A stretch of DNA of 64,000 bases from Syncephalis fuscata S228 (GCA_025786725.1 JAHLTZ010000013.1:62001-126000); one strand, 5' to 3'. Positions 1-64,000 are shown, counted from the first letter of the stretch. A program made the numbers and translations. Notes: generated by a model from the sequence alone, not told the origin.

Positions 1-780
1 AGAAGGAAAGAGAAGGAAAGCGACGCACCAAGAATAGATATCTATACAAGGCATAATACGATTAGTAAGTGATCGGTTTAGTGGCAGCGTTGAAGCAATG
101 CTGCTTCGGGCCGCTGCTGCCTTTGCCACTTACCACAGGTGAAGACTTGCTGCTGCTACTGTTGTTATCGCTGAGTAATAGGCGCGGCAAGGATGAAGCC
201 GCTTTGCAATCACTAATAAAGCTTGGAAAGAAAACGCCGACAGTTACTTGGAGCAGCTATGCATATGCACACACGCAATATAGATCAAACGCAAAAGCCG
301 CAGTATATGCACTATTACGGGTGCAATGTCAAAAAGACGAGACTAGCGAGGTCACCAAGGAGAAAGAAGTGCCAAGCAACAACAAAGAGGCATAAAAGGG
401 ACTCGGGCTGGTCGTATACAAGAAGTGATAGAGAACAAACAGATACGGGCACGTACACGAAGGTAAATGCTGATGGTAGTTGCGATGGTAGTGGTTACAA
501 GATTTAAAGTGAAATCAGATGGGGAAAGACAGTGTGAAGAAAACAGTAACCGTAAGCGTGGTGAGAAGCGTAAGTGTCAACACAGTCTGGCTGTTTACTA
601 ATAATGTTGCTGTTACTGTGTTACAACCACTAGTGTTGTTATTGCTGTGTTGTTGCTAAGAGTAAGAACGAAATGCGGGAATTATCGACCTGGTGGACTA
701 TTACTGATCAATTCTAACTTTCCCCTTCCCCTTCACACAGTCATTCATCAGTCATTCATTTGTCACAAGGCTTATGGATG

Positions 781-1145
781 TAACATGTAGATCAAATCAT
801 GTGATCTATTCACATAAAGTGTGTGATCAAGTTGTTACTGGTCGAACAATTGCTTCGACTCCCACTTTTTGAGTTTCCAAAGTAAAATTTGTTCCAATCA
901 AAGTCATGTTGTTGTTATATGCAAATAGTTATGTTAATTCCTATTAAAATAAGTTAATAAATTGATTTAAACAAATAATGGAACATACTATTTGATTTTG
1001 TTGAGACATTTGAGGCCAATCATTGTTGCTGTTGGTCATGTATAGAAAGATTGATCGAATATTAATAGAAGCCATACAATTGTGATTTCACGTCGTTCCA
1101 CAGTTGTTGTTGTTGTTGCATTAATATATACATACTATGTACTAT
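781..1145. repeat. Dispersed AT-rich repeat, copy A
   Basis: The reverse complement of 851-1140 aligns by eye with 61412-61698 (ttggaacaaattttactttggaaactcaaaaagtgggagtc vs ttggaacgaattttgctttgaaaactttaaatgtgggagtc). 983-1075 is also a direct, diverged match to 58824-58918. Confidence 0.8.
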
Positions 1146-1212
1146 TTCATTTTAACTTTAAATTTATTAGCCATTTATTATGATTTATGCTTAAACTGAC
1201 TAAATTTAACAC

Positions 1213-2121
1213 CATTCAATCTATTGAATATGATGATGAGTGGTGAATGACATTAGTCATCAAAACACTGGTCATTGTAGATTTATTATCCAGTATGCAT
1301 ATATTCTATATTCACCTATATCATTCCCATTCTAGCACATACTATTATACATCATGCTATGATATATTAGACACGTTCTATTGTTTATATGCTCCAATAT
1401 ACTTTACTCATTCTCCTCATTGCGTTATATATGCTATAGCTTTAACACCATTTTATACTTTTTTACCGTATATTTATCATTCTATATAGCATTCTATACT
1501 CACTTTGCCTTCCTCTATCCAAAGCTATTTTTATTTTTGTTCTAGCACTATTATCAACAAATGTCGACTAATTCCACTCTTTAAGCATGCATATATACTC
1601 AATGACTTCAACATAGTTAATCGTCATTTCATACCGTATTTTTTATATTGTATATTGTTTTATTGTATAATAAATACGTACTATCTATTGCACTTGTTTT
1701 TTTTGTTATAGCACTGTTATTAATAAGGTTCGACTAATGTTGGTCATCTGCTCATGCATATATGTTCAATAACTTTAACGTTGCTATTCTCGTTTAATAT
1801 TGCATATTCATTACAATATTTATTATTTTATTATATATTGGCCATACGCTGTCTATAACCGTTGTCGGTATGGTTCCAGCTTTTTCATTAATAAAAATTG
1901 ACTTATTGCACTTAGTTTGTTTACTGAGTTATATTGATAGAACAAATAATATGAATATGAAATTAGCTATGGTTTTAATGTTAATCAAGCAAAATGACGG
2001 GCATATATAGTAATAACACATACTGTGATGCTATATGTGTACTAGATAATAAATCTACAATGATGAGTATTTGATGATTGATGTCACTCACCACCCATCA
2101 GCATGTTCAATAGATTGAATG
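1213..2121. mobile_element. Non-autonomous MITE-like element with ~90-bp imperfect terminal inverted repeats
   Basis: 1213-1303 (cattcaatctattgaatatgatgatgagtggtgaatgac...) is a diverged reverse complement of 2032-2121. No coding capacity, and no clear TSD seen. Confidence 0.6.
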
Positions 2122-2163
2122 TGCAGTTCAACTACGCGAATGTTATTAAAAATAATTATTTGA
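1386..2163 (+). repeat. Left arm of ~778-bp near-perfect inverted repeat
   Basis: Reverse complement of 4283-5060 with only a few substitutions. It gives identical 68-aa ORFs at 1505-1711(+) and 4735-4941(-). Confidence 0.95.
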
Positions 2164-2375
2164 GCATTAAATTACACTAAACTATTAAATAATTATTCAA
2201 TGTTTGTAAATTTTAATTAATTAATGATTAGTTAGTATGTACAAATATAATATTTGTATTATTATTATTATTATTAAATGCAATAAAATATATTGATTAT
2301 ATTGCTGTTAGTTAAAAGGTGCAAAGGTATGAACCTTTGCGCCTATTTATTTAGTAGCTGTGTGTTTGTGTTTGA

Positions 2376-2482
2376 TTGCTTGTATTTGGCTGCTTGTATT
2401 TGGTTGTTTGTATTTGGCTGCTTGTATTTGGCTGCTTGTGTTGTGTTGCTTGTATTTGGTAGCCTGTGCTGGTATTGTTTGG
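2376..2482 (+). repeat. ~14-bp tandem repeat (tgcttgtatttggc)
   Basis: Repeated ttgtatttgg[c/t]tg units seen directly. Confidence 0.85.
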
Positions 2483-2794
2483 TAATATCGGAATGGCGCT
2501 GTTATTATTTATAGCAGTTATGATTGTACATGTATTTCTAAAAAGAAATATAAATGTGTGTGAAGTATGGGCCGTAGTATACACAAGTATACACGGTTAA
2601 GTATACTTCACACGCAGCCTTTCTGCGTAAACGCATACTCGGACTGCTTAATATATCTTGTAAACTACGCTGTAGCCACCCTATGTACATAATAAACAAA
2701 GGGGACACAATGTAGCCACTTGCACTATCCATAGCAGATTGGCTATGATGTCTGCAGCCACCATAGCCATGGCTACTACAAACAGTGATAAACG

Positions 2795-3222
2795 GCTATC
2801 TAAAATCTAAAATAGCTCAAAGTTAGTATGTTAGTATATAGTTACTTAAATTTTGAAATTGTCGTTGTTGTGTGTTAGCGGCCGGTTATCTAAATCTAAA
2901 TATTATAAGTTAGTGTGTTAGCATATAGTTACCTAAAATTTAAAGTTAATGCTGTTTAACGTGTTAGCGGCCGGCTACCTAAAAATCCAAAATATAGCAA
3001 ATTAGTACGTTAATAGCGGCCATTCAAAATTTAAATATAACAAATTAGTATGCTAATAATAAGCATCCAAAATTTAAATGATAAATTAATATGCTAATAA
3101 TGAGCATCCAAAATTTAAATATAACAAATTAGTATGTTAGTAGCGACCATCTAGAATCTAAATATAACAAATTAGTAGGTTAGTAGCGACCATCTGAAAT
3201 CTAAGTCTAATAAATTAGTATT
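2795..3222 (+). repeat. Degenerate ~43-bp minisatellite array
   Basis: About 10 copies of aaatYtaaatataacaaattagtatgYtaRtagcgRccatc-like units. Confidence 0.8.
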
Positions 3223-3637
3223 TTTTTAGTCTTGGGTAGCCGGCCGCTAACACAATAAAATAAGCTTGTAATCTTAATTTCTGTAATCTAAACTCTATGC
3301 TAATCAATGCAGGTTAGTACGTTAGTAGCTGACTGTCTGTAGGTTAAATAATTAAACTATATTAGTAGCTTGATAAGCGGCCGCCCGTAAATCTAAAGCA
3401 TTATGTGTTAAGCTAGTATCCATGGTATAATCTATAATAGCAATAAAGTCAATAATTAGTTGTTTAAAGTACGAATTTATTGAATATAAAAGTTAGTGAC
3501 AAATTTAATTTAGTTACTTACTATTGCACTGATCGTGCACTATAGGGAAATACCAGTAAATAAATTATTTAAACGTAGAAAAAGAAAAGAGGAGGAGAGC
3601 AATGTAGAGTTAAAGGAAAGAAGAAAAAAGAAAGAGT

Positions 3638-3933
3638 TTGGCAGCATATGGTCAACACAGTCATTGTGCTGGCGGCTGTCCGCAAGGCAGAGCGATACCA
3701 CTAGCACTGCTATACGGTTGTATAGCAGGGTGATATGCAAAGCCAGGAGGGACATACTCATACCAGCCGTACAACAATGGTGACTATAGCAGAAAGAGAA
3801 CAGTATATGCTTGGTAGCATATATCCATCACAGTTAGCATACTAGCAGCTGCCCACAAGATAAAACGACACCGCTAGCACTGCTGTACGGCGCCATACAG
3901 CAGGGCGGTATGTAGTACCGAGACGAGGCATAC
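3638..3933. repeat. Two diverged ~120-bp GC-richer modules (period ~176 bp), each with a hairpin
   Basis: ctagcactgctatacggttgtatagcagggtgatatg (~3701) vs ctagcactgctgtacggcgccatacagcagggcggtatg (~3874). Confidence 0.7.
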
Positions 3934-4282
3934 TTATACTAATAAAACTAACCACGACATATACTAGACAAAGCATATACCAAACTTATAGAAGCGAGTG
4001 TGAAGTGAGGAAGAGTGGCTAATGGATAGGCGCTGTCAAGTGTGGAGGAAGAGAAAGAGGAAGGTGTGACGTAAATCGTGTGCTATGTGATCGGTAGACT
4101 GTTTTTATAGTGTGGGTGTAAGTGCTGATGTAATATGAATAAACAATCATTATAATTGGCGCCAATTGATTTGTTTGACAGCATTCGTGCCGTCAAACTA
4201 AACGTTTATTTTATTGAACATGGGACCGGGTAATCATTTTTATTAAATCATCAAATCATTAGATTATATTATGATTTGGAGG

Positions 4283-5060
4283 TCAAATAATTATTTTTAA
4301 TAACATTCGCGTAGTTGAACTGCACATTCAATCTATTGAACATGCTGATGGGTGGTGAGTGACATCAATCATCAAATACTCATCATTGTAGATTTATTAT
4401 CTAGTACACATATAGCATCACAATATGTGTTATTACTATATATGCCCGTCATTTTGCTTGATTAACATTAAAACCATAGCTAATTTCATATTCATATTAT
4501 TTGTTCTATCAATATAACTCAGTAAACAAACTAAGTGCAATAAGTCAATTTTTATTAATGAAAAAGCTGGAACCATACCGACAACGGTTATAGACAGCGT
4601 ATGGCCAATATATAATAAAATAATAAATATTGTAATGAATATGCAATATTAAACGAGAATAGCAACGTTAAAGTTATTGAACATATATGCATGAGCAGAT
4701 GACCAACATTAGTCGAACCTTATTAATAACAGTGCTATAACAAAAAAAACAAGTGCAATAGATAGTACGTATTTATTATACAATAAAACAATATACAATA
4801 TAAAAAATACGGTATGAAATGACGATTAACTATGTTGAAGTCATTGAGTATATATGCATGCTTAAAGAGTGGAATTAGTCGACATTTGTTGATAATAGTG
4901 CTAGAACAAAAATAAAAATAGCTTTGGATAGAGGAAGGCAAAGTGAGTATAGAATGCTATATAGAATGATAAATATACGGTAAGAAAGTATAAAATGGTG
5001 CTAAAGCTATAGCGTATATAACGCAATGAGGAGAATGAGTAAAGTATATTGGAGCATATA
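4283..5060 (-). repeat. Right arm of ~778-bp inverted repeat (truncated inverted copy of the TIR element)
   Basis: Reverse complement of 1386-2163. Confidence 0.95.
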
Positions 5061-5253
5061 TATTAGATTTGATTGAGTTTTACATGGAATTTCATATTTT
5101 TTATTTCCAAAAATGTATGGGACAGTGAGACACAATACGGTATTTGTATTAATGCTTAATACTACTTTATTACTATTTTATTTTTGCCAATAGCATAGGC
5201 AAACAATAAAGTTCTAGTTGCCATCAATAGTGGTATGTTTAATTCTTGACAGT

Positions 5254-5726
5254 TTATGAAGCACTGCGGAGTTTTGGTATAGGCTTGGGCTCCCTTAAGT
5301 TCTCGTTAGATGCAACGCATATTCCTGGCGCGTCAGTTGCTTCTTTATATCCACTGCACTTCATGCCATCGTCACATACGTATTTATAGTCATCGCATGG
5401 CTTGCCCAAATAAGCTACCTCATGACATATGCCTATCATTCTATCTATAATTTTGAATCTGGGTGGTTGTCCACATCGTAGTCGTATATTGCAGTTGGTG
5501 TTGGTAACATCATCCATACCACAAGGCTTAAGAAAGCCCAGCTGATTATCAGCTACACCGAACGAAAACGGGCCAAACTCAACATTTACCGCTACAATAA
5601 ATCTATCTGTTAGTTTTCATATTTTTAATAGACTATCGATAACCTACAGCCTAGCTTAAATGTCTTTGTGGCACTGCATAGTGGAATTGCCGTCAAAAGC
5701 GCAGCAAGCAATACGTAACGTTTCAT
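5254..5726 (-). CDS. Small secreted cysteine-rich protein (2 exons)
   Basis: Signal peptide MKRYVLLAALLTAIPLCSA. A GT-AG intron (5592-5647) joins in frame to an exon with 8 Cys (…KPCGMDD…CNIRLRC…ICH…PCDD…VCDDGMKC…GICV). Confidence 0.8.
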
Positions 5727-6450
5727 AATAGTCGTTATAGAATTGAAATGACGGAAGGTGTTTAAATCAACGACGTGAATAAGCGATAGTGATTTAGCAA
5801 GTGGCAAAATGGAATGGCGTTTATTCTATGACAAAAACGGAATGCGTATGTTGAGGAGGAACTGCCTACAATTCTTTTGCTTTTAAGTGGATTTTAAACT
5901 CTTTGTTTGATCCACATGCTATCGACCAAAACGGTATTTTTTCTATTCAAAACAGCCAAATAGGGAACTATGGGGCATTCACCACTATCTTAATGGAGTT
6001 TTTATTTCAAACACTGAAATGCTAAAAGAATCAACCAGTTCAGCCAGTTAAAGTGGCAAATTGGTATTTGCAGTAAATCCGATAGTATGGCAGCCGTGGA
6101 TTAGTTTGCGTGTAGACATGCAAAGTTCTCCTGAGCCCGTTGGTTATTTGATCGCTTTAATTGTAAATTTGATTTTGTGTATTTTTCAAATTTCAAAATC
6201 AGCTTACAAATTAGTAATAAACAACACATGGTATACATTTGAAGTTGTAAATGAAGTGTTATTGATCAATTTAGCACTGCCTGCGTGTAATGTGCCTGTT
6301 AAATATACTCTATAAACAACTCCATAGTTTTACTTTAAAAACTAGATTACAGTTTATTTTAAATTGAAATAAACGATTATCACATATGTGTCTATTCTAT
6401 TCCTTACTAAAGGGACTGAATTGCCGATAACCGGTCCGGACGGCAACTAC

Positions 6451-7457
6451 CTATTCTGGCATAAGTATGTCTTTAACGCTCTCCTTTACTATAGCATTAA
6501 GTTTAGCCGGTGGCATGGTCGGGTACTGGGATTTGTAGAGAAAAGTAAACATATTGATGATATTGTTATTTATGTATGTATTGTAAGGTGATTTCTTTCT
6601 TTGAAAGTCGTATATAGCGTATACACGGTTAAAGGTTGAAAACAATACATTGTACTCAGAATTGATACAGATTTCTAAAAAACATATTAGTACTATTGCC
6701 ATGCTTTAAATGATAATTTAACTTACGTCCAATACTGAAACTATAGTCCCAATCCATTGCTTGCAAGTAGCGCATGCCTAGTGTATTATTATTAAACTAA
6801 TAAAAAACACCACCTATTATAAATAATTACCTTTAATAATCTGATTTTTAATAATGGTCACCAATTGAACGATATGATCCTGTTCTTTAATAAGTTGATT
6901 ATTGATATAGTCGAATAGCGTTGTATCGCACTTTCGCAATGACACGTAGCAGTGGCCTTTCTTTAATGGAAATTCATAAATATAGCTATTAACGTAGACT
7001 TTGCCACTGCTAATTGGGTGATCTGAAGGAAGTGGTCTAGTTCTAAAGCTCTATAAATATATCGTTAAAAGCTATAACTATATAACACTGTTACTACACT
7101 AACATACATTATATATATTAATAATTTGATTTTTGTTATTAAGACCTGTATCCCTTCCGCAGTTAACTTGCACTGGACTGTCTTTATAAAATCCATTTGC
7201 CGTATACACGTCATTATTCTTTTGGAATTGATTCATAATTTTAAGATCTGGCTGTCGGTATGCATTGGATAAATCCATTTGTCTCGTTACAACTGTATCA
7301 AAAGTTCGATTTAAACATTAGTACAGTGTATTATTTGTATATAATATTCCATACTTTGCTTAGCTTTGGATAAACTTAAACCAGTGACAGGACCGGGTGG
7401 TGTTATATCCGATATAAGCATCATGATAAAACAGCCAAGTAAACCTTTGTATATCAT
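6451..7457 (-). CDS. Putative secreted protein-kinase-like (pseudokinase) protein, 5 exons
   Basis: Four GT-AG introns give a continuous frame: MIYKGLLGCFIMMLI…YTANGFYKDSPVQVNC…GHCYVSLRKCDTTLFDYIN…NQIIKGMRYLQAMDW…QICINSEYNVLFSTF…MPE*. The pattern resembles kinase subdomains II-VII without the catalytic K, HRD or DFG. Confidence 0.7.
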
Positions 7458-7843
7458 GATGAATTCTATGTCTAAATTGAAAAATGTTAGGTTGTGTTTG
7501 TAGGAATGAAGTGTGTATGATGAATTGAAGATACTAGAAAGAATGGTGGATTATTCAGAGTAGTTATAGCAAACGAATGTGGTGCCGAATGTGTGGTTCT
7601 GATACATAGCAAGCCTCAATTTGTTAATTCAATATCTGAGCTAAATTCGAAGTTTGAAAATGTTTCAAGTTGCTACATTTTATATACATGCCAATCGGGC
7701 AATTAAATTTACAAAAAAGTAAATATCTATTTTTACCAACATTCTAGAATTGCTACAAACTATTTAACTGAATAGACGCATAACATCCTACATAGATGTA
7801 GCAATATAATATACAAATATTTATTAGTTATTCCATGTAGGTT

Positions 7844-9268
7844 CTACCCGCCACCAGATCCATTTAGCAACAACTCGTCCGTTTCTTCTTCTTTTTGAAC
7901 ACCTAGTGCTTCGCATGTCATATCCAAATCATATTCGTTAACCTGTAATAAACACAAGTATTTGATTGTTAGTTAATATCATCAAACGTTGTATTTACAC
8001 TCTGTATTCATTTCATTATGTTCGCGACAAATAACCGTATACTTACAAGAATATTGGCAGTACCATGGGTGCTAAGATAAAGCAAATTGATTCCATGGCT
8101 ATTAAGTGCTTCCGACATCGAGTAAACAATACCATAGCGATCTAATTAGAAAAACGTATACCATACAATAAATAGATATTAGTCCATTTGCCATATTCAT
8201 GATCATTCACTACTTGTGCTAGAACCGATAGCGTACGTTGTAACCCACCGTAACCAAGACTTGCTAGATGAATCTGCACAACACGTAGTGATGCAGGGAT
8301 AAGACTACGATTTAACGTATATTCATCAAAGTTATCAAGCACTTCAGAATTAGTAACAAGAGAAATACCATCGCCCGTCAGAGTGTAAGATACGAATCGA
8401 CGATCTCGTCGTTGCTGTAGTAGCTCGGGGTAGAAAAGCAGCTCGAGTACACGCATGGCCCAGCCATCCTGATGTTCTCGATTAAGGCCTACCATAGTGA
8501 GATGGTTTGTCGGGACGGTTTTCGGACATCGATGGCGCATATCCGCCATCACTTGTTGTTGTCGTCGTGGTGTCTGGGGTCGTTCAAATACCAAAGGTTT
8601 TTCCGACTCTATAGCCGATGCTGGTAGATTAGCCGGTATGGGTGACGCGAAATCAAGTTGTGTAGGCGATGGTAATGGCACATCACTAAGATCCAGATCG
8701 GGAAAAATAAATCCTTTATCCTCAAGTGCCGCTACAACTTGTCGTAATCGACGCTCTTTCACTAGCACATAGTCTGTTTGATAGGTGGACAAATAAAAAA
8801 TACTAATGCCTGCCTTGGCCAATGGGGCCGACACATCAATTATACGTTTACTTGCATTGCCTTCAAATGTATCAATCATACTACCATTTAGCCAAATGTT
8901 CAAATAAAATACCTGGCTACTTACCTTGGCCTACATCTGTATCAATCTCCAATACGCGAAACACATCTGCTTCGATGACCAATTTTACCGGATAGTTACA
9001 GGCAATCTGGGCAAAATCGGCGGTAACCGTATCCACCTCGGCAATAATCGATATTTCTAAAGCGTTTTCAGTATAATTGAAAAATGTATCGCGTCTATGG
9101 TATGGGTGGTAAGCTATATTGGTAACCATTATTTGTCAGGTATTAAAGTTTATTTACTTACTTTTTTGAAAAAAATACACTTTTTGTAACTGCGTGTGTA
9201 ATGCAGGCTCGTTGTGCCGGTGGCAAGCTTAGGAGCTGGACACGTGCAGGCAACACATAGATGCTCAT
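7844..9268 (-). CDS. CASTOR/GATS-like tandem ACT-domain protein (putative amino-acid sensor)
   Basis: ACT_7-type motifs PLAKAGISIFYLSTYQTDYVLVKE and INLLYLSTHGTANILV, plus FFNYTENALEISII. Multi-exon, ATG at 9268. Confidence 0.85.
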
Positions 9269-9770
9269 TCCGTGAATGTTTGTACTGACACTGGATTGAA
9301 GCCAATTAAGTAAGAAGCGCCGACAATAGTGATGAGCGGTAGTAAGTTGTGCTATAGACTAATTAGAATAACTATGTGATTATACAAGTAGAAAATGAAA
9401 GTAGGCTAATGGGAATAAGATGGACCAAAATAGTAGAAACAACTAAGACTTTGCAGAAACGCCGCCAAGAATGGTCGCAACAGAGGTAGAACTAGTAAAA
9501 AAATGGATTCATATGAATCGTTCTTTTTCTCTCTCTTTTAGGCAAATGGATGATAATCTGATCAGGATTAATGATCAGGATAATCTTTTAACTTGGCATG
9601 ATCGAGATTGATGTATCATCATTGTGATCATGGCAATGTTAAGGGCAATGACGAAAATACAGTCATAAAGAGTAACTAATTAATTAAGTTGCATTATTAT
9701 CATCGTTGATATTGTTTGTAAAATGTATTGTAATAATTGCTAGTGTTTATTGTTAGTTATATTATTATAA

Positions 9771-11561
9771 TCATTGAACTTTGGCAGCTACTAAACGGCG
9801 CTGCACTTTGCCTGTAGCAGTTTTGGGAATGGTATTCATAATATAGACACGCGATGGCACCTTGAAGGCCGATAGCTTTTCGCGACAATAAGTACGAATA
9901 CGCTCAGATTCAGCATCAATTTGTTCCTTTGTCGCTTGGTCAGCGTCGGGAACACGATCGGATACGATAGCACAATGAACAACTTCGCCGTAGACGTCGT
10001 CAGGTGCGGCGAAACACACGGCATCTTTTACATCTGGGCAGGATAGCAGTGCCGAGTCGACTTCGATGGGTGATATCTTTTCACCGCCCCGATTAATTAA
10101 TTCTTTAATACGACCAGTGATGGTTAGATAACCTTCGGTGTCAAGCTTGCCGCGGTCACCAGTACGGAACCAGCGGCTATCGGCATTATTAGCGGCAGCA
10201 GGTTCGAATGGATCAGCCGGGAAGAAGCCAGTACGATTGGCTTCGGGATTATCGCGATAGCCAGCGGTGACATTAAGTCCACGAACGCATACTTCGCCTT
10301 GTTCTCCGTTGGGCACGGCCTTGCCATCATCGTCACGGATGGTTAGTTCTACGCCCTGCGGCAAGCCTACAGTACCCGGGCGATGCTCCTTAGGTGGCAA
10401 TGGATTGGAGCACATCTGATGTGCAGCTTCAGTCATAGCGTAGGCTTCTAGAACCGGCGCATCAAACGCCGATTCAAGCTGATGAAGTGTGTGGGGTGCC
10501 AATGCCGACGAACACGAACGAATAAAACGTAGCTTGGGCAATGGATTAGGCAATGGCGTACGAAGTAGAATTGTATGAATTGTTGGTACTAATATTATTG
10601 TTAATAAATCTGTAGTAATAAAAGCAACAGTTATTTACCTGCAGAATACCAAGTGGCTTTAAATTTGGTGATTTGTGACCAGAAAGCACTTGCAGAAAAC
10701 TTGGCAGGAATAATACAAGCACCACCGCTTCTAAGTGTGCTCAGAAATGATGCAATAAGTCCATGAACATGGAATAGTGGCATGACTACTAATGAACAGT
10801 CGCTTTCTTTTAATTCATAGGTGCGAACAATGTTATCGAGTGTTGTGCGAATATTACGATGTGTTAATGGCACACCTATTGATAAATAATTATAAATTGT
10901 TAATTAGTAAATGAATTTACGTAAATCTGCATCATCACTTACATTTAGGACGGCCAGTCGTGCCTGAAGTATGCAATACTAGTGCTATATCGTCCGGCGT
11001 TGCTCGCCAAAGTTGGTCGTAGTTGGCGGGGGATACAGCAGTAAGCAACTGAGTCTTGCCATCCTTAAACACTTCAGTTACCGATAGATTTACTTCGTTA
11101 AATGAATTGTCCGTACTTGGCAACTCCTCGTCAATCTCAATAACACGGCAATCGAGCTCGTTTGCTGCTTTAACAGCTGCAGCGCCTGATTTCGACCAGC
11201 CAGCCGGAACAATGACCACCCGACTGCCTGTATCCTCGATGTAGAAACGCACCTCTTCAGCGTTGTAGGCAGGATTTAATGGTGCAGCCGTCCAGCCAAT
11301 ACAGGCACAAGCCAGAAAAGCAGCAGTGCAGGCTAGGCCATTTGGCAGTACTGTAATGACAATATCGCCGCGTGACAAGCCTAAAGCGCTATCAAGCGCG
11401 CTAGCAAGCTGCGCGCAAACCCGATGATACTCTTGGTATGAAATACGCTGGCTTTTCGTTGGATTGGGAATATAAATGGCCGCTTCATTATCTTGTGCTT
11501 CATTGCCGCGGTGGAAGACATCGGTCAATGTAGGGCCAGCTGACGAGGTGAGTAGAGCCAT
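9771..11561 (-). CDS. PCS60: AMP-dependent acyl-CoA synthetase, oxalate-CoA ligase (PCS60/AAE3-like)
   Basis: Motifs LHTSGTTGRPK, MPLFHVHGL, EAYAMTEAAHQM, WFRTGD, GRIKELINRGGEKISP, PKTATGKVQRR. 3 exons. Confidence 0.88.
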
Positions 11562-12598
11562 GGTTTTCTTTTGTTATCAGTGCTTATACTGCTGAATACA
11601 AAAAAATAAAAGACTAGATACTTATGATGTGTGTGTGTGTTGTTTGCTAAGAAAGGAACACTGACAATTGCGTGGAATATAAAGCAGTTGTCCAAGATAC
11701 TTGAAACGTCATCCAAGTCCACCCCAATATCGGCGTACGATGTGCGTGTTACACTACAAAAAGTGTGAAGTCACCAAATAAAGCGATTGCGTTCCGTTGC
11801 TAAACGGATATCAAGTATTGTTAGTGCTATTTTTAGTTTACCCGGCCACTTCCGTATTGCTTTCTTTGTACAAGTTCTACTGATATGACCAGTTTATTAA
11901 CGATATTGGTACTATTGTAATCGTAATATCATATTTTACACCATATCTATCTTTATCTCTTTTTCAAACAAGCATATTTATTTTTACGTCGGGTCTGTCA
12001 GCAGATCAACGCTTTCTATAATTACCAAAAACGGTAATGACAGCAAGTTCATCAAGTATAACATTCTACAAATTAACATGTAATAAAATAACTAGCCGTA
12101 TTTATAATACTAATAAATCATAAATCATTTTACCCACTATGTGTATACAAACATCTTAACAAAAATATACATGGTTGTTACATCCAATGGCTTATAAGTA
12201 TAAAGCTAGCTGTTTAATTGTATATTATAGATACTATGTTTGTATTGTAAATCTTTGCCATACTTTACCCACAAGTCAAAGGTTTCATGATGACACTATG
12301 TATAAGGGGATATGTTAAAACGACTAAACATAGCAACACGGGGCTGTTTAGTTCGGAAGAAACCGTTATTGGTGGTTTAAGCTGGACAATAGTTATTAAT
12401 ATCATGTGGAATCAATTATTCATAGACTACATTGACCCAGCTGATCAGTCGAAAATCAAGTCATTAGTATTATTTATTATTATTGTTAATAATTAAAAGT
12501 ATTAAAAATAGTGATTTTATTAATGATTTACCAAAGAATGTAGTATTATAATACTAAATCCTAAATTAGTCCATACAGAATAAATTTTTATGTATATT

Positions 12599-13033
12599 CT
12601 ATTCCTCATCACCATCTGAATCATAGTCTTCTGGTTTAGGTCTAGTAATACCATATTCGACAATACAGGTGTACTTGTTAATACTAATTTTGCCCGCAAT
12701 GTTGATTTTTTTCATAAAGTACTTGGACAGACCAATGGCGCATCTGACGGTTACCTCTTTGCCTGCCAAGCGGCCGTATTTATGACACTTGAATCGTTTA
12801 GTAATCTCCCAGCTGTTTGTACTCAAAAATAGATGTTCTTTGTTAACGGAATATACTGATCCGGCAGGCGAATCTGCATTTAAAGCATGTTGGCAGTTTG
12901 GTGCATCAAACGGAGCTTTTGGATCGTAAAGTTTACCAAAGTCCGTCGGCGTAGCTTCAGCAACCGAGATAATCGACACAGCACCCATCCAGAGCTGGAA
13001 AGCAATAGTCATCAAGCTGTTTGGCGCAACCAT
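12599..13033 (-). CDS. Small secreted protein of unknown function (144 aa, 4 Cys)
   Basis: Single-exon ORF with a hydrophobic leader ending AEA|TP, an acidic tail, and an upstream TATA-like tatataaa near 13160. Confidence 0.65.
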   Translation of the reverse strand: MVAPNSLMTIAFQLWMGAVSIISVAEATPTDFGKLYDPKAPFDAPNCQHALNADSPAGSVYSVNKEHLFLSTNSWEITKRFKCHKYGRLAGKEVTVRCAIGLSKYFMKKINIAGKISINKYTCIVEYGITRPKPEDYDSDGDEE

Positions 13034-14475
13034 GGTGTACGTTTAGAATGTTAATCGTTAGAGGTGAGAAAAGCGTGAAGCAGGGGTTAATTCGTAAAAA
13101 TTAGAGTAGTTTGCGGATGATGATATAAAATAGCAATAAACACAGAATTCATTGCGGTTTATATAGCTAGCGGAGCATTAATGAACAAAAAAATTACACT
13201 GGTATGTATAGGATTACAAACTGGCTGAATACAGATAGCAACACTACATTACCTATTCGGTCCTTCCATGAAGTTAGGTGTAACAATTACAGAGTTTTAG
13301 CGTTTGGATTATGGCTCGTTTTGTTAGTACACGTGCCAGACAAATAAATTATATTTCGCATTAAGCAATATCATGTGTTGCTTATCAGCTGATAGCTGCA
13401 CGTATGAGTTTTAAATTAATACCAGTAATTGCTATACTTTTTAAGCTAATTAAAACAAAAAGCAAAACCCATCAATTGCATTACTAGTACAATGCGGTAA
13501 TAGCCATTGGCCTATAATAGACCATATCTTTGGTTATACAAGCAATGGACATCACCGGCACTAAGACAGCTGTATTTTATTTGAACGATGGTCATGGCAA
13601 CAGGCTTGTTACCATTTAACATGCTCGTGTGTGTACAAAACCGAAATTACTGTAATAGCACGATATTTTTCATAGCCTATATACCTCGTGTACTGAGTTT
13701 TAAAACTGGTGCATTTGACAGGTTGGTATCAAGCTAGATAACCAATTTAGAAAGCAAATAATGTGCTTTAAGCATTAGCAGTTTGGAAAATAGAGAACAA
13801 CGCAACTGCGAATAACAAGTAAGTTTCAAGCGAGTAGACATGTACAAGCTGGCTACTAAGAATTTTAAATTACATAGTTGGCCTTAAAACAGATTGTGTA
13901 TATACGCGGCTATTGCGTAAATGATTAAAAATAGTTAATTGAATTGTACTGATAAAATACAAGCTAGCTAAAAAGATGTTTATAAATTTATTTGCACTAT
14001 TACATGTGACGATTACAAACACCGAACGAACACGTGGAGCATTAGGGAACCGCCCGTAAATACTTTCATCCTAGTAAATGAAATTTAGTTTCAGTTGCCA
14101 TATCGATGCCCAAGTTCACAATTAACGCCAGTAAATTCATATAGTAATATAGCATTAAAAATTACACACAAACAGTAAATTGGTTTTTTAACATTAAACA
14201 ATAACATAATTTATATAATCACTAATGTATAATTTTGATAAAACATAGGGGAAATAGGCATAATAAATGATACGAAATATAGCAGTAATAATGAACACTT
14301 GAGCATTACTGGCATTAAAGATGTATATACGTGCTGTTGTAATTGAATAGGTGTATGTCTATCCATTGCACGTTAAAAATATCTATCTCGTTAACCATAG
14401 CACGTTAAGAGATACAATCACATTGCTGTGTTGGCCATGATTCATGATAGTAACCAGATATTTACATATCAGCCA

Positions 14476-16326
14476 TTACACGCGCAACTCCTTGAACCGA
14501 TCTTCAATACGAGGTTTCGGTATCGCTGGACTAGCGTCGTCGCCATCGTTATTTGCGGATCCTATCGTATTGAAGGTCGCTATTGCCTCGGACTTTGTGG
14601 TATATCGTCGCAATTGGTCGGCCGCCTCTAGCAGCGCTGGTGTCAAATGATGGTGCTCATTGCCTGATTCGGCATGGTTGTCCGTGCACACTTCAATTCC
14701 TTTAATCCACTGTCGAGTAGTTGCAACAATGATTATAATAAGTAATCAATAAAACATAATTCAATTAAATAATCACTTACTGGGTCTTCTAATATCTGCT
14801 CGACGGTGATACGCTTTGAAGTGTCCGGTTCCAAAATACGATACATTAGGCGACGACATGATTCAGACAGCTTAAGGAACGGTTCAAAAGCGCCGGATCT
14901 ACGTCGTTCCAAAAATCCAAGATAGTTGGGATCGGTCCGGTTAGCTTGTCGGAATGGAATGCTTTGGAAACGCATGGCATAATAGACAATACCGCATGCC
15001 CATATATCGACTTTACGGCCATCGTATTCACGTCCTGTAAACTCTTCTGGCGCAATATACGGCTCTGATCCACATAAACCCTTTGAACGATGATTCTTGC
15101 CCTCCCAGCAGACACGGAATACATCTGATACGCCAAAATCAGTAATTTTTAGCTGGCCGTGCATGTCCATTAGTAGATTCTCCGGCTTAATATCTCTATG
15201 AGCCACGCCCATAGAGTGCAAATAGCCAATGCCTTGAATCAGCTGGCGGAAGCAACAGTTGATTTCAACAATAGTCATACAGTTGCTTTTAATGATGTGG
15301 TACAGATCGCCGCCAGGGCAGTATTCCATAACTTCACACCATTGCCAGTTTTCATCTTGAACTAAATCCACCATTTTTACAACATTGGGATGATTTAAAC
15401 TGGCTGATATGCAAAACTCGCTGGTTAATTTCTTGATGTATTCCCTTTCCGTTCATCTCTACGGCGTTTACGGAATTCCTATCAATGCCATAATTAATCC
15501 AATAGCCGCTAATTATCGCTTTATCGCTTACCTTAACTGCATATAGCGTCTCGCTAGATGTGCCATTTATATCCTCAAGTCTTCTGGCAAGACGAACCAC
15601 GGCTGATGCACCTCTTCCAATTAGACCGGCGTCACAAATACCATACTTTTTGTGTAATTGTGCTCTTTGTTCGGGCTCTTCTTCCTCTTTACGAGCAAGG
15701 CTATTGCCACGAGTAGCTGCTGCCCGATTAGCACGAGCTACATGAGCAGCAGTTGATCCTGAAGGCGAATCACCAAATGGATCGTCATCATCGTTATCTG
15801 AATCAGCACCAAAGTCGCCGCCAATAAAGGCTTGGATTGATGATGCAGATCGTTGGATAAATGGCTTATTTGCCGATGAACTTGCCGCTGCATTACCAGA
15901 TGCATTGGCACTAGCATTTGCATTAGACGATTGACGTTTTGAGTCGCCATGAATAAGTCGTTCGAGTAGTCCTGGCTTTTTAGCAGGCGGAGACGGATTA
16001 GCAGGTGCTTTATCCGTGCTAGCAGACCGTGGTGGTTCCAACAAACCATCTTTTAAATGACTAGAAGACGCTCTGTTAAATGAATCTGGTTCGCTACTTG
16101 GCGTTGTTGCATCCGGATGGTATGTATTAACTCGGCGATGTTGCCGTACACTTGCTTCTGAGTTTAAAGCACGATCTTGCTGAGCGGCAGTGGCAGCGGT
16201 AGCGTTCTGGCGTGTAGAGTTACGATGACGAGTATTGTCAACTGATCGATGGTGTGGAGCGCTTTGTCGACGACGAACATGCAAATCCATGCCAGGGGCC
16301 CAACAGTCAGTCGAGAAGGTTACCAT
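14476..16326 (-). CDS. HAL/NPR-family Ser/Thr protein kinase (Hrk1/Sat4-like)
   Basis: Motifs IGRGASAVV, YAVK, EFCISSLNHPNVV, MEYCPGGDL, HRDIKPENLL, DFG, GSEPYIAPE. Long disordered N-terminus; 3 exons. Confidence 0.9.
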
Positions 16327-17939
16327 CTTAACAAGAGAGTAGGTGGAACTATGAGAAAATAAAAATGACTATCAGCGGTGCACAGGCACCTGAAATGAAA
16401 ATGATAAGTATTTATAGCTGACAAATGCTTATATCAGCCGAGTAAGCCACAGCTTGTTAAAGATTTGGCAGACAACGCTATTATAACACAATCAGTAACA
16501 AATAATGTCAGTCATTTAAACAATTTATGATTTTGCAAATGTATTACTACACTGTAAGATGTAGCAATAAAATCCTTAACTTACCAAAATCTACAACAGA
16601 AAATTGATTGCTGCTGCTTTTCAAGTGCCAGTTATAAAATGGAGCAGCTATACTACTGCTCTTTGTAAAATAATTTAGTGCTGTAATGCTAACAGAAACA
16701 AGGCTTGATGGCAAATAGTAAAGAAACAGAGATGAAGCGAGAATGGTCTGTAGCACAGTAGCTGATAACCAAAAGCAATGAACGCCGTTCTTGCTATGCA
16801 AAGTTCAACAAAAACCGATAAGATGAAGAAGAGAGGAGACCGCTGTGCACTACACAAAGTTTGTAGATGTAAACCTTCGGTACAGAATGTCAAGGTGAAA
16901 ATGGAAGAGCGAATAGAACAGATACTCCACCCATCCGTGCAGCTAACAAAAGAGCTGGGCAATAACTGACAGTGAGAGAGAAGGTGGTAGATGAATATGG
17001 CAGTTGATAATACGGAGCTATTTGCTTCGAGTCCCATATATTTTTTTCTGGAAATAAAAAATGTCGGTCTCAAGCTTCACCTCAGTTTTCAAGTAGAACA
17101 GTGACAATATGTTATCATATATCTTATTTAGCTTATTAATTCGATATAATAGTTTCTTTTTACAGATATTAGCACCCTGCAGCTAGTTACATTAATACAG
17201 CTACATTGACATTGCTGATTTAACAAAAATGATATTTTAAGTTACTATTTAAAACTATCGTCGCGTAACATTTTTAGAAAAGCAAAGCGATGAATTACTA
17301 GCTAAATAAATAAAATGTATTTATTTTAACAAGCCTAAATCCATTATAACTGTCTGCACGCGCTAATAACTTTATATTTTTGACGATCAATAATCAATAG
17401 TGCAATCCTATAGAATCATTAGTTACTATAATAGTAATAAGGAAGCCGTAGTTTCACCACAGTACATAACGGAACTTACTAATTTTTAGCCAAGTTTTTT
17501 CCAACAAAGGATAATCATTTTTCCATGAATTTCACATTGCAAATAGTCAGTGATATAAGTATGACGAAATAGTACAATTAATGACTGTTTTTTTTTGCAA
17601 AACTGCATATTACAGTGACATTTGACTAAACTATTTAGAAAATGGTTTCAGTGTATGAAAGTGTAGTGCAGTCATGGTTTTAAATGTGCATAACAAATTG
17701 CATTTACTAAATAGTAGATTTAAATACACTGGCTTAGGCTTTTTGTTTAATTAGAATTAAACAAAGTTTAATAAGTATTGATGTTGTTTATTCTATAAAA
17801 CTACTTATTCGTAAAATGCAGCATAAGACTATGTGTGGTTTATACGGCCAAGCCTATCATTCGGAATCAATAAATATAATCTGGAAGGCTACATTTGAAT
17901 TCAGATATAAAAATTGATGGTCTAAAGAATGCTGTCCAA

Positions 17940-19199
17940 TTAGACAGTGCTTGGTGGAAGGGCAGCATCGAAGCCAGTTGGTGTATTAGCTGTTGATACT
18001 CCAGTGGCGGTATTGCTAGTTTGGGATTTATCAGCACTGGCAGACGTGCTGGCACCAGTATTAACATTGCTACTAAGATTAAGATTAATATTAGTATTGT
18101 TAGTATGACCGGTGCTAGCAGTAGTGTTGGCAGTATTGGCAGTGTTGGCAGTGTTGGCAGTATTGGCAGTATTGGCAGTGTTGGCAGTGTTGGCATTTGG
18201 AATGGTGGAAGAGCTGGTAGAAAAGCTGGAGTTAGGTAGGCTATTTTGTGTACTCAATGTCGAGTCCAAGTCAGTGCTACTATCTCCATCAAATGAATTA
18301 TCGAATGAATTACCAAAGGTATTATCCGTAGTAAAAGGCTTAGTATTAACACTAGTGGCACTATCAGTGCTAGTATTCATACCATTGTTTGAGCCGTTGG
18401 ATAGATTCATATCATTGTTTGAACCATTAGATAGATTCATACCATTGCTTGAACCATTAGATAGATTCATACCATTGTTTGAACCATTAGATAGATTCAT
18501 ACCATTGTTTGAACCATTAGATAGATTCATACCATTGTTTGAACCATTACTCATACTAGTATCAGCTTTCGTAGCCACACCAGAGTTTGTATTGGAACTT
18601 GTGCCAGTAGTCATATCAGTGGCCAGATTCATATTATTGTTTGAACCAGTAAACGAATTCATACCATTGTTTGAGCCGTTGGATAGATTCATATCATTGT
18701 TTGAACCATTAGATAAATTCATACCATTGCTTGAACCATTGGACAAAGTTATACCATTGTTTGAACCAGTATTAATACTAGTATCTGTACTAGCACCAAT
18801 ACCAGTAACCACACCATTACGTATAACATTCTTCATACCATTCTCTGTATTAATGGCAGAATTGGTAGGCGTAACAGTATTGCCATTTGTAGTAGAGCCG
18901 TTATTTAGCGTACCGGAGGTGGAGCCAAAATCAGCGTTATTAATTCCCAATGAGTTGTCAGTAGCAGGACCAGGTAAATTGGAAGAAGACGCCATAACGG
19001 CACCATTGGTGGCCAATGAAGAACTGATTTTGTTCAATGAATTTTCATTGGTAAAGCCAAAGTTGGTGGGGCTAGCAGTAGTAGTGGAAGCTTGAGTCGA
19101 AGTGTTTTCAGTGGTTGTTTGAGGAATTGGAGAAGCGTTAGTCAAAGCCAAAGCGGCCAAAACCAAGATAGCCGTTAGAGGATAAGCGTGCATTTTCAT
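17940..19199 (-). CDS. Secreted Asn/Ser/Thr-rich repetitive protein
   Basis: Signal peptide MKMHAYPLTAILVLAALALTNA|SPIP. 10-aa repeats MNLSNGSNNG (30 bp) and (NTA)n repeats (9 bp). Confidence 0.85.
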   Translation of the reverse strand: MKMHAYPLTAILVLAALALTNASPIPQTTTENTSTQASTTTASPTNFGFTNENSLNKISSSLATNGAVMASSSNLPGPATDNSLGINNADFGSTSGTLNNGSTTNGNTVTPTNSAINTENGMKNVIRNGVVTGIGASTDTSINTGSNNGITLSNGSSNGMNLSNGSNNDMNLSNGSNNGMNSFTGSNNNMNLATDMTTGTSSNTNSGVATKADTSMSNGSNNGMNLSNGSNNGMNLSNGSNNGMNLSNGSSNGMNLSNGSNNDMNLSNGSNNGMNTSTDSATSVNTKPFTTDNTFGNSFDNSFDGDSSTDLDSTLSTQNSLPNSSFSTSSSTIPNANTANTANTANTANTANTANTANTTASTGHTNNTNINLNLSSNVNTGASTSASADKSQTSNTATGVSTANTPTGFDAALPPSTV

Positions 19200-20749
19200 A
19201 GTTGTGCTTAGACAAAAAGCAGTAAATCTGTGAGTAGAGGTCGTGTAGAGAGTTGGAATGCAAGTCTCAAAGAATCAAAAATCGTCTTCAGTAAAATGAA
19301 GGAAGGAAGCGTTGCAAAAGTATTGCGTCTAGCAAGTTATGGATAAGAAATAAGCTTAAACAAGTGCCGGCCATTTTTGCATAGTTTATATAACGTTATA
19401 TCGCTACGTAAATAGCCTGCGCCCATGATTTCCTAATATAAACAAATAGCGCTTTTCTCTGTATTATGGCTTGTTTTGGAATGCGCTTTTTCAATCATAT
19501 CAGACTGCGACGAGCTTTGGGCATATCAGAATGCAACAAAGCTAAGCTCGTTAAATTGCTAAACCAAAATAAGAAATATTGCTTTATTTAATTTTGTGAT
19601 GTAAAACACGGAGATTTCGAAAGTAGGAATACGGCCAAAAATGTAAAGGCTTTAAATAGATTATGTAGAATTCCACTAAATCATAACTTGATAGAGATCA
19701 ATGTATTAGCATCATCCATTACATTTGATGAGAAGAACTAAAACCAATGTCCAAATCTATTGATAACGGGTAACTAGAATTTTAAACGGTTAAATTGTTT
19801 AAGATTTCATGTAAATTACTACGCTTCGAAAATACTCGATTGCCAAATTAATTCCATATTTGTTTACTCTAGTATATTTTTGTACACTCAAATACGCATT
19901 TAATTGCTATCAACTTAATAATATAAATAAAAGTTGAAATTTTTATTAAAAGATATAACTGCAAATAAACCAATAAAAGTCTTGTCATTTTTTGTCGGAA
20001 AGCTTTTTCTCAATATTAAGATAGAAAGTTCGCCGACAACTATATGTATTCATGCTGTAATCGTTACTATTATAGAAATACTCCTTGTATCAAATACAAA
20101 GTCCGCCTCTAGAACTTTGACCAAAATAATTTTTATTTTATTTAGATTTTTTCATTTGATTTTTAATTAATCAGTATTGAATTTATAATTACTATGTAAT
20201 AGCTCAATAATAAATAGCTTTCTAACAAATTGATAGACGAATATAAATATTTATAAATTGGATTATTTATTTATTTAAATTTGCGTTTTAATGCTTTAGC
20301 ATTCTGCTATATGTTAAATGCTTTTGACTATTATGACAATACCGGCTTTTATGCTGTCGACTCTAACCGTTACGTTTTTATGTGGGCGATCCAGGAACAT
20401 TATCAGTAATTTATTTAATTAACTATTTTACTCATATTAAAACCGTTAAATTAACATTTATCAATATGTTAACACACTAGTACGGTTTCTTAATAGATAA
20501 CCACCTTTGATAGCAATTGTTGACAATAAAGCTCAAATAATTACCTCTGTCCAATTATTTTATAATATATAATACTAAACATTCTAACATCTTGCTTTTA
20601 TTGATTCAGTAATTAGCTTGATATTTGCTACACTTTTAAGTAAAAAGTTAACAAAAGCTTTTTAAAACCATTTTAGATTAAACATTAATAGCGTGCTTTA
20701 TTTATTAATAATCAATAAACATATCAATTACTAAAGCATCAATACTCAA

Positions 20750-23340
20750 CTAAAGCTGAGCAGCCAATGGCTCTCTCAATTTTACTCGTAATATGTCTAT
20801 CTGTTCATAAGTAAGCCCACAGCTATGAAGATATGATTCAACGCTGCTGTAACGCTCGCGTAATAACGCAATTGTACCAGCCATACAACCTGGTCTGTTA
20901 TCATTATTATTATCATTGGCTTTAAATCTATATATCGACAATATATCACTTACGGCGTTCCAAGCATAGCCTTAGCTTGTTCGACATCAATGTTACCGCT
21001 AGACAATTGGACAATCTTGCCAATTGCATAATCCGATGCTATGTTTATTAATTACGTTAATCACATTAGTATTATTTAGTAATTTAAAGTACTTACGAGG
21101 CGCTAGTGAGCCTGTAAGGCCATAATCCCAGCAAATGTAGCTTTCGTCAACGCCCGCCAATAGCTGCAAGATCATGGCTACTATTCCGGTACGATCTTTG
21201 CCTGCTGAGCAGTTAAAAGCAAATGGACGACCATCTTGTAGAATATATTCACAAATGCGCTTGAAAACATGTTGTCCCGTCTCCAAGATAGACTCGTATG
21301 CTGTATCCATTGTAATGTCAATTACTGCTGTCATCTATAAACTATTATCATCACAGCTACCTTTGATAAACCCTTCTGTTCCCTGCGTATACAGGTGAAA
21401 TCTTTTAACTAATTCAGTAGGCGAGTATTCGCCAATGCTAAATACAGGCAAATGCTCAACAGTCACTGATCCCACGTCTCTGAATAAAATGGTTAGGTGT
21501 TTAGCTATTTATCTGAAGACAATCTATTACTTACCCGTGAGGCCTAATCTCTACTTCCATATCAGAACGTAAGTCAAAAACACGCACAATACCTAATTGT
21601 TTTAGCGCATCGCGGCCATTTTCTGTAATCTCTGAAAATCTATTGTAACTCATTAGTTTCCAATAAACTGTCTACGCTAAATGCTTACTCGGCACATCGG
21701 AATACATATCGTGTACGCATCCAACCACCATGACGAGTGGGATAGCCACCAGCATCGCGAAAGTTTCTTACACCTTCAACTGGAATCACCCGAGAGGCCG
21801 ACATTTGTCGCCAACGAGGATGAATATATACGCCGGGCACTGCAGTGGCTGCCGTAGATCGTGCCGGGGCTCCAAATAAACCACCGCTCACCTTCACTGC
21901 ATTCTCCGGTGGAAAAGGCAGCGTAACTAATGCGCCATTTTCACCAAATGTGCCCAAATCGTGCGTTGTCACACTGTTATGGTCAAAAGGTGGTAGCGTG
22001 TCATTAGTGTGATCTACCGCCTTTATTTTCTCAATTTTGTCCAATGATTGTGGCAAATTGCTATGATCAGCGAATGGCGAGTCAGCCGATGCAACCAAAG
22101 TAAGATAACGTTTAGTAACCGCGCACACTTGATCAAAAAAGCCTTTATAGTTGTGATCGGCACCGGCTATCAGATGAAGCGTGTGCGTTGGAATAAGATT
22201 GGCAAAATGGACTGCATTACTGATTGACACCGTCTAAACAATCAAATGCTATTTAGACATCGTAAATGGCCTGTTGTAATAAACTTACCGTATCTTCTGT
22301 TCCATGAATAGTCAGCACCGAAACGCGAGGTGACATATCTATGACTGAAATGTTGCAATAGTATTAATGTGTTATTAATCGATAAGTATTTAAACCGCTT
22401 ACCGGCAGACATATCATAGAATGGCACACCAGCGGCATCCTTTTGCGATACTTCATATGACACAGTTCTTCCTGCTGCAATAAAACTCGTCTGTAATGGC
22501 TGCTATTGCGTATTATTATTTCGTCAATAAATATAATATTATTTTAAATCATAAACAATCTACCTGTTTAAGCAAATTCAACTGATCTTCTGTCGGTATC
22601 ATATCTGAAAAATCGAACCGAGCACTAATGTTAACAACATGCGGGATTTTATCCCCATGGATTACTGCATATGTCAAACCTGCCACACTACCTAAATACA
22701 GCAATTTAGTTAACGAAATTGTATACATCGACTAGGATTACCCCTAGAATGTCCAACAATTGCATAAACGTCATAATTGTGCTCTTTGATAAGATAATCT
22801 ACTGCGCACTCCAAATCATTAACTTCGTCCTAAGGCATTATTATACGCGTTAAACATCAATTGCATTTGCTAACATGCGTCATAACCTACAGAGAATCCA
22901 CCTAAAGTAAATTCGCCCTCACTGCCTCCATTGCCTCGAAAATCAAAGCGGAACGTATCGAACGGCAGTTCTCTGGCCAGTTTTGGTAGAAACAAGTAGT
23001 TTTTGTGACCTTCATTGCGTTCAGTTCAGTTACAGCTATAAATACATTCATTGCCCCTCCTACCTTGATAGCCGTGGCAAAGTATTACAACGCGTTTCCG
23101 AGCTGGACCATCTAATACATGGCCTTTTTCGCGCGACCTTGTGCATAGCGTTCCCGTTAGCAGGTGGCCGTTCCCGTTGACAAACGTGTGGGAGGATTCA
23201 TGGAGGCCAAGCAGGTTACGATATCCATTTTCTGCTACGATGTAGCGGTCACCAGCTTCTAGCGGTTGACCAGTACGGCCTGGTGCAGCTGTTGTGTTCG
23301 CCTGTGACTCCTGTTGAACATTCACGTTGGTTTCTGACAT
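20750..23340 (-). CDS. Alpha/beta-hydrolase + tyrosine-phosphatase-like (Y_phosphatase3) fusion protein
   Basis: Hydrolase motifs VILCHG, RFDFRGNG, GHSRG, HGTED, ADHNY. Phosphatase motifs RNFRDAGGY, VFDLRS, FNCSAGKDRTG. The exons splice in frame. Confidence 0.85.
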
Positions 23341-24512
23341 GTTGAATTTGAATTAAACGTCGCCTGAACTCGAGTTAGCAAATAGAGGTGATAGGAATAG
23401 AGACAGCGTGGTTGATAGGAAAAAGCTCATCAACATGTACGACATATAATGGCATTACTGCGTTTTAAAGACCGATAATATCTGGTTGGTATTGTCGGCA
23501 ATAGCAAAGCCGATCTTGGGACGCACTTTCCAAGTACGATTCATTTGTAATCGTACTCCATCAAGTCTTAATCGAGGGGTGTTGAAACTCCGGCTTGAGC
23601 CATCTAATAACAAGGCTGTGTATTGCTGACAACATCTGATGATTGGCATAGCCTTTGAAGCAGGAGGCGCATGCTGTAATTTGACTTTAGGCAGCCAATA
23701 TTGATATAGCTAACAAGTTTTTCGGTACGGAAAAGTATTGCGCGAGGATAGCTGAAAACGTGTGTTACGTTCAGTCATGTGAAAGACATAACTGCTTGGA
23801 TTGGTGACTTGTTATCGTTAGTATCGTTATTTGTAGCTGTCGCTAATGTATCACCGACAACAAGGCAAGGCCCCAGCATTACACCCATGGCCGATAATAG
23901 ATGAAATGTAAAACTGGCGTGCTTATAAAACCTATTTAAATATAGTTTTATATGAACGTTTGTTATAAATGATATCACGAGATGTCATAAGGGGAGCACG
24001 ATCGTAGCCCATTCAAGCATCATACTGCTTCAGTCCCCCCCTTTCTTAAATTTTTTAAAATTGCTGATTGTAGACTGTCGTAAGTTTTTTTAGCATAACG
24101 AATTAGCAAATATTTTGCTATTAATTGATGGTTGCTAGTAATGGTATTGCTACCGTGGTTCGGTGCAAATCCAACTGCGCTCATCAATCATACGTGTTTT
24201 CCTACATTCTGCCAATCATGGTAGACGCCGCCTAACCATGTGCCTTATCCTAGCATGCTCTTCCTTGTACAGTAAACAGCAGGCCGTGTAACCTTTTACG
24301 CATGTATCAACTTTAGTCCAAGCACAGTTTGTAGACAGATTCACAGACCTCTGCGCCTTCTTTTTCTATCTGTTTTCTATCATCCAACTGTTCGTATTTT
24401 GATATTAAAGTATTTAATATTTCAGAGTTTTTTCTGTTTGTGCATATTTACCGTTTTAATAACTTCAATCGCCGACGTTCATTTGATTATAATTAAATCT
24501 TGCGGATTATTG

Positions 24513-26586
24513 ATGGCAAAGGCGTTACACATCCCCCGTTGTTGGCAAAAGCTATCCTTTCTTTATGGAACGATAATTGCGCTATTGTTTGCCACACTGT
24601 GCTGGACAAGTGCTACGGCCGAAATTGTTTTGCGCCCTGGTGCTAGTGGTGGTGTAAACGCCAGCGACATATCGGAGACTCGATTGCCAACCTATGACTT
24701 TTTTCAACGTCAGCAAAGTCCATTTAAACAAACTGGGCTCGCCTTGTTTGTTCATTTCGATGACGGCTGTGAATTACAGCTACCGGGTAGCCGTACCAGC
24801 GGCAATGTAGAAAATGCTTCCAGTCTAATTGTGGTAGTCAATAATACTATTTACAAATCATTATGTGGCTCGTTTAACGAGGTAAGTTACCATTATAGCA
24901 ATTGTGTGTACACAAGTTTATTGATTACAAGATTAGGCTGCCACTGAAATATATGATGCACGAAATGCCTTAAAGACACTAGGCTATCCCCAGCTTAAAG
25001 CTATTGTGCTGACGTCACCATTGAGTGAGGATTCAGCCGGAGGTCCATCCGACAGGTTTTGCAGTGTGCGCGCAGATTACAATTGCTACAAGCTACCATC
25101 ATTTGCTCGTCAATCGGCATCTGATTCCAATACACAAGATGATGCTAAAAATAGTACTGATCAGTCTGAGGACGTTGCATTGGTGTTTATGAACAAAGTG
25201 GCTGGTAGTACACTTGTGTCGCAAGTGAGCAAAGGGCCCATTGTGATAACTGTTGAGTCTGGTTAGTTGTTGGTTATTTTGACCATTGCAGATATTAGAA
25301 CTTGTGTAATTTATAGAAACTGGCGAATGGAACGAGTATTTCCTTTCAAAGCCTTGGGTCATATTTACCTGGGTGATGTTTGCATTGGTAGGACTATAGT
25401 GTTTATTTATATGCATTAATTGCAGTAGTATTAATATGCTGAAATGTAGAATGATATTGCTATTTTGATCGCTATTCAACAATTGGTAACAAAATACAAT
25501 TCTGGCTACGGTGCATTAAAATTTGTTCGTAACAGTGGACTCATTTCAGTTATTGTTTGTGGAGCATGTAATTATAATCCTGCTTTGGTTGACAATATCT
25601 AATTGCCTGATATTGCTCTCTAGTGGACGCTGCATATATTACCATGCCGATACTTCGGCCAGTTCGTCGTGCTTTATCCGACTTTACTTCTCTATTTTCC
25701 GTCATAGCTCTTTTACTATTGCTGTATCTTTGGTAAGTGTTTGAAAGTAATGGTCTATTACACAGATACTGATTTTTTATTTATTTAACAGGGTCACTTC
25801 TTTGCCTACGGCGCGCAACTGGCACCGTTCAGCCATTATAATCACTAGTGGATTTGTTGCTCTTCTTGAAACAATTGTGTGTGGTGTACATATCTCGCAT
25901 ATTCCCGCGTCATTTAGTTCGGATCATGTTGCGTATAGTTTTACGCAAATGGATACTGCATTGGCATTAGTTCTTATTGTACTCTACGTATTTACTGGTA
26001 ATGCAATGAAATTTATAGAGAATATATCTAACCTTGTACGTAGCTATCCATTATTTCCGCAACTATCGTAAAACTGCGATGACCAATACCGTAAAGCGAG
26101 CAACTTTTAGAGTAAGATAGTTAACAGTTTACTATTATTTGATCGACTTACCATCGTTACTTATTTGTTAAATAGCTCACTATCGTCACTGGCAGTGTCA
26201 TGTTAACCTGGCTCGTAGTCGATATTACCGCTTATTCGTACACTACTCCATTGGCACATACAGCAGGCCACTCAATGATGCTGCAGATATTGCGGGGTAC
26301 TTTCATTACAATTCGACAATTCGTATTAATATTAGGATTTTCCATGGTAGTTGGGCGTAATTATCCCGCATCAACTCCACAGTCCCCACGAACACCGCGT
26401 ATTAATGTTATCGCTACAGGCAATTATGCAAATGTAGGCTCACCATCGCCCATCTCGCCTGTAGGCACATACACATCTAGGTCAGGACTTAGTAGTCCTA
26501 AAAAGCTGTATGAAGATGAAATGGCGGATTTTCCACACGATAGTCGGTTCCCCGCTTTCCCCGCTTTTATTCCTTTACACAAATAG
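24513..26586 (+). CDS. 7TM GPCR-like membrane protein with Cys-containing (PA-like) ectodomain, paralog A
   Basis: Signal peptide, ectodomain, then GEWNEYF followed by seven hydrophobic segments after manual splicing, and a Ser/Pro-rich tail. Confidence 0.7.
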
Positions 26587-26945
26587 TCAGTATTTCTATG
26601 CCAGACTCATATAAATCTGTATACAATTGGCACGTTTTCTCAGTGTATAGTACATTTCAACTAAAATTGCTAGTATCGCGTATTGACTACTTAAATCATT
26701 GATTATACAGCGTTTATACATAAAATTTTTATTATGGTAAATATATCTCATATCCCCAGTGCTATAACTACAAAGGTGATAGGCACCGATTATTTAAAAG
26801 TAATTATTTGAAAGCAATCTTATAAATAGCAAATTGCTTGATAATTAATAAACTATAACTTGACAAATGATAATCTTCAAGCTAGTAGAAATATTACTAA
26901 ATATTCACTAAATATAATGCATAGGTGTAACTGGTAAATTAGATA

Positions 26946-28990
26946 TTAGAAGGGACGATTAGGGTCGACTAGTAAACTAAGGTTGACATAGGCTGATTGC
27001 CGGCGACTTGATCGGCCTATAATTGAGCGCCGTGGTATTTCATGGACTGGCCGTAGTGATTCTGTCGATGTAGTACTTCTATTGTACCAAGTGGAAGTGC
27101 GCTCACGCATTGAGTAATTGTCCACTTCTTCGTCTGTTACGCATACGCGTACAAAATTGATAACAAAAGCATTTTTTAAAGTCATGACAAACATTAATAG
27201 ATAGAGTATAGTCAGCAATCCTATAGGCTTTTCAGCTAATGATTTAAATGCATATAGTATAGCAAGTAATAATAGCAAACTATGAATAAATACTTGTGAC
27301 ATGCACAGCAAGGTCAACTATAATTGTGTTAGAGGTTAAAGGATGACACGTATAAAGTCGCTTACACGTCGGGTTGCTTTACGTGTTTTTTCGCTAAGTG
27401 CTTGAGCACACCATTTTTTATGAAAAGCTATTCCTATAATAAAGTATATTAATAAAAGTTATCTATTGCAAACATTGCTTACCATAAGTTGTAAAAAAAA
27501 CGATATAACACAAAAATGCAATGCCATTGGCAGCTGTCACAACAATACGTCCTATATAAGTTGGTGCAAATATATTTGGCAAAGCAAGTATATTGCAAAT
27601 GGCCGCTACTACTACAGCAGTGGCAATAGATATTATGCCAACATAGCAGCATCGGTGCCATAGAATTGAGCAATATGGCAGTCGTACTAGCCTAAAAATA
27701 CATAATTACGGCTATTTACTTTGCATTACATGTTATTTTACCCACCATAGAGATGCCAATAATAGCAAACTAGAATTTCCCATTATATCACCAATTATCT
27801 GAACAATATTACGCGAACGACTAAGTAGCGGCTGCGTTGAATAAACAGCTTGGCCTAAAATGTAATTATTTTTAACAATAGTCATTATCCATTTAATTAG
27901 TGATACTTACATAGTGACGAAACAAGAATTAATATATATGCGGTGTTTTTTATGTTAAATTGAAATTCCTTTCGGAGAATCGATTGAGCAATTCGACAAA
28001 GACCAATAAATAAAATAAACCCGTTCTTTGCGTATAACGATAATGTTAGTATAGTTTTCTAATTCATTTTTACTGCTGGCTTACGGTGCTGGTAATCAGC
28101 CACATGAATGCTACATAACTATTGGAAGTAAACTGATTATTCCATGGTCCGGCCTCTATCGATGTTGTATTAGTATTAAAGACAGTAAATTCAGCTAATT
28201 TACCTTCTTGCAATGTTGCTAGCAATACACTATTCTTATTACTTTGAACAGTACTCCATAGCTCTTGCCCGTCATAATCATTTAATATGGCAATAATAAC
28301 CTTATTATCTATGTCTGGTGGCTTATAGCATGGGTCATCCAGCATTGAATTACTGCGGCAATAAGACGCCGAAGGTCCTTGACCATTTCCATCATTGGCT
28401 GTAATCAATACTGCCGCTAATTCAGGGTAGCCACTGGTCAACAGTGTTGCTTTATAATTAACTATTGCTTGAAGTGTCTAAAATAAATAATTTTAACACA
28501 ATTAGCACACATTGCCATAATCAAAAATACCCACCTCTCTGTAAGATTGGCATCCACTAGTGGTCATTGACTCGGGATTTAACACTATAAATGTTTTATT
28601 AGTAGAGCTATTTATTTTCAGTACTTTGGTAGCTGCATCAGAAGGTGCGGGCCATGCTTGCAGTGTGCAGTTGTTTGCTAATGATACTGCCACGACGAAT
28701 CCATTTATTTGACGTGCTGGTTTAGATTGATCAGTTTGCAAAATAGGTGCTGTTTGAAAATAACTTGATGTGTTATAGCTTCGAGAATTGTTGGCCAGTT
28801 GCAATCGAGCTACTACTAGTTGAGGTGTCCATACAAACATAATGGTCATCAATCCGATCCAATACCAAAACTTTGTCCAGTAGTTGTGACGACTTTTTAA
28901 TTTTTGAGTCTGTACTGCATTTTCACCACTGCATTGTAAATACAGTTCATTGCACTGCATGGCTGTAGTTGAAATCAATGTACTACACAT
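26946..28990 (-). CDS. 7TM GPCR-like membrane protein, paralog B
   Basis: Shares motifs with paralog A (GYPELAAVLIT/GYPQLKAIVLT, GPSASYC/GPSDRFC, GPWNNQF/GEWNEYF) and has similar intron positions. Start codon uncertain. Confidence 0.7.
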
Positions 28991-29650
28991 GATTGGTGTG
29001 GCAATAATTAAATTAGTAGCGCTTAGTACAAGTCGATTGACCAAGCAAAGTAGCGACTTTCGCAACTGTATTACGGTAAATAATGGTAGTAATAATAATA
29101 ATAATAAAAAGGCAGAGAGGCAGAAAGTGAGAAAAGAAACAAAAAGATGAGCTATGATCGTGCCTTCAAGGATATACCATTTCTATCTAAAGAAAGCCCC
29201 AGCATATGATGGCCAATCAATATATTAAGGCAAATGAAGATCATTCGGATAATTGTACGCCAATGCGAACAAATAGCCATTTTCGGCCGTGCAAAAGGCT
29301 AAAAATACTATATTGGTAGAGAGTTGCATTACAGCCGTATTTGTATAACTTCAATAGGCATTAAAAATATTATATGCATGGCAACAGTAGTAGATAGTTT
29401 GTAGATTGATTTTAATAAACTAGTTAAACGCAAAATTGTAGATTAAAAGTATGAATTGTTAGTAATAACTATGCCAACAGATAGTCTTGATTACTATATT
29501 AATTAATTTATTAATAGTGGCTTTAGTAAAACATAAAATAATTATAAGCGTGCTATTAATTAGTAAAGAGTGGATTAGCACGACTTTGATATAAAATATT
29601 ACTGAATAATCATAAGCAAGAAAGAAGGAATAGTTTAAATTACACAACAA

Positions 29651-32600
29651 TTATCGTAGTTTTGATTCAATATTTGAACTTAGTGGCGACAGCGAAGGTC
29701 GGTCTCTTGATGTCGAGTCATTTTGCCCATTCTGTCGCACAATAACTGTATTTTGATCAAATTCCGTCTCCTGTCTTCCTGATTGATCAGGATTCACCAC
29801 ATGAAGTGATCTGGGCAATAGTCCGCGGCCGAATGTTGAAGCAGGTGTACCTGTAGCATCGACTGCAGCCCCTGTCGCTCCCGTTACCCATGGTGCTGAT
29901 GGTAACGGCGCAAGAACATCATCGGTGCCTATATTATCTTGCTGGGCTGCCCATCTCATAATACCTTGCTCGGATGGAGGCATAGACAATGGCCGAGCAC
30001 TTTGTGGTGCTGATTCAGATGACTGTATTTCAGAGTTAAATCCACTGCCATCCAAATCACCATCTATACTATTAAGTGACGCTATATCTACTCAAACTAG
30101 TTAGTTACTATATTTACAGGCGTATATAAAAACTATTTACCTGATGTTATCGGCAATTCTACATTTGAATCCAATTCAATGCCTGTTATTTAATGTTAAT
30201 AAATTGCATACCATTAACCAATAAACACTCGTTGATAATTACCTTGAATACCATAGTACGTAGAGTACACTTTATTGGTAGATCGTTCCCCACCGCGACT
30301 AGATTCTTTATCAACTAAATAATTATAAATGAGATAATGCAAAGTAGTTTCTGATTATCCCTGCTAACCTTTGCTGTTATCTTTCTCGTCATCGTCGTTA
30401 TCATCAGGCGGACGATCACTCCAAGAAGCTGGATGAGTCACGTAAATGGGTAACTCGACCGTCAAATCTTTACTATTAAAAAGCATTATTAGTTTAATAT
30501 AAATATAAACTAATCTAATTGCTATTACCTAAATTGCATCTGAAGTGCTATCTGTAGAATATGACTAACATTTAATAGAGTTGTATTCCGTAATGATATT
30601 GTATTGCTCTATTATTATAAAGTTAAAAAAGCTCTACTTATCATTATAATAAGACTTACCGGCACAGGCAGTGATAGTGTAACTTCCCGCTCTTCATCTG
30701 GTTCAAAGCGCCAGTCGTCGCCTTTATAAATACGCTCAGCTACCAGTCGGGAATTTGAATCAAGCACAGATTGTGTCTGCTGCGCCAATTCGCCTTCTAT
30801 ACGTGCTTCCCGCTTTGTTTTAACACGATGCCAAAGCGAAAACCGAATACTATTAACCTATAACACTTGTTAATCACGCTTGCTTATTACATAAGTTATT
30901 AATAAATAATTACCCGTTTTTTCGTATGATTACGAACACCTAGACGTACGTAGACTAGACCACCCGCCGATACTAAGCGACGCGTAGATTCGGCCACACA
31001 AGAAAGATGGCCATCGCCACCAAGAAAGGCTCGTTTACGAGCTTCAGCACGGACTCGTTCATTGCGTGCTTGTTTTACTTCTTCCGGCGACCATCGTTCA
31101 TAAATGCAAACAGACCGGGTATGGGCAATTGTTTCCGCTCGATTACCTGAAGCACAAACTTGTGCCGCACTATATAACATAAACAAATAAATAAATACCA
31201 TATCCATGATTTAAGTAAATGACTAATTACCAAGCAATGACATATCGAATAGAACCAGCTTTTGAACGAAAACTACTGGGTAATTTATCAGACAACGAAA
31301 AGGCAAATTGAAGTGTAGTCGTCGTCTTGCGTGCCTGCCAATAGCCATCTCGATCTAATAGCCATTTTATAATTATTAATTAACTAAGTAATATAACAAT
31401 GTACTTTTTATTACCTGGTGGTAAACTGCGTACAACCGCATCACAAGGCGATGATGATTCATGCAATAAATTACGTGCACGATAAAATAAACGACGCCGT
31501 CCACCAATTGTACTACTCATCATAGCATCTGATGTCACCTCTAAATATAAATACACAACCTATTAATGCAACAATAGCTAATACACTATTTTAATTACCT
31601 TCGATACCAATTACTTCAATTGAAATCTCCCCAATACGCACCGATGACGATTGACACTGAATTTCTGCCCTGCCCGTCACCATACCGCCAGCACAGAAGA
31701 AGGGCCGGTCAAAACGCATCGATAGTTTGAATTTACCATTCTTTGATGTAGGCCGTGCCACTAATAGTGTAGACACCGCTGGACCGTCACCATCGTTGTT
31801 ATTACCACCATTTGTAGCAAGTGCTTCAACGGTGCCATTTGAATGCGCTTCACGCGTACGTTGACCCGGATCAGGCAATGGGCTAGCAATGGTGGGTCGA
31901 TCCGACCGACTAATTAGTGGAAAAGCCAGTGGTACCTGCGATGTTTGGGCACCCGCTACTGATTGTACAAATACCGTCGATGGCCGCGATGAAGCCGCCG
32001 ATGACGATGAATGCCGTGGCCGTAAATCAGGCCGTGGTGGCAATGATGATACAGAATCACGCGGTGAATATTCGGTCGATGTAGGCTCTGAATCTCTCGA
32101 TGTCGTTCTAGATGGATTGCGTAACAGTTGATCATCAATAATATCGAGTGAAATAGGCGAAAATGGTCTTGGTAATTCCCCTTGGCTCATATGTCGCGGT
32201 CTATATTGCTGTAACGACGAAGCAATCGGTATTGTTGAAGTATTTGCTGGTAATTGATCTGATGATACAACACGTCGATGATTTGGACTATGCGTAGTAT
32301 GACTGCTATTAGCCGTATAAGCATAAGATGTGGCACTATCATTTCTATGCACCATAGAAGAATCAATACTGTCTCGATAACCAGTAGATATAGGCGATAT
32401 AGCCGTAGATCGATCATAAAAGTGTTGAGGTTGTTGATAGTGCATCACTGTACTATTTTGATCAGTATAATTTACTCCATTAGCAGTAGTATATTGTTGT
32501 TGTGAATAGTTTGAATAAGAAGAGAGTGGATAGGATACTTGTGAGAAGGCAACCGTTGATACAGGTGGTGATACAGTAGATTGACGATGAATACCTCCAT

Positions 32601-33390
32601 TAATATGATTATGACTATTAATACGGTCATCAAAACTATCATTATCGTCACCGCTTGTTTCATGTCGTTGAAGTGATGACACAGAATAGCGTGAATTTAA
32701 ATGACCAACATAATGACTAGATGCTGAGGATGAAGCAGGAAATGGTGCTGAAGAATATGGCTCATTCGCTGCAGTTGTCGTCGTAGTAGACGGTGTTGGT
32801 CGTGGTGGCAATGCAGACCAATGCCCATTAGACTGTGTCGCTGTAGGTCCATTATAATTCAATGCATGATTTGTGACTGGATAAGGTGCAGTATATGACA
32901 TGGGACGGTGTCGATGACCCATCTCATTAGAAGGCGTAGATGCTTCATAAAATGGATGTGAATGCTCATTGACTGCTGAATGTCGATAATAATTATGGGA
33001 TGGATCAGATACAGGTGGGGCCATGTCATTAGATGTGTATGGTGTTGTTAACGGTGTTTCATTTGATAATTGATTAGTATAATGATCAGATGACGTTAAG
33101 TTATTAATATGGCTATTAATATGGTTACTATTGATATTATTGACTGTTCTGTCCTCAGATACAGTATTGTTTGAATGAATAGATGGATAATTACCAGATG
33201 ATACAGATATTCTTGATAATTGATCATTACCTATACGTACCTGTTCATTTGGTAATTGATAAGGTGGGCGAGAAGAAATTGATGTTGGTGTAGTTGTTGT
33301 TGTTGTAGCAGTTATTGCAGCAGGTGCCATATTATCCCGCGAATATAATCGCGGTGATATTGGTTGTGGTTCTTCATTGATACTTGACAT
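29651..33390 (-). CDS. Alpha-arrestin-like protein with long disordered N-terminus
   Basis: Arrestin_N-like FDRPFFCAGGMVTGR…ISIEVIGIE and LPSSFRSKAGSIRYVI; Arrestin_C-like VYVRLGVRNHTKKRV. Many short exons. Confidence 0.75.
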
Positions 33391-33750
33391 CAAAGTTTGA
33401 ATAATAAATTAATACAAAACTATTACATCATAATAAATCATATTAGCCTTCATTACGTTACACAACACATGAAAAAGTCTACAAATGAATACAGGAATAT
33501 TGCCAAGAATTAACGAGTTAACCGTTTATCTTGTCATCTCTAATGAATAGCTATATTCAATGAATGTACACTATAGAGTATATACAAGCTCAAAAAGGAG
33601 AATATTGTTTGTTTAGCGTTGTTATTGTTACTAATAAGCAATGCAACACACTATTATAATAATAGCCCTACTAGACTATAACAATTGTCATCGTCTATAG
33701 TTATACTATTATATTGTTTAATAAAAGCTATTAAAACAATAGAATGACTT

Positions 33751-33783
<33 letters not shown>
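33751..33783 (+). repeat. (GTA)n microsatellite
   Basis: gtagtagtag… about 11 units. Confidence 0.95.
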
Positions 33784-35892
33784 CTATTACTGTCATAGTA
33801 GTAGCTATTGTAATAATAGCAACAGCTCTATTAATACACCAATAAAGAATATCCACACCATACATAATAGTAATAAAAAGTACCTACATTTATTAGTAGT
33901 AACCTCTGATATATCCACGAATATTGCTAGAAGCAAAGCGTAAAGTGGTCAGTCTGTACTATTGAAAGCGTATATACTCAGTGGAAAGCGAAAGACAAAG
34001 AATAAGCACAAGTTGATTGAAAGGGAGAAAAAAGAAAGTGTGCTGGTGACGTTTGTTCTAAATCATCACTCATTATTACTATAGTCATTACAATTCATCT
34101 GTTTATTATTGTTATGGTGGTTGGTGGCTATTAGATGACCTCCATAGACACAGTAATGGATATCCATAACAATAACCCTGGGTTGTGTATCTGGTGAAGG
34201 TCGCGTGTCACTCAACCAATAGTCATAGAGGCATATGGGTGTTCACGTGCCTATCAAATCTAAATAGTGTTTAAACTTGTCATTCATCTAACAATATATC
34301 TATATACATTTATATATCTATGTATATATAGATGCCATTGGCAGCCACGCTTTCTATATCGGAGTTTGGATCTATTTTTTACTTTCGGAATTGTTAACTT
34401 TTATTTTCTCTTTACTTCATTGGCAGTCCATTCCTTTGCATTCATTCGCCTTATGGTAGCTATTTTTGACTCTACCATGCCATGCTTCGTTTGGTAAACA
34501 ACACCGCTTTTTCACACCATTGCCACATACAGATCGACCATAGCATTCACCTTGTTAGCCATATCCATTGCATTCGTCAGTGTTGTTTAAATCTTGTTTC
34601 TCTAGCTGTTATTTGTTGATTGTGCTTTTTAGTGTATATATATAGTCAATATATATATATATTGATATAGTACGGTACGGCACGGCACGGCAACGACGCA
34701 ATCACTGCGGCCATCGATATCAGCACACGCGTCAATAGCTGCTGTTTCGTTTCCACTCTCTCCTCAAACCTGGTAAGAAACCGTTGTATTTTATTGACAA
34801 AGGTAGTGACAATAGACTGGCCTCGTTGTAGTCGATGGCCTGAAAGGCGTTTTTAAAACTTAATCGTTACAGAATGTTTAGAATAATTGTGCGTAAAAGT
34901 AGATATACCTGTATATGCTCGGTAAATGTCTGTGTGTGCATACATCGATGACTATCGGCATAGTAACTGCCTTGATCGTCATAATAGTCATTATGCCGGG
35001 TAAATACACTTACACCCACGCTCATCCATTCACTTAATAATCAGAGGCATTTTTACACCTTTGATACTCGATCGTAAAAATGATGGGAAAGTGATGCACG
35101 TGTTAGTAATAGAGGCACACTATTGAGCATTAATCCACTCTGTCAATACCACATTGTTTTTTGCCGTTGTTACTCGTTCTTTCACGCTCAAGGTGTGTTT
35201 CTTTTCGCCTGAATTATTGTTGTTCGCTATTTATTCGTCTAGCTGTCTGCCTATCAACCAACCAATTAACTGCTTCTCCTTGTTTCCTTCTTTGCTCAAC
35301 GCTGCATTTATTATATGAAACAATTAGCGTCAAGTCAACTATCCATCTCTTTTCAATTCTAATCTCGCCGTATTGCTACTGTTAACAACACTACTCATAT
35401 CTTTATCGCCTGTTCTTATACCGCGGTAGTGAAGATTGCAGGCCAATTCTTCCCCTTTCGCTTCCACTACTACTTCTATTATTAGTACTAGTTCTATAGT
35501 ACCACCTTCTCCTTTTGGTGATCAGGGCATTTTACTTTTCATTCTTTTCCCGTAACAACATCCTTAAGCATTCTTTGAATTGTATGTATTGCACATGTTT
35601 TAACTGATCGCTAACCAACCAACCAACCACTAATCAATATATGCTATGTATATAGGACGTTTTACCCGTGTCCTCTCCTACACTCCTGCATATCCAGTGT
35701 TTCGACACAGCAACCTTGGTCGCTACCATCTTCAACTACCATAGCAATCGCATAGGCATACATCGGCAGAATTTGGCTTGCCATACTATTTCTTATTTCC
35801 TTATTTCCATCGTGCTAGTGCTGCCCTCCATCATGGTAGCACAGTTTTATCAATTATGGCGATTTAGGAAATTGTCGGAAGGTTGTTCTATA

Positions 35893-38771
35893 ATGAATGG
35901 CCGCCTAGTTATGCTATTGTTCGCCATTCTAATCGTCACAATGACGACGCCGATTAAAGCCGAGATGATTAATAGCTCGATTTTTGTTCCGTGTTCGTCC
36001 AATTCTATTTTATCAGTTGAAACGTTGAGTTACAACTACGATACATCCAGCGATAGCATTAGTATTTCAGTGTCCGGCATAGCAAATGAAGATTTGACAG
36101 GTTTTGATGGCAAACACAATGGACGAGTCGAATTGGCTATGCAGTCATTTGGCGGTCTAGAACAGACGGTTAGTCTAGGTGCCACTTGTGACCTATTTAG
36201 TCAATGTCCAAATGGACGTGGACCGGCTATTCCTAAAGGTGCATGGTCATTAGTAAAAGTAAGCCTTTTTAAATATTAATACTAACAATACTAATAATAT
36301 TCTATTTGTTGTTATAGAATGATATTTCACTTGCCACACCTATTCCATGGATTGATTATAATATTACTTTTCGTATGCCGGTTGAATCGGGTAAAGGCAA
36401 TTATGTCTGTGCAACTATTCCAATCACCCAAAAAAACGCCGCCTATAATAAATTAGCCGGCCAAATATCTGCAGCATTCCCACCTTTGGCCTTAGCTGCT
36501 GGCGTTCTAGACTCCTATTTGGGCCATGAATACAGTTTATTAACATTTGTTATGGGTGATGGTTCATCGTTTCGATTGCCTGGATTCTTTGATTTATGGG
36601 AACATGCTCAATGGGTCACTATGACGGGTATGTTGGGTGCTCATTATACAGGGCCATATGAATCATTTGTCAGTGGATTTGGATGGAGTTTCTTCAATTG
36701 GAACATTCCATTTATTGATAGTATAGCTGGTAAATCAATTGCTCAGCCAGATCTGCCATCTGTTACCTCTTCTTCAGTAATTGGTAATAGTAATGCCGGA
36801 TCAACCGCAAAGGCAAGTACAAACGGTGCAACTGTAGCTCATTTGGTAGCCCGTCAAACATTGCCAGCTTGTTCACCTAGTAATGCTGGTCCAGCTGGTT
36901 CTTGTCAAGACTCAGCGCATTGTTGTAGCATTTCTGGCTATTGCGGTACTGGTGCGAGTTATTGTGGCCCTGGTAGTGGTCCAGCTCGTAATAGTCAACA
37001 ATCACCATCATCTTCTACGACACCATCTTCGGCAAATTCGCCAAAAGCACCGACAAACATTAATGGATCCGATTCTATTAATCAGAATGGGCCGGCAAGC
37101 GATAATGAAGCTTTACCGTATTCAAGCTCTCGTTCTGGCATTGCTGCATATGCTAACTCGTTGAGCATTGCGGTTGATCGACTTGTACACGTAACATTCT
37201 ATACGTTTATTATGGTCATAGTTATATTTTTAATTCTGGCCGGATTCGGTATATTAATTTATGAGCGAGTTCATGAATATCGCGGTGTATCGGCCAAGAC
37301 ATGGCCTAAAATAAGCGTTATTATCGATGCAGCTATCGGTATTCTATTACGTATTGTAATATTGGCATTTGTGCCATTATTACTTACTTCTATACATTAT
37401 TTGGCACTACCCTCACCTAGTCAGTTTGGTACAGGTGGTGTAGCTATTGGATCGGTTGTTGTTATGATTTTAGTGTGTGGTCCCATCTATTTACTTTTCC
37501 TTCTTTTTACTCGACACTCACCTACCGCTCTATTTGAATCATCGGCGTATTTACTTCGTATGGGACCGTTGTTTAACACATTTGTCGCTGGCCGTATCCA
37601 CTATGCTGTAGTGCCTATTGCTCGTCGTATGGCCTATGCAATCATTATTGGTGCTGGGCAAAAAAGCGGCATTGCTCAACTTGTCTGTTTAGTGCTACTA
37701 GAAGTCGGACTGGTCCTTGTAGAAATGTGGCTTGTTCCTCGTTCCTCGTCATTTGGCAATCAATTGGCAGCTAGTAATGGTATGCTCCGCACCATTGGTT
37801 GGCTATTTATCATTCCGCTATTACCTACCGTATCGTTGAGTGAAGGAAAACGACAAGCTACTATATTTGCATTTGTACTGTTTCATCTGATACTAATGCT
37901 CATCTGGCTAATACTTATTATACGTTCTTTGGTTAAAATACTCTTGCACTATCGCCAACAAACGATGTTCAAAGGTGCTAATGCCAATGGTGGTCGTCAA
38001 ATGCCCAATATACGCCATCCACTGCATCAAATCAATCGTGAGGAAGAAAGCTTAAGCAGTGAACAATTGGCCGGCAATGGTACAGGCAATGCAGGCAGTC
38101 CAATGACTGTGGGTGACTTTGAATTCATTGTAAGAGATGGCGGTGATTCATTTGACCGATATCATCCACCCACGGCACGATTCAGCAATATGCCACGAAT
38201 GAGTGTTGTATCCGGTGCTTATAGTGTATCTAATTCAGGTGAACCATCCGGCAATAATGCTGTTAGTGGCGGACAGCGCCATCATCATCAACGTGAAGGT
38301 AGTCAAACACTATCGATAGAATCATCGCCAGCGTCACGACCACGTCGACAAAGTGATTCAGACTTTTTACGTTCAAGTACACCTACAACTACCGATGCAC
38401 TTATTGGTCCATCACGTGGTTATATTACTGATGGTACAGGCGGATCATCAATGCGTTCCTACCCAGATAGAGCAGGTACACCTGGTTATGCGGATATGAA
38501 TGAGTATGGTGTACCAGGTGGCGATATGATGGGTGACGACGATGTTCACTCTCAAGGTGACGAGCTATTCTATTATGGTGGTGGTGAAGTGCCCAATGCC
38601 GCAGAAGATGCAACGGGCGCGGCCAGTGCCAATCAACCTCGATTAATGCCGGCCTTTTTGCGGCAACATGATGCTCAGGAGAGTTCCGGTGATGAAATGG
38701 CCTCGCCAGCACAAGCCACATTTCCTCGTTACATGAAACGAGCAACTACAGAGACACAAAACCGTATATAA
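35893..38771 (+). CDS. FLC/PKD2-type TRP-like membrane protein (ML-like N-domain + TRP domain) with an inserted hevein/CBM18 module
   Basis: Signal peptide; Cys-containing ML-like domain ending CATIPIT; GFFDLWEHAQWVTMTGMLG…YESFVSGFGWS; GIAAYANSL; many TM helices; CCSISGYCGTGASYCG insert. One intron at ~36259-36318. An alternative ATG lies at 35833. Confidence 0.8.
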
Positions 38772-39243
38772 TCACCTTCATCATCATCATCATAATAGCA
38801 ATTACAATAGTAATAATAGTAAAAGTATTAATATTAATAATAGCAATCATTCTATCTTGGTATGATGGCTGTTACCCAACTACTCTTTATTTCCTTGCGC
38901 TGATCCTTTTTTTATGTTTTACTGCGTCTAGCATATATTTTTCAATGCAGTTTTTTTATCTACTATTCATGGCCCAGTTGATAACAATAGATTATTATAT
39001 TATCTCTAATTAATAAGTAGTCATTAATGTACACGTGTGTTACTGTATGAACTATTCATTTATAAAAGTGTCGCGTATTATGCTAATTAATTATTCAATA
39101 AAGTTTTAGTAACTTGTGACATATTTCTCTCATTGCGTGTATATATATAATAAGGATTTGTCCACAGTAAATAATCCACTAATTATTAGTAATCATTTAA
39201 TGTGATTTAGTAGGTATAGCTAATTTAATAATGTTTGCGCAAC

Positions 39244-39857
39244 CAGTCCAATACATACTTTTAATAAAACATCAAGCTTATTTTATTTATTTTATTTGTA
39301 CGTATGGCTCAATAAGTAAGTTAATCAAAGTCTATTGGCAATTGAACTAGGAAGAAATGGGCAACAGTTATGAATAGTGCATGACTATTACAAAATAAAT
39401 AATATGGAATAGAACAAATATACAATGGAAAGTGTGTGAATAGTTATGTTGAACTTACGATGCATATATTGGTATTTCAAATTATTATACATAGAAAAGG
39501 TAATTTGCTGTAATTATAGCTATCAAAAAACGAAATATTAAACTTCTACACTGGTCATGTTTACTAATAACAAATAATCCAATTTTGCAATGTTTATGAA
39601 TATTGTGCGTCAATAGTAAAATTTTATGCATTGTAAATTTAACACTACTAGTTATATATTTTCCATTTTATATTTGTTCTATTCCATATTATTTATTTTG
39701 TAATAGTCATGCACTATTCATAACTGTTGCCCATTTCTTCCTAGTTCAATTGCCAATAGACTTTGATTAGCTTACTTATTGAGCCATACGTACAAATAAA
39801 ATAAATAAAATAAGTAGACATAAGCTTAATGCTTTATTAAAAATATGTATTGGACTG
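39244..39857. mobile_element. Foldback/MITE-like element with ~190-bp near-perfect inverted arms
   Basis: 39244-39431 is the reverse complement of 39660-39857 (one small indel), with a ~230-bp spacer. Confidence 0.8.
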
Positions 39858-40982
39858 CTCGTTTATGTCTATTAATTGCTGGATTAGCCAATGTCAAATA
39901 AATCTGTATGGGACTGTAGAAGGTTGAATAATACTATAATGCAAGTATCAATATTGCAATACTGCGAGAATGTAACGATATGTCTATTTGTATAAAATAA
40001 GCATGATAATAGATTTATCATGTAATAAATTTGACGGCCGACATAACTCACTACTCGTCTCCATGTTCCATAGAACAAATGTGTAGTTAGTTGCGCGAAC
40101 ATTATTAAATATATCCATTGATCCCAAATCATACTGAGGATTAATAGATTATTTATAAACAACAGATTGTAAAATAGTGTTAAATGACACACAGTATTTC
40201 ATGCTGTACACATTTTATTAATAAATAAACTAAAAAGTAAATAATACATATATATAGTTTTTATCGATAGAAATAGTTATTTAGATAGCTATTTTCTTTA
40301 TAAATAGGAGTGGCAAAAAGTGCGCATTTAACAATTCTGAGCGTGGGAAAATCTAGATAATTATAGTGAGCAAATATAGTAATAGCAGAAATTATACTTT
40401 ATTCGATGACAAATTCTTATTCAAAGGCAATAATTGCGCATTGTGTTATTTGGTTATCTAATACAGTCTTGGTGGTTTGTGGCGTATTTCTCTCTCCCCT
40501 TATATGCATGCGTAACCATGTATAACTAGCGTATTCCCTCGCGATATCCTAATTAAACCGTTTCTTAGTAATTTGTGACCAATGGCAATAATTGCTCAAG
40601 AATACACAGCACCAAGTTATTTTATGATAAACCAGTCAAAGTTGTCGATAAATAAAGTCTGAATTGCCATAGCATCTCTCTCTAGTAAAGTCATCATTTT
40701 GAATGCCTACCAAATCTTACTGAACTTCAACAAGATAGCACATCACTGCTCATATTTATCAAATACAGCTTGCAAGGTAACAGCAATAGTAGGCTTTTAA
40801 ACACTGCAATAATAACGCATTAATTGTCAAAACAACCAAATAGACCGATAGCTACGTCCAATCTTTATAATTTTAGCTACACTCTATTTCATAACTGCTT
40901 TAAAGGTAATTAAGCTAGTAGTAAAACATTTATATGCTAATCAGAAATATACAATTAATGAAACACAGCATCAATTGGACCA

Positions 40983-43890
40983 ATGCTTGATATTATCGTT
41001 GATAGCCATGACCAATATGCGAATGGACAATCGTTAAACATAGTAAAGATGCACGTTTATGGCATGATGTGTTCAAGTACGTGATTATTAAATAGCTATA
41101 GCCTACAATAACTATTGATAGGCTGTGAAGCATCTTTAACCAACGGATTGGAAATGCTGCCGGGTGTTTGCAAGGTATTTGCCAGCTCGATGCTACAATT
41201 AGTCAAAGTTTCCTATGTCTCGACGCCAACATTAAATAACGAAGCTATTATTAATCAAATACGCACTATGGGCTATGAAGCTGAAATGGCTGGAGACGAT
41301 GAACCTTCTGCTACAACGTTGATTATCTATGGCTATCTATCGTCTTCACAGCAATTATCCTCGGGGTTGGTAGTCAATGTATTAAAAAAGCAACCTGGAG
41401 TACATCAAGTAGAAGAACGTCGAGATACAAAATCTTTTGCTCTATCATTCAATTCTGGCCGTGCTCTTTCTTCTTCAAAGAATCCTCTTTACATTTACCA
41501 TATTATTTATGATCTCGATATTACTGGCCCACGTACACTTTTGCGCGCTTTATCGCTTGCCGATATAAATGCTGGACTACCAGAGCAAATGCCGATTAGT
41601 GATCGTACGCGAAAGCACCAGCATCGACGGCTTATGCTGTTACTGCTATGTTCTTTCTTTGCCATTCCAGCCATTGTTATTGAACTGATTTTTCCAAATA
41701 TTCTTCAGCATCCTATGTATCGAGCACTTATGCCCCGTGACTGGCTAATGTTTGTATTAGGCACTATAGTTCAATTATTTGTATGGCCGTTCTACTTGGC
41801 TACCTACCGTTCACTGCGCTATACACGACAAGTTACAATGGATGCTTTACTGACTCTTTCGACTACAGTTGGATATGGCTTTTCATTGGCCGCCATTATT
41901 ATAACAGCAGTCACTCTTGGTGATGTTCGTTTAGCCATGTTCTTTGACATGAATGCCATGCTGGTTATGTTCTTTTTATTAGGTCGGTATTTGCACAACT
42001 TTGGAAAATATAAAGCAGTTCGTGCACTATCAGAGTTGAAAGAACTACAAGCCAACACAGCACGCCTTATTCTAAATAAACCCGATGTTTATTCATTTGG
42101 TGCAACACAGCCAGCAGACTTTCCGGCAATAGCTGATGCTTCTAATGGAGTCAAAGCAATGGAACCTAATCCACAGTCTACAATAGCAGTAATCGATGAA
42201 CCGCTCCAGTCAAAGATTATAGATATTCGTTTGGTGCAGCGCCACGATGAGCTTTTAGTACTGCCAGGTGAATCAATTCCTGTTGATGGACTTGTATTAG
42301 ATGGTTCAGGGGAAGCTGATGAGTCGCTCGTTACAGGGGAAGCCGTTCCTGTTGAGAAAAATCCTGGTATCCGAGTTACTGGTGGCACAATCTTAGTGAC
42401 CGGACAGTTACGTATCCGTTGCGTAAAAGCTGCAACTGAGGGAACATTGGCCGAGATTGGGCGATTAATCGAATCGGCACAAGCATCGAAAATATCGGTG
42501 CAAAAACTGGCCGATCGTATTGCTATGATATTTTGCCCAGCGGCCATTGCATTTGCATTTCTTGTCCTATTCACTTGGCTGGGGCTGACTCTTGGAAATG
42601 TAGTGACTGATACGGAAAATCTACCACCTGTCATATTTTCGCTCAATTTCTTTATTGCTGTACTTGTTGTGGCATGTCCATGCGCCGTGTCATTGGGTAA
42701 GTGCTCTATTATTAACAAGTCTTTATCTCACCTTTTGTTAGCTGTCCCTACTGTGCTGGTCGTGGCCACAGGTCTTGCATCAAAGCTTGGTGTTTTGGTT
42801 CGTGATGGAAATGCATTTGAACAAGGCGCCAAGGTAACAGCTGTCGTATTCGACAAGACCGGCACACTTACCGAAGGAACATTTAGTGTAGTAGCTGCTA
42901 GCGTATATTGCTTAAACAATACAGATAACCATGCTGGTTTTCATGAAATAATCGGTGCAGCCTCTACGGCCAGCCGACACCCAGTATCTCGGGCATTGAC
43001 ACGTCATTTTGCCAAATACGATGACCCGGAACAGAACGGAGTTGTAGACATGGTAGAAGTGCCAGGAGATGGTTACACCTGTAAAATCAATGGTGAATTA
43101 ATTGCAATTGGCAAGTCTGAATGGATTATTGCCAACTGGATCAATAGTCAAGATTGTATTGCAATTGATGCTTTAAGAAAATGGGCTGCTCAGCACGAAA
43201 AGAGAGGTAGTACTGGTGAGTAGATGTTGATGTATTAGTTTAGCTGTTTAATGTTAACACAACAATAGTTGTAGTAGCGTTAGTTGTAAATATTCTACAT
43301 GCTTATGCACTTGAAGATAAGCCGCGGGACAATGCAGAAATGGTCGTTAAATGGCTTCACTCTCTAGGCAAACAAATACACTTGGTGAGCGGCGATAATG
43401 TCGGCGCAGTTCATCGTCTTGCTTTGCGTGTAGGTATTGACATTGAACATGCACATGGAGCATGTCTACCTAGCGATAAAGTAAAAGCTATCGAACGTTT
43501 GCAAAATATGGGCCACGTTGTAATGTTTGTGGGCGATGGTGTCAACGACGCACCTGTTCTTGCACAAAGTCACCTTGGTGTTGCGCTGTGCTCCGGTGCC
43601 GAAATTAGCATGCAGGCGGCACGGGCAGTGCTTATGCGCAATAACCTGGCCGATGTTGCCGTACTATTGGATTTATGCCGTGCTGTGCTGTGGCGTATTG
43701 TATCAACTTTGTATGGGCATTTGCCTACAATATAGCGTTAATACCGTCCGCAGCAGGTGTGTTTTATGCCTTAGAGCATTTTCGAATTGCCCCAGTTATT
43801 GCAAGCGCCGGCTCAATACTGTCGGTGCTACCTGTAATTATAAGCTCACTATTACTACGTACGCTCTATCGTACTCCTCGGATAAAGTAA
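40983..43890 (+). CDS. Heavy-metal P1B-type ATPase (PCA1-like), with an apparent 1-nt frameshift near 43700
   Basis: HMA motif GMMCSSC (split by an intron), TGEA, ACPCAVSLAVP (after removing the 45-nt intron 42697-42741), DKTGTLT, SRHP, GDGVNDAP, FAYN, SVLPV. Confidence 0.9.
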
Positions 43891-44773
43891 TAAATAGCAA
43901 AATAGCTAGGATGTTTAAATCTAGCACAATCTTTATTTAATAGCATTATTCATTGATATGTGTTATAATCATAAGCAATTGATCTAAAAATACGTTATAT
44001 TACTGCACGTATTTAATTATACTCTGCTTAATGGGTAATTGCAGTGTTATGAGCATAAACTACAGAATGGGAGTGTCCCAAAAATATTAACAATATTGTT
44101 ATGATATAATGAGGTGTAATGTAGCAAATTAGGATGTTCAAAGATTTCACGTTATTTGGAGTCTACTATGCTAATAAATTAAAGCAGCGTCAATGTAGAT
44201 ATTTAATGTATCGACACACTATAGCCATCATTAAATTGCAAACAAATCCATCAATTTTACCTTTTTATTAACATGTCATTTTTATTAATCAAAGTACGCA
44301 ATTTGCCAATATTTAGCATATAGATTAGCTAGCTAGTAGCTTAAGATAAAAGTTTAGCATTGCTTTATGGTAATTATATTAATTTCCATTAAACTAATGG
44401 CTAAACTATTGTATTTATATTTGGTAAAAATAAAGTAAAATATTTACAATTCAAAATGAAATGATTGAAATAATAATAATTGTTTTATTTTATTTACATT
44501 TTGTGAGTTTGGTTACAAAGTTATTATTATAACAACATGTAAATAAGATTATTGCTGTTTTCTTGGCTCAATATTGTTTAATAATATTGTTTAATAATAT
44601 TTAGTACTGTAGATGTTCATTATTTTCATCGACTTAAGCATAAAGGTTTATTTCTATTGCAAACAATAGCATCAAAAATTTTATTTTAGCATTATACGAC
44701 TAATAGTGGACTATATTCATAAAGTCATTTTAACATTGCACTGTGTGGTGAGTCAGCACAATTAGCGAGATAC

Positions 44774-45760
44774 CTAAGACGTAGCTTGGGTAGATGGTAG
44801 GCCAGCGTTAAATTGATCGGCCGGTAGACCAGTAGTAGCTTGATTAGCAGTAGCTGAATCAGTTGGTGTTTCATCACTATTGGCTTGATTATTGATATTT
44901 ATATTAGCGGCAGGCTTATCAGCAGCAGGCTTATCAGCAGCAGGTGGAGCAGCAGGTGTATCAGCAGCAGGTGGAGCAGCAGGTGTATCAGCAGCAGGTG
45001 GAGCAGCAGGTGGAGCAGCAGCAGGTGAAGCAGCAGCAGGTGGATTAGTAGTAGCTGGAGCAGATACTGTGCCACCATTGTTAGCTTGATTATTGATATT
45101 TAGATTAAGTGCTATGCCAGCAGGACTAGGTTGACTAGCTGGGGAACTACTAGTATCTTTTTTTTGTGAAGCCGCCCTTGCATTGGCTTCCATCTCAGCC
45201 TTCTTTAGTTCCAGCTCATTGGCCACGGTCATTCCACTCAAAGCAAGTGTGCCAGCGCCTAGGATGGTATCAGTGCCCAAACGTATCATATCTAATCTAT
45301 GCTGTCGCTTGTTCGCTTTATCGAGAGCGTCTGTAGCAAGACGACCAGGTGCGCTGCCAATACTGCCTAAATTAGGTTTGCTTATTGGCGGAGTGATTGG
45401 CAGTCCTCTTAAGCTCTCTGGTTTAAACGGGATAGGCGGTGGAACAGAACTTTTGGTTAAAGGAATCTTACTGCCACTCAAGCTAACTGGTGGTGCAATA
45501 GGACTTCTAGCTGGAGTTGAAATGCCTGATGCACCAGGAAATTTAGCAGGTGCAGGGGTTGGAGGGATGCTTGGTGCACTTGGCACGCCCGATGGCTTTT
45601 TAGATTTCTAATAAATAATATTAGTACTATTATTAAATTAAACATTAGTTAAAATACTCACAAATGGACCGAACCATGGTGCGGCATTGACTGAAACTGC
45701 ATTCGTAGACAATACGGCTAAAAGCAAGGCGGCGCTAAGAATCGTTGTGCTGGCACGCAT
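44774..45760 (-). CDS. Secreted Pro/Ala-rich protein (2 exons)
   Basis: Signal peptide MRASTTILSAALLLAVLSTNAVSVNA, an intron at ~45609-45661, and AADTPAAPP repeats. Confidence 0.75.
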
Positions 45761-47686
45761 GATGATAAACAAAAGTCACAATAGCCAACTTGGTTTATAA
45801 AATCAGCTTATAACAGAATGTTATAGGTATTCGGGTGTGGTTTAAAATGTATGACAAATCAATGTCACAGCAGTCGTGTATAAGTTGCGTAGAAATGGAT
45901 AAGATGGATTGTTTGCGGTATAAAACTTGAAGCAATAGCGTGAAATAATCAAAGGACCGGCCTTTATCAGCGTGAGTTATAAGAAAAACTCAAGAGCTGT
46001 ATGTAGAAGAAAAGAAGTGATTGCGTAACTGAAAATTGGTTAATAATGAACTGCAAAATACATTGCAAATCAGCTGGCTTATATAGAAATTGTTTGGAAA
46101 ATAGTGCTATTGATAATATCAGCAATAATAGAATGATATTGGCAAGTTTTACTGGACACGTGTACTATGTGTATCAAATTTGCGAATATGTTTTGAATAG
46201 CGGCTAAGGAGACAGTTATTAAACCATACTATTGGGATGTTAATAATCATTCTAGGCCTTAAGAAATAAGGAATGAAACAACCTGTTTTTAGTTGCCAGA
46301 AATTCATATGATAAAACTAGACGTCGTTTGTAATGAAATGAAATGAAACTAAACAGGTTACATCTATTATTGCTGTTATTCATTTTTATTATAACAAAAA
46401 AATTCTCAAATATTCTATGCATGTTTAATTAACAACAATGATAATTCAATGATAATGTCAATGCTATAAAACAGTGTTTTAAAACCTCGTTTTTACAAAC
46501 ATATGTGTGCATCGTTAGAGCAATACAAAGGCAAAACCATTACCAATATTGATGTATTTGTTTACAATTTTGCGTAACTTGGCACAAATATATTGCTTAC
46601 ATACATGGCACGCCTCCAAGGCCTACACTATCATAATGAATACGGTTATTAATGCCATCAGGTGCTACTATCGGTTTAGGGCAACAATCAACATTTGCCA
46701 CTAGTCAAACTGCAGCCTAATTTTAATCCATGTTGATGGCTGCTATGAATAGCGACATTTTCGCTTAATATAATTCGGCATAATTATCAAATCTGCCTTA
46801 TACAAGAACATTAAAAGCAATGTTATAAAATGAACGGGCACCGCATCATCAGGTATCAACAATTGCTCATTGCTGTTTGCATAGAGATCTTCTACGCTTT
46901 CCTATGTCTTTGTTCAATTTGAAACAGCCTTGAAATACTGTGTGTTGGAAATTGACAAAAGCAGATGCAGATTGGTTGAATCAATAAAACAGGTGAAGAC
47001 CTTTTTGCCATCCAAGTCGACAGAAAAAGCAATCAGTGCTGGGTGCATAGGTGCAGCTACCTTACACGGCCAATTATAACCCCCTACTACTACTATTATA
47101 TGCACTTTTGTTTAATGAATGATTTCAGTTATTTATTTTCAAAATCTTATAGTTAATAAAATGTATATGCGTGCTGAAACAACATCTACTACTGGTGACA
47201 ACGGGATAAGGGAAAACAATTTGCTGAAAATAAGGGCTTGTAAGGCAGTTAATGTAACTATAGGCGGCGTTTTAAAGTTTTGATGGATCGCACAGAATAA
47301 TAACTGGTAGAGACAAGAGAAATAAAACATGGCTTTTTACAATATTTTAGGCTGAGCAGATTTAAAACGATGAAACATAAAGTTAGCGAAGGGGTAACTT
47401 ACAAGAACAGAGAATGTACTTGATAATTCGATTTTCAAGTGTAATGGGGAAGGAAATGAACTGATCAAAGTCCCTTGGCTTTTAGTCAATTGAAAAGCGT
47501 AAACAAATTAATAGCACAGCATTGTAAATAAGTATGTGTAGAAAAAAAATAAGATTGAGCATGAGATGACAACGTATTAAAATAGGACATTATTAAATTC
47601 AGATAATTGATGTCCAGATCATTGAAAGGGTGTGTTATTTTTACATATGGTCATAGATTCTTTGCTCGTGTGATGTTTGTAATTAT

Positions 47687-48624
47687 TCAAATGCTTAGCT
47701 TATTTCGGTTGACTTCAAAATCCTTCGGAAGCGGTGCTGTGAATTGATTCTTACGCAAACCGGTAGTTTTGGCAATCCATGATACAAAATAATCTATACG
47801 CGCATAAAATCCAACATTACCCTTTATACCGCAAACTGATGAATCCAATCCTAGTGAATTTTGACCAAAACTGGTGACAGCAGCCTGTAGCCATAATGTA
47901 GCAGCCTTTACACCAGTAGCGCCGTTAGAATCCGCCACTTCAACCAGTAAAGGGCCACCAGAATCTCCGCCACATGTATCTTTTCCAAATACATTTGCAG
48001 TGCATAGTAGCTGATATCGATAAAGTGAATAGCTTGGACTAGCTTTGGCGCAAAATGCTGGACTTCCATTAGATATATCAACGCGGTTTAGTAATGATGC
48101 AATTTTTTTATTTTGATTCATGCCCCACCCGATAGCTGTAAACTTTTGTTTTCCTGATAATTTGGATTCATCTCTTATCAGTTTAATGGGTTGGATGGTA
48201 TCAGTAAATTGAAGTAAATTTTTGAGCTCCAATAAAGCAATGTCGTTAATAAACTCGGTCCAGTTATATTTGGGATGTGCGTAGATATTTTTTGGAACAA
48301 TTGGAGTGTAGGTTATGTTTGAGTCTTGTCCAATGTTGATGCGATATGTTGATGGTCTTCCAAAACTACTTTTCCTGCTTCTTCTGATTTTTCAGCATCT
48401 ACCGCACAATGCGCGGCTGTTAAAATCCAACGACTGCTGATAATAGAGCCTGTACATACGCTGCCAGCGCCAAATAGGATGCGTACGGCAAACGGAAACT
48501 GAGTGACTGTGGTGCTGTCACCTCCAGCAATCTTGAGTACTGGATTGAATGGGATAGCTACTGCACCGTGCAACGTAGCAATTGCGGCAACAACCAGCGC
48601 AGTCAATAAGTTCAGTTTGACCAT
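47687..48624 (-). CDS. Secreted trypsin-like serine protease (S1), with an apparent 1-nt frameshift at ~48355
   Basis: Signal peptide, K|IAGG activation site, LTAAHC, NDIALL, GKDTCGGDSGGPL. Confidence 0.9.
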
Positions 48625-50360
48625 GTTCCAGATGCTTGTAGTGCTCATAAACAAAATGCTTGGATATTGCAAAATACAAGGAATACAAATGCTATAACTA
48701 ATAAGTAGTGTTTCAAAGTTATAAATACACGCTGTAGATTTAGAAAATTGATTGCCGTTTAAATAGCAATATTACAATCAAGTCTTTGTAAATCCAGCGC
48801 TGGCTTGTTTCTTTGTTTTTAAATCTACAAATAAAGCCGACACAGCATGCCTTATTTCAGCACAAACACTTAGATAACTATAATGACAGTATTTCTATTT
48901 GCTCACAGTAAATGCTAAGTAACAGGAGATTTTATAATAAATATATTTGATCTACGCATTAAGCAATAGCGCTGATCGTCTGCGCTTAATGTAGATTTTA
49001 GTAGTTTAAACTCAAAGCAGAAACAGCAACAAAGAAATTACTCGGCCTTTGAATTATTTGCTCTTATACATTGTTATGTTGTAATGTTATTTATAGAGCA
49101 ACAAAGACTTGCTTTCTATAGATTGGCATACATTTATAAAGCGATGAATTGTTGTAGATTCAGGGGAAATGACGTAGTAATAGGGCACAGTATGCAAATT
49201 TTGTAGACAAAAATAAAAATATTGAATACAGCAAATCATACACAATGGTTTATGCAAATCGAGGATACATCTAGCTATATACTAGCAATGCTAAGAATAA
49301 AACAAAGCCTTAAATAGTATTTTTACAGCTTAAGTTGCTGCCATGATTAAACATATACAAATGCACTCTGAAACAGCCTTCCGTCACTGGTTTAACCACG
49401 GTTTCGAATGATGTTCTGTACGCATCGTATGCATAACTACGCAGTTGCACTAAGGCTTGATTAAATAGCGACAAACATTAACAACATAAATACCAATGCT
49501 ATATTCGGGATATGCATTTATTTACGTATTTTTGTTGAGTCCATATTAGACGCGTATTTTAAATATAAAACTATTGTATATTTTATAAAAACTAATGACC
49601 GATCAAACCTTTAATTCAAATCACAAAAATCAATGACTGTGCCGAATGATTTATTACTGGAAATGCACAATAAATTACGCCGCAAAAACTGCTTATTGTA
49701 CAATCAATTTTCAGCCAAGTTTACCTAACTGATATTTAGACTAGTATTGATTGCACGGAATGTCCTATAATCTGCTAAATTTTAGTTTAAGCAGGTAAAA
49801 ATTTATGTATTAACTAAGTTTAGTAATTAAACTAGTCAATAACAATGTCAAATACAAAAACAGTATTATGAACCAAACGAAAAAGACTATAGATAATGTG
49901 TTATAGCAGAGAATGAACAGCAAGTAATGTTGGAATAGATTAATATTATAAAAATAATCGACACTTACTAATTAATATGGTGTAATTGTAATAAAATAAT
50001 TATTAAATAAACTGGCCACAAGTTGAATTAATGGTTCAAACAAAGTGGGAATCAATATAAAGTTTTTTATTACTGTTTATACAAATCTGTTTTCATCATG
50101 TACATGACTATACTAAAAGTTGGTGCAATTAGATTCTATTATATAGCTAACTACTATTTGCATTACTAAATTCTAAATAAAATATTTGCAATAATAAATC
50201 CTTTATTTATATTTTTGATGTTTAAACATAAGATAAGAAACTAAACACTTATTTAACATTATTTAAAACTTAGATTCTGTAAAGCAGTACAAACTAACAA
50301 AGAAGTAGATGTAGTCTATTGAGATTCTCAAATAATAAAAGTAAATTTATTCCATAACAA

Positions 50361-51098
50361 TCACTTAGTATGAATATTTCTCAGTTTTCCTGGCTTGTAT
50401 TTGTAATTATCGGCGTAAACTTGTGGCTTAAATTCGCGCACTTTAGGCTCTTGAACATAGTATGACCAGCCTAGTATTACCACATAGTTAGTTGGTCAAT
50501 CGATAGCCATTTATCAATCAACCACACGTAAAACTTACCTTGCTTTTCAGCAAAGTAAATGGCATCCTCTTTTGTGTCAAATTGCATCTCTAGACTCTGT
50601 ACAGCATCTCCACTAATTTAAGTATATATCATTAATAATGGCATTGTCATTACAGCAAAGTATCAATGATTACCTGCTGGCCCAGCCCATCAGTGGATTC
50701 TCCCAACGAGCACCCTCGGGCAAAATATCAAAATCCAGTTTCCATTGGCGTGTATTATTAACACCTGATTGCATTGCCGTCTTGGCTGGCGAGTAAATAC
50801 GCACGGTGCGTTCAGTTGCTACCTCCACTATAGTACGCATACACACACACACACACAAAACAAGTAGTTATTTGTTAGTGATTAAATAGTAATCACTTTG
50901 ATTAGCATCGCAGTGCATATTAGGCCACTTACTTGGTACACCCGATAAACGTTCGGCATCAGGGGCCGATATTGATGAGCTTGGTGTGGTCATGGCCGGT
51001 GTAGTCAAGACAGCTTTTGATGAGTATCTGCACTGTGTCGTGCCAATTGAACGACGTGCCATGACACGCGTCAATAAAGTCATACGTAGTGCCGACAT
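50361..51098 (-). CDS. NDUFS4: NADH:ubiquinone oxidoreductase subunit NDUFS4 (NUYM)
   Basis: Motifs [47 protein letters not shown]. Mitochondrial presequence; 4 exons. Confidence 0.93.
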
Positions 51099-51348
51099 CT
51101 TCAAATAAGCAAGAAGACTAAAAAGTAGTGGTGTGTACGATCGAACAAGTAAAAAAAAGTGTGTTGTTATATGCTGGATTCCAGATGGGATGAAATAAAG
51201 GGTATAGAACTCAAGTGATCATATTACAGTAATACTTTAGTGTTATTTTTTATTCATATATTTAATTAATTGCTATACTAACTACTGCTCATTTAGTTAA
51301 TAGAAATATGGATAATACGAATAGTGTGTCATTGAGCGTATGTTTATA

Positions 51349-51795
51349 TTACTCTTTTTGTTCTTGTTCTTGTTGTCTCTGTTGTCGTCTTGCTTGTCTC
51401 TCTGCACGCATTCTTTCCACTTGTTCACGCACTCCTTCACGCGATGTTGGTGGATCCTATTATATAGTATATTGTATTTATATCTAGCGTGCCAATTGAA
51501 CACTGCTACTTACATTACATAGTTCACGCGGTGGATTAAACGCCGTACGTAACTAATAAATATACATATACATATACATCATATCGATATTATATACCGC
51601 TTCTATTTATCATCATAGTACAAATACTTACCCGATCTACATGTTGTTCATACCACTCGGGACTGCCGATCCAGGTCATAAACATGATGGGAAAAAAGAC
51701 ATATATACCAAACTATATTAAATAATTAATTATAAACTCTATAGTTATATTATTCTGATGTCTACCTTAAACACTTCAAGTCGTGGGCCGGCCAT
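51349..51795 (-). CDS. PET100: Cytochrome c oxidase assembly factor PET100 (4 micro-exons)
   Basis: Spliced product MAGPRLEVFKFGIYVFFPIMFMTWIGSPEWYEQHV…DPPTSREGVREQVERMR… matches the LEVFKF-x-x-Y-x-x-FP family pattern. Confidence 0.85.
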
Positions 51796-52058
51796 AGTTA
51801 GCGTAAATGGTGTCAATATAATATCAATGCTTATAATAACGAGTTTGTTGAACAAGATACTGGTATAAAATAATAAGAATTATTAAATGGGAATAGACGA
51901 GTCTTTTCATGCCGATTTCCTCCATTTGCTATTTCTTCGATAAACTGTAAATCTGATAATAAAAATAATTCCAAAAAACAATTTGCATTCTTTATTCGCT
52001 GACTTTTTTATTCTACTGCTACTGCTACTGCGTTGTTGGTTAACGAAGTGCTTCAATT

Positions 52059-53275
52059 ATGACCGTTTCTGTAGATGCTTCTCATCATTTGTCGCATGGC
52101 AATGAGACAGATTTGCTAACACAAGCTCGTAAGGATCCGCGAGTAGTTGACCAACTTGATGCACTACTTAACAATCAATCGGGCACTACACCACTTCACG
52201 AGCGTTTCCGAGCACTTTTTACGCTTAAAAGCCTCGGCGATAATCGCTCTGTCGATGCTATTGCTAAAGGTATTTGCACCAATATTCTAACGATATAGTG
52301 CTAATAAATAGCCTTTATTCTAATACAATATCTATTATAATAGGCTTCTCCGATGATTCGGCCTTGTTAAAGCATGAGCTGGCTTATGTACTCGGTCAGA
52401 TGAAGAATACCCATGCATTGCCTGTATTATCAGCAGTGCTTGCCAATGAACAAGAAGATCCAATGGTACGACATGAGGTAAGATTCAAATAAACATTTAA
52501 TATATTCAATTGCTAATTGGCTTTTTAGGCGGCTGAAGCAATGGGCGCAATTGGACAAATCGAATCACTCGATGTACTCAATCGCTATCTTGAACATCCA
52601 CAAAAGGTTATTTCTGAGACGTGTGAATTAGCCGTTGCCCGTATTCATTATGAAAATAGCGATGCTAAGAAGACCGATACAGTATCTGCCAGGTAAATAT
52701 CCATTAGCATCTATTAGTATTTATTAACACTTTATATTATTGCAGTCCATATACGTCAGTCGATCCAGCGCCACCTACATCTGGCATTGAAGATATAACG
52801 ACTTTGGGTCAACAATTGATGAATACATCACTACCACTTTTTGTTAGATATCGTGCTATGTTTGCTCTACGTAATATTGGTACAGAGCCAGCTGTACTTG
52901 CCCTAGCCAAAGGTCTTCAAGATGATAGTGCTTTGTTCCGTCACGAGATTGGTATGTCAATATAGACTTGCTCATAACAATTGAACTTATTCATTACTAT
53001 TAGCCTATGTATTTGGTCAAATGCAACATGAGGCCAGCGTACCTGCACTCGTTGCTTCGCTATCCAATGCAACTGAAATGGGCATGGTACGTCATGAATG
53101 TGCCGAAGCACTGGGTAGTATTGCCACACCTGAATGTCTGCCTGTACTACGACAATTTGCACAGGATCCAGAACAAGTTGTACGTGAAAGTTGTATTGTG
53201 GCCCTTGACATGTTTGAACATGAGAATAGCAATGAATTCCAATATGCAACTTCTCTAAATCATCTTGTTCAATAA
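52059..53275 (+). CDS. DOHH: Deoxyhypusine hydroxylase
   Basis: Motifs [67 protein letters not shown]. Confidence 0.95.
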
Positions 53276-53328
53276 TCGATTAAAGTAGTTCTATATTTCG
53301 TTTATTATTTTAAATGATATCCAATATG

Positions 53329-56300
53329 TTAACGAGTCAATCGATCGTTTAATTGAATGGCCAAATCAGTGTCAAGATCTGCCTGTGCTTGTTGTAGAGC
53401 ACCGGGCATACCTAGAACGCTATCACATATTGATAGAGCATTTTGCACTTGTTTCTTTAACTCGACCGTATGGACTGGATCCGTTGATAATAGCTATAAT
53501 ATATATGGGTGTTTAATATTTGTATATAGCTTATTACTTTTACTTACTGCACGACGACGTTTCTCTTCTGCAGTATCTGCGGATATTGGCTGCATTTGAT
53601 ATGCATCCTCTTCCATATCAGGTTCATCGCTAACTTGTATTAAATCACTAATAGATGTCAAATATTAAATTTCAAATCAAACTACTCCGTAATAAATACT
53701 TACTCTGTTCCATCTTCAGCCCGTATTTCATACAATACTTCAGTCCAAATATTGGCAAATTGCGTATAATAATGAAGAACGATAGGGTCACCCGAAATGA
53801 ATAGTTCTGTCAAGGCCATAGCACATAATTTACGATGTTTTGGATGTCCAAGATTATCAAACTACAGTTACAACAATCATTGTTATATGGCTAGAATGGT
53901 AGAAGTAGGATCTCTTACTCGTTCAAACCATATGTTAAGGAATACACCTAAGATTCTTGTTGCATCGACATTGAATGAGCCAGCTGCATCACGCAGTACT
54001 TGTAGGAATGCTGTCTTATCTGCCAATATAATACGGGCTAGAACAACAAAGTAATGAGCTAGAATATTAAATTGTTCCTAAGTATACAATAAATTATATT
54101 AAAATATATATATTATACTTAAAAGTTAACTTTTACTATTTAATAACATTATTATTATTACTACTAACCTTGGTCTCTATGGCCACACGAATCATCGTAA
54201 GCAATAGATTACTGGACATCATAATTGGTCCATATAGAGTAATAGATGTCTTTTCAGAAATACGCTCGATAAGCTGTAATATACCTCGAGTGGCCCTTAC
54301 ACGAACACCATCGACTAGATTAGCCAGTAGACCAAATAGTGCTTCGCCATGATGCTATATCAATGTATCAATCAGTATATATACATACATATATATATAT
54401 ATATATTATAATTACTCATTACCGTTAATAAATATTCTGCATCAATAAGCGTATAACTTTCAACAATACGTAAAGCAGTAATAAAACTGTCTGATCCATA
54501 TTCGAGTAGAGCAATGGCTGCCGGCAATAATTCGACCAGTTCATTTGTTAATTGTGGTGTATTCTGAACAGTAATCCACCATAATTCAAGTCCATCCTCG
54601 CCTAAATATACAAATTCTGGCTATATTTTTATTATTATTAATAATACATATAATAACAATACTAATACCACTTACTGTAGTAGGATTGACACACATACGC
54701 ACCAAGGGTGCAACAAGACCGTGTAAGGCAACTGAATCTGTTTTCAATGCCTTTAAAATAACATTAGTCCATTATATACTATCTACATATATATATATAT
54801 CATTATTACAACTTACGCCAATCAATTTGTTCACAGTTACTAGAATTGATGCTCGGAACATATGCTCCTCCTCACCAACATCCCATAATGGCGGTAATAG
54901 TTGAGCAATCTGTATAGCAAATGGAGCAATCTATTATAATATATATATATATATATAAGTATTAAATCAATAGTATTACCAAGTTCTTGATACACTTACC
55001 TCATGTTCCATACGTTCAACAATAACCGACATACAATTAAGAATACGCATACGTGTCTCAGCCTCAGACGAATCTCTTAGTATATGAGCCAACATAGTAA
55101 CTGTATTTTCTAGATAAGGTGAGAAATCAGTTGCTTCAAATTCCCAGTCATCTACACGTAAATACTAAGTTAATCAGATAACATAAACTATAACATATAA
55201 TATATCTATATGTGTATGCATGTATGTATAAAGGATATATTTACGAAGACTTTCAGCTGCTGTTAATCGAACAATAATGCTTCTTCTTCATGCATAAGCG
55301 TAACAATAAGTTGATAAATGGCCGGTCTAGATGCCTTTGACACTTTAACCGATATCCATTGCCCAATAAGCCAGGCAATACGTTGACGTATTAAAGGTTG
55401 ACTGGTATTTATAAGTATGAATATAACATCTAATCTATCATAGAACACACTTACCTACGATCCGATTGTTCCAATTCTACATAAAGTCTATGTTGAAGCC
55501 AATCATCAAAATTTAATACTTCATACAACTCATGTGCACTCAATCCAGCTGCACAATAAACGGCATCTTTAAGTAAAAGACCTTCAGGATCACTTCGATC
55601 TAATAAATAGTAGTAATTATTAATATTAACATTGATATTAATCATATATTTACCTGAAACGCTTTCAAGCATTGAGATAACAAATGGTGCTAATCGATCA
55701 CGATATTCTGACATCATATCCATAAACAGCTTTTCTGAACATTTCTATTACAATGGCAACCATTAATACAACCAGTATAATTATCAATATAGAATAGATA
55801 CCCGTAATTTATATTCATAGGCATCGGCTGCTTCTTCAATAAGCCACACTTCCGAATCGTCCTCCCATGCTGCTATGTCTACCGAGGATAATGGTAGAAA
55901 TCGACCAACAATTGTCTCGACACAAGTACTGGCAAATTCTGGTGTTAATAACTGTTGGTCCAATATATTACGTGCATCAAGAGTCTCTTGGAATGTTTTG
56001 GCTATAGTATATTAGATTATTTATATATAGTTATATTTTATATATCAAATGTATTTAGTTAATTTACCTCCTTTCTGTGGTGTATACAACACATTTTTAA
56101 TAAGGGCTCGTAAAAGTGTCATGCCTTGAATAAGACAACGTTCCACAACTTGTGATTCAATTGGCTGTCCCAAATTGTGTTGTTGTCCTTTAGTAGCAAT
56201 AATATTCCAGTAATTATGTATAATAACCATTGATTTAGGGGCCAGTACAAATGGTATAGGACGGTAATACTGTGCATCGATGTAGAATTTACCTACAAGT

Positions 56301-56359
56301 GTAGCATGTTTACCAATTAATACTGCCTCAGTTGATTCAGATAGACCCATTAACTCGTC

Positions 56360-56392
<33 letters not shown>

Positions 56393-57585
56393 GTTATTAG
56401 TTGTTGGATGACAGTTACTAAATTACTTACATGCACTAAGAAAATGTTGTAAATGTTCATAAAGTGCCGTGAAGAGTGACTATTACAATAATAGTATAAT
56501 TATTAATATCAATGTTAATACAACCATCGTTATATACTTGCCAATGGCGTCTCCTGCTTTGTAAAATCTTCAAATCCATGAGCAATTAATCGACGTAAAC
56601 ATTTAAGTGCCACTAGTGATATTTGCATATCATTTGCCATTTCAGAATATGATTGCTGTTGTTTAATACTGGACATCCACTGCTCCATATGTGAATGATA
56701 TATTTGTCCAACATGATAAAATAACTCGGGAGATATCTAATTATGCAAATTAGTTATCGTATAAAATAGATATTACGTAGTTAATACATACTTCTTGGAA
56801 TGCCTTTCTACTAGCTGTTAATGTCTTTGAACATAATGACTTCACTACCAAATGCAGCGTGTATAGTGCCCGTTGTTTAATCAATCGAGACTGTGTCATA
56901 TCAGTCAATGTACTGGCTGATTGAATGATTGACAGTAATGTTTGTAATAAAGTATCCCTGTCAACATCAGTAGTCAATATTATTATTATTATTAAATATT
57001 ACGAATAATTAATGAGTAAAACTTACCATTCCATTGGAAAATCACATCGAGCAATTTTAGCTACAATAACTGCATTTTGGACTGCCAACTAATTAAGTTA
57101 GATTAAGTATTAATTGCGTGCTTTTATAAAAAGTATACTATGTTTATTTACCGTTGACAACTCTTCATCCATATTTTCAAATAAGCGATTACGTATAATG
57201 GATTTCTCCTCTCGTTGGATGGCACTAATGTATTAACAGTTATTATAACTATATCAATGATAAATCATTGCTTACTTGTTGGCAGAACGGCGCCAATAAC
57301 GACCAATACCATTCTTAAGTTGAATAATGGCTTGCCAGCGTACATTTTGGTCAAGTGACTTGTTCAGAAATATATCCTAAGAGCAAAGGCTTAGTTGTTG
57401 GTGTGGACTATTCACTATTCAGTGCTGCTTACTTGGAGGGTACTAAAATAGCCGGTCTCGGTCGACCATTCTCGCAATAGTTCTTCAGCTGCTTGTAGTC
57501 GAGCTGGTTCTTGGGATGCAATTTCATTTAAAGCGTAGAGCAGTCGATCGCGTGCATTCTCAGCAATAGGAAATGGAGAAGCCAT
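53329..57585 (-). CDS. IPO11: Importin-11 (karyopherin-beta, KAP120-like), many exons, apparent 1-nt frameshift at ~55279
   Basis: IBN_N motif RWQAIIQLKNGIGRYWRR; VAKIARCDFPMEW; LLKDAVYCAAGL; RQRIAWLIGQW; VRLTAAESL; VDDWEF; YLGEDGLELW. Confidence 0.9.
55158..55238 (-). other. U12-type AT-AC intron in importin-11
   Basis: 5' end ATATCCTTT, 3' end …gattaacttagtatttAC. Removal gives ESLRKCVDDWEF in frame. Confidence 0.85.
56361..56391 (+). repeat. (GTT)n microsatellite at an intron 3' end
   Basis: About 10 units seen directly. Confidence 0.9.
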
Positions 57586-57856
57586 GTTGGACGGGTGCCG
57601 TAACTTAAGGTGATGGCGGCACGATTAAAAGATAGTAGACAACTAAACCGGTAAAGAAAAGGAAAGAAAGCCAAAGAAAGAGAAAGAAAGAGGATTGCTT
57701 CAAGCGCGCGCACAACTATATCTGACTGGCGATATCAATAATGATAATGATAATGATAATATTAACGGTACTAATAATGTGTCGACGTCTTATTATAAGC
57801 TACCATTTGGAGTTTTCTTCTTTTTTAATCTACGCTTGTACACACACACACACAGT

Positions 57857-58555
57857 ATGAATCTCATTACAGCCGATACACGTATCAAGTAATATGCTGA
57901 TAATATATATAATTATAGCTATTAGTCAATTCTAATGTATATATCTCTGTATATGTATATGTATTTGTTTATTATTATTTTATAGAGTTAGTTCGGTGCT
58001 TAACCGCGATACAACCAATTACGGTAAACAGAATTTGACAGATGGCAGTGAAGAGACATGCTGGAATTCAGACCAAGTAAGTAGTGTAGCTATTAGCCTA
58101 TTGGACTAGTATAAAGCTTCGTAAACCAAGTGATAACTATGGCTATTGTGGTATATTTAGCAATGTCCTCAGTATATTGCTCTTGATTTTGGTCGGTCCG
58201 TTAAGCCTGATACCATTTATTTAATGTTCCAAGGTGGATTTGTAGGACGTGTTGCTCGTATATTAGTCGCATCGGTCATATCAACTGATACAACAACAAC
58301 AACGATAGGTCCTTATACCGATTTAACCTCCATCTATCCTGAAGATATTAACGCGTTACAAATATCCTTTTTTACTCTGTAAACATTTATTAGCTTTAAA
58401 TAGCGCTTTATTATTCTTAACTTGTACTTTACAGCTTTAAACTACCAGTACAAGATGCGCCAATACAGCGCATGAAAATTATATTCGATGAAAGTAGCGA
58501 TCACTATGGCCGTATTACTATTTATCGATTGGAGATTACAGGTGCCCATGCTTAA
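57857..58555 (+). CDS. NR2C2AP: Nuclear receptor 2C2-associated protein (TRA16)-like galactose-binding-fold protein, 4 exons
   Basis: Motifs VSSVLNRD…YGKQNLTDGSEETCWNSDQ, FQGGFVG, YPEDINALQ, SSDHYGRITIYRLEI. Confidence 0.88.
58362..58432 (+). other. U12-type AT-AC intron in the NR2C2AP-like gene
   Basis: 5' end ATATCCTTT, branch TTCTTAAC about 11 nt before the terminal AC. Removal restores the frame NALQ|SFKLP. Confidence 0.9.
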
Positions 58556-60776
58556 ATTGTAATAAACAATAAAAATGGCCACTGGTATTGGCAGTCAATT
58601 AGTTGGACATTTACTTTGCATCTTCCAAAGCAGTAAACTTTTTTACGCAATTCATTGTGATGATTTGAATAGTTGACGAGTTGCTTGGATTAAATTGTGT
58701 TTAAATGATTATTTACAATAAATATCAACATAATGTAATAACATTATCATTCTATAAAATTGATTAAATGTTACAAAAAAGTGTATCAGCAACTGCTATT
58801 TTAAACATTTTAATAAACAACGTAACATACTATTTTTATTTTATTAAAACATTTGAGGTTGATCATTGTTGTTGTTAGCCATGTGTGGAAAGATTGATAG
58901 AATATTAATAGAAGCCATGCTTGGTATCAACTTGATAGACGCAGTTTATTTGTTGGCCATTAATAAAGTAAATGGCCTTCACCATATTCAATACTGATAG
59001 GTTGAGTGTTTTCATTAGGAATATTTTGGGACGACAGTTGTAACCAGATAATACGGCATACCGTTGAGGTTACTTGAACAGGCGTTGGTGTAAATAAGAG
59101 AAATAAAGACTAGGGCTAAAATAATGTTTTTTATTAATGTTCAAATACACATGCTATTTATATTGTTATATTTGGCATTATCGTATAATATATTACTGAA
59201 TAAAACAACAAGATAGCAATAGGAAAAGACGGTGGAATGAGTAAATAAAAATGTGGGAGTTAAAGTAAAAATGATTTGATCATGTAAATATTACGCACTC
59301 AATCCAATATTTTGTTTTATTTTAATATATAGCTATACAACTTTTATTAATGGTCAATAAATAAATTAATCTGTCTTTCTATTGTTGCAATGATGCATGA
59401 TATTAGTTGCTTACTCTGATAAATAATTAAATTGAGCCTTATAATGGTTGGCTTAATTGGTGGTTGTATAAATGTAAGTATATAAGAGGTTACAGTGTGG
59501 CTGTAAATATATATTTGCACAAACAACCAGAACTATAAAGTATAGTGACAATAATCAGTTATTTGACTACTAAACTTGGTAATTCAATTCTATTTACATC
59601 TCTCTGTTTTCTGTGCGTTATTTCGGTTTAACGTTGCTGCTGTTCTGGTCGCACCAGCAATAGCCAACTTTTGATAAATGCAGCCCAGCTTAGCATAGCT
59701 ATAATGATTTGCTATAGATTAAGCCAGTAAGCCTTTGAGCTGCCAATTGTTTTTCCATTGGTTTCTGCTTTGGCTTGTACTTCTATATTCCATTTTGCTT
59801 AACTTGTCAGAAGTGGTTTCAAAAATGTAACCAGCACTTAAGCTTTGGATGCTTACCAATTGATATGTAATCTATCGATATTATGCATTTGAATCGCTGG
59901 TATTTGGTTAGAGCTTTCTATTGTGTCTAGTCTAGTGTCTTCATATTGTATTGCGTATAATTTAGTCAATGCAATTTAGTTTACAGCTGAAAACTAATGA
60001 CAAAAATGACTTGTTGGAATGTTCCATTGCTCAAAATGCCGTGATGCATCATGTTACAAACAGTACTTATTGTATAGTCGGTTTCAGGTAATTTGGATTA
60101 GCCTCTGTTTGAATGATGGTAGTTGCACAGCATGTAACATAATATGCCTAGATGTAATGCGTTTGTGAATTCGAAACAATTGCTACTCCATAACAATGGG
60201 CATAGTGTCGAATGAAATACATGTGTGTACCAATCAATACACTTTATAATTTGAGGAATGACGACTAATTTATATGTATCATTAAAAACTTGTATAAAAA
60301 TACTAGTTTAATACATTAAACTTGTTTTTTGTATCAGTGCTGTGTGTTATTATGTATAAGTGCAAATATTAAAAACCGAATTATTCAATGAAAGCAAGAA
60401 CAAAGACATCATCATTATCATTTATAAAGCCAAGTAATATGCTTATTTTTACCAAATAGGTAGATTGTGTAATAGAAAATACAGATTAATATATCTATTT
60501 TTATTGAATATGTACTGGATTATGAACACTGTTACAGTACTTGTGTAAATGACTAGCAGATTGAAGTAAAGACTGGGCAGGTTTAAATTAAGACTGGATA
60601 GGTTGAAACCAAGCCTGAGCAGGTTGAAACCAAGGCTGGAAAGCATGCTATTACGCCATGAATCTATTAGTACACGCGCACCTCAAAGTATTATTTGGAT
60701 TGTCTTATTGGTCCATATTACACATCAATGGTATATATCGTATACTACAGTATACTAGCATCCCAGCATAACCGTA

Positions 60777-60789
60777 AGTATAAATAGCC
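60777..60789 (+). promoter_or_regulatory. TATA-box-like element upstream of peptide gene 1
   Basis: gtataaatagccc, conserved in the duplicate at ~63174 and ~130 nt upstream of the ATG. Confidence 0.55.
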
Positions 60790-60909
60790 CACAAAATATA
60801 CACAACCAACTGCGATATCATCAGCACATTCTACTTCTTGTTATACACGTATTACCAACCACACTCTACGATCTCTTTTATTTGTTTGTCTTAACAAATC
60901 AATATCATC

Positions 60910-61113
60910 ATGAAGCTTTCTATTGCCATTGTTTGCACCGTCGTTGTGGCTCTGGTAGCCACTACAGTCATGGTGGATGCTAAACCAGCTTTAGCTCGTC
61001 AATATTCTAGGCAGTGCCTTGATTGTCGCGAAAACTGCGACGAGCGTTACGGTGGCCGCATCCGCAGCGCTGCTTGTCGGAAATTTAGCTGTGCCAAAGA
61101 CTGTCGTGAATAA
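60910..61113 (+). CDS. Secreted Cys-rich peptide precursor (6 Cys)
   Basis: Signal MKLSIAIVCTVVVALVATTVMVDA; mature region CxxCxxxC…CxxxxCxxxC. Confidence 0.85.
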   Translation: MKLSIAIVCTVVVALVATTVMVDAKPALARQYSRQCLDCRENCDERYGGRIRSAACRKFSCAKDCRE

Positions 61114-61407
61114 TTACTTTTAAAACATCAGCATTGGCAGTGCAATCAAACCACTATTCCAATACACTTTAGATATATATTTGGTAAAAGCAAAACTATT
61201 TGACAGCTACGCCGTTCATTCTATTTATATATCAAGTTTTGGTCAATGCTCCAGTTCACGCACTCTTTAATCAATAAAATTGTTACTCTATCAACAAGTT
61301 TACAATTACTTGCCCCTCTTCAATTGTGCAGGCTTATAGTAATAAATAAATGCTAATTTATGTTATTGTCGCTATAAAGTATTCAAAATATTATAATTTA
61401 ATATTTA

Positions 61408-61720
61408 ATGGTACATACATGTATATACTAATGCAACAACAATGAATGCGGGATGACATAGAATCGCAATCATATGGCTTATATTGATATTCAATCAATC
61501 TTTCTACGCATACCTAACAACAGCAATAATAATCGGCTTCAAATATTTCAAAGCAATCAAATGGTATGTTACATTATTTATTTAAATCAATTTATTAATA
61601 ATATTTTAATAGAAATCAATATAATTGTATTGTGCATCAGTGCAACTTCAATTGGAACGAATTTTGCTTTGAAAACTTTAAATGTGGGAGTCAAAGTAAA
61701 AATGATTTGATCATGTAAAT
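61408..61720. repeat. Dispersed repeat copy B at the junction of the duplicated units
   Basis: Inverted, diverged match to 781-1145. Confidence 0.8.
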
Positions 61721-63779
61721 ATTACGCGCTCAATCCAATATTTTGTTTTATTTTAATATATAGCTATACAACTTTTATTAATGGTCAATAAATAAAATTA
61801 ATCTGTCTTTCTATTGTTGCAATAATGTATAATATTAGCTGCTTATTTTAATAAGTAATTAGATTAAGCCTTATAATAGTTGGCTTAGTTGATGATCGTG
61901 TACATGTAAGTATTTAAGAAGTTACAGTGTGATTGGGAATATTTATTCATACAAACAACCAGAATTATAAATTGTAGTGCCAATAACAAGTTATTTAATT
62001 ACTAAACTCGTTAATTCAATTTTACTTACATCTCTCTGTTTTCTGTGCGTTATCTTAGTTTAATGTTGCTGCTGTTCTGGTCGCATCAGCAACAGCCAAC
62101 TTTTGATAAATGCAGTCCAGCTTAGCATAGGTACAATGATTTGTTATAGGTCAAACCAGTAAGCCTTTGAGCTGCCAATTGTTTTTTCATTGGTTTCTGC
62201 TTTGGCTTGTCCTTCTATATTCCATTTTGTTTAACTTGTTAGAAGTGGTTTCAAAAATGTAACCAGCACTTAGGCCTTAGATGATTATCAGCTGATGTAC
62301 AATCCATAACCATCATGTACTCGAAATTACTGGTAATTGGTTAAAACTTTCTATTGTGTCTAGTCTAGTGTCTTCATATTGTATTGCGTGTAATTTAGTT
62401 AATGAAATTTAGTTTACAGTTGAAAGACTGATAAAAATGATTTGTTAAAATATTCCATTGCTTAGAATGCCATGATGCATCATCCTACAAATAGTACTTA
62501 TTGTATAGTCGGTTTCAGGTGGTTTGAATTAGTTGCCATCTGAATGATAGCAGTTGCACATGTGGCATGATATGCCTGGATGTGATGTATTTGTGAATTT
62601 GAAACAATGATTGCCCCATAACAATGGGCATAGTGTCAAATGAAATATATGCATGTACCAATCAACACACTTTATAATTTAAAAAATTATACTTGATTTA
62701 TGTATGGCAGTAAAAACCTGTATAAAATATCAATTTGATACATTAAGCTTGCTTTTGTATCAGTGTTGTGTGTTATTCTGTATGCAACAGATATTGAGGG
62801 CAAAGTCGGTAGAAATGGCAAAGACATCATTATCATTTTACAAAGCCAAACAATATACTTGCTTTTACCAAATAGTTAGGCCGTGTAACAAAAAATACAG
62901 ACGAATATGCCAATTTTTATTGCATATGTACTAGGTTATGAACATTTTACACCATTCGTGCAAATGGCTAGCATATTGGAGTAAAGACCGGGCAGGTTAA
63001 AAGCAAGACTGAGTAGATTGAAATTAAGCCTAGGCAGCATGCTATCACACCCTGAAACCATTGATGCATGCACACCTCAAACCATTATTTGGATTGCTTT
63101 ATTGGTTCATATTGCACATCAATAGTGTACCTCATATACTACAGCATACTAGTGTATCTCAGTATAACCGTAAGTATAAATAGCCCACGAAATACACACA
63201 ACCAACTGCAATAGCATCATTACACTCTACTTCTTGCTATACACGCACTACTATACACTTTACACCAACCATACTCTATTGTCTGCTCTGTTTGTTTGTC
63301 TTAACAAATTAATATCAACATGAAGCTTTCTATTGCCGTCATTTGCACTGTCGTTGTGGCGCTTGTGGCCGTTACAACCATGGCGGGTGCTAATCCAGCT
63401 TTAGTTCGTCGCGCTCTAAAAGGGGAAAGTTGTCCTGATTGCATAAACAGATGCAAGTGGGGCATTTTTCGCACTAAGGAGTGGTGTGCTAGCGAGAAGG
63501 GATGGTGCTTTATTCCATGTCAATGTCCTACTTGCCCGTAATCGATGGTTCCAAGACATCTGCATTGGTAGTGCAATCAAGCCACTATTCCAATACACTT
63601 TAGGTATATATTCGGTGAAAAGCAAGACCATTTGACAACTACACCGTCCAGTCTATTTATATATCAAGTTTTGGCCAATGCTCCGGTTTATCTAGTCTTT
63701 AATCAATGGAATCACTATTTTAGCAACATATTTGCATCTAGTTGCTTCTATTCAACTTTGTAAGCTTATAATAATAAAT
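61680..63779 (+). repeat. Tandem segmental duplication unit 2
   Basis: Colinear match to 59249-61347. Confidence 0.92.
63320..63541 (+). CDS. Secreted Cys-rich peptide precursor (8 Cys)
   Basis: Signal MKLSIAVICTVVVALVAVTTMAGA, dibasic RR, mature region CxxCxxxC…C…CxxxCxCxxC. Confidence 0.85.
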   Translation: MKLSIAVICTVVVALVAVTTMAGANPALVRRALKGESCPDCINRCKWGIFRTKEWCASEKGWCFIPCQCPTCP

Positions 63780-64000
63780 CTATGGTTTCATCTTAGCTAT
63801 ATACAATCAAATTGCTATACCTATAACCATGTTCTATTTGCATTCAATAATGACAATTATCAATTAAATAATTAAATTAATAACAAAATGTGTATAGTTA
63901 TATCGCCTAAGCTATAGGCATAGATTGGTATGGATAGTAGCAAAGCTATTATTATCATATAGCCAAGTAATAGTATGCTGAAATTAGAATAAATACGCCT

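What the first reader, a model, noticed from the sequence alone, without database searches (positions are those of the whole stretch)
60910..63541. Duplicated peptide precursors with conserved leader and flanks but hypervariable mature toxin-like regions
Seen: about 2 kb of non-coding flank, the TATA box, the signal peptide and the 3'UTR stay alignable. The mature regions (QCLDCRENCDERYGGRIRSAACRKFSCAKDCRE vs SCPDCINRCKWGIFRTKEWCASEKGWCFIPCQCPTCP) share little beyond CxxCxxxC and differ in Cys number (6 vs 8). The coding payload has thus diverged faster than the adjacent non-coding DNA. Established: this pattern characterises conotoxins, defensins and effectors, and paired CxxxC motifs recall helical-hairpin peptides. 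Inference: an undescribed antimicrobial or toxin peptide family under diversifying selection or cassette exchange.
Basis: partly seen in the sequence, partly recalled or inferred. Interest (0 to 1): 0.75.

Follow-up and report, generated by a model that had tools for sequence, protein, structure and literature searches.

The report
Mycoparasite shared-leader hypervariable peptide library
Two neighbouring genes, likely from a fungus-parasitising fungus (Syncephalis), belong to an apparently undescribed family of over 20 small genes that keep the same export leader but carry mostly unrelated short peptides, likely a recombining library of secreted weapons against host fungi or competing microbes.

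Summary
Two single-ORF genes (60910-61113, 63320-63541) sit in a tandem duplication with about 2.43 kb spacing. Flanks and leader are 81-85% identical, but the two payload DNAs are no more alike than codon shuffles. All 22 database relatives are unnamed Syncephalis proteins (21 from S. fuscata, on 16 contigs). They share a 31-residue leader, with a dibasic Kex2-type site in 20 of 24 sequences, while most payloads are unrelated. Point mutation alone would need dN/dS of about 20-40, leader kinship does not track payload kinship, and flank identity is patchy. This favours recombination: flank homogenisation or payload swapping. A probable RNA run of a relative covers the gene bodies about 1000-fold deeper than the flanks. 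Expression of these two exact genes, their fold and their activity are not shown. The closest precedent is the Hessian fly SSSGP effector family. I found no fungal report in seven literature searches. Verdict: a real, apparently undescribed family; a known architecture in a new setting.

The parts
59249..60909 (+). Unit 1 upstream non-coding flank, duplicated with the gene; no codon periodicity, no Rfam match
60779..60786 (+). TATA-like box TATAAATA of gene 1, 131 nt before ATG, identical in both copies
60910..60981 (+). Gene 1 predicted signal peptide, 24 aa, ending V-D-A (judged from hydropathy and family conservation; no SignalP run)
60982..60999 (+). Gene 1 short pro-piece ending ALAR, a non-dibasic, AFP-like putative Kex2 site (family consensus ends LVRR)
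   Evidence: motif rules from passages of PMC8528282 and PMC13525654
61000..61113 (+). Gene 1 payload, 37 aa, six Cys (C-2-C-3-C-12-C-4-C-3-C), net charge +3, plus stop; low-confidence helix-loop-helix model
61114..61347 (+). Unit 1 3' non-coding region, 81% like unit 2, with AATAAA at 61273 and 61341
61395..61699 (-). About 300-nt dispersed AT-rich repeat between the two units (other copies at 850-1158 and, partial, 58807-58918); overlaps the start of unit 2
   Evidence: deep in DNA runs
61680..63319 (+). Unit 2 upstream non-coding flank; first 114 nt 98% identical to unit 1, the rest about 77-93%
63175..63182 (+). TATA-like box of gene 2
63320..63391 (+). Gene 2 predicted signal peptide, 24 aa
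63392..63412 (+). Gene 2 seven-residue pro-piece ending LVRR (dibasic and LxxR Kex2-type site)
63413..63541 (+). Gene 2 payload, 42 aa, eight Cys (six-Cys ladder plus C-terminal C-x-C-x-x-C extension), net charge +2, plus stop
63542..63779 (+). Unit 2 3' non-coding region with AATAAA at 63773

Best explanation
These two genes are members of a Syncephalis family of small precursor genes that share one leader but carry mostly unrelated payload peptides, which are likely secreted and likely act against the host fungus or competing microbes, with recombination in the shared flanks probably keeping the frame alike while payloads diverge or are swapped. Steps: (1, shown) a unit of at least 2.1 kb (promoter flank, leader, payload, 3' flank) is duplicated here, and many diverged copies exist in DNA runs of a relative. 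(2, shown) The leader is conserved across 22 relatives and the payloads are not. (3, inferred) The signal peptide is removed after residue 24 and a Kex2-like protease cuts after the pro-piece. (4, predicted, low confidence) The payloads here fold as disulfide-stapled helical hairpins (C1-C6, C2-C5, C3-C4). (5, inferred) Ectopic gene conversion or double crossover in the flanks homogenises the frame and reassorts old, diverged payloads, while diversifying selection acts on the payload. (6, inferred from lifestyle, cationic charge and analogy) The peptides act on other organisms.
For: Payload DNA is at shuffle level while flanks and leader are 81-85% identical. Differences are transition-rich in the flank (193:47) and leader (12:3) but random-like in the payload (25:43). 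With neutral distance 0.17-0.23, point mutation alone reaches the observed 65 differences in 29 non-Cys codons in at most 5% of 600 runs even at omega 40, and never at omega 20 or below. Flank divergence is patchy (chi2 38.4, df 15, P 0.0008; one block with 2 differences in 100). Signal peptides average 0.71 identity (211 pairs), but only 7 of 253 payload pairs beat all 200 shuffles. Leader identity does not track payload similarity (Mantel rho 0.04, p 0.32, 19 sequences): P0001/P0002 have 0.90 leader identity and unrelated payloads, P0001/P0010 have 0.77 and related payloads. In run X3, 5 of the 15 listed joints run from the leader end (60987-61000 or 63411) to the stop or 3' flank with other letters between. 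X3 depth is 8e4-1.4e5 over gene bins against 4-332 over upstream-flank bins, while DNA runs stay at or below 205 everywhere (X3's RNA status is a guess and contig depth is a poor measure). The leader is also present in S. pseudoplumigaleata (P0020). Syncephalis is a mycoparasite (passage of PMC13188720) whose genomes appear poor in secondary-metabolite genes (passage of PMC10386755).
Against: No activity, peptide or target is shown. Mussel MgCRP-I peptides have the same architecture, yet the two tested showed no antimicrobial, cytotoxic or insecticidal activity (passages of PMC4558851). The direct synonymous signal in the payload is weak: 5 of 9 same-residue codons differ against 4 of 20 in the leader (Fisher p 0.09); 3 of 6 Cys codons differ. 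The simulation has no indels, and misaligned codons also look random. The Mantel test rests on 31 residues and has low power. Some clear payload relatives do keep similar leaders (P0002/P0003, 0.90). No DNA of the S. fuscata members could be obtained, so some 'unrelated' payloads may be frameshifted, truncated or mis-called (P0015 looks frameshifted relative to P0006; P0005 and P0006 are marked partial). Gene 1 lacks the dibasic site. The X runs hold only 6-8% of the window's words, so they show a relative's family, not these two genes. The window's genus is inferred from homologues only.
Confidence: 0.55

Rival explanations
1. Plain duplication followed by very strong diversifying selection on point mutations and indels in the payload (the conotoxin model), with no special recombination.
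For: The two window payloads and P0001/P0010 keep a six-Cys ladder, so they are homologous. The excess of synonymous change is not significant against the leader (p 0.09). Hessian fly SSSGP pairs reach dN/dS 18.8 (PMC2955719, part 2). Divergence stops at the processing site, where leader constraint ends.
Against: It needs omega of about 20-40 over all non-Cys codons. It does not easily give Cys-free payloads of 19-112 residues behind 80-90% identical leaders. Flank identity is patchy. Cys codons are not preserved (3 of 6 differ), unlike MgCRP-I.
Confidence: 0.25
2. The family is real and secreted but is not a weapon: the peptides serve recognition or signalling (mating, self/non-self, host sensing) or coat spores and hyphae.
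For: Hypervariable payloads also typify recognition ligands (general knowledge, recalled). Net charges are low (+3, +2) and range from -4 to +7 in the family. Very deep X3 coverage could reflect a structural or developmental product. No match to any toxin or antimicrobial family.
Against: Payloads of many unrelated types behind one leader fit a multi-target arsenal better than a single receptor-ligand system (inference). The organism is an obligate parasite.
Confidence: 0.2
3. The unit is cargo of a non-autonomous mobile element; copies spread by transposition and many payloads are neutral captured or decaying sequence.
For: The whole unit, including 1.6 kb of flank, is multicopy in DNA runs (416 and 365 contigs laid, mostly under 99% alike). 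Members lie on 16 contigs. A dispersed repeat abuts the units, partly in inverted orientation (58807-58918 vs 61474-61587). Transitions are enriched at CpG (33/64 vs 160/528).
Against: The inverted match is partial (115 nt, 77%) and does not bound the duplicated unit. No transposase ORF is evident near the units. Both window payloads are open, keep an even number of Cys in a shared ladder, and their alternative frames have stops. Transposition alone does not explain why the payload diverges faster than neutral flank.
Confidence: 0.1

Closest known systems
Hessian fly SSSGP effector gene families (PMC2955719; parts 1-3 of 5 read)
   Same: Promoter, UTRs and signal peptide conserved while the mature region is unalignable; tandem copies; parasite; explained there by positive selection plus concerted homogenisation of flanks.
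   Different: Insect salivary proteins, mostly with introns, clustered in short regions. Here: a fungus, single-ORF genes, a 7-residue pro-piece with a Kex2-type site, members on 16 contigs, 1.6 kb of shared upstream DNA. No sequence relationship was found or expected.
Conotoxin superfamilies and mussel MgCRP-I (passages of PMC4494072 and PMC4558851)
   Same: Conserved pre-pro region, dibasic site, hypervariable mature peptide with a six-Cys framework in a subset of members.
   Different: MgCRP-I has six invariant Cys, preserved Cys codons and four exons. Here Cys number runs from 0 to 8, Cys codons are not preserved (3 of 6 differ) and there is no intron between leader and payload in the two window genes.
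Plant alpha-hairpinins (passages of PMC7191063)
   Same: CxxxC motifs on two predicted helices; small cationic peptides.
   Different: Defined by four Cys (C-X3-C-Xn-C-X3-C, X not Cys) and often multi-module or vicilin precursors. The window peptides have six or eight Cys and one payload per precursor.
Fungal K2PP effectors and the AFP/BP antifungal proteins (passages of PMC8528282; abstract and passages of PMC13525654)
   Same: Signal peptide plus pro-piece ending in RR or LxxR; small, Cys-rich, basic, secreted.
   Different: K2PP is a processing class, not a family with a shared leader. AFP/BP/NFAP2 are reported from Ascomycetes and Basidiomycetes with conserved mature parts and a gamma-core; there is no Pfam or PDB-sequence match here, and here the mature part is the variable one.

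Membership tests
SSSGP-type 'inverse conservation' gene family (pattern) | Non-coding flanks and signal peptide more conserved than the mature coding region | tested here: met
   0.81-0.85 vs shuffle-level payload
SSSGP-type 'inverse conservation' gene family (pattern) | Multigene family with tandem members | tested here: met
   Tandem pair here; 21 S. fuscata proteins, of which P0010 and P0016 have consecutive accessions on a contig of the same length
SSSGP-type 'inverse conservation' gene family (pattern) | dN/dS above 1 in moderately diverged pairs | tested here: inconclusive
   The only DNA pair is saturated (pS 0.73-0.77, pN 0.62-0.75); no DNA for other members
SSSGP-type 'inverse conservation' gene family (pattern) | Expression in the tissue that contacts the host | not testable with these tools
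   Only contigs of a probable RNA run of a relative; no condition or tissue data
Alpha-hairpinins | Four-Cys motif C-X3-C-Xn-C-X3-C with no other Cys | tested here: not met
   Six and eight Cys, one lying between the two CxxxC motifs (definition from PMC7191063)
Alpha-hairpinins | Helix-loop-helix fold | tested here: inconclusive
   Gene 1 model has helices 34-50 and 55-66 at pLDDT 51-61; gene 2 model has one helix, pLDDT 49.5
K2PP (Kex2-processed pro-domain) proteins | KR/RR or LxxR motif after the signal peptide | tested here: met
   20 of 24 sequences have a dibasic site, including gene 2; gene 1 has only ALAR
K2PP (Kex2-processed pro-domain) proteins | Actual cleavage by Kex2 | not testable with these tools
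   Needs peptidomics or in vitro cleavage
AFP/BP/NFAP2 fungal antifungal proteins | Sequence or profile match of the mature part | tested here: not met
   0 Pfam families for both genes at E up to 10 and for 16 of 16 members at E up to 0.1; 0 PDB sequence matches
Conotoxin / MgCRP-I type | Invariant Cys framework with preserved Cys codons | tested here: not met
   0-8 Cys across the family; 3 of 6 aligned Cys codons differ (small sample)
Antimicrobial or toxic peptide (function) | Activity against fungi, bacteria or host cells | not testable with these tools
   No assay

The most novel reading that the evidence does not exclude
Syncephalis runs a recombinational peptide-display system: one strongly expressed, intron-free secretion cassette is copied around the genome, and unrelated payloads (six-Cys helical hairpins, other Cys frames, linear peptides) are captured or swapped in at the Kex2 site by recombination in the flanks. 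This would give an obligate mycoparasite that is poor in secondary-metabolite genes a ribosomal arsenal of new anti-Mucorales peptides.
Probability: 0.25. Interest if true: 0.85.

Novelty: new variant of a known kind. Interest (0 to 1): 0.62.

Why it matters
How Zoopagales mycoparasites subdue their fungal hosts is little known at the molecular level, and a review notes that their genomes appear poor in secondary-metabolite genes for unclear reasons (PMC10386755 passage). A leader-defined family of more than 20 short, synthesisable peptides gives direct candidates. The leader is a search handle for members that gene callers missed: neither window peptide is in the protein collection. The peptides may include new antifungal scaffolds against Mucorales. 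The family also offers a compact fungal genome in which to test whether inverse conservation comes from selection, flank conversion or payload swapping, a question left open for SSSGPs and conotoxins (PMC2955719; PMC4494072 passage).

Tried and rejected
No whole genome is held for the window, so no within-genome census or flank trees were possible. Exact look-ups found none of 10 window ORF translations, several of which were not real gene models, so whether the S. fuscata proteins are same-genome paralogues is open. Metagenome scans were empty: 98 pattern matches, none confirmed; 0 matches for a 22-nt 3'-flank pattern. No listed run is on record as RNA. Whether these two exact payloads are transcribed was not resolved. 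Pfam, PDB sequences and Rfam over 58000-64000 gave no match. ESM Atlas best scores were 0.75-0.76 (gallidermin, scorpion short toxin), below what shuffled proteins often reach, so they were rejected. Fold searches with the low-confidence gene 1 model gave no Foldseek match and only generic helical hits, best Z 4.9 at rmsd 5.0; these are uninformative, and the gene 2 model was not searched. A hidden gene in the shared upstream flank was rejected: no frame of 40 codons or more is clearly kept in both copies, and substitutions show no codon periodicity (30/25/20 in the longest block). No third leader copy in the window (tblastn). The inverted repeat pieces near the units do not bound them. Earlier-findings look-ups by sequence and by place were empty. 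Supplements of the papers were not opened; the protein tables of PMC13188720 could bear on novelty.

Full report
Observation. The window holds two ATG-started, uninterrupted ORFs, 60910-61113 (67 aa) and 63320-63541 (73 aa), in a tandem duplication with about 2.43 kb spacing. blastn aligns 59249-61000 with 61680-63410 (81.8%) and 61122-61347 with 63553-63779 (81.5%), leaving the payloads unaligned. Over non-gap columns the upstream flank is 0.851 identical, the leader 0.833, the 3' flank 0.808 and the payload 0.602 (0.471 with gaps). The lowest of 1566 flank windows of 120 columns is 0.650. The payload DNA alignment is no better than codon shuffles: 1469 of 2000 score as well. Similarity stops at the first arginine codon of the processing site and resumes about 10 nt after the stop. 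The flank shows no codon periodicity and no Rfam match. TATAAATA and AATAAA sit where a promoter and polyA signal would.

Organism and family. Searches with each gene returned 3 of 3 candidates, all Syncephalis fuscata hypothetical proteins. A profile found 15 of 197 candidates, and an exhaustive search of 1.84 billion representatives gave 18 hits at E up to 0.001. With one cluster mate there are 22 distinct relatives: 21 from S. fuscata, on contigs of 16 different lengths, and one from S. pseudoplumigaleata. No other genus appeared. The window is therefore inferred to be from Syncephalis (Zoopagomycota, Piptocephalidaceae), a mycoparasite (passages of PMC13188720, and PMC6899921). Neither window peptide is in the collection. 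All members share a 24-25-residue signal peptide (mean identity 0.71 over 211 equal-length pairs) and a 7-residue pro-piece; 20 of 24 sequences have a dibasic site there. Gene 2 has LVRR. Gene 1 has ALAR|Q, which fits the relaxed Kex2 rule and resembles LDAR/LEAR of the AFP and BP families (passages of PMC8528282, and PMC13525654). Cleavage is inferred. Payloads are 19-112 residues with 0-8 cysteines. Among 23 sequences (P0015 dropped as an apparent frameshift), only 7 of 253 payload pairs beat all 200 shuffles, and two of those are weak. The window payloads themselves are not significantly alike as proteins (56 of 200 shuffles score as well), but they share a six-Cys ladder with P0001 and P0010, and P0016 aligns to it more loosely. 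That spacing suits a three-disulfide helical hairpin (inference). AlphaFold gave gene 1 a helix-loop-helix at mean pLDDT 58.7 and gene 2 a poor model at 49.5. No Pfam, PDB-sequence, atlas or fold match was informative.

Copies and expression. Three runs hold 6-8% of the region's words, so they come from a relative or are incomplete. Laid at 80% likeness, DNA runs X1 and X2 put 416 and 365 contigs on 58500-64000, mostly under 99% alike and covering the upstream flank, so the whole unit is multicopy there. X3, guessed to be RNA, has summed depth 137,347 at 60892-61075 and 82,504-131,411 at 63284-63651, against 4-332 in upstream-flank bins; the DNA runs never exceed 205. Five of the 15 listed joints (27 more not shown) are X3 contigs that run from the leader end to the stop or 3' flank with other letters between, as expected for further members with different payloads. 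One loose end, read by eye, begins another CxxC payload like that of P0001. Contig depth is a poor measure of expression, so this is a hint that the family is strongly transcribed in a relative. It does not show that these two genes are.

Mechanism of divergence. Flank and leader differences are mostly transitions (193:47 and 12:3); payload differences are not (25:43). Only 3 of 29 aligned non-Cys residues are identical, with 65 nucleotide differences. In a codon simulation with neutral distance 0.17 or 0.23, 65 differences were never reached at omega 20 or below in 600 runs, and were reached in 1-5% at omega 40; amino-acid identity alone could be matched from omega about 10. The simulation has no indels, and misalignment also looks random. 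Flank divergence is uneven (16 blocks of 100, 2 to 23 differences, P 0.0008), as expected from conversion tracts of different age. Among 19 sequences (P0012, P0015, P0019, P0020 and P0022 dropped for offset, frameshift or redundancy), leader identity does not track payload similarity (rho 0.04, p 0.32), and the five CxxC-type members do not have unusually similar leaders (18% of 11,628 subsets reach their mean). Against this reading: the direct synonymous test is weak (5 of 9 vs 4 of 20, p 0.09), leaders are short, and some related payloads keep similar leaders. I therefore favour recombination in the shared flanks, either homogenising the frame around old payloads or swapping payloads, acting together with diversifying selection. 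Selection alone remains a serious rival.

Function. Not shown. A parasite family with a secretion leader, cationic disulfide-rich payloads (+3 and +2) and many unrelated payload types most likely acts on other organisms: the host fungus or microbes competing for it. A review notes that Syncephalis and Piptocephalis genomes appear poor in secondary-metabolite genes (passage of PMC10386755), which makes a ribosomal arsenal plausible. A caution: two mussel MgCRP-I peptides of the same architecture were inactive in antimicrobial, cytotoxic and insect tests (passages of PMC4558851). Signalling or surface roles remain open.

Comparison and novelty. The architecture is known. Hessian fly SSSGP genes show conserved promoter, UTRs and signal peptide around unalignable mature regions, explained by positive selection plus concerted homogenisation (PMC2955719, parts 1-3 of 5 read). 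Conotoxins and MgCRP-I are similar, and for conotoxins recombination and hypermutation were proposed without solid evidence (passages of PMC4494072). The peptides fail the four-Cys definition of alpha-hairpinins (passages of PMC7191063) and match no known fungal antifungal family (abstract and passages of PMC13525654, which do not mention Syncephalis). Seven searches aimed at a fungal or Syncephalis report listed none; I saw only listings and abstract starts for most hits, the library lacks most subscription papers, and supplements were not opened. One earlier scan note (e1-2518847) describes a similar shared-leader pattern in an archaeon; it is unrelated in sequence as far as known and was not tested.

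Verdict. A real and apparently undescribed Syncephalis family of leader-defined, hypervariable secreted peptide precursors: a new variant of a known kind, interest 0.62. The boldest reading not excluded is a recombinational peptide-display cassette that supplies new antifungal peptides (probability 0.25, interest 0.85).

Noticed in passing
window 1386-5060: A 3.7-kb foldback-like element with 778-794-nt terminal inverted repeats, 99% complementary, enclosing 14-nt and 43-nt tandem arrays and no ORF of 120 aa or more; probably a young non-autonomous DNA transposon.
   Followed up: partly
window 850-1158, 58807-58918, 61395-61699: A dispersed AT-rich repeat of about 300 nt in three copies (76-83% alike), deep in DNA runs; one copy separates the two peptide units.
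   Followed up: partly
window 59249-60909 vs 61680-63319: Transitions are enriched at CpG (33 of 64 vs 160 of 528 other C/G sites), hinting at cytosine methylation of repeated DNA in this fungus.
   Followed up: partly
window 39277-39814: Inverted repeat with 190-nt arms, 94% complementary, 158 nt apart; MITE-like.
   Followed up: no
window 17940-19199 (-): Predicted secreted Asn/Ser/Thr-rich protein of about 420 aa with 10-residue repeats; the exact sequence is not in the collection.
   Followed up: partly
window 44774-45607 (-): Pro/Ala-rich ORF with PAADK/PAADT repeats behind a hydrophobic segment; possible surface or secreted protein.
   Followed up: no
window 47687-48771 (-): Secreted trypsin-like serine protease (TAAHC and GDSGGP motifs, recognised by eye) spread over two reading frames, so an intron or a frameshift.
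   Followed up: no
window 5254-5616 (-) and 12599-13042 (-): Two small orphan ORFs, the first Cys-rich (weak IGFBP match, E 0.44), the second with a signal-like N-terminus; possible further effectors.
   Followed up: partly
P0010 and P0015 (S. fuscata): P0010 has CC where the family has RR; P0015 appears to read the P0006-type payload in another frame (by eye, no DNA available).
   Followed up: no
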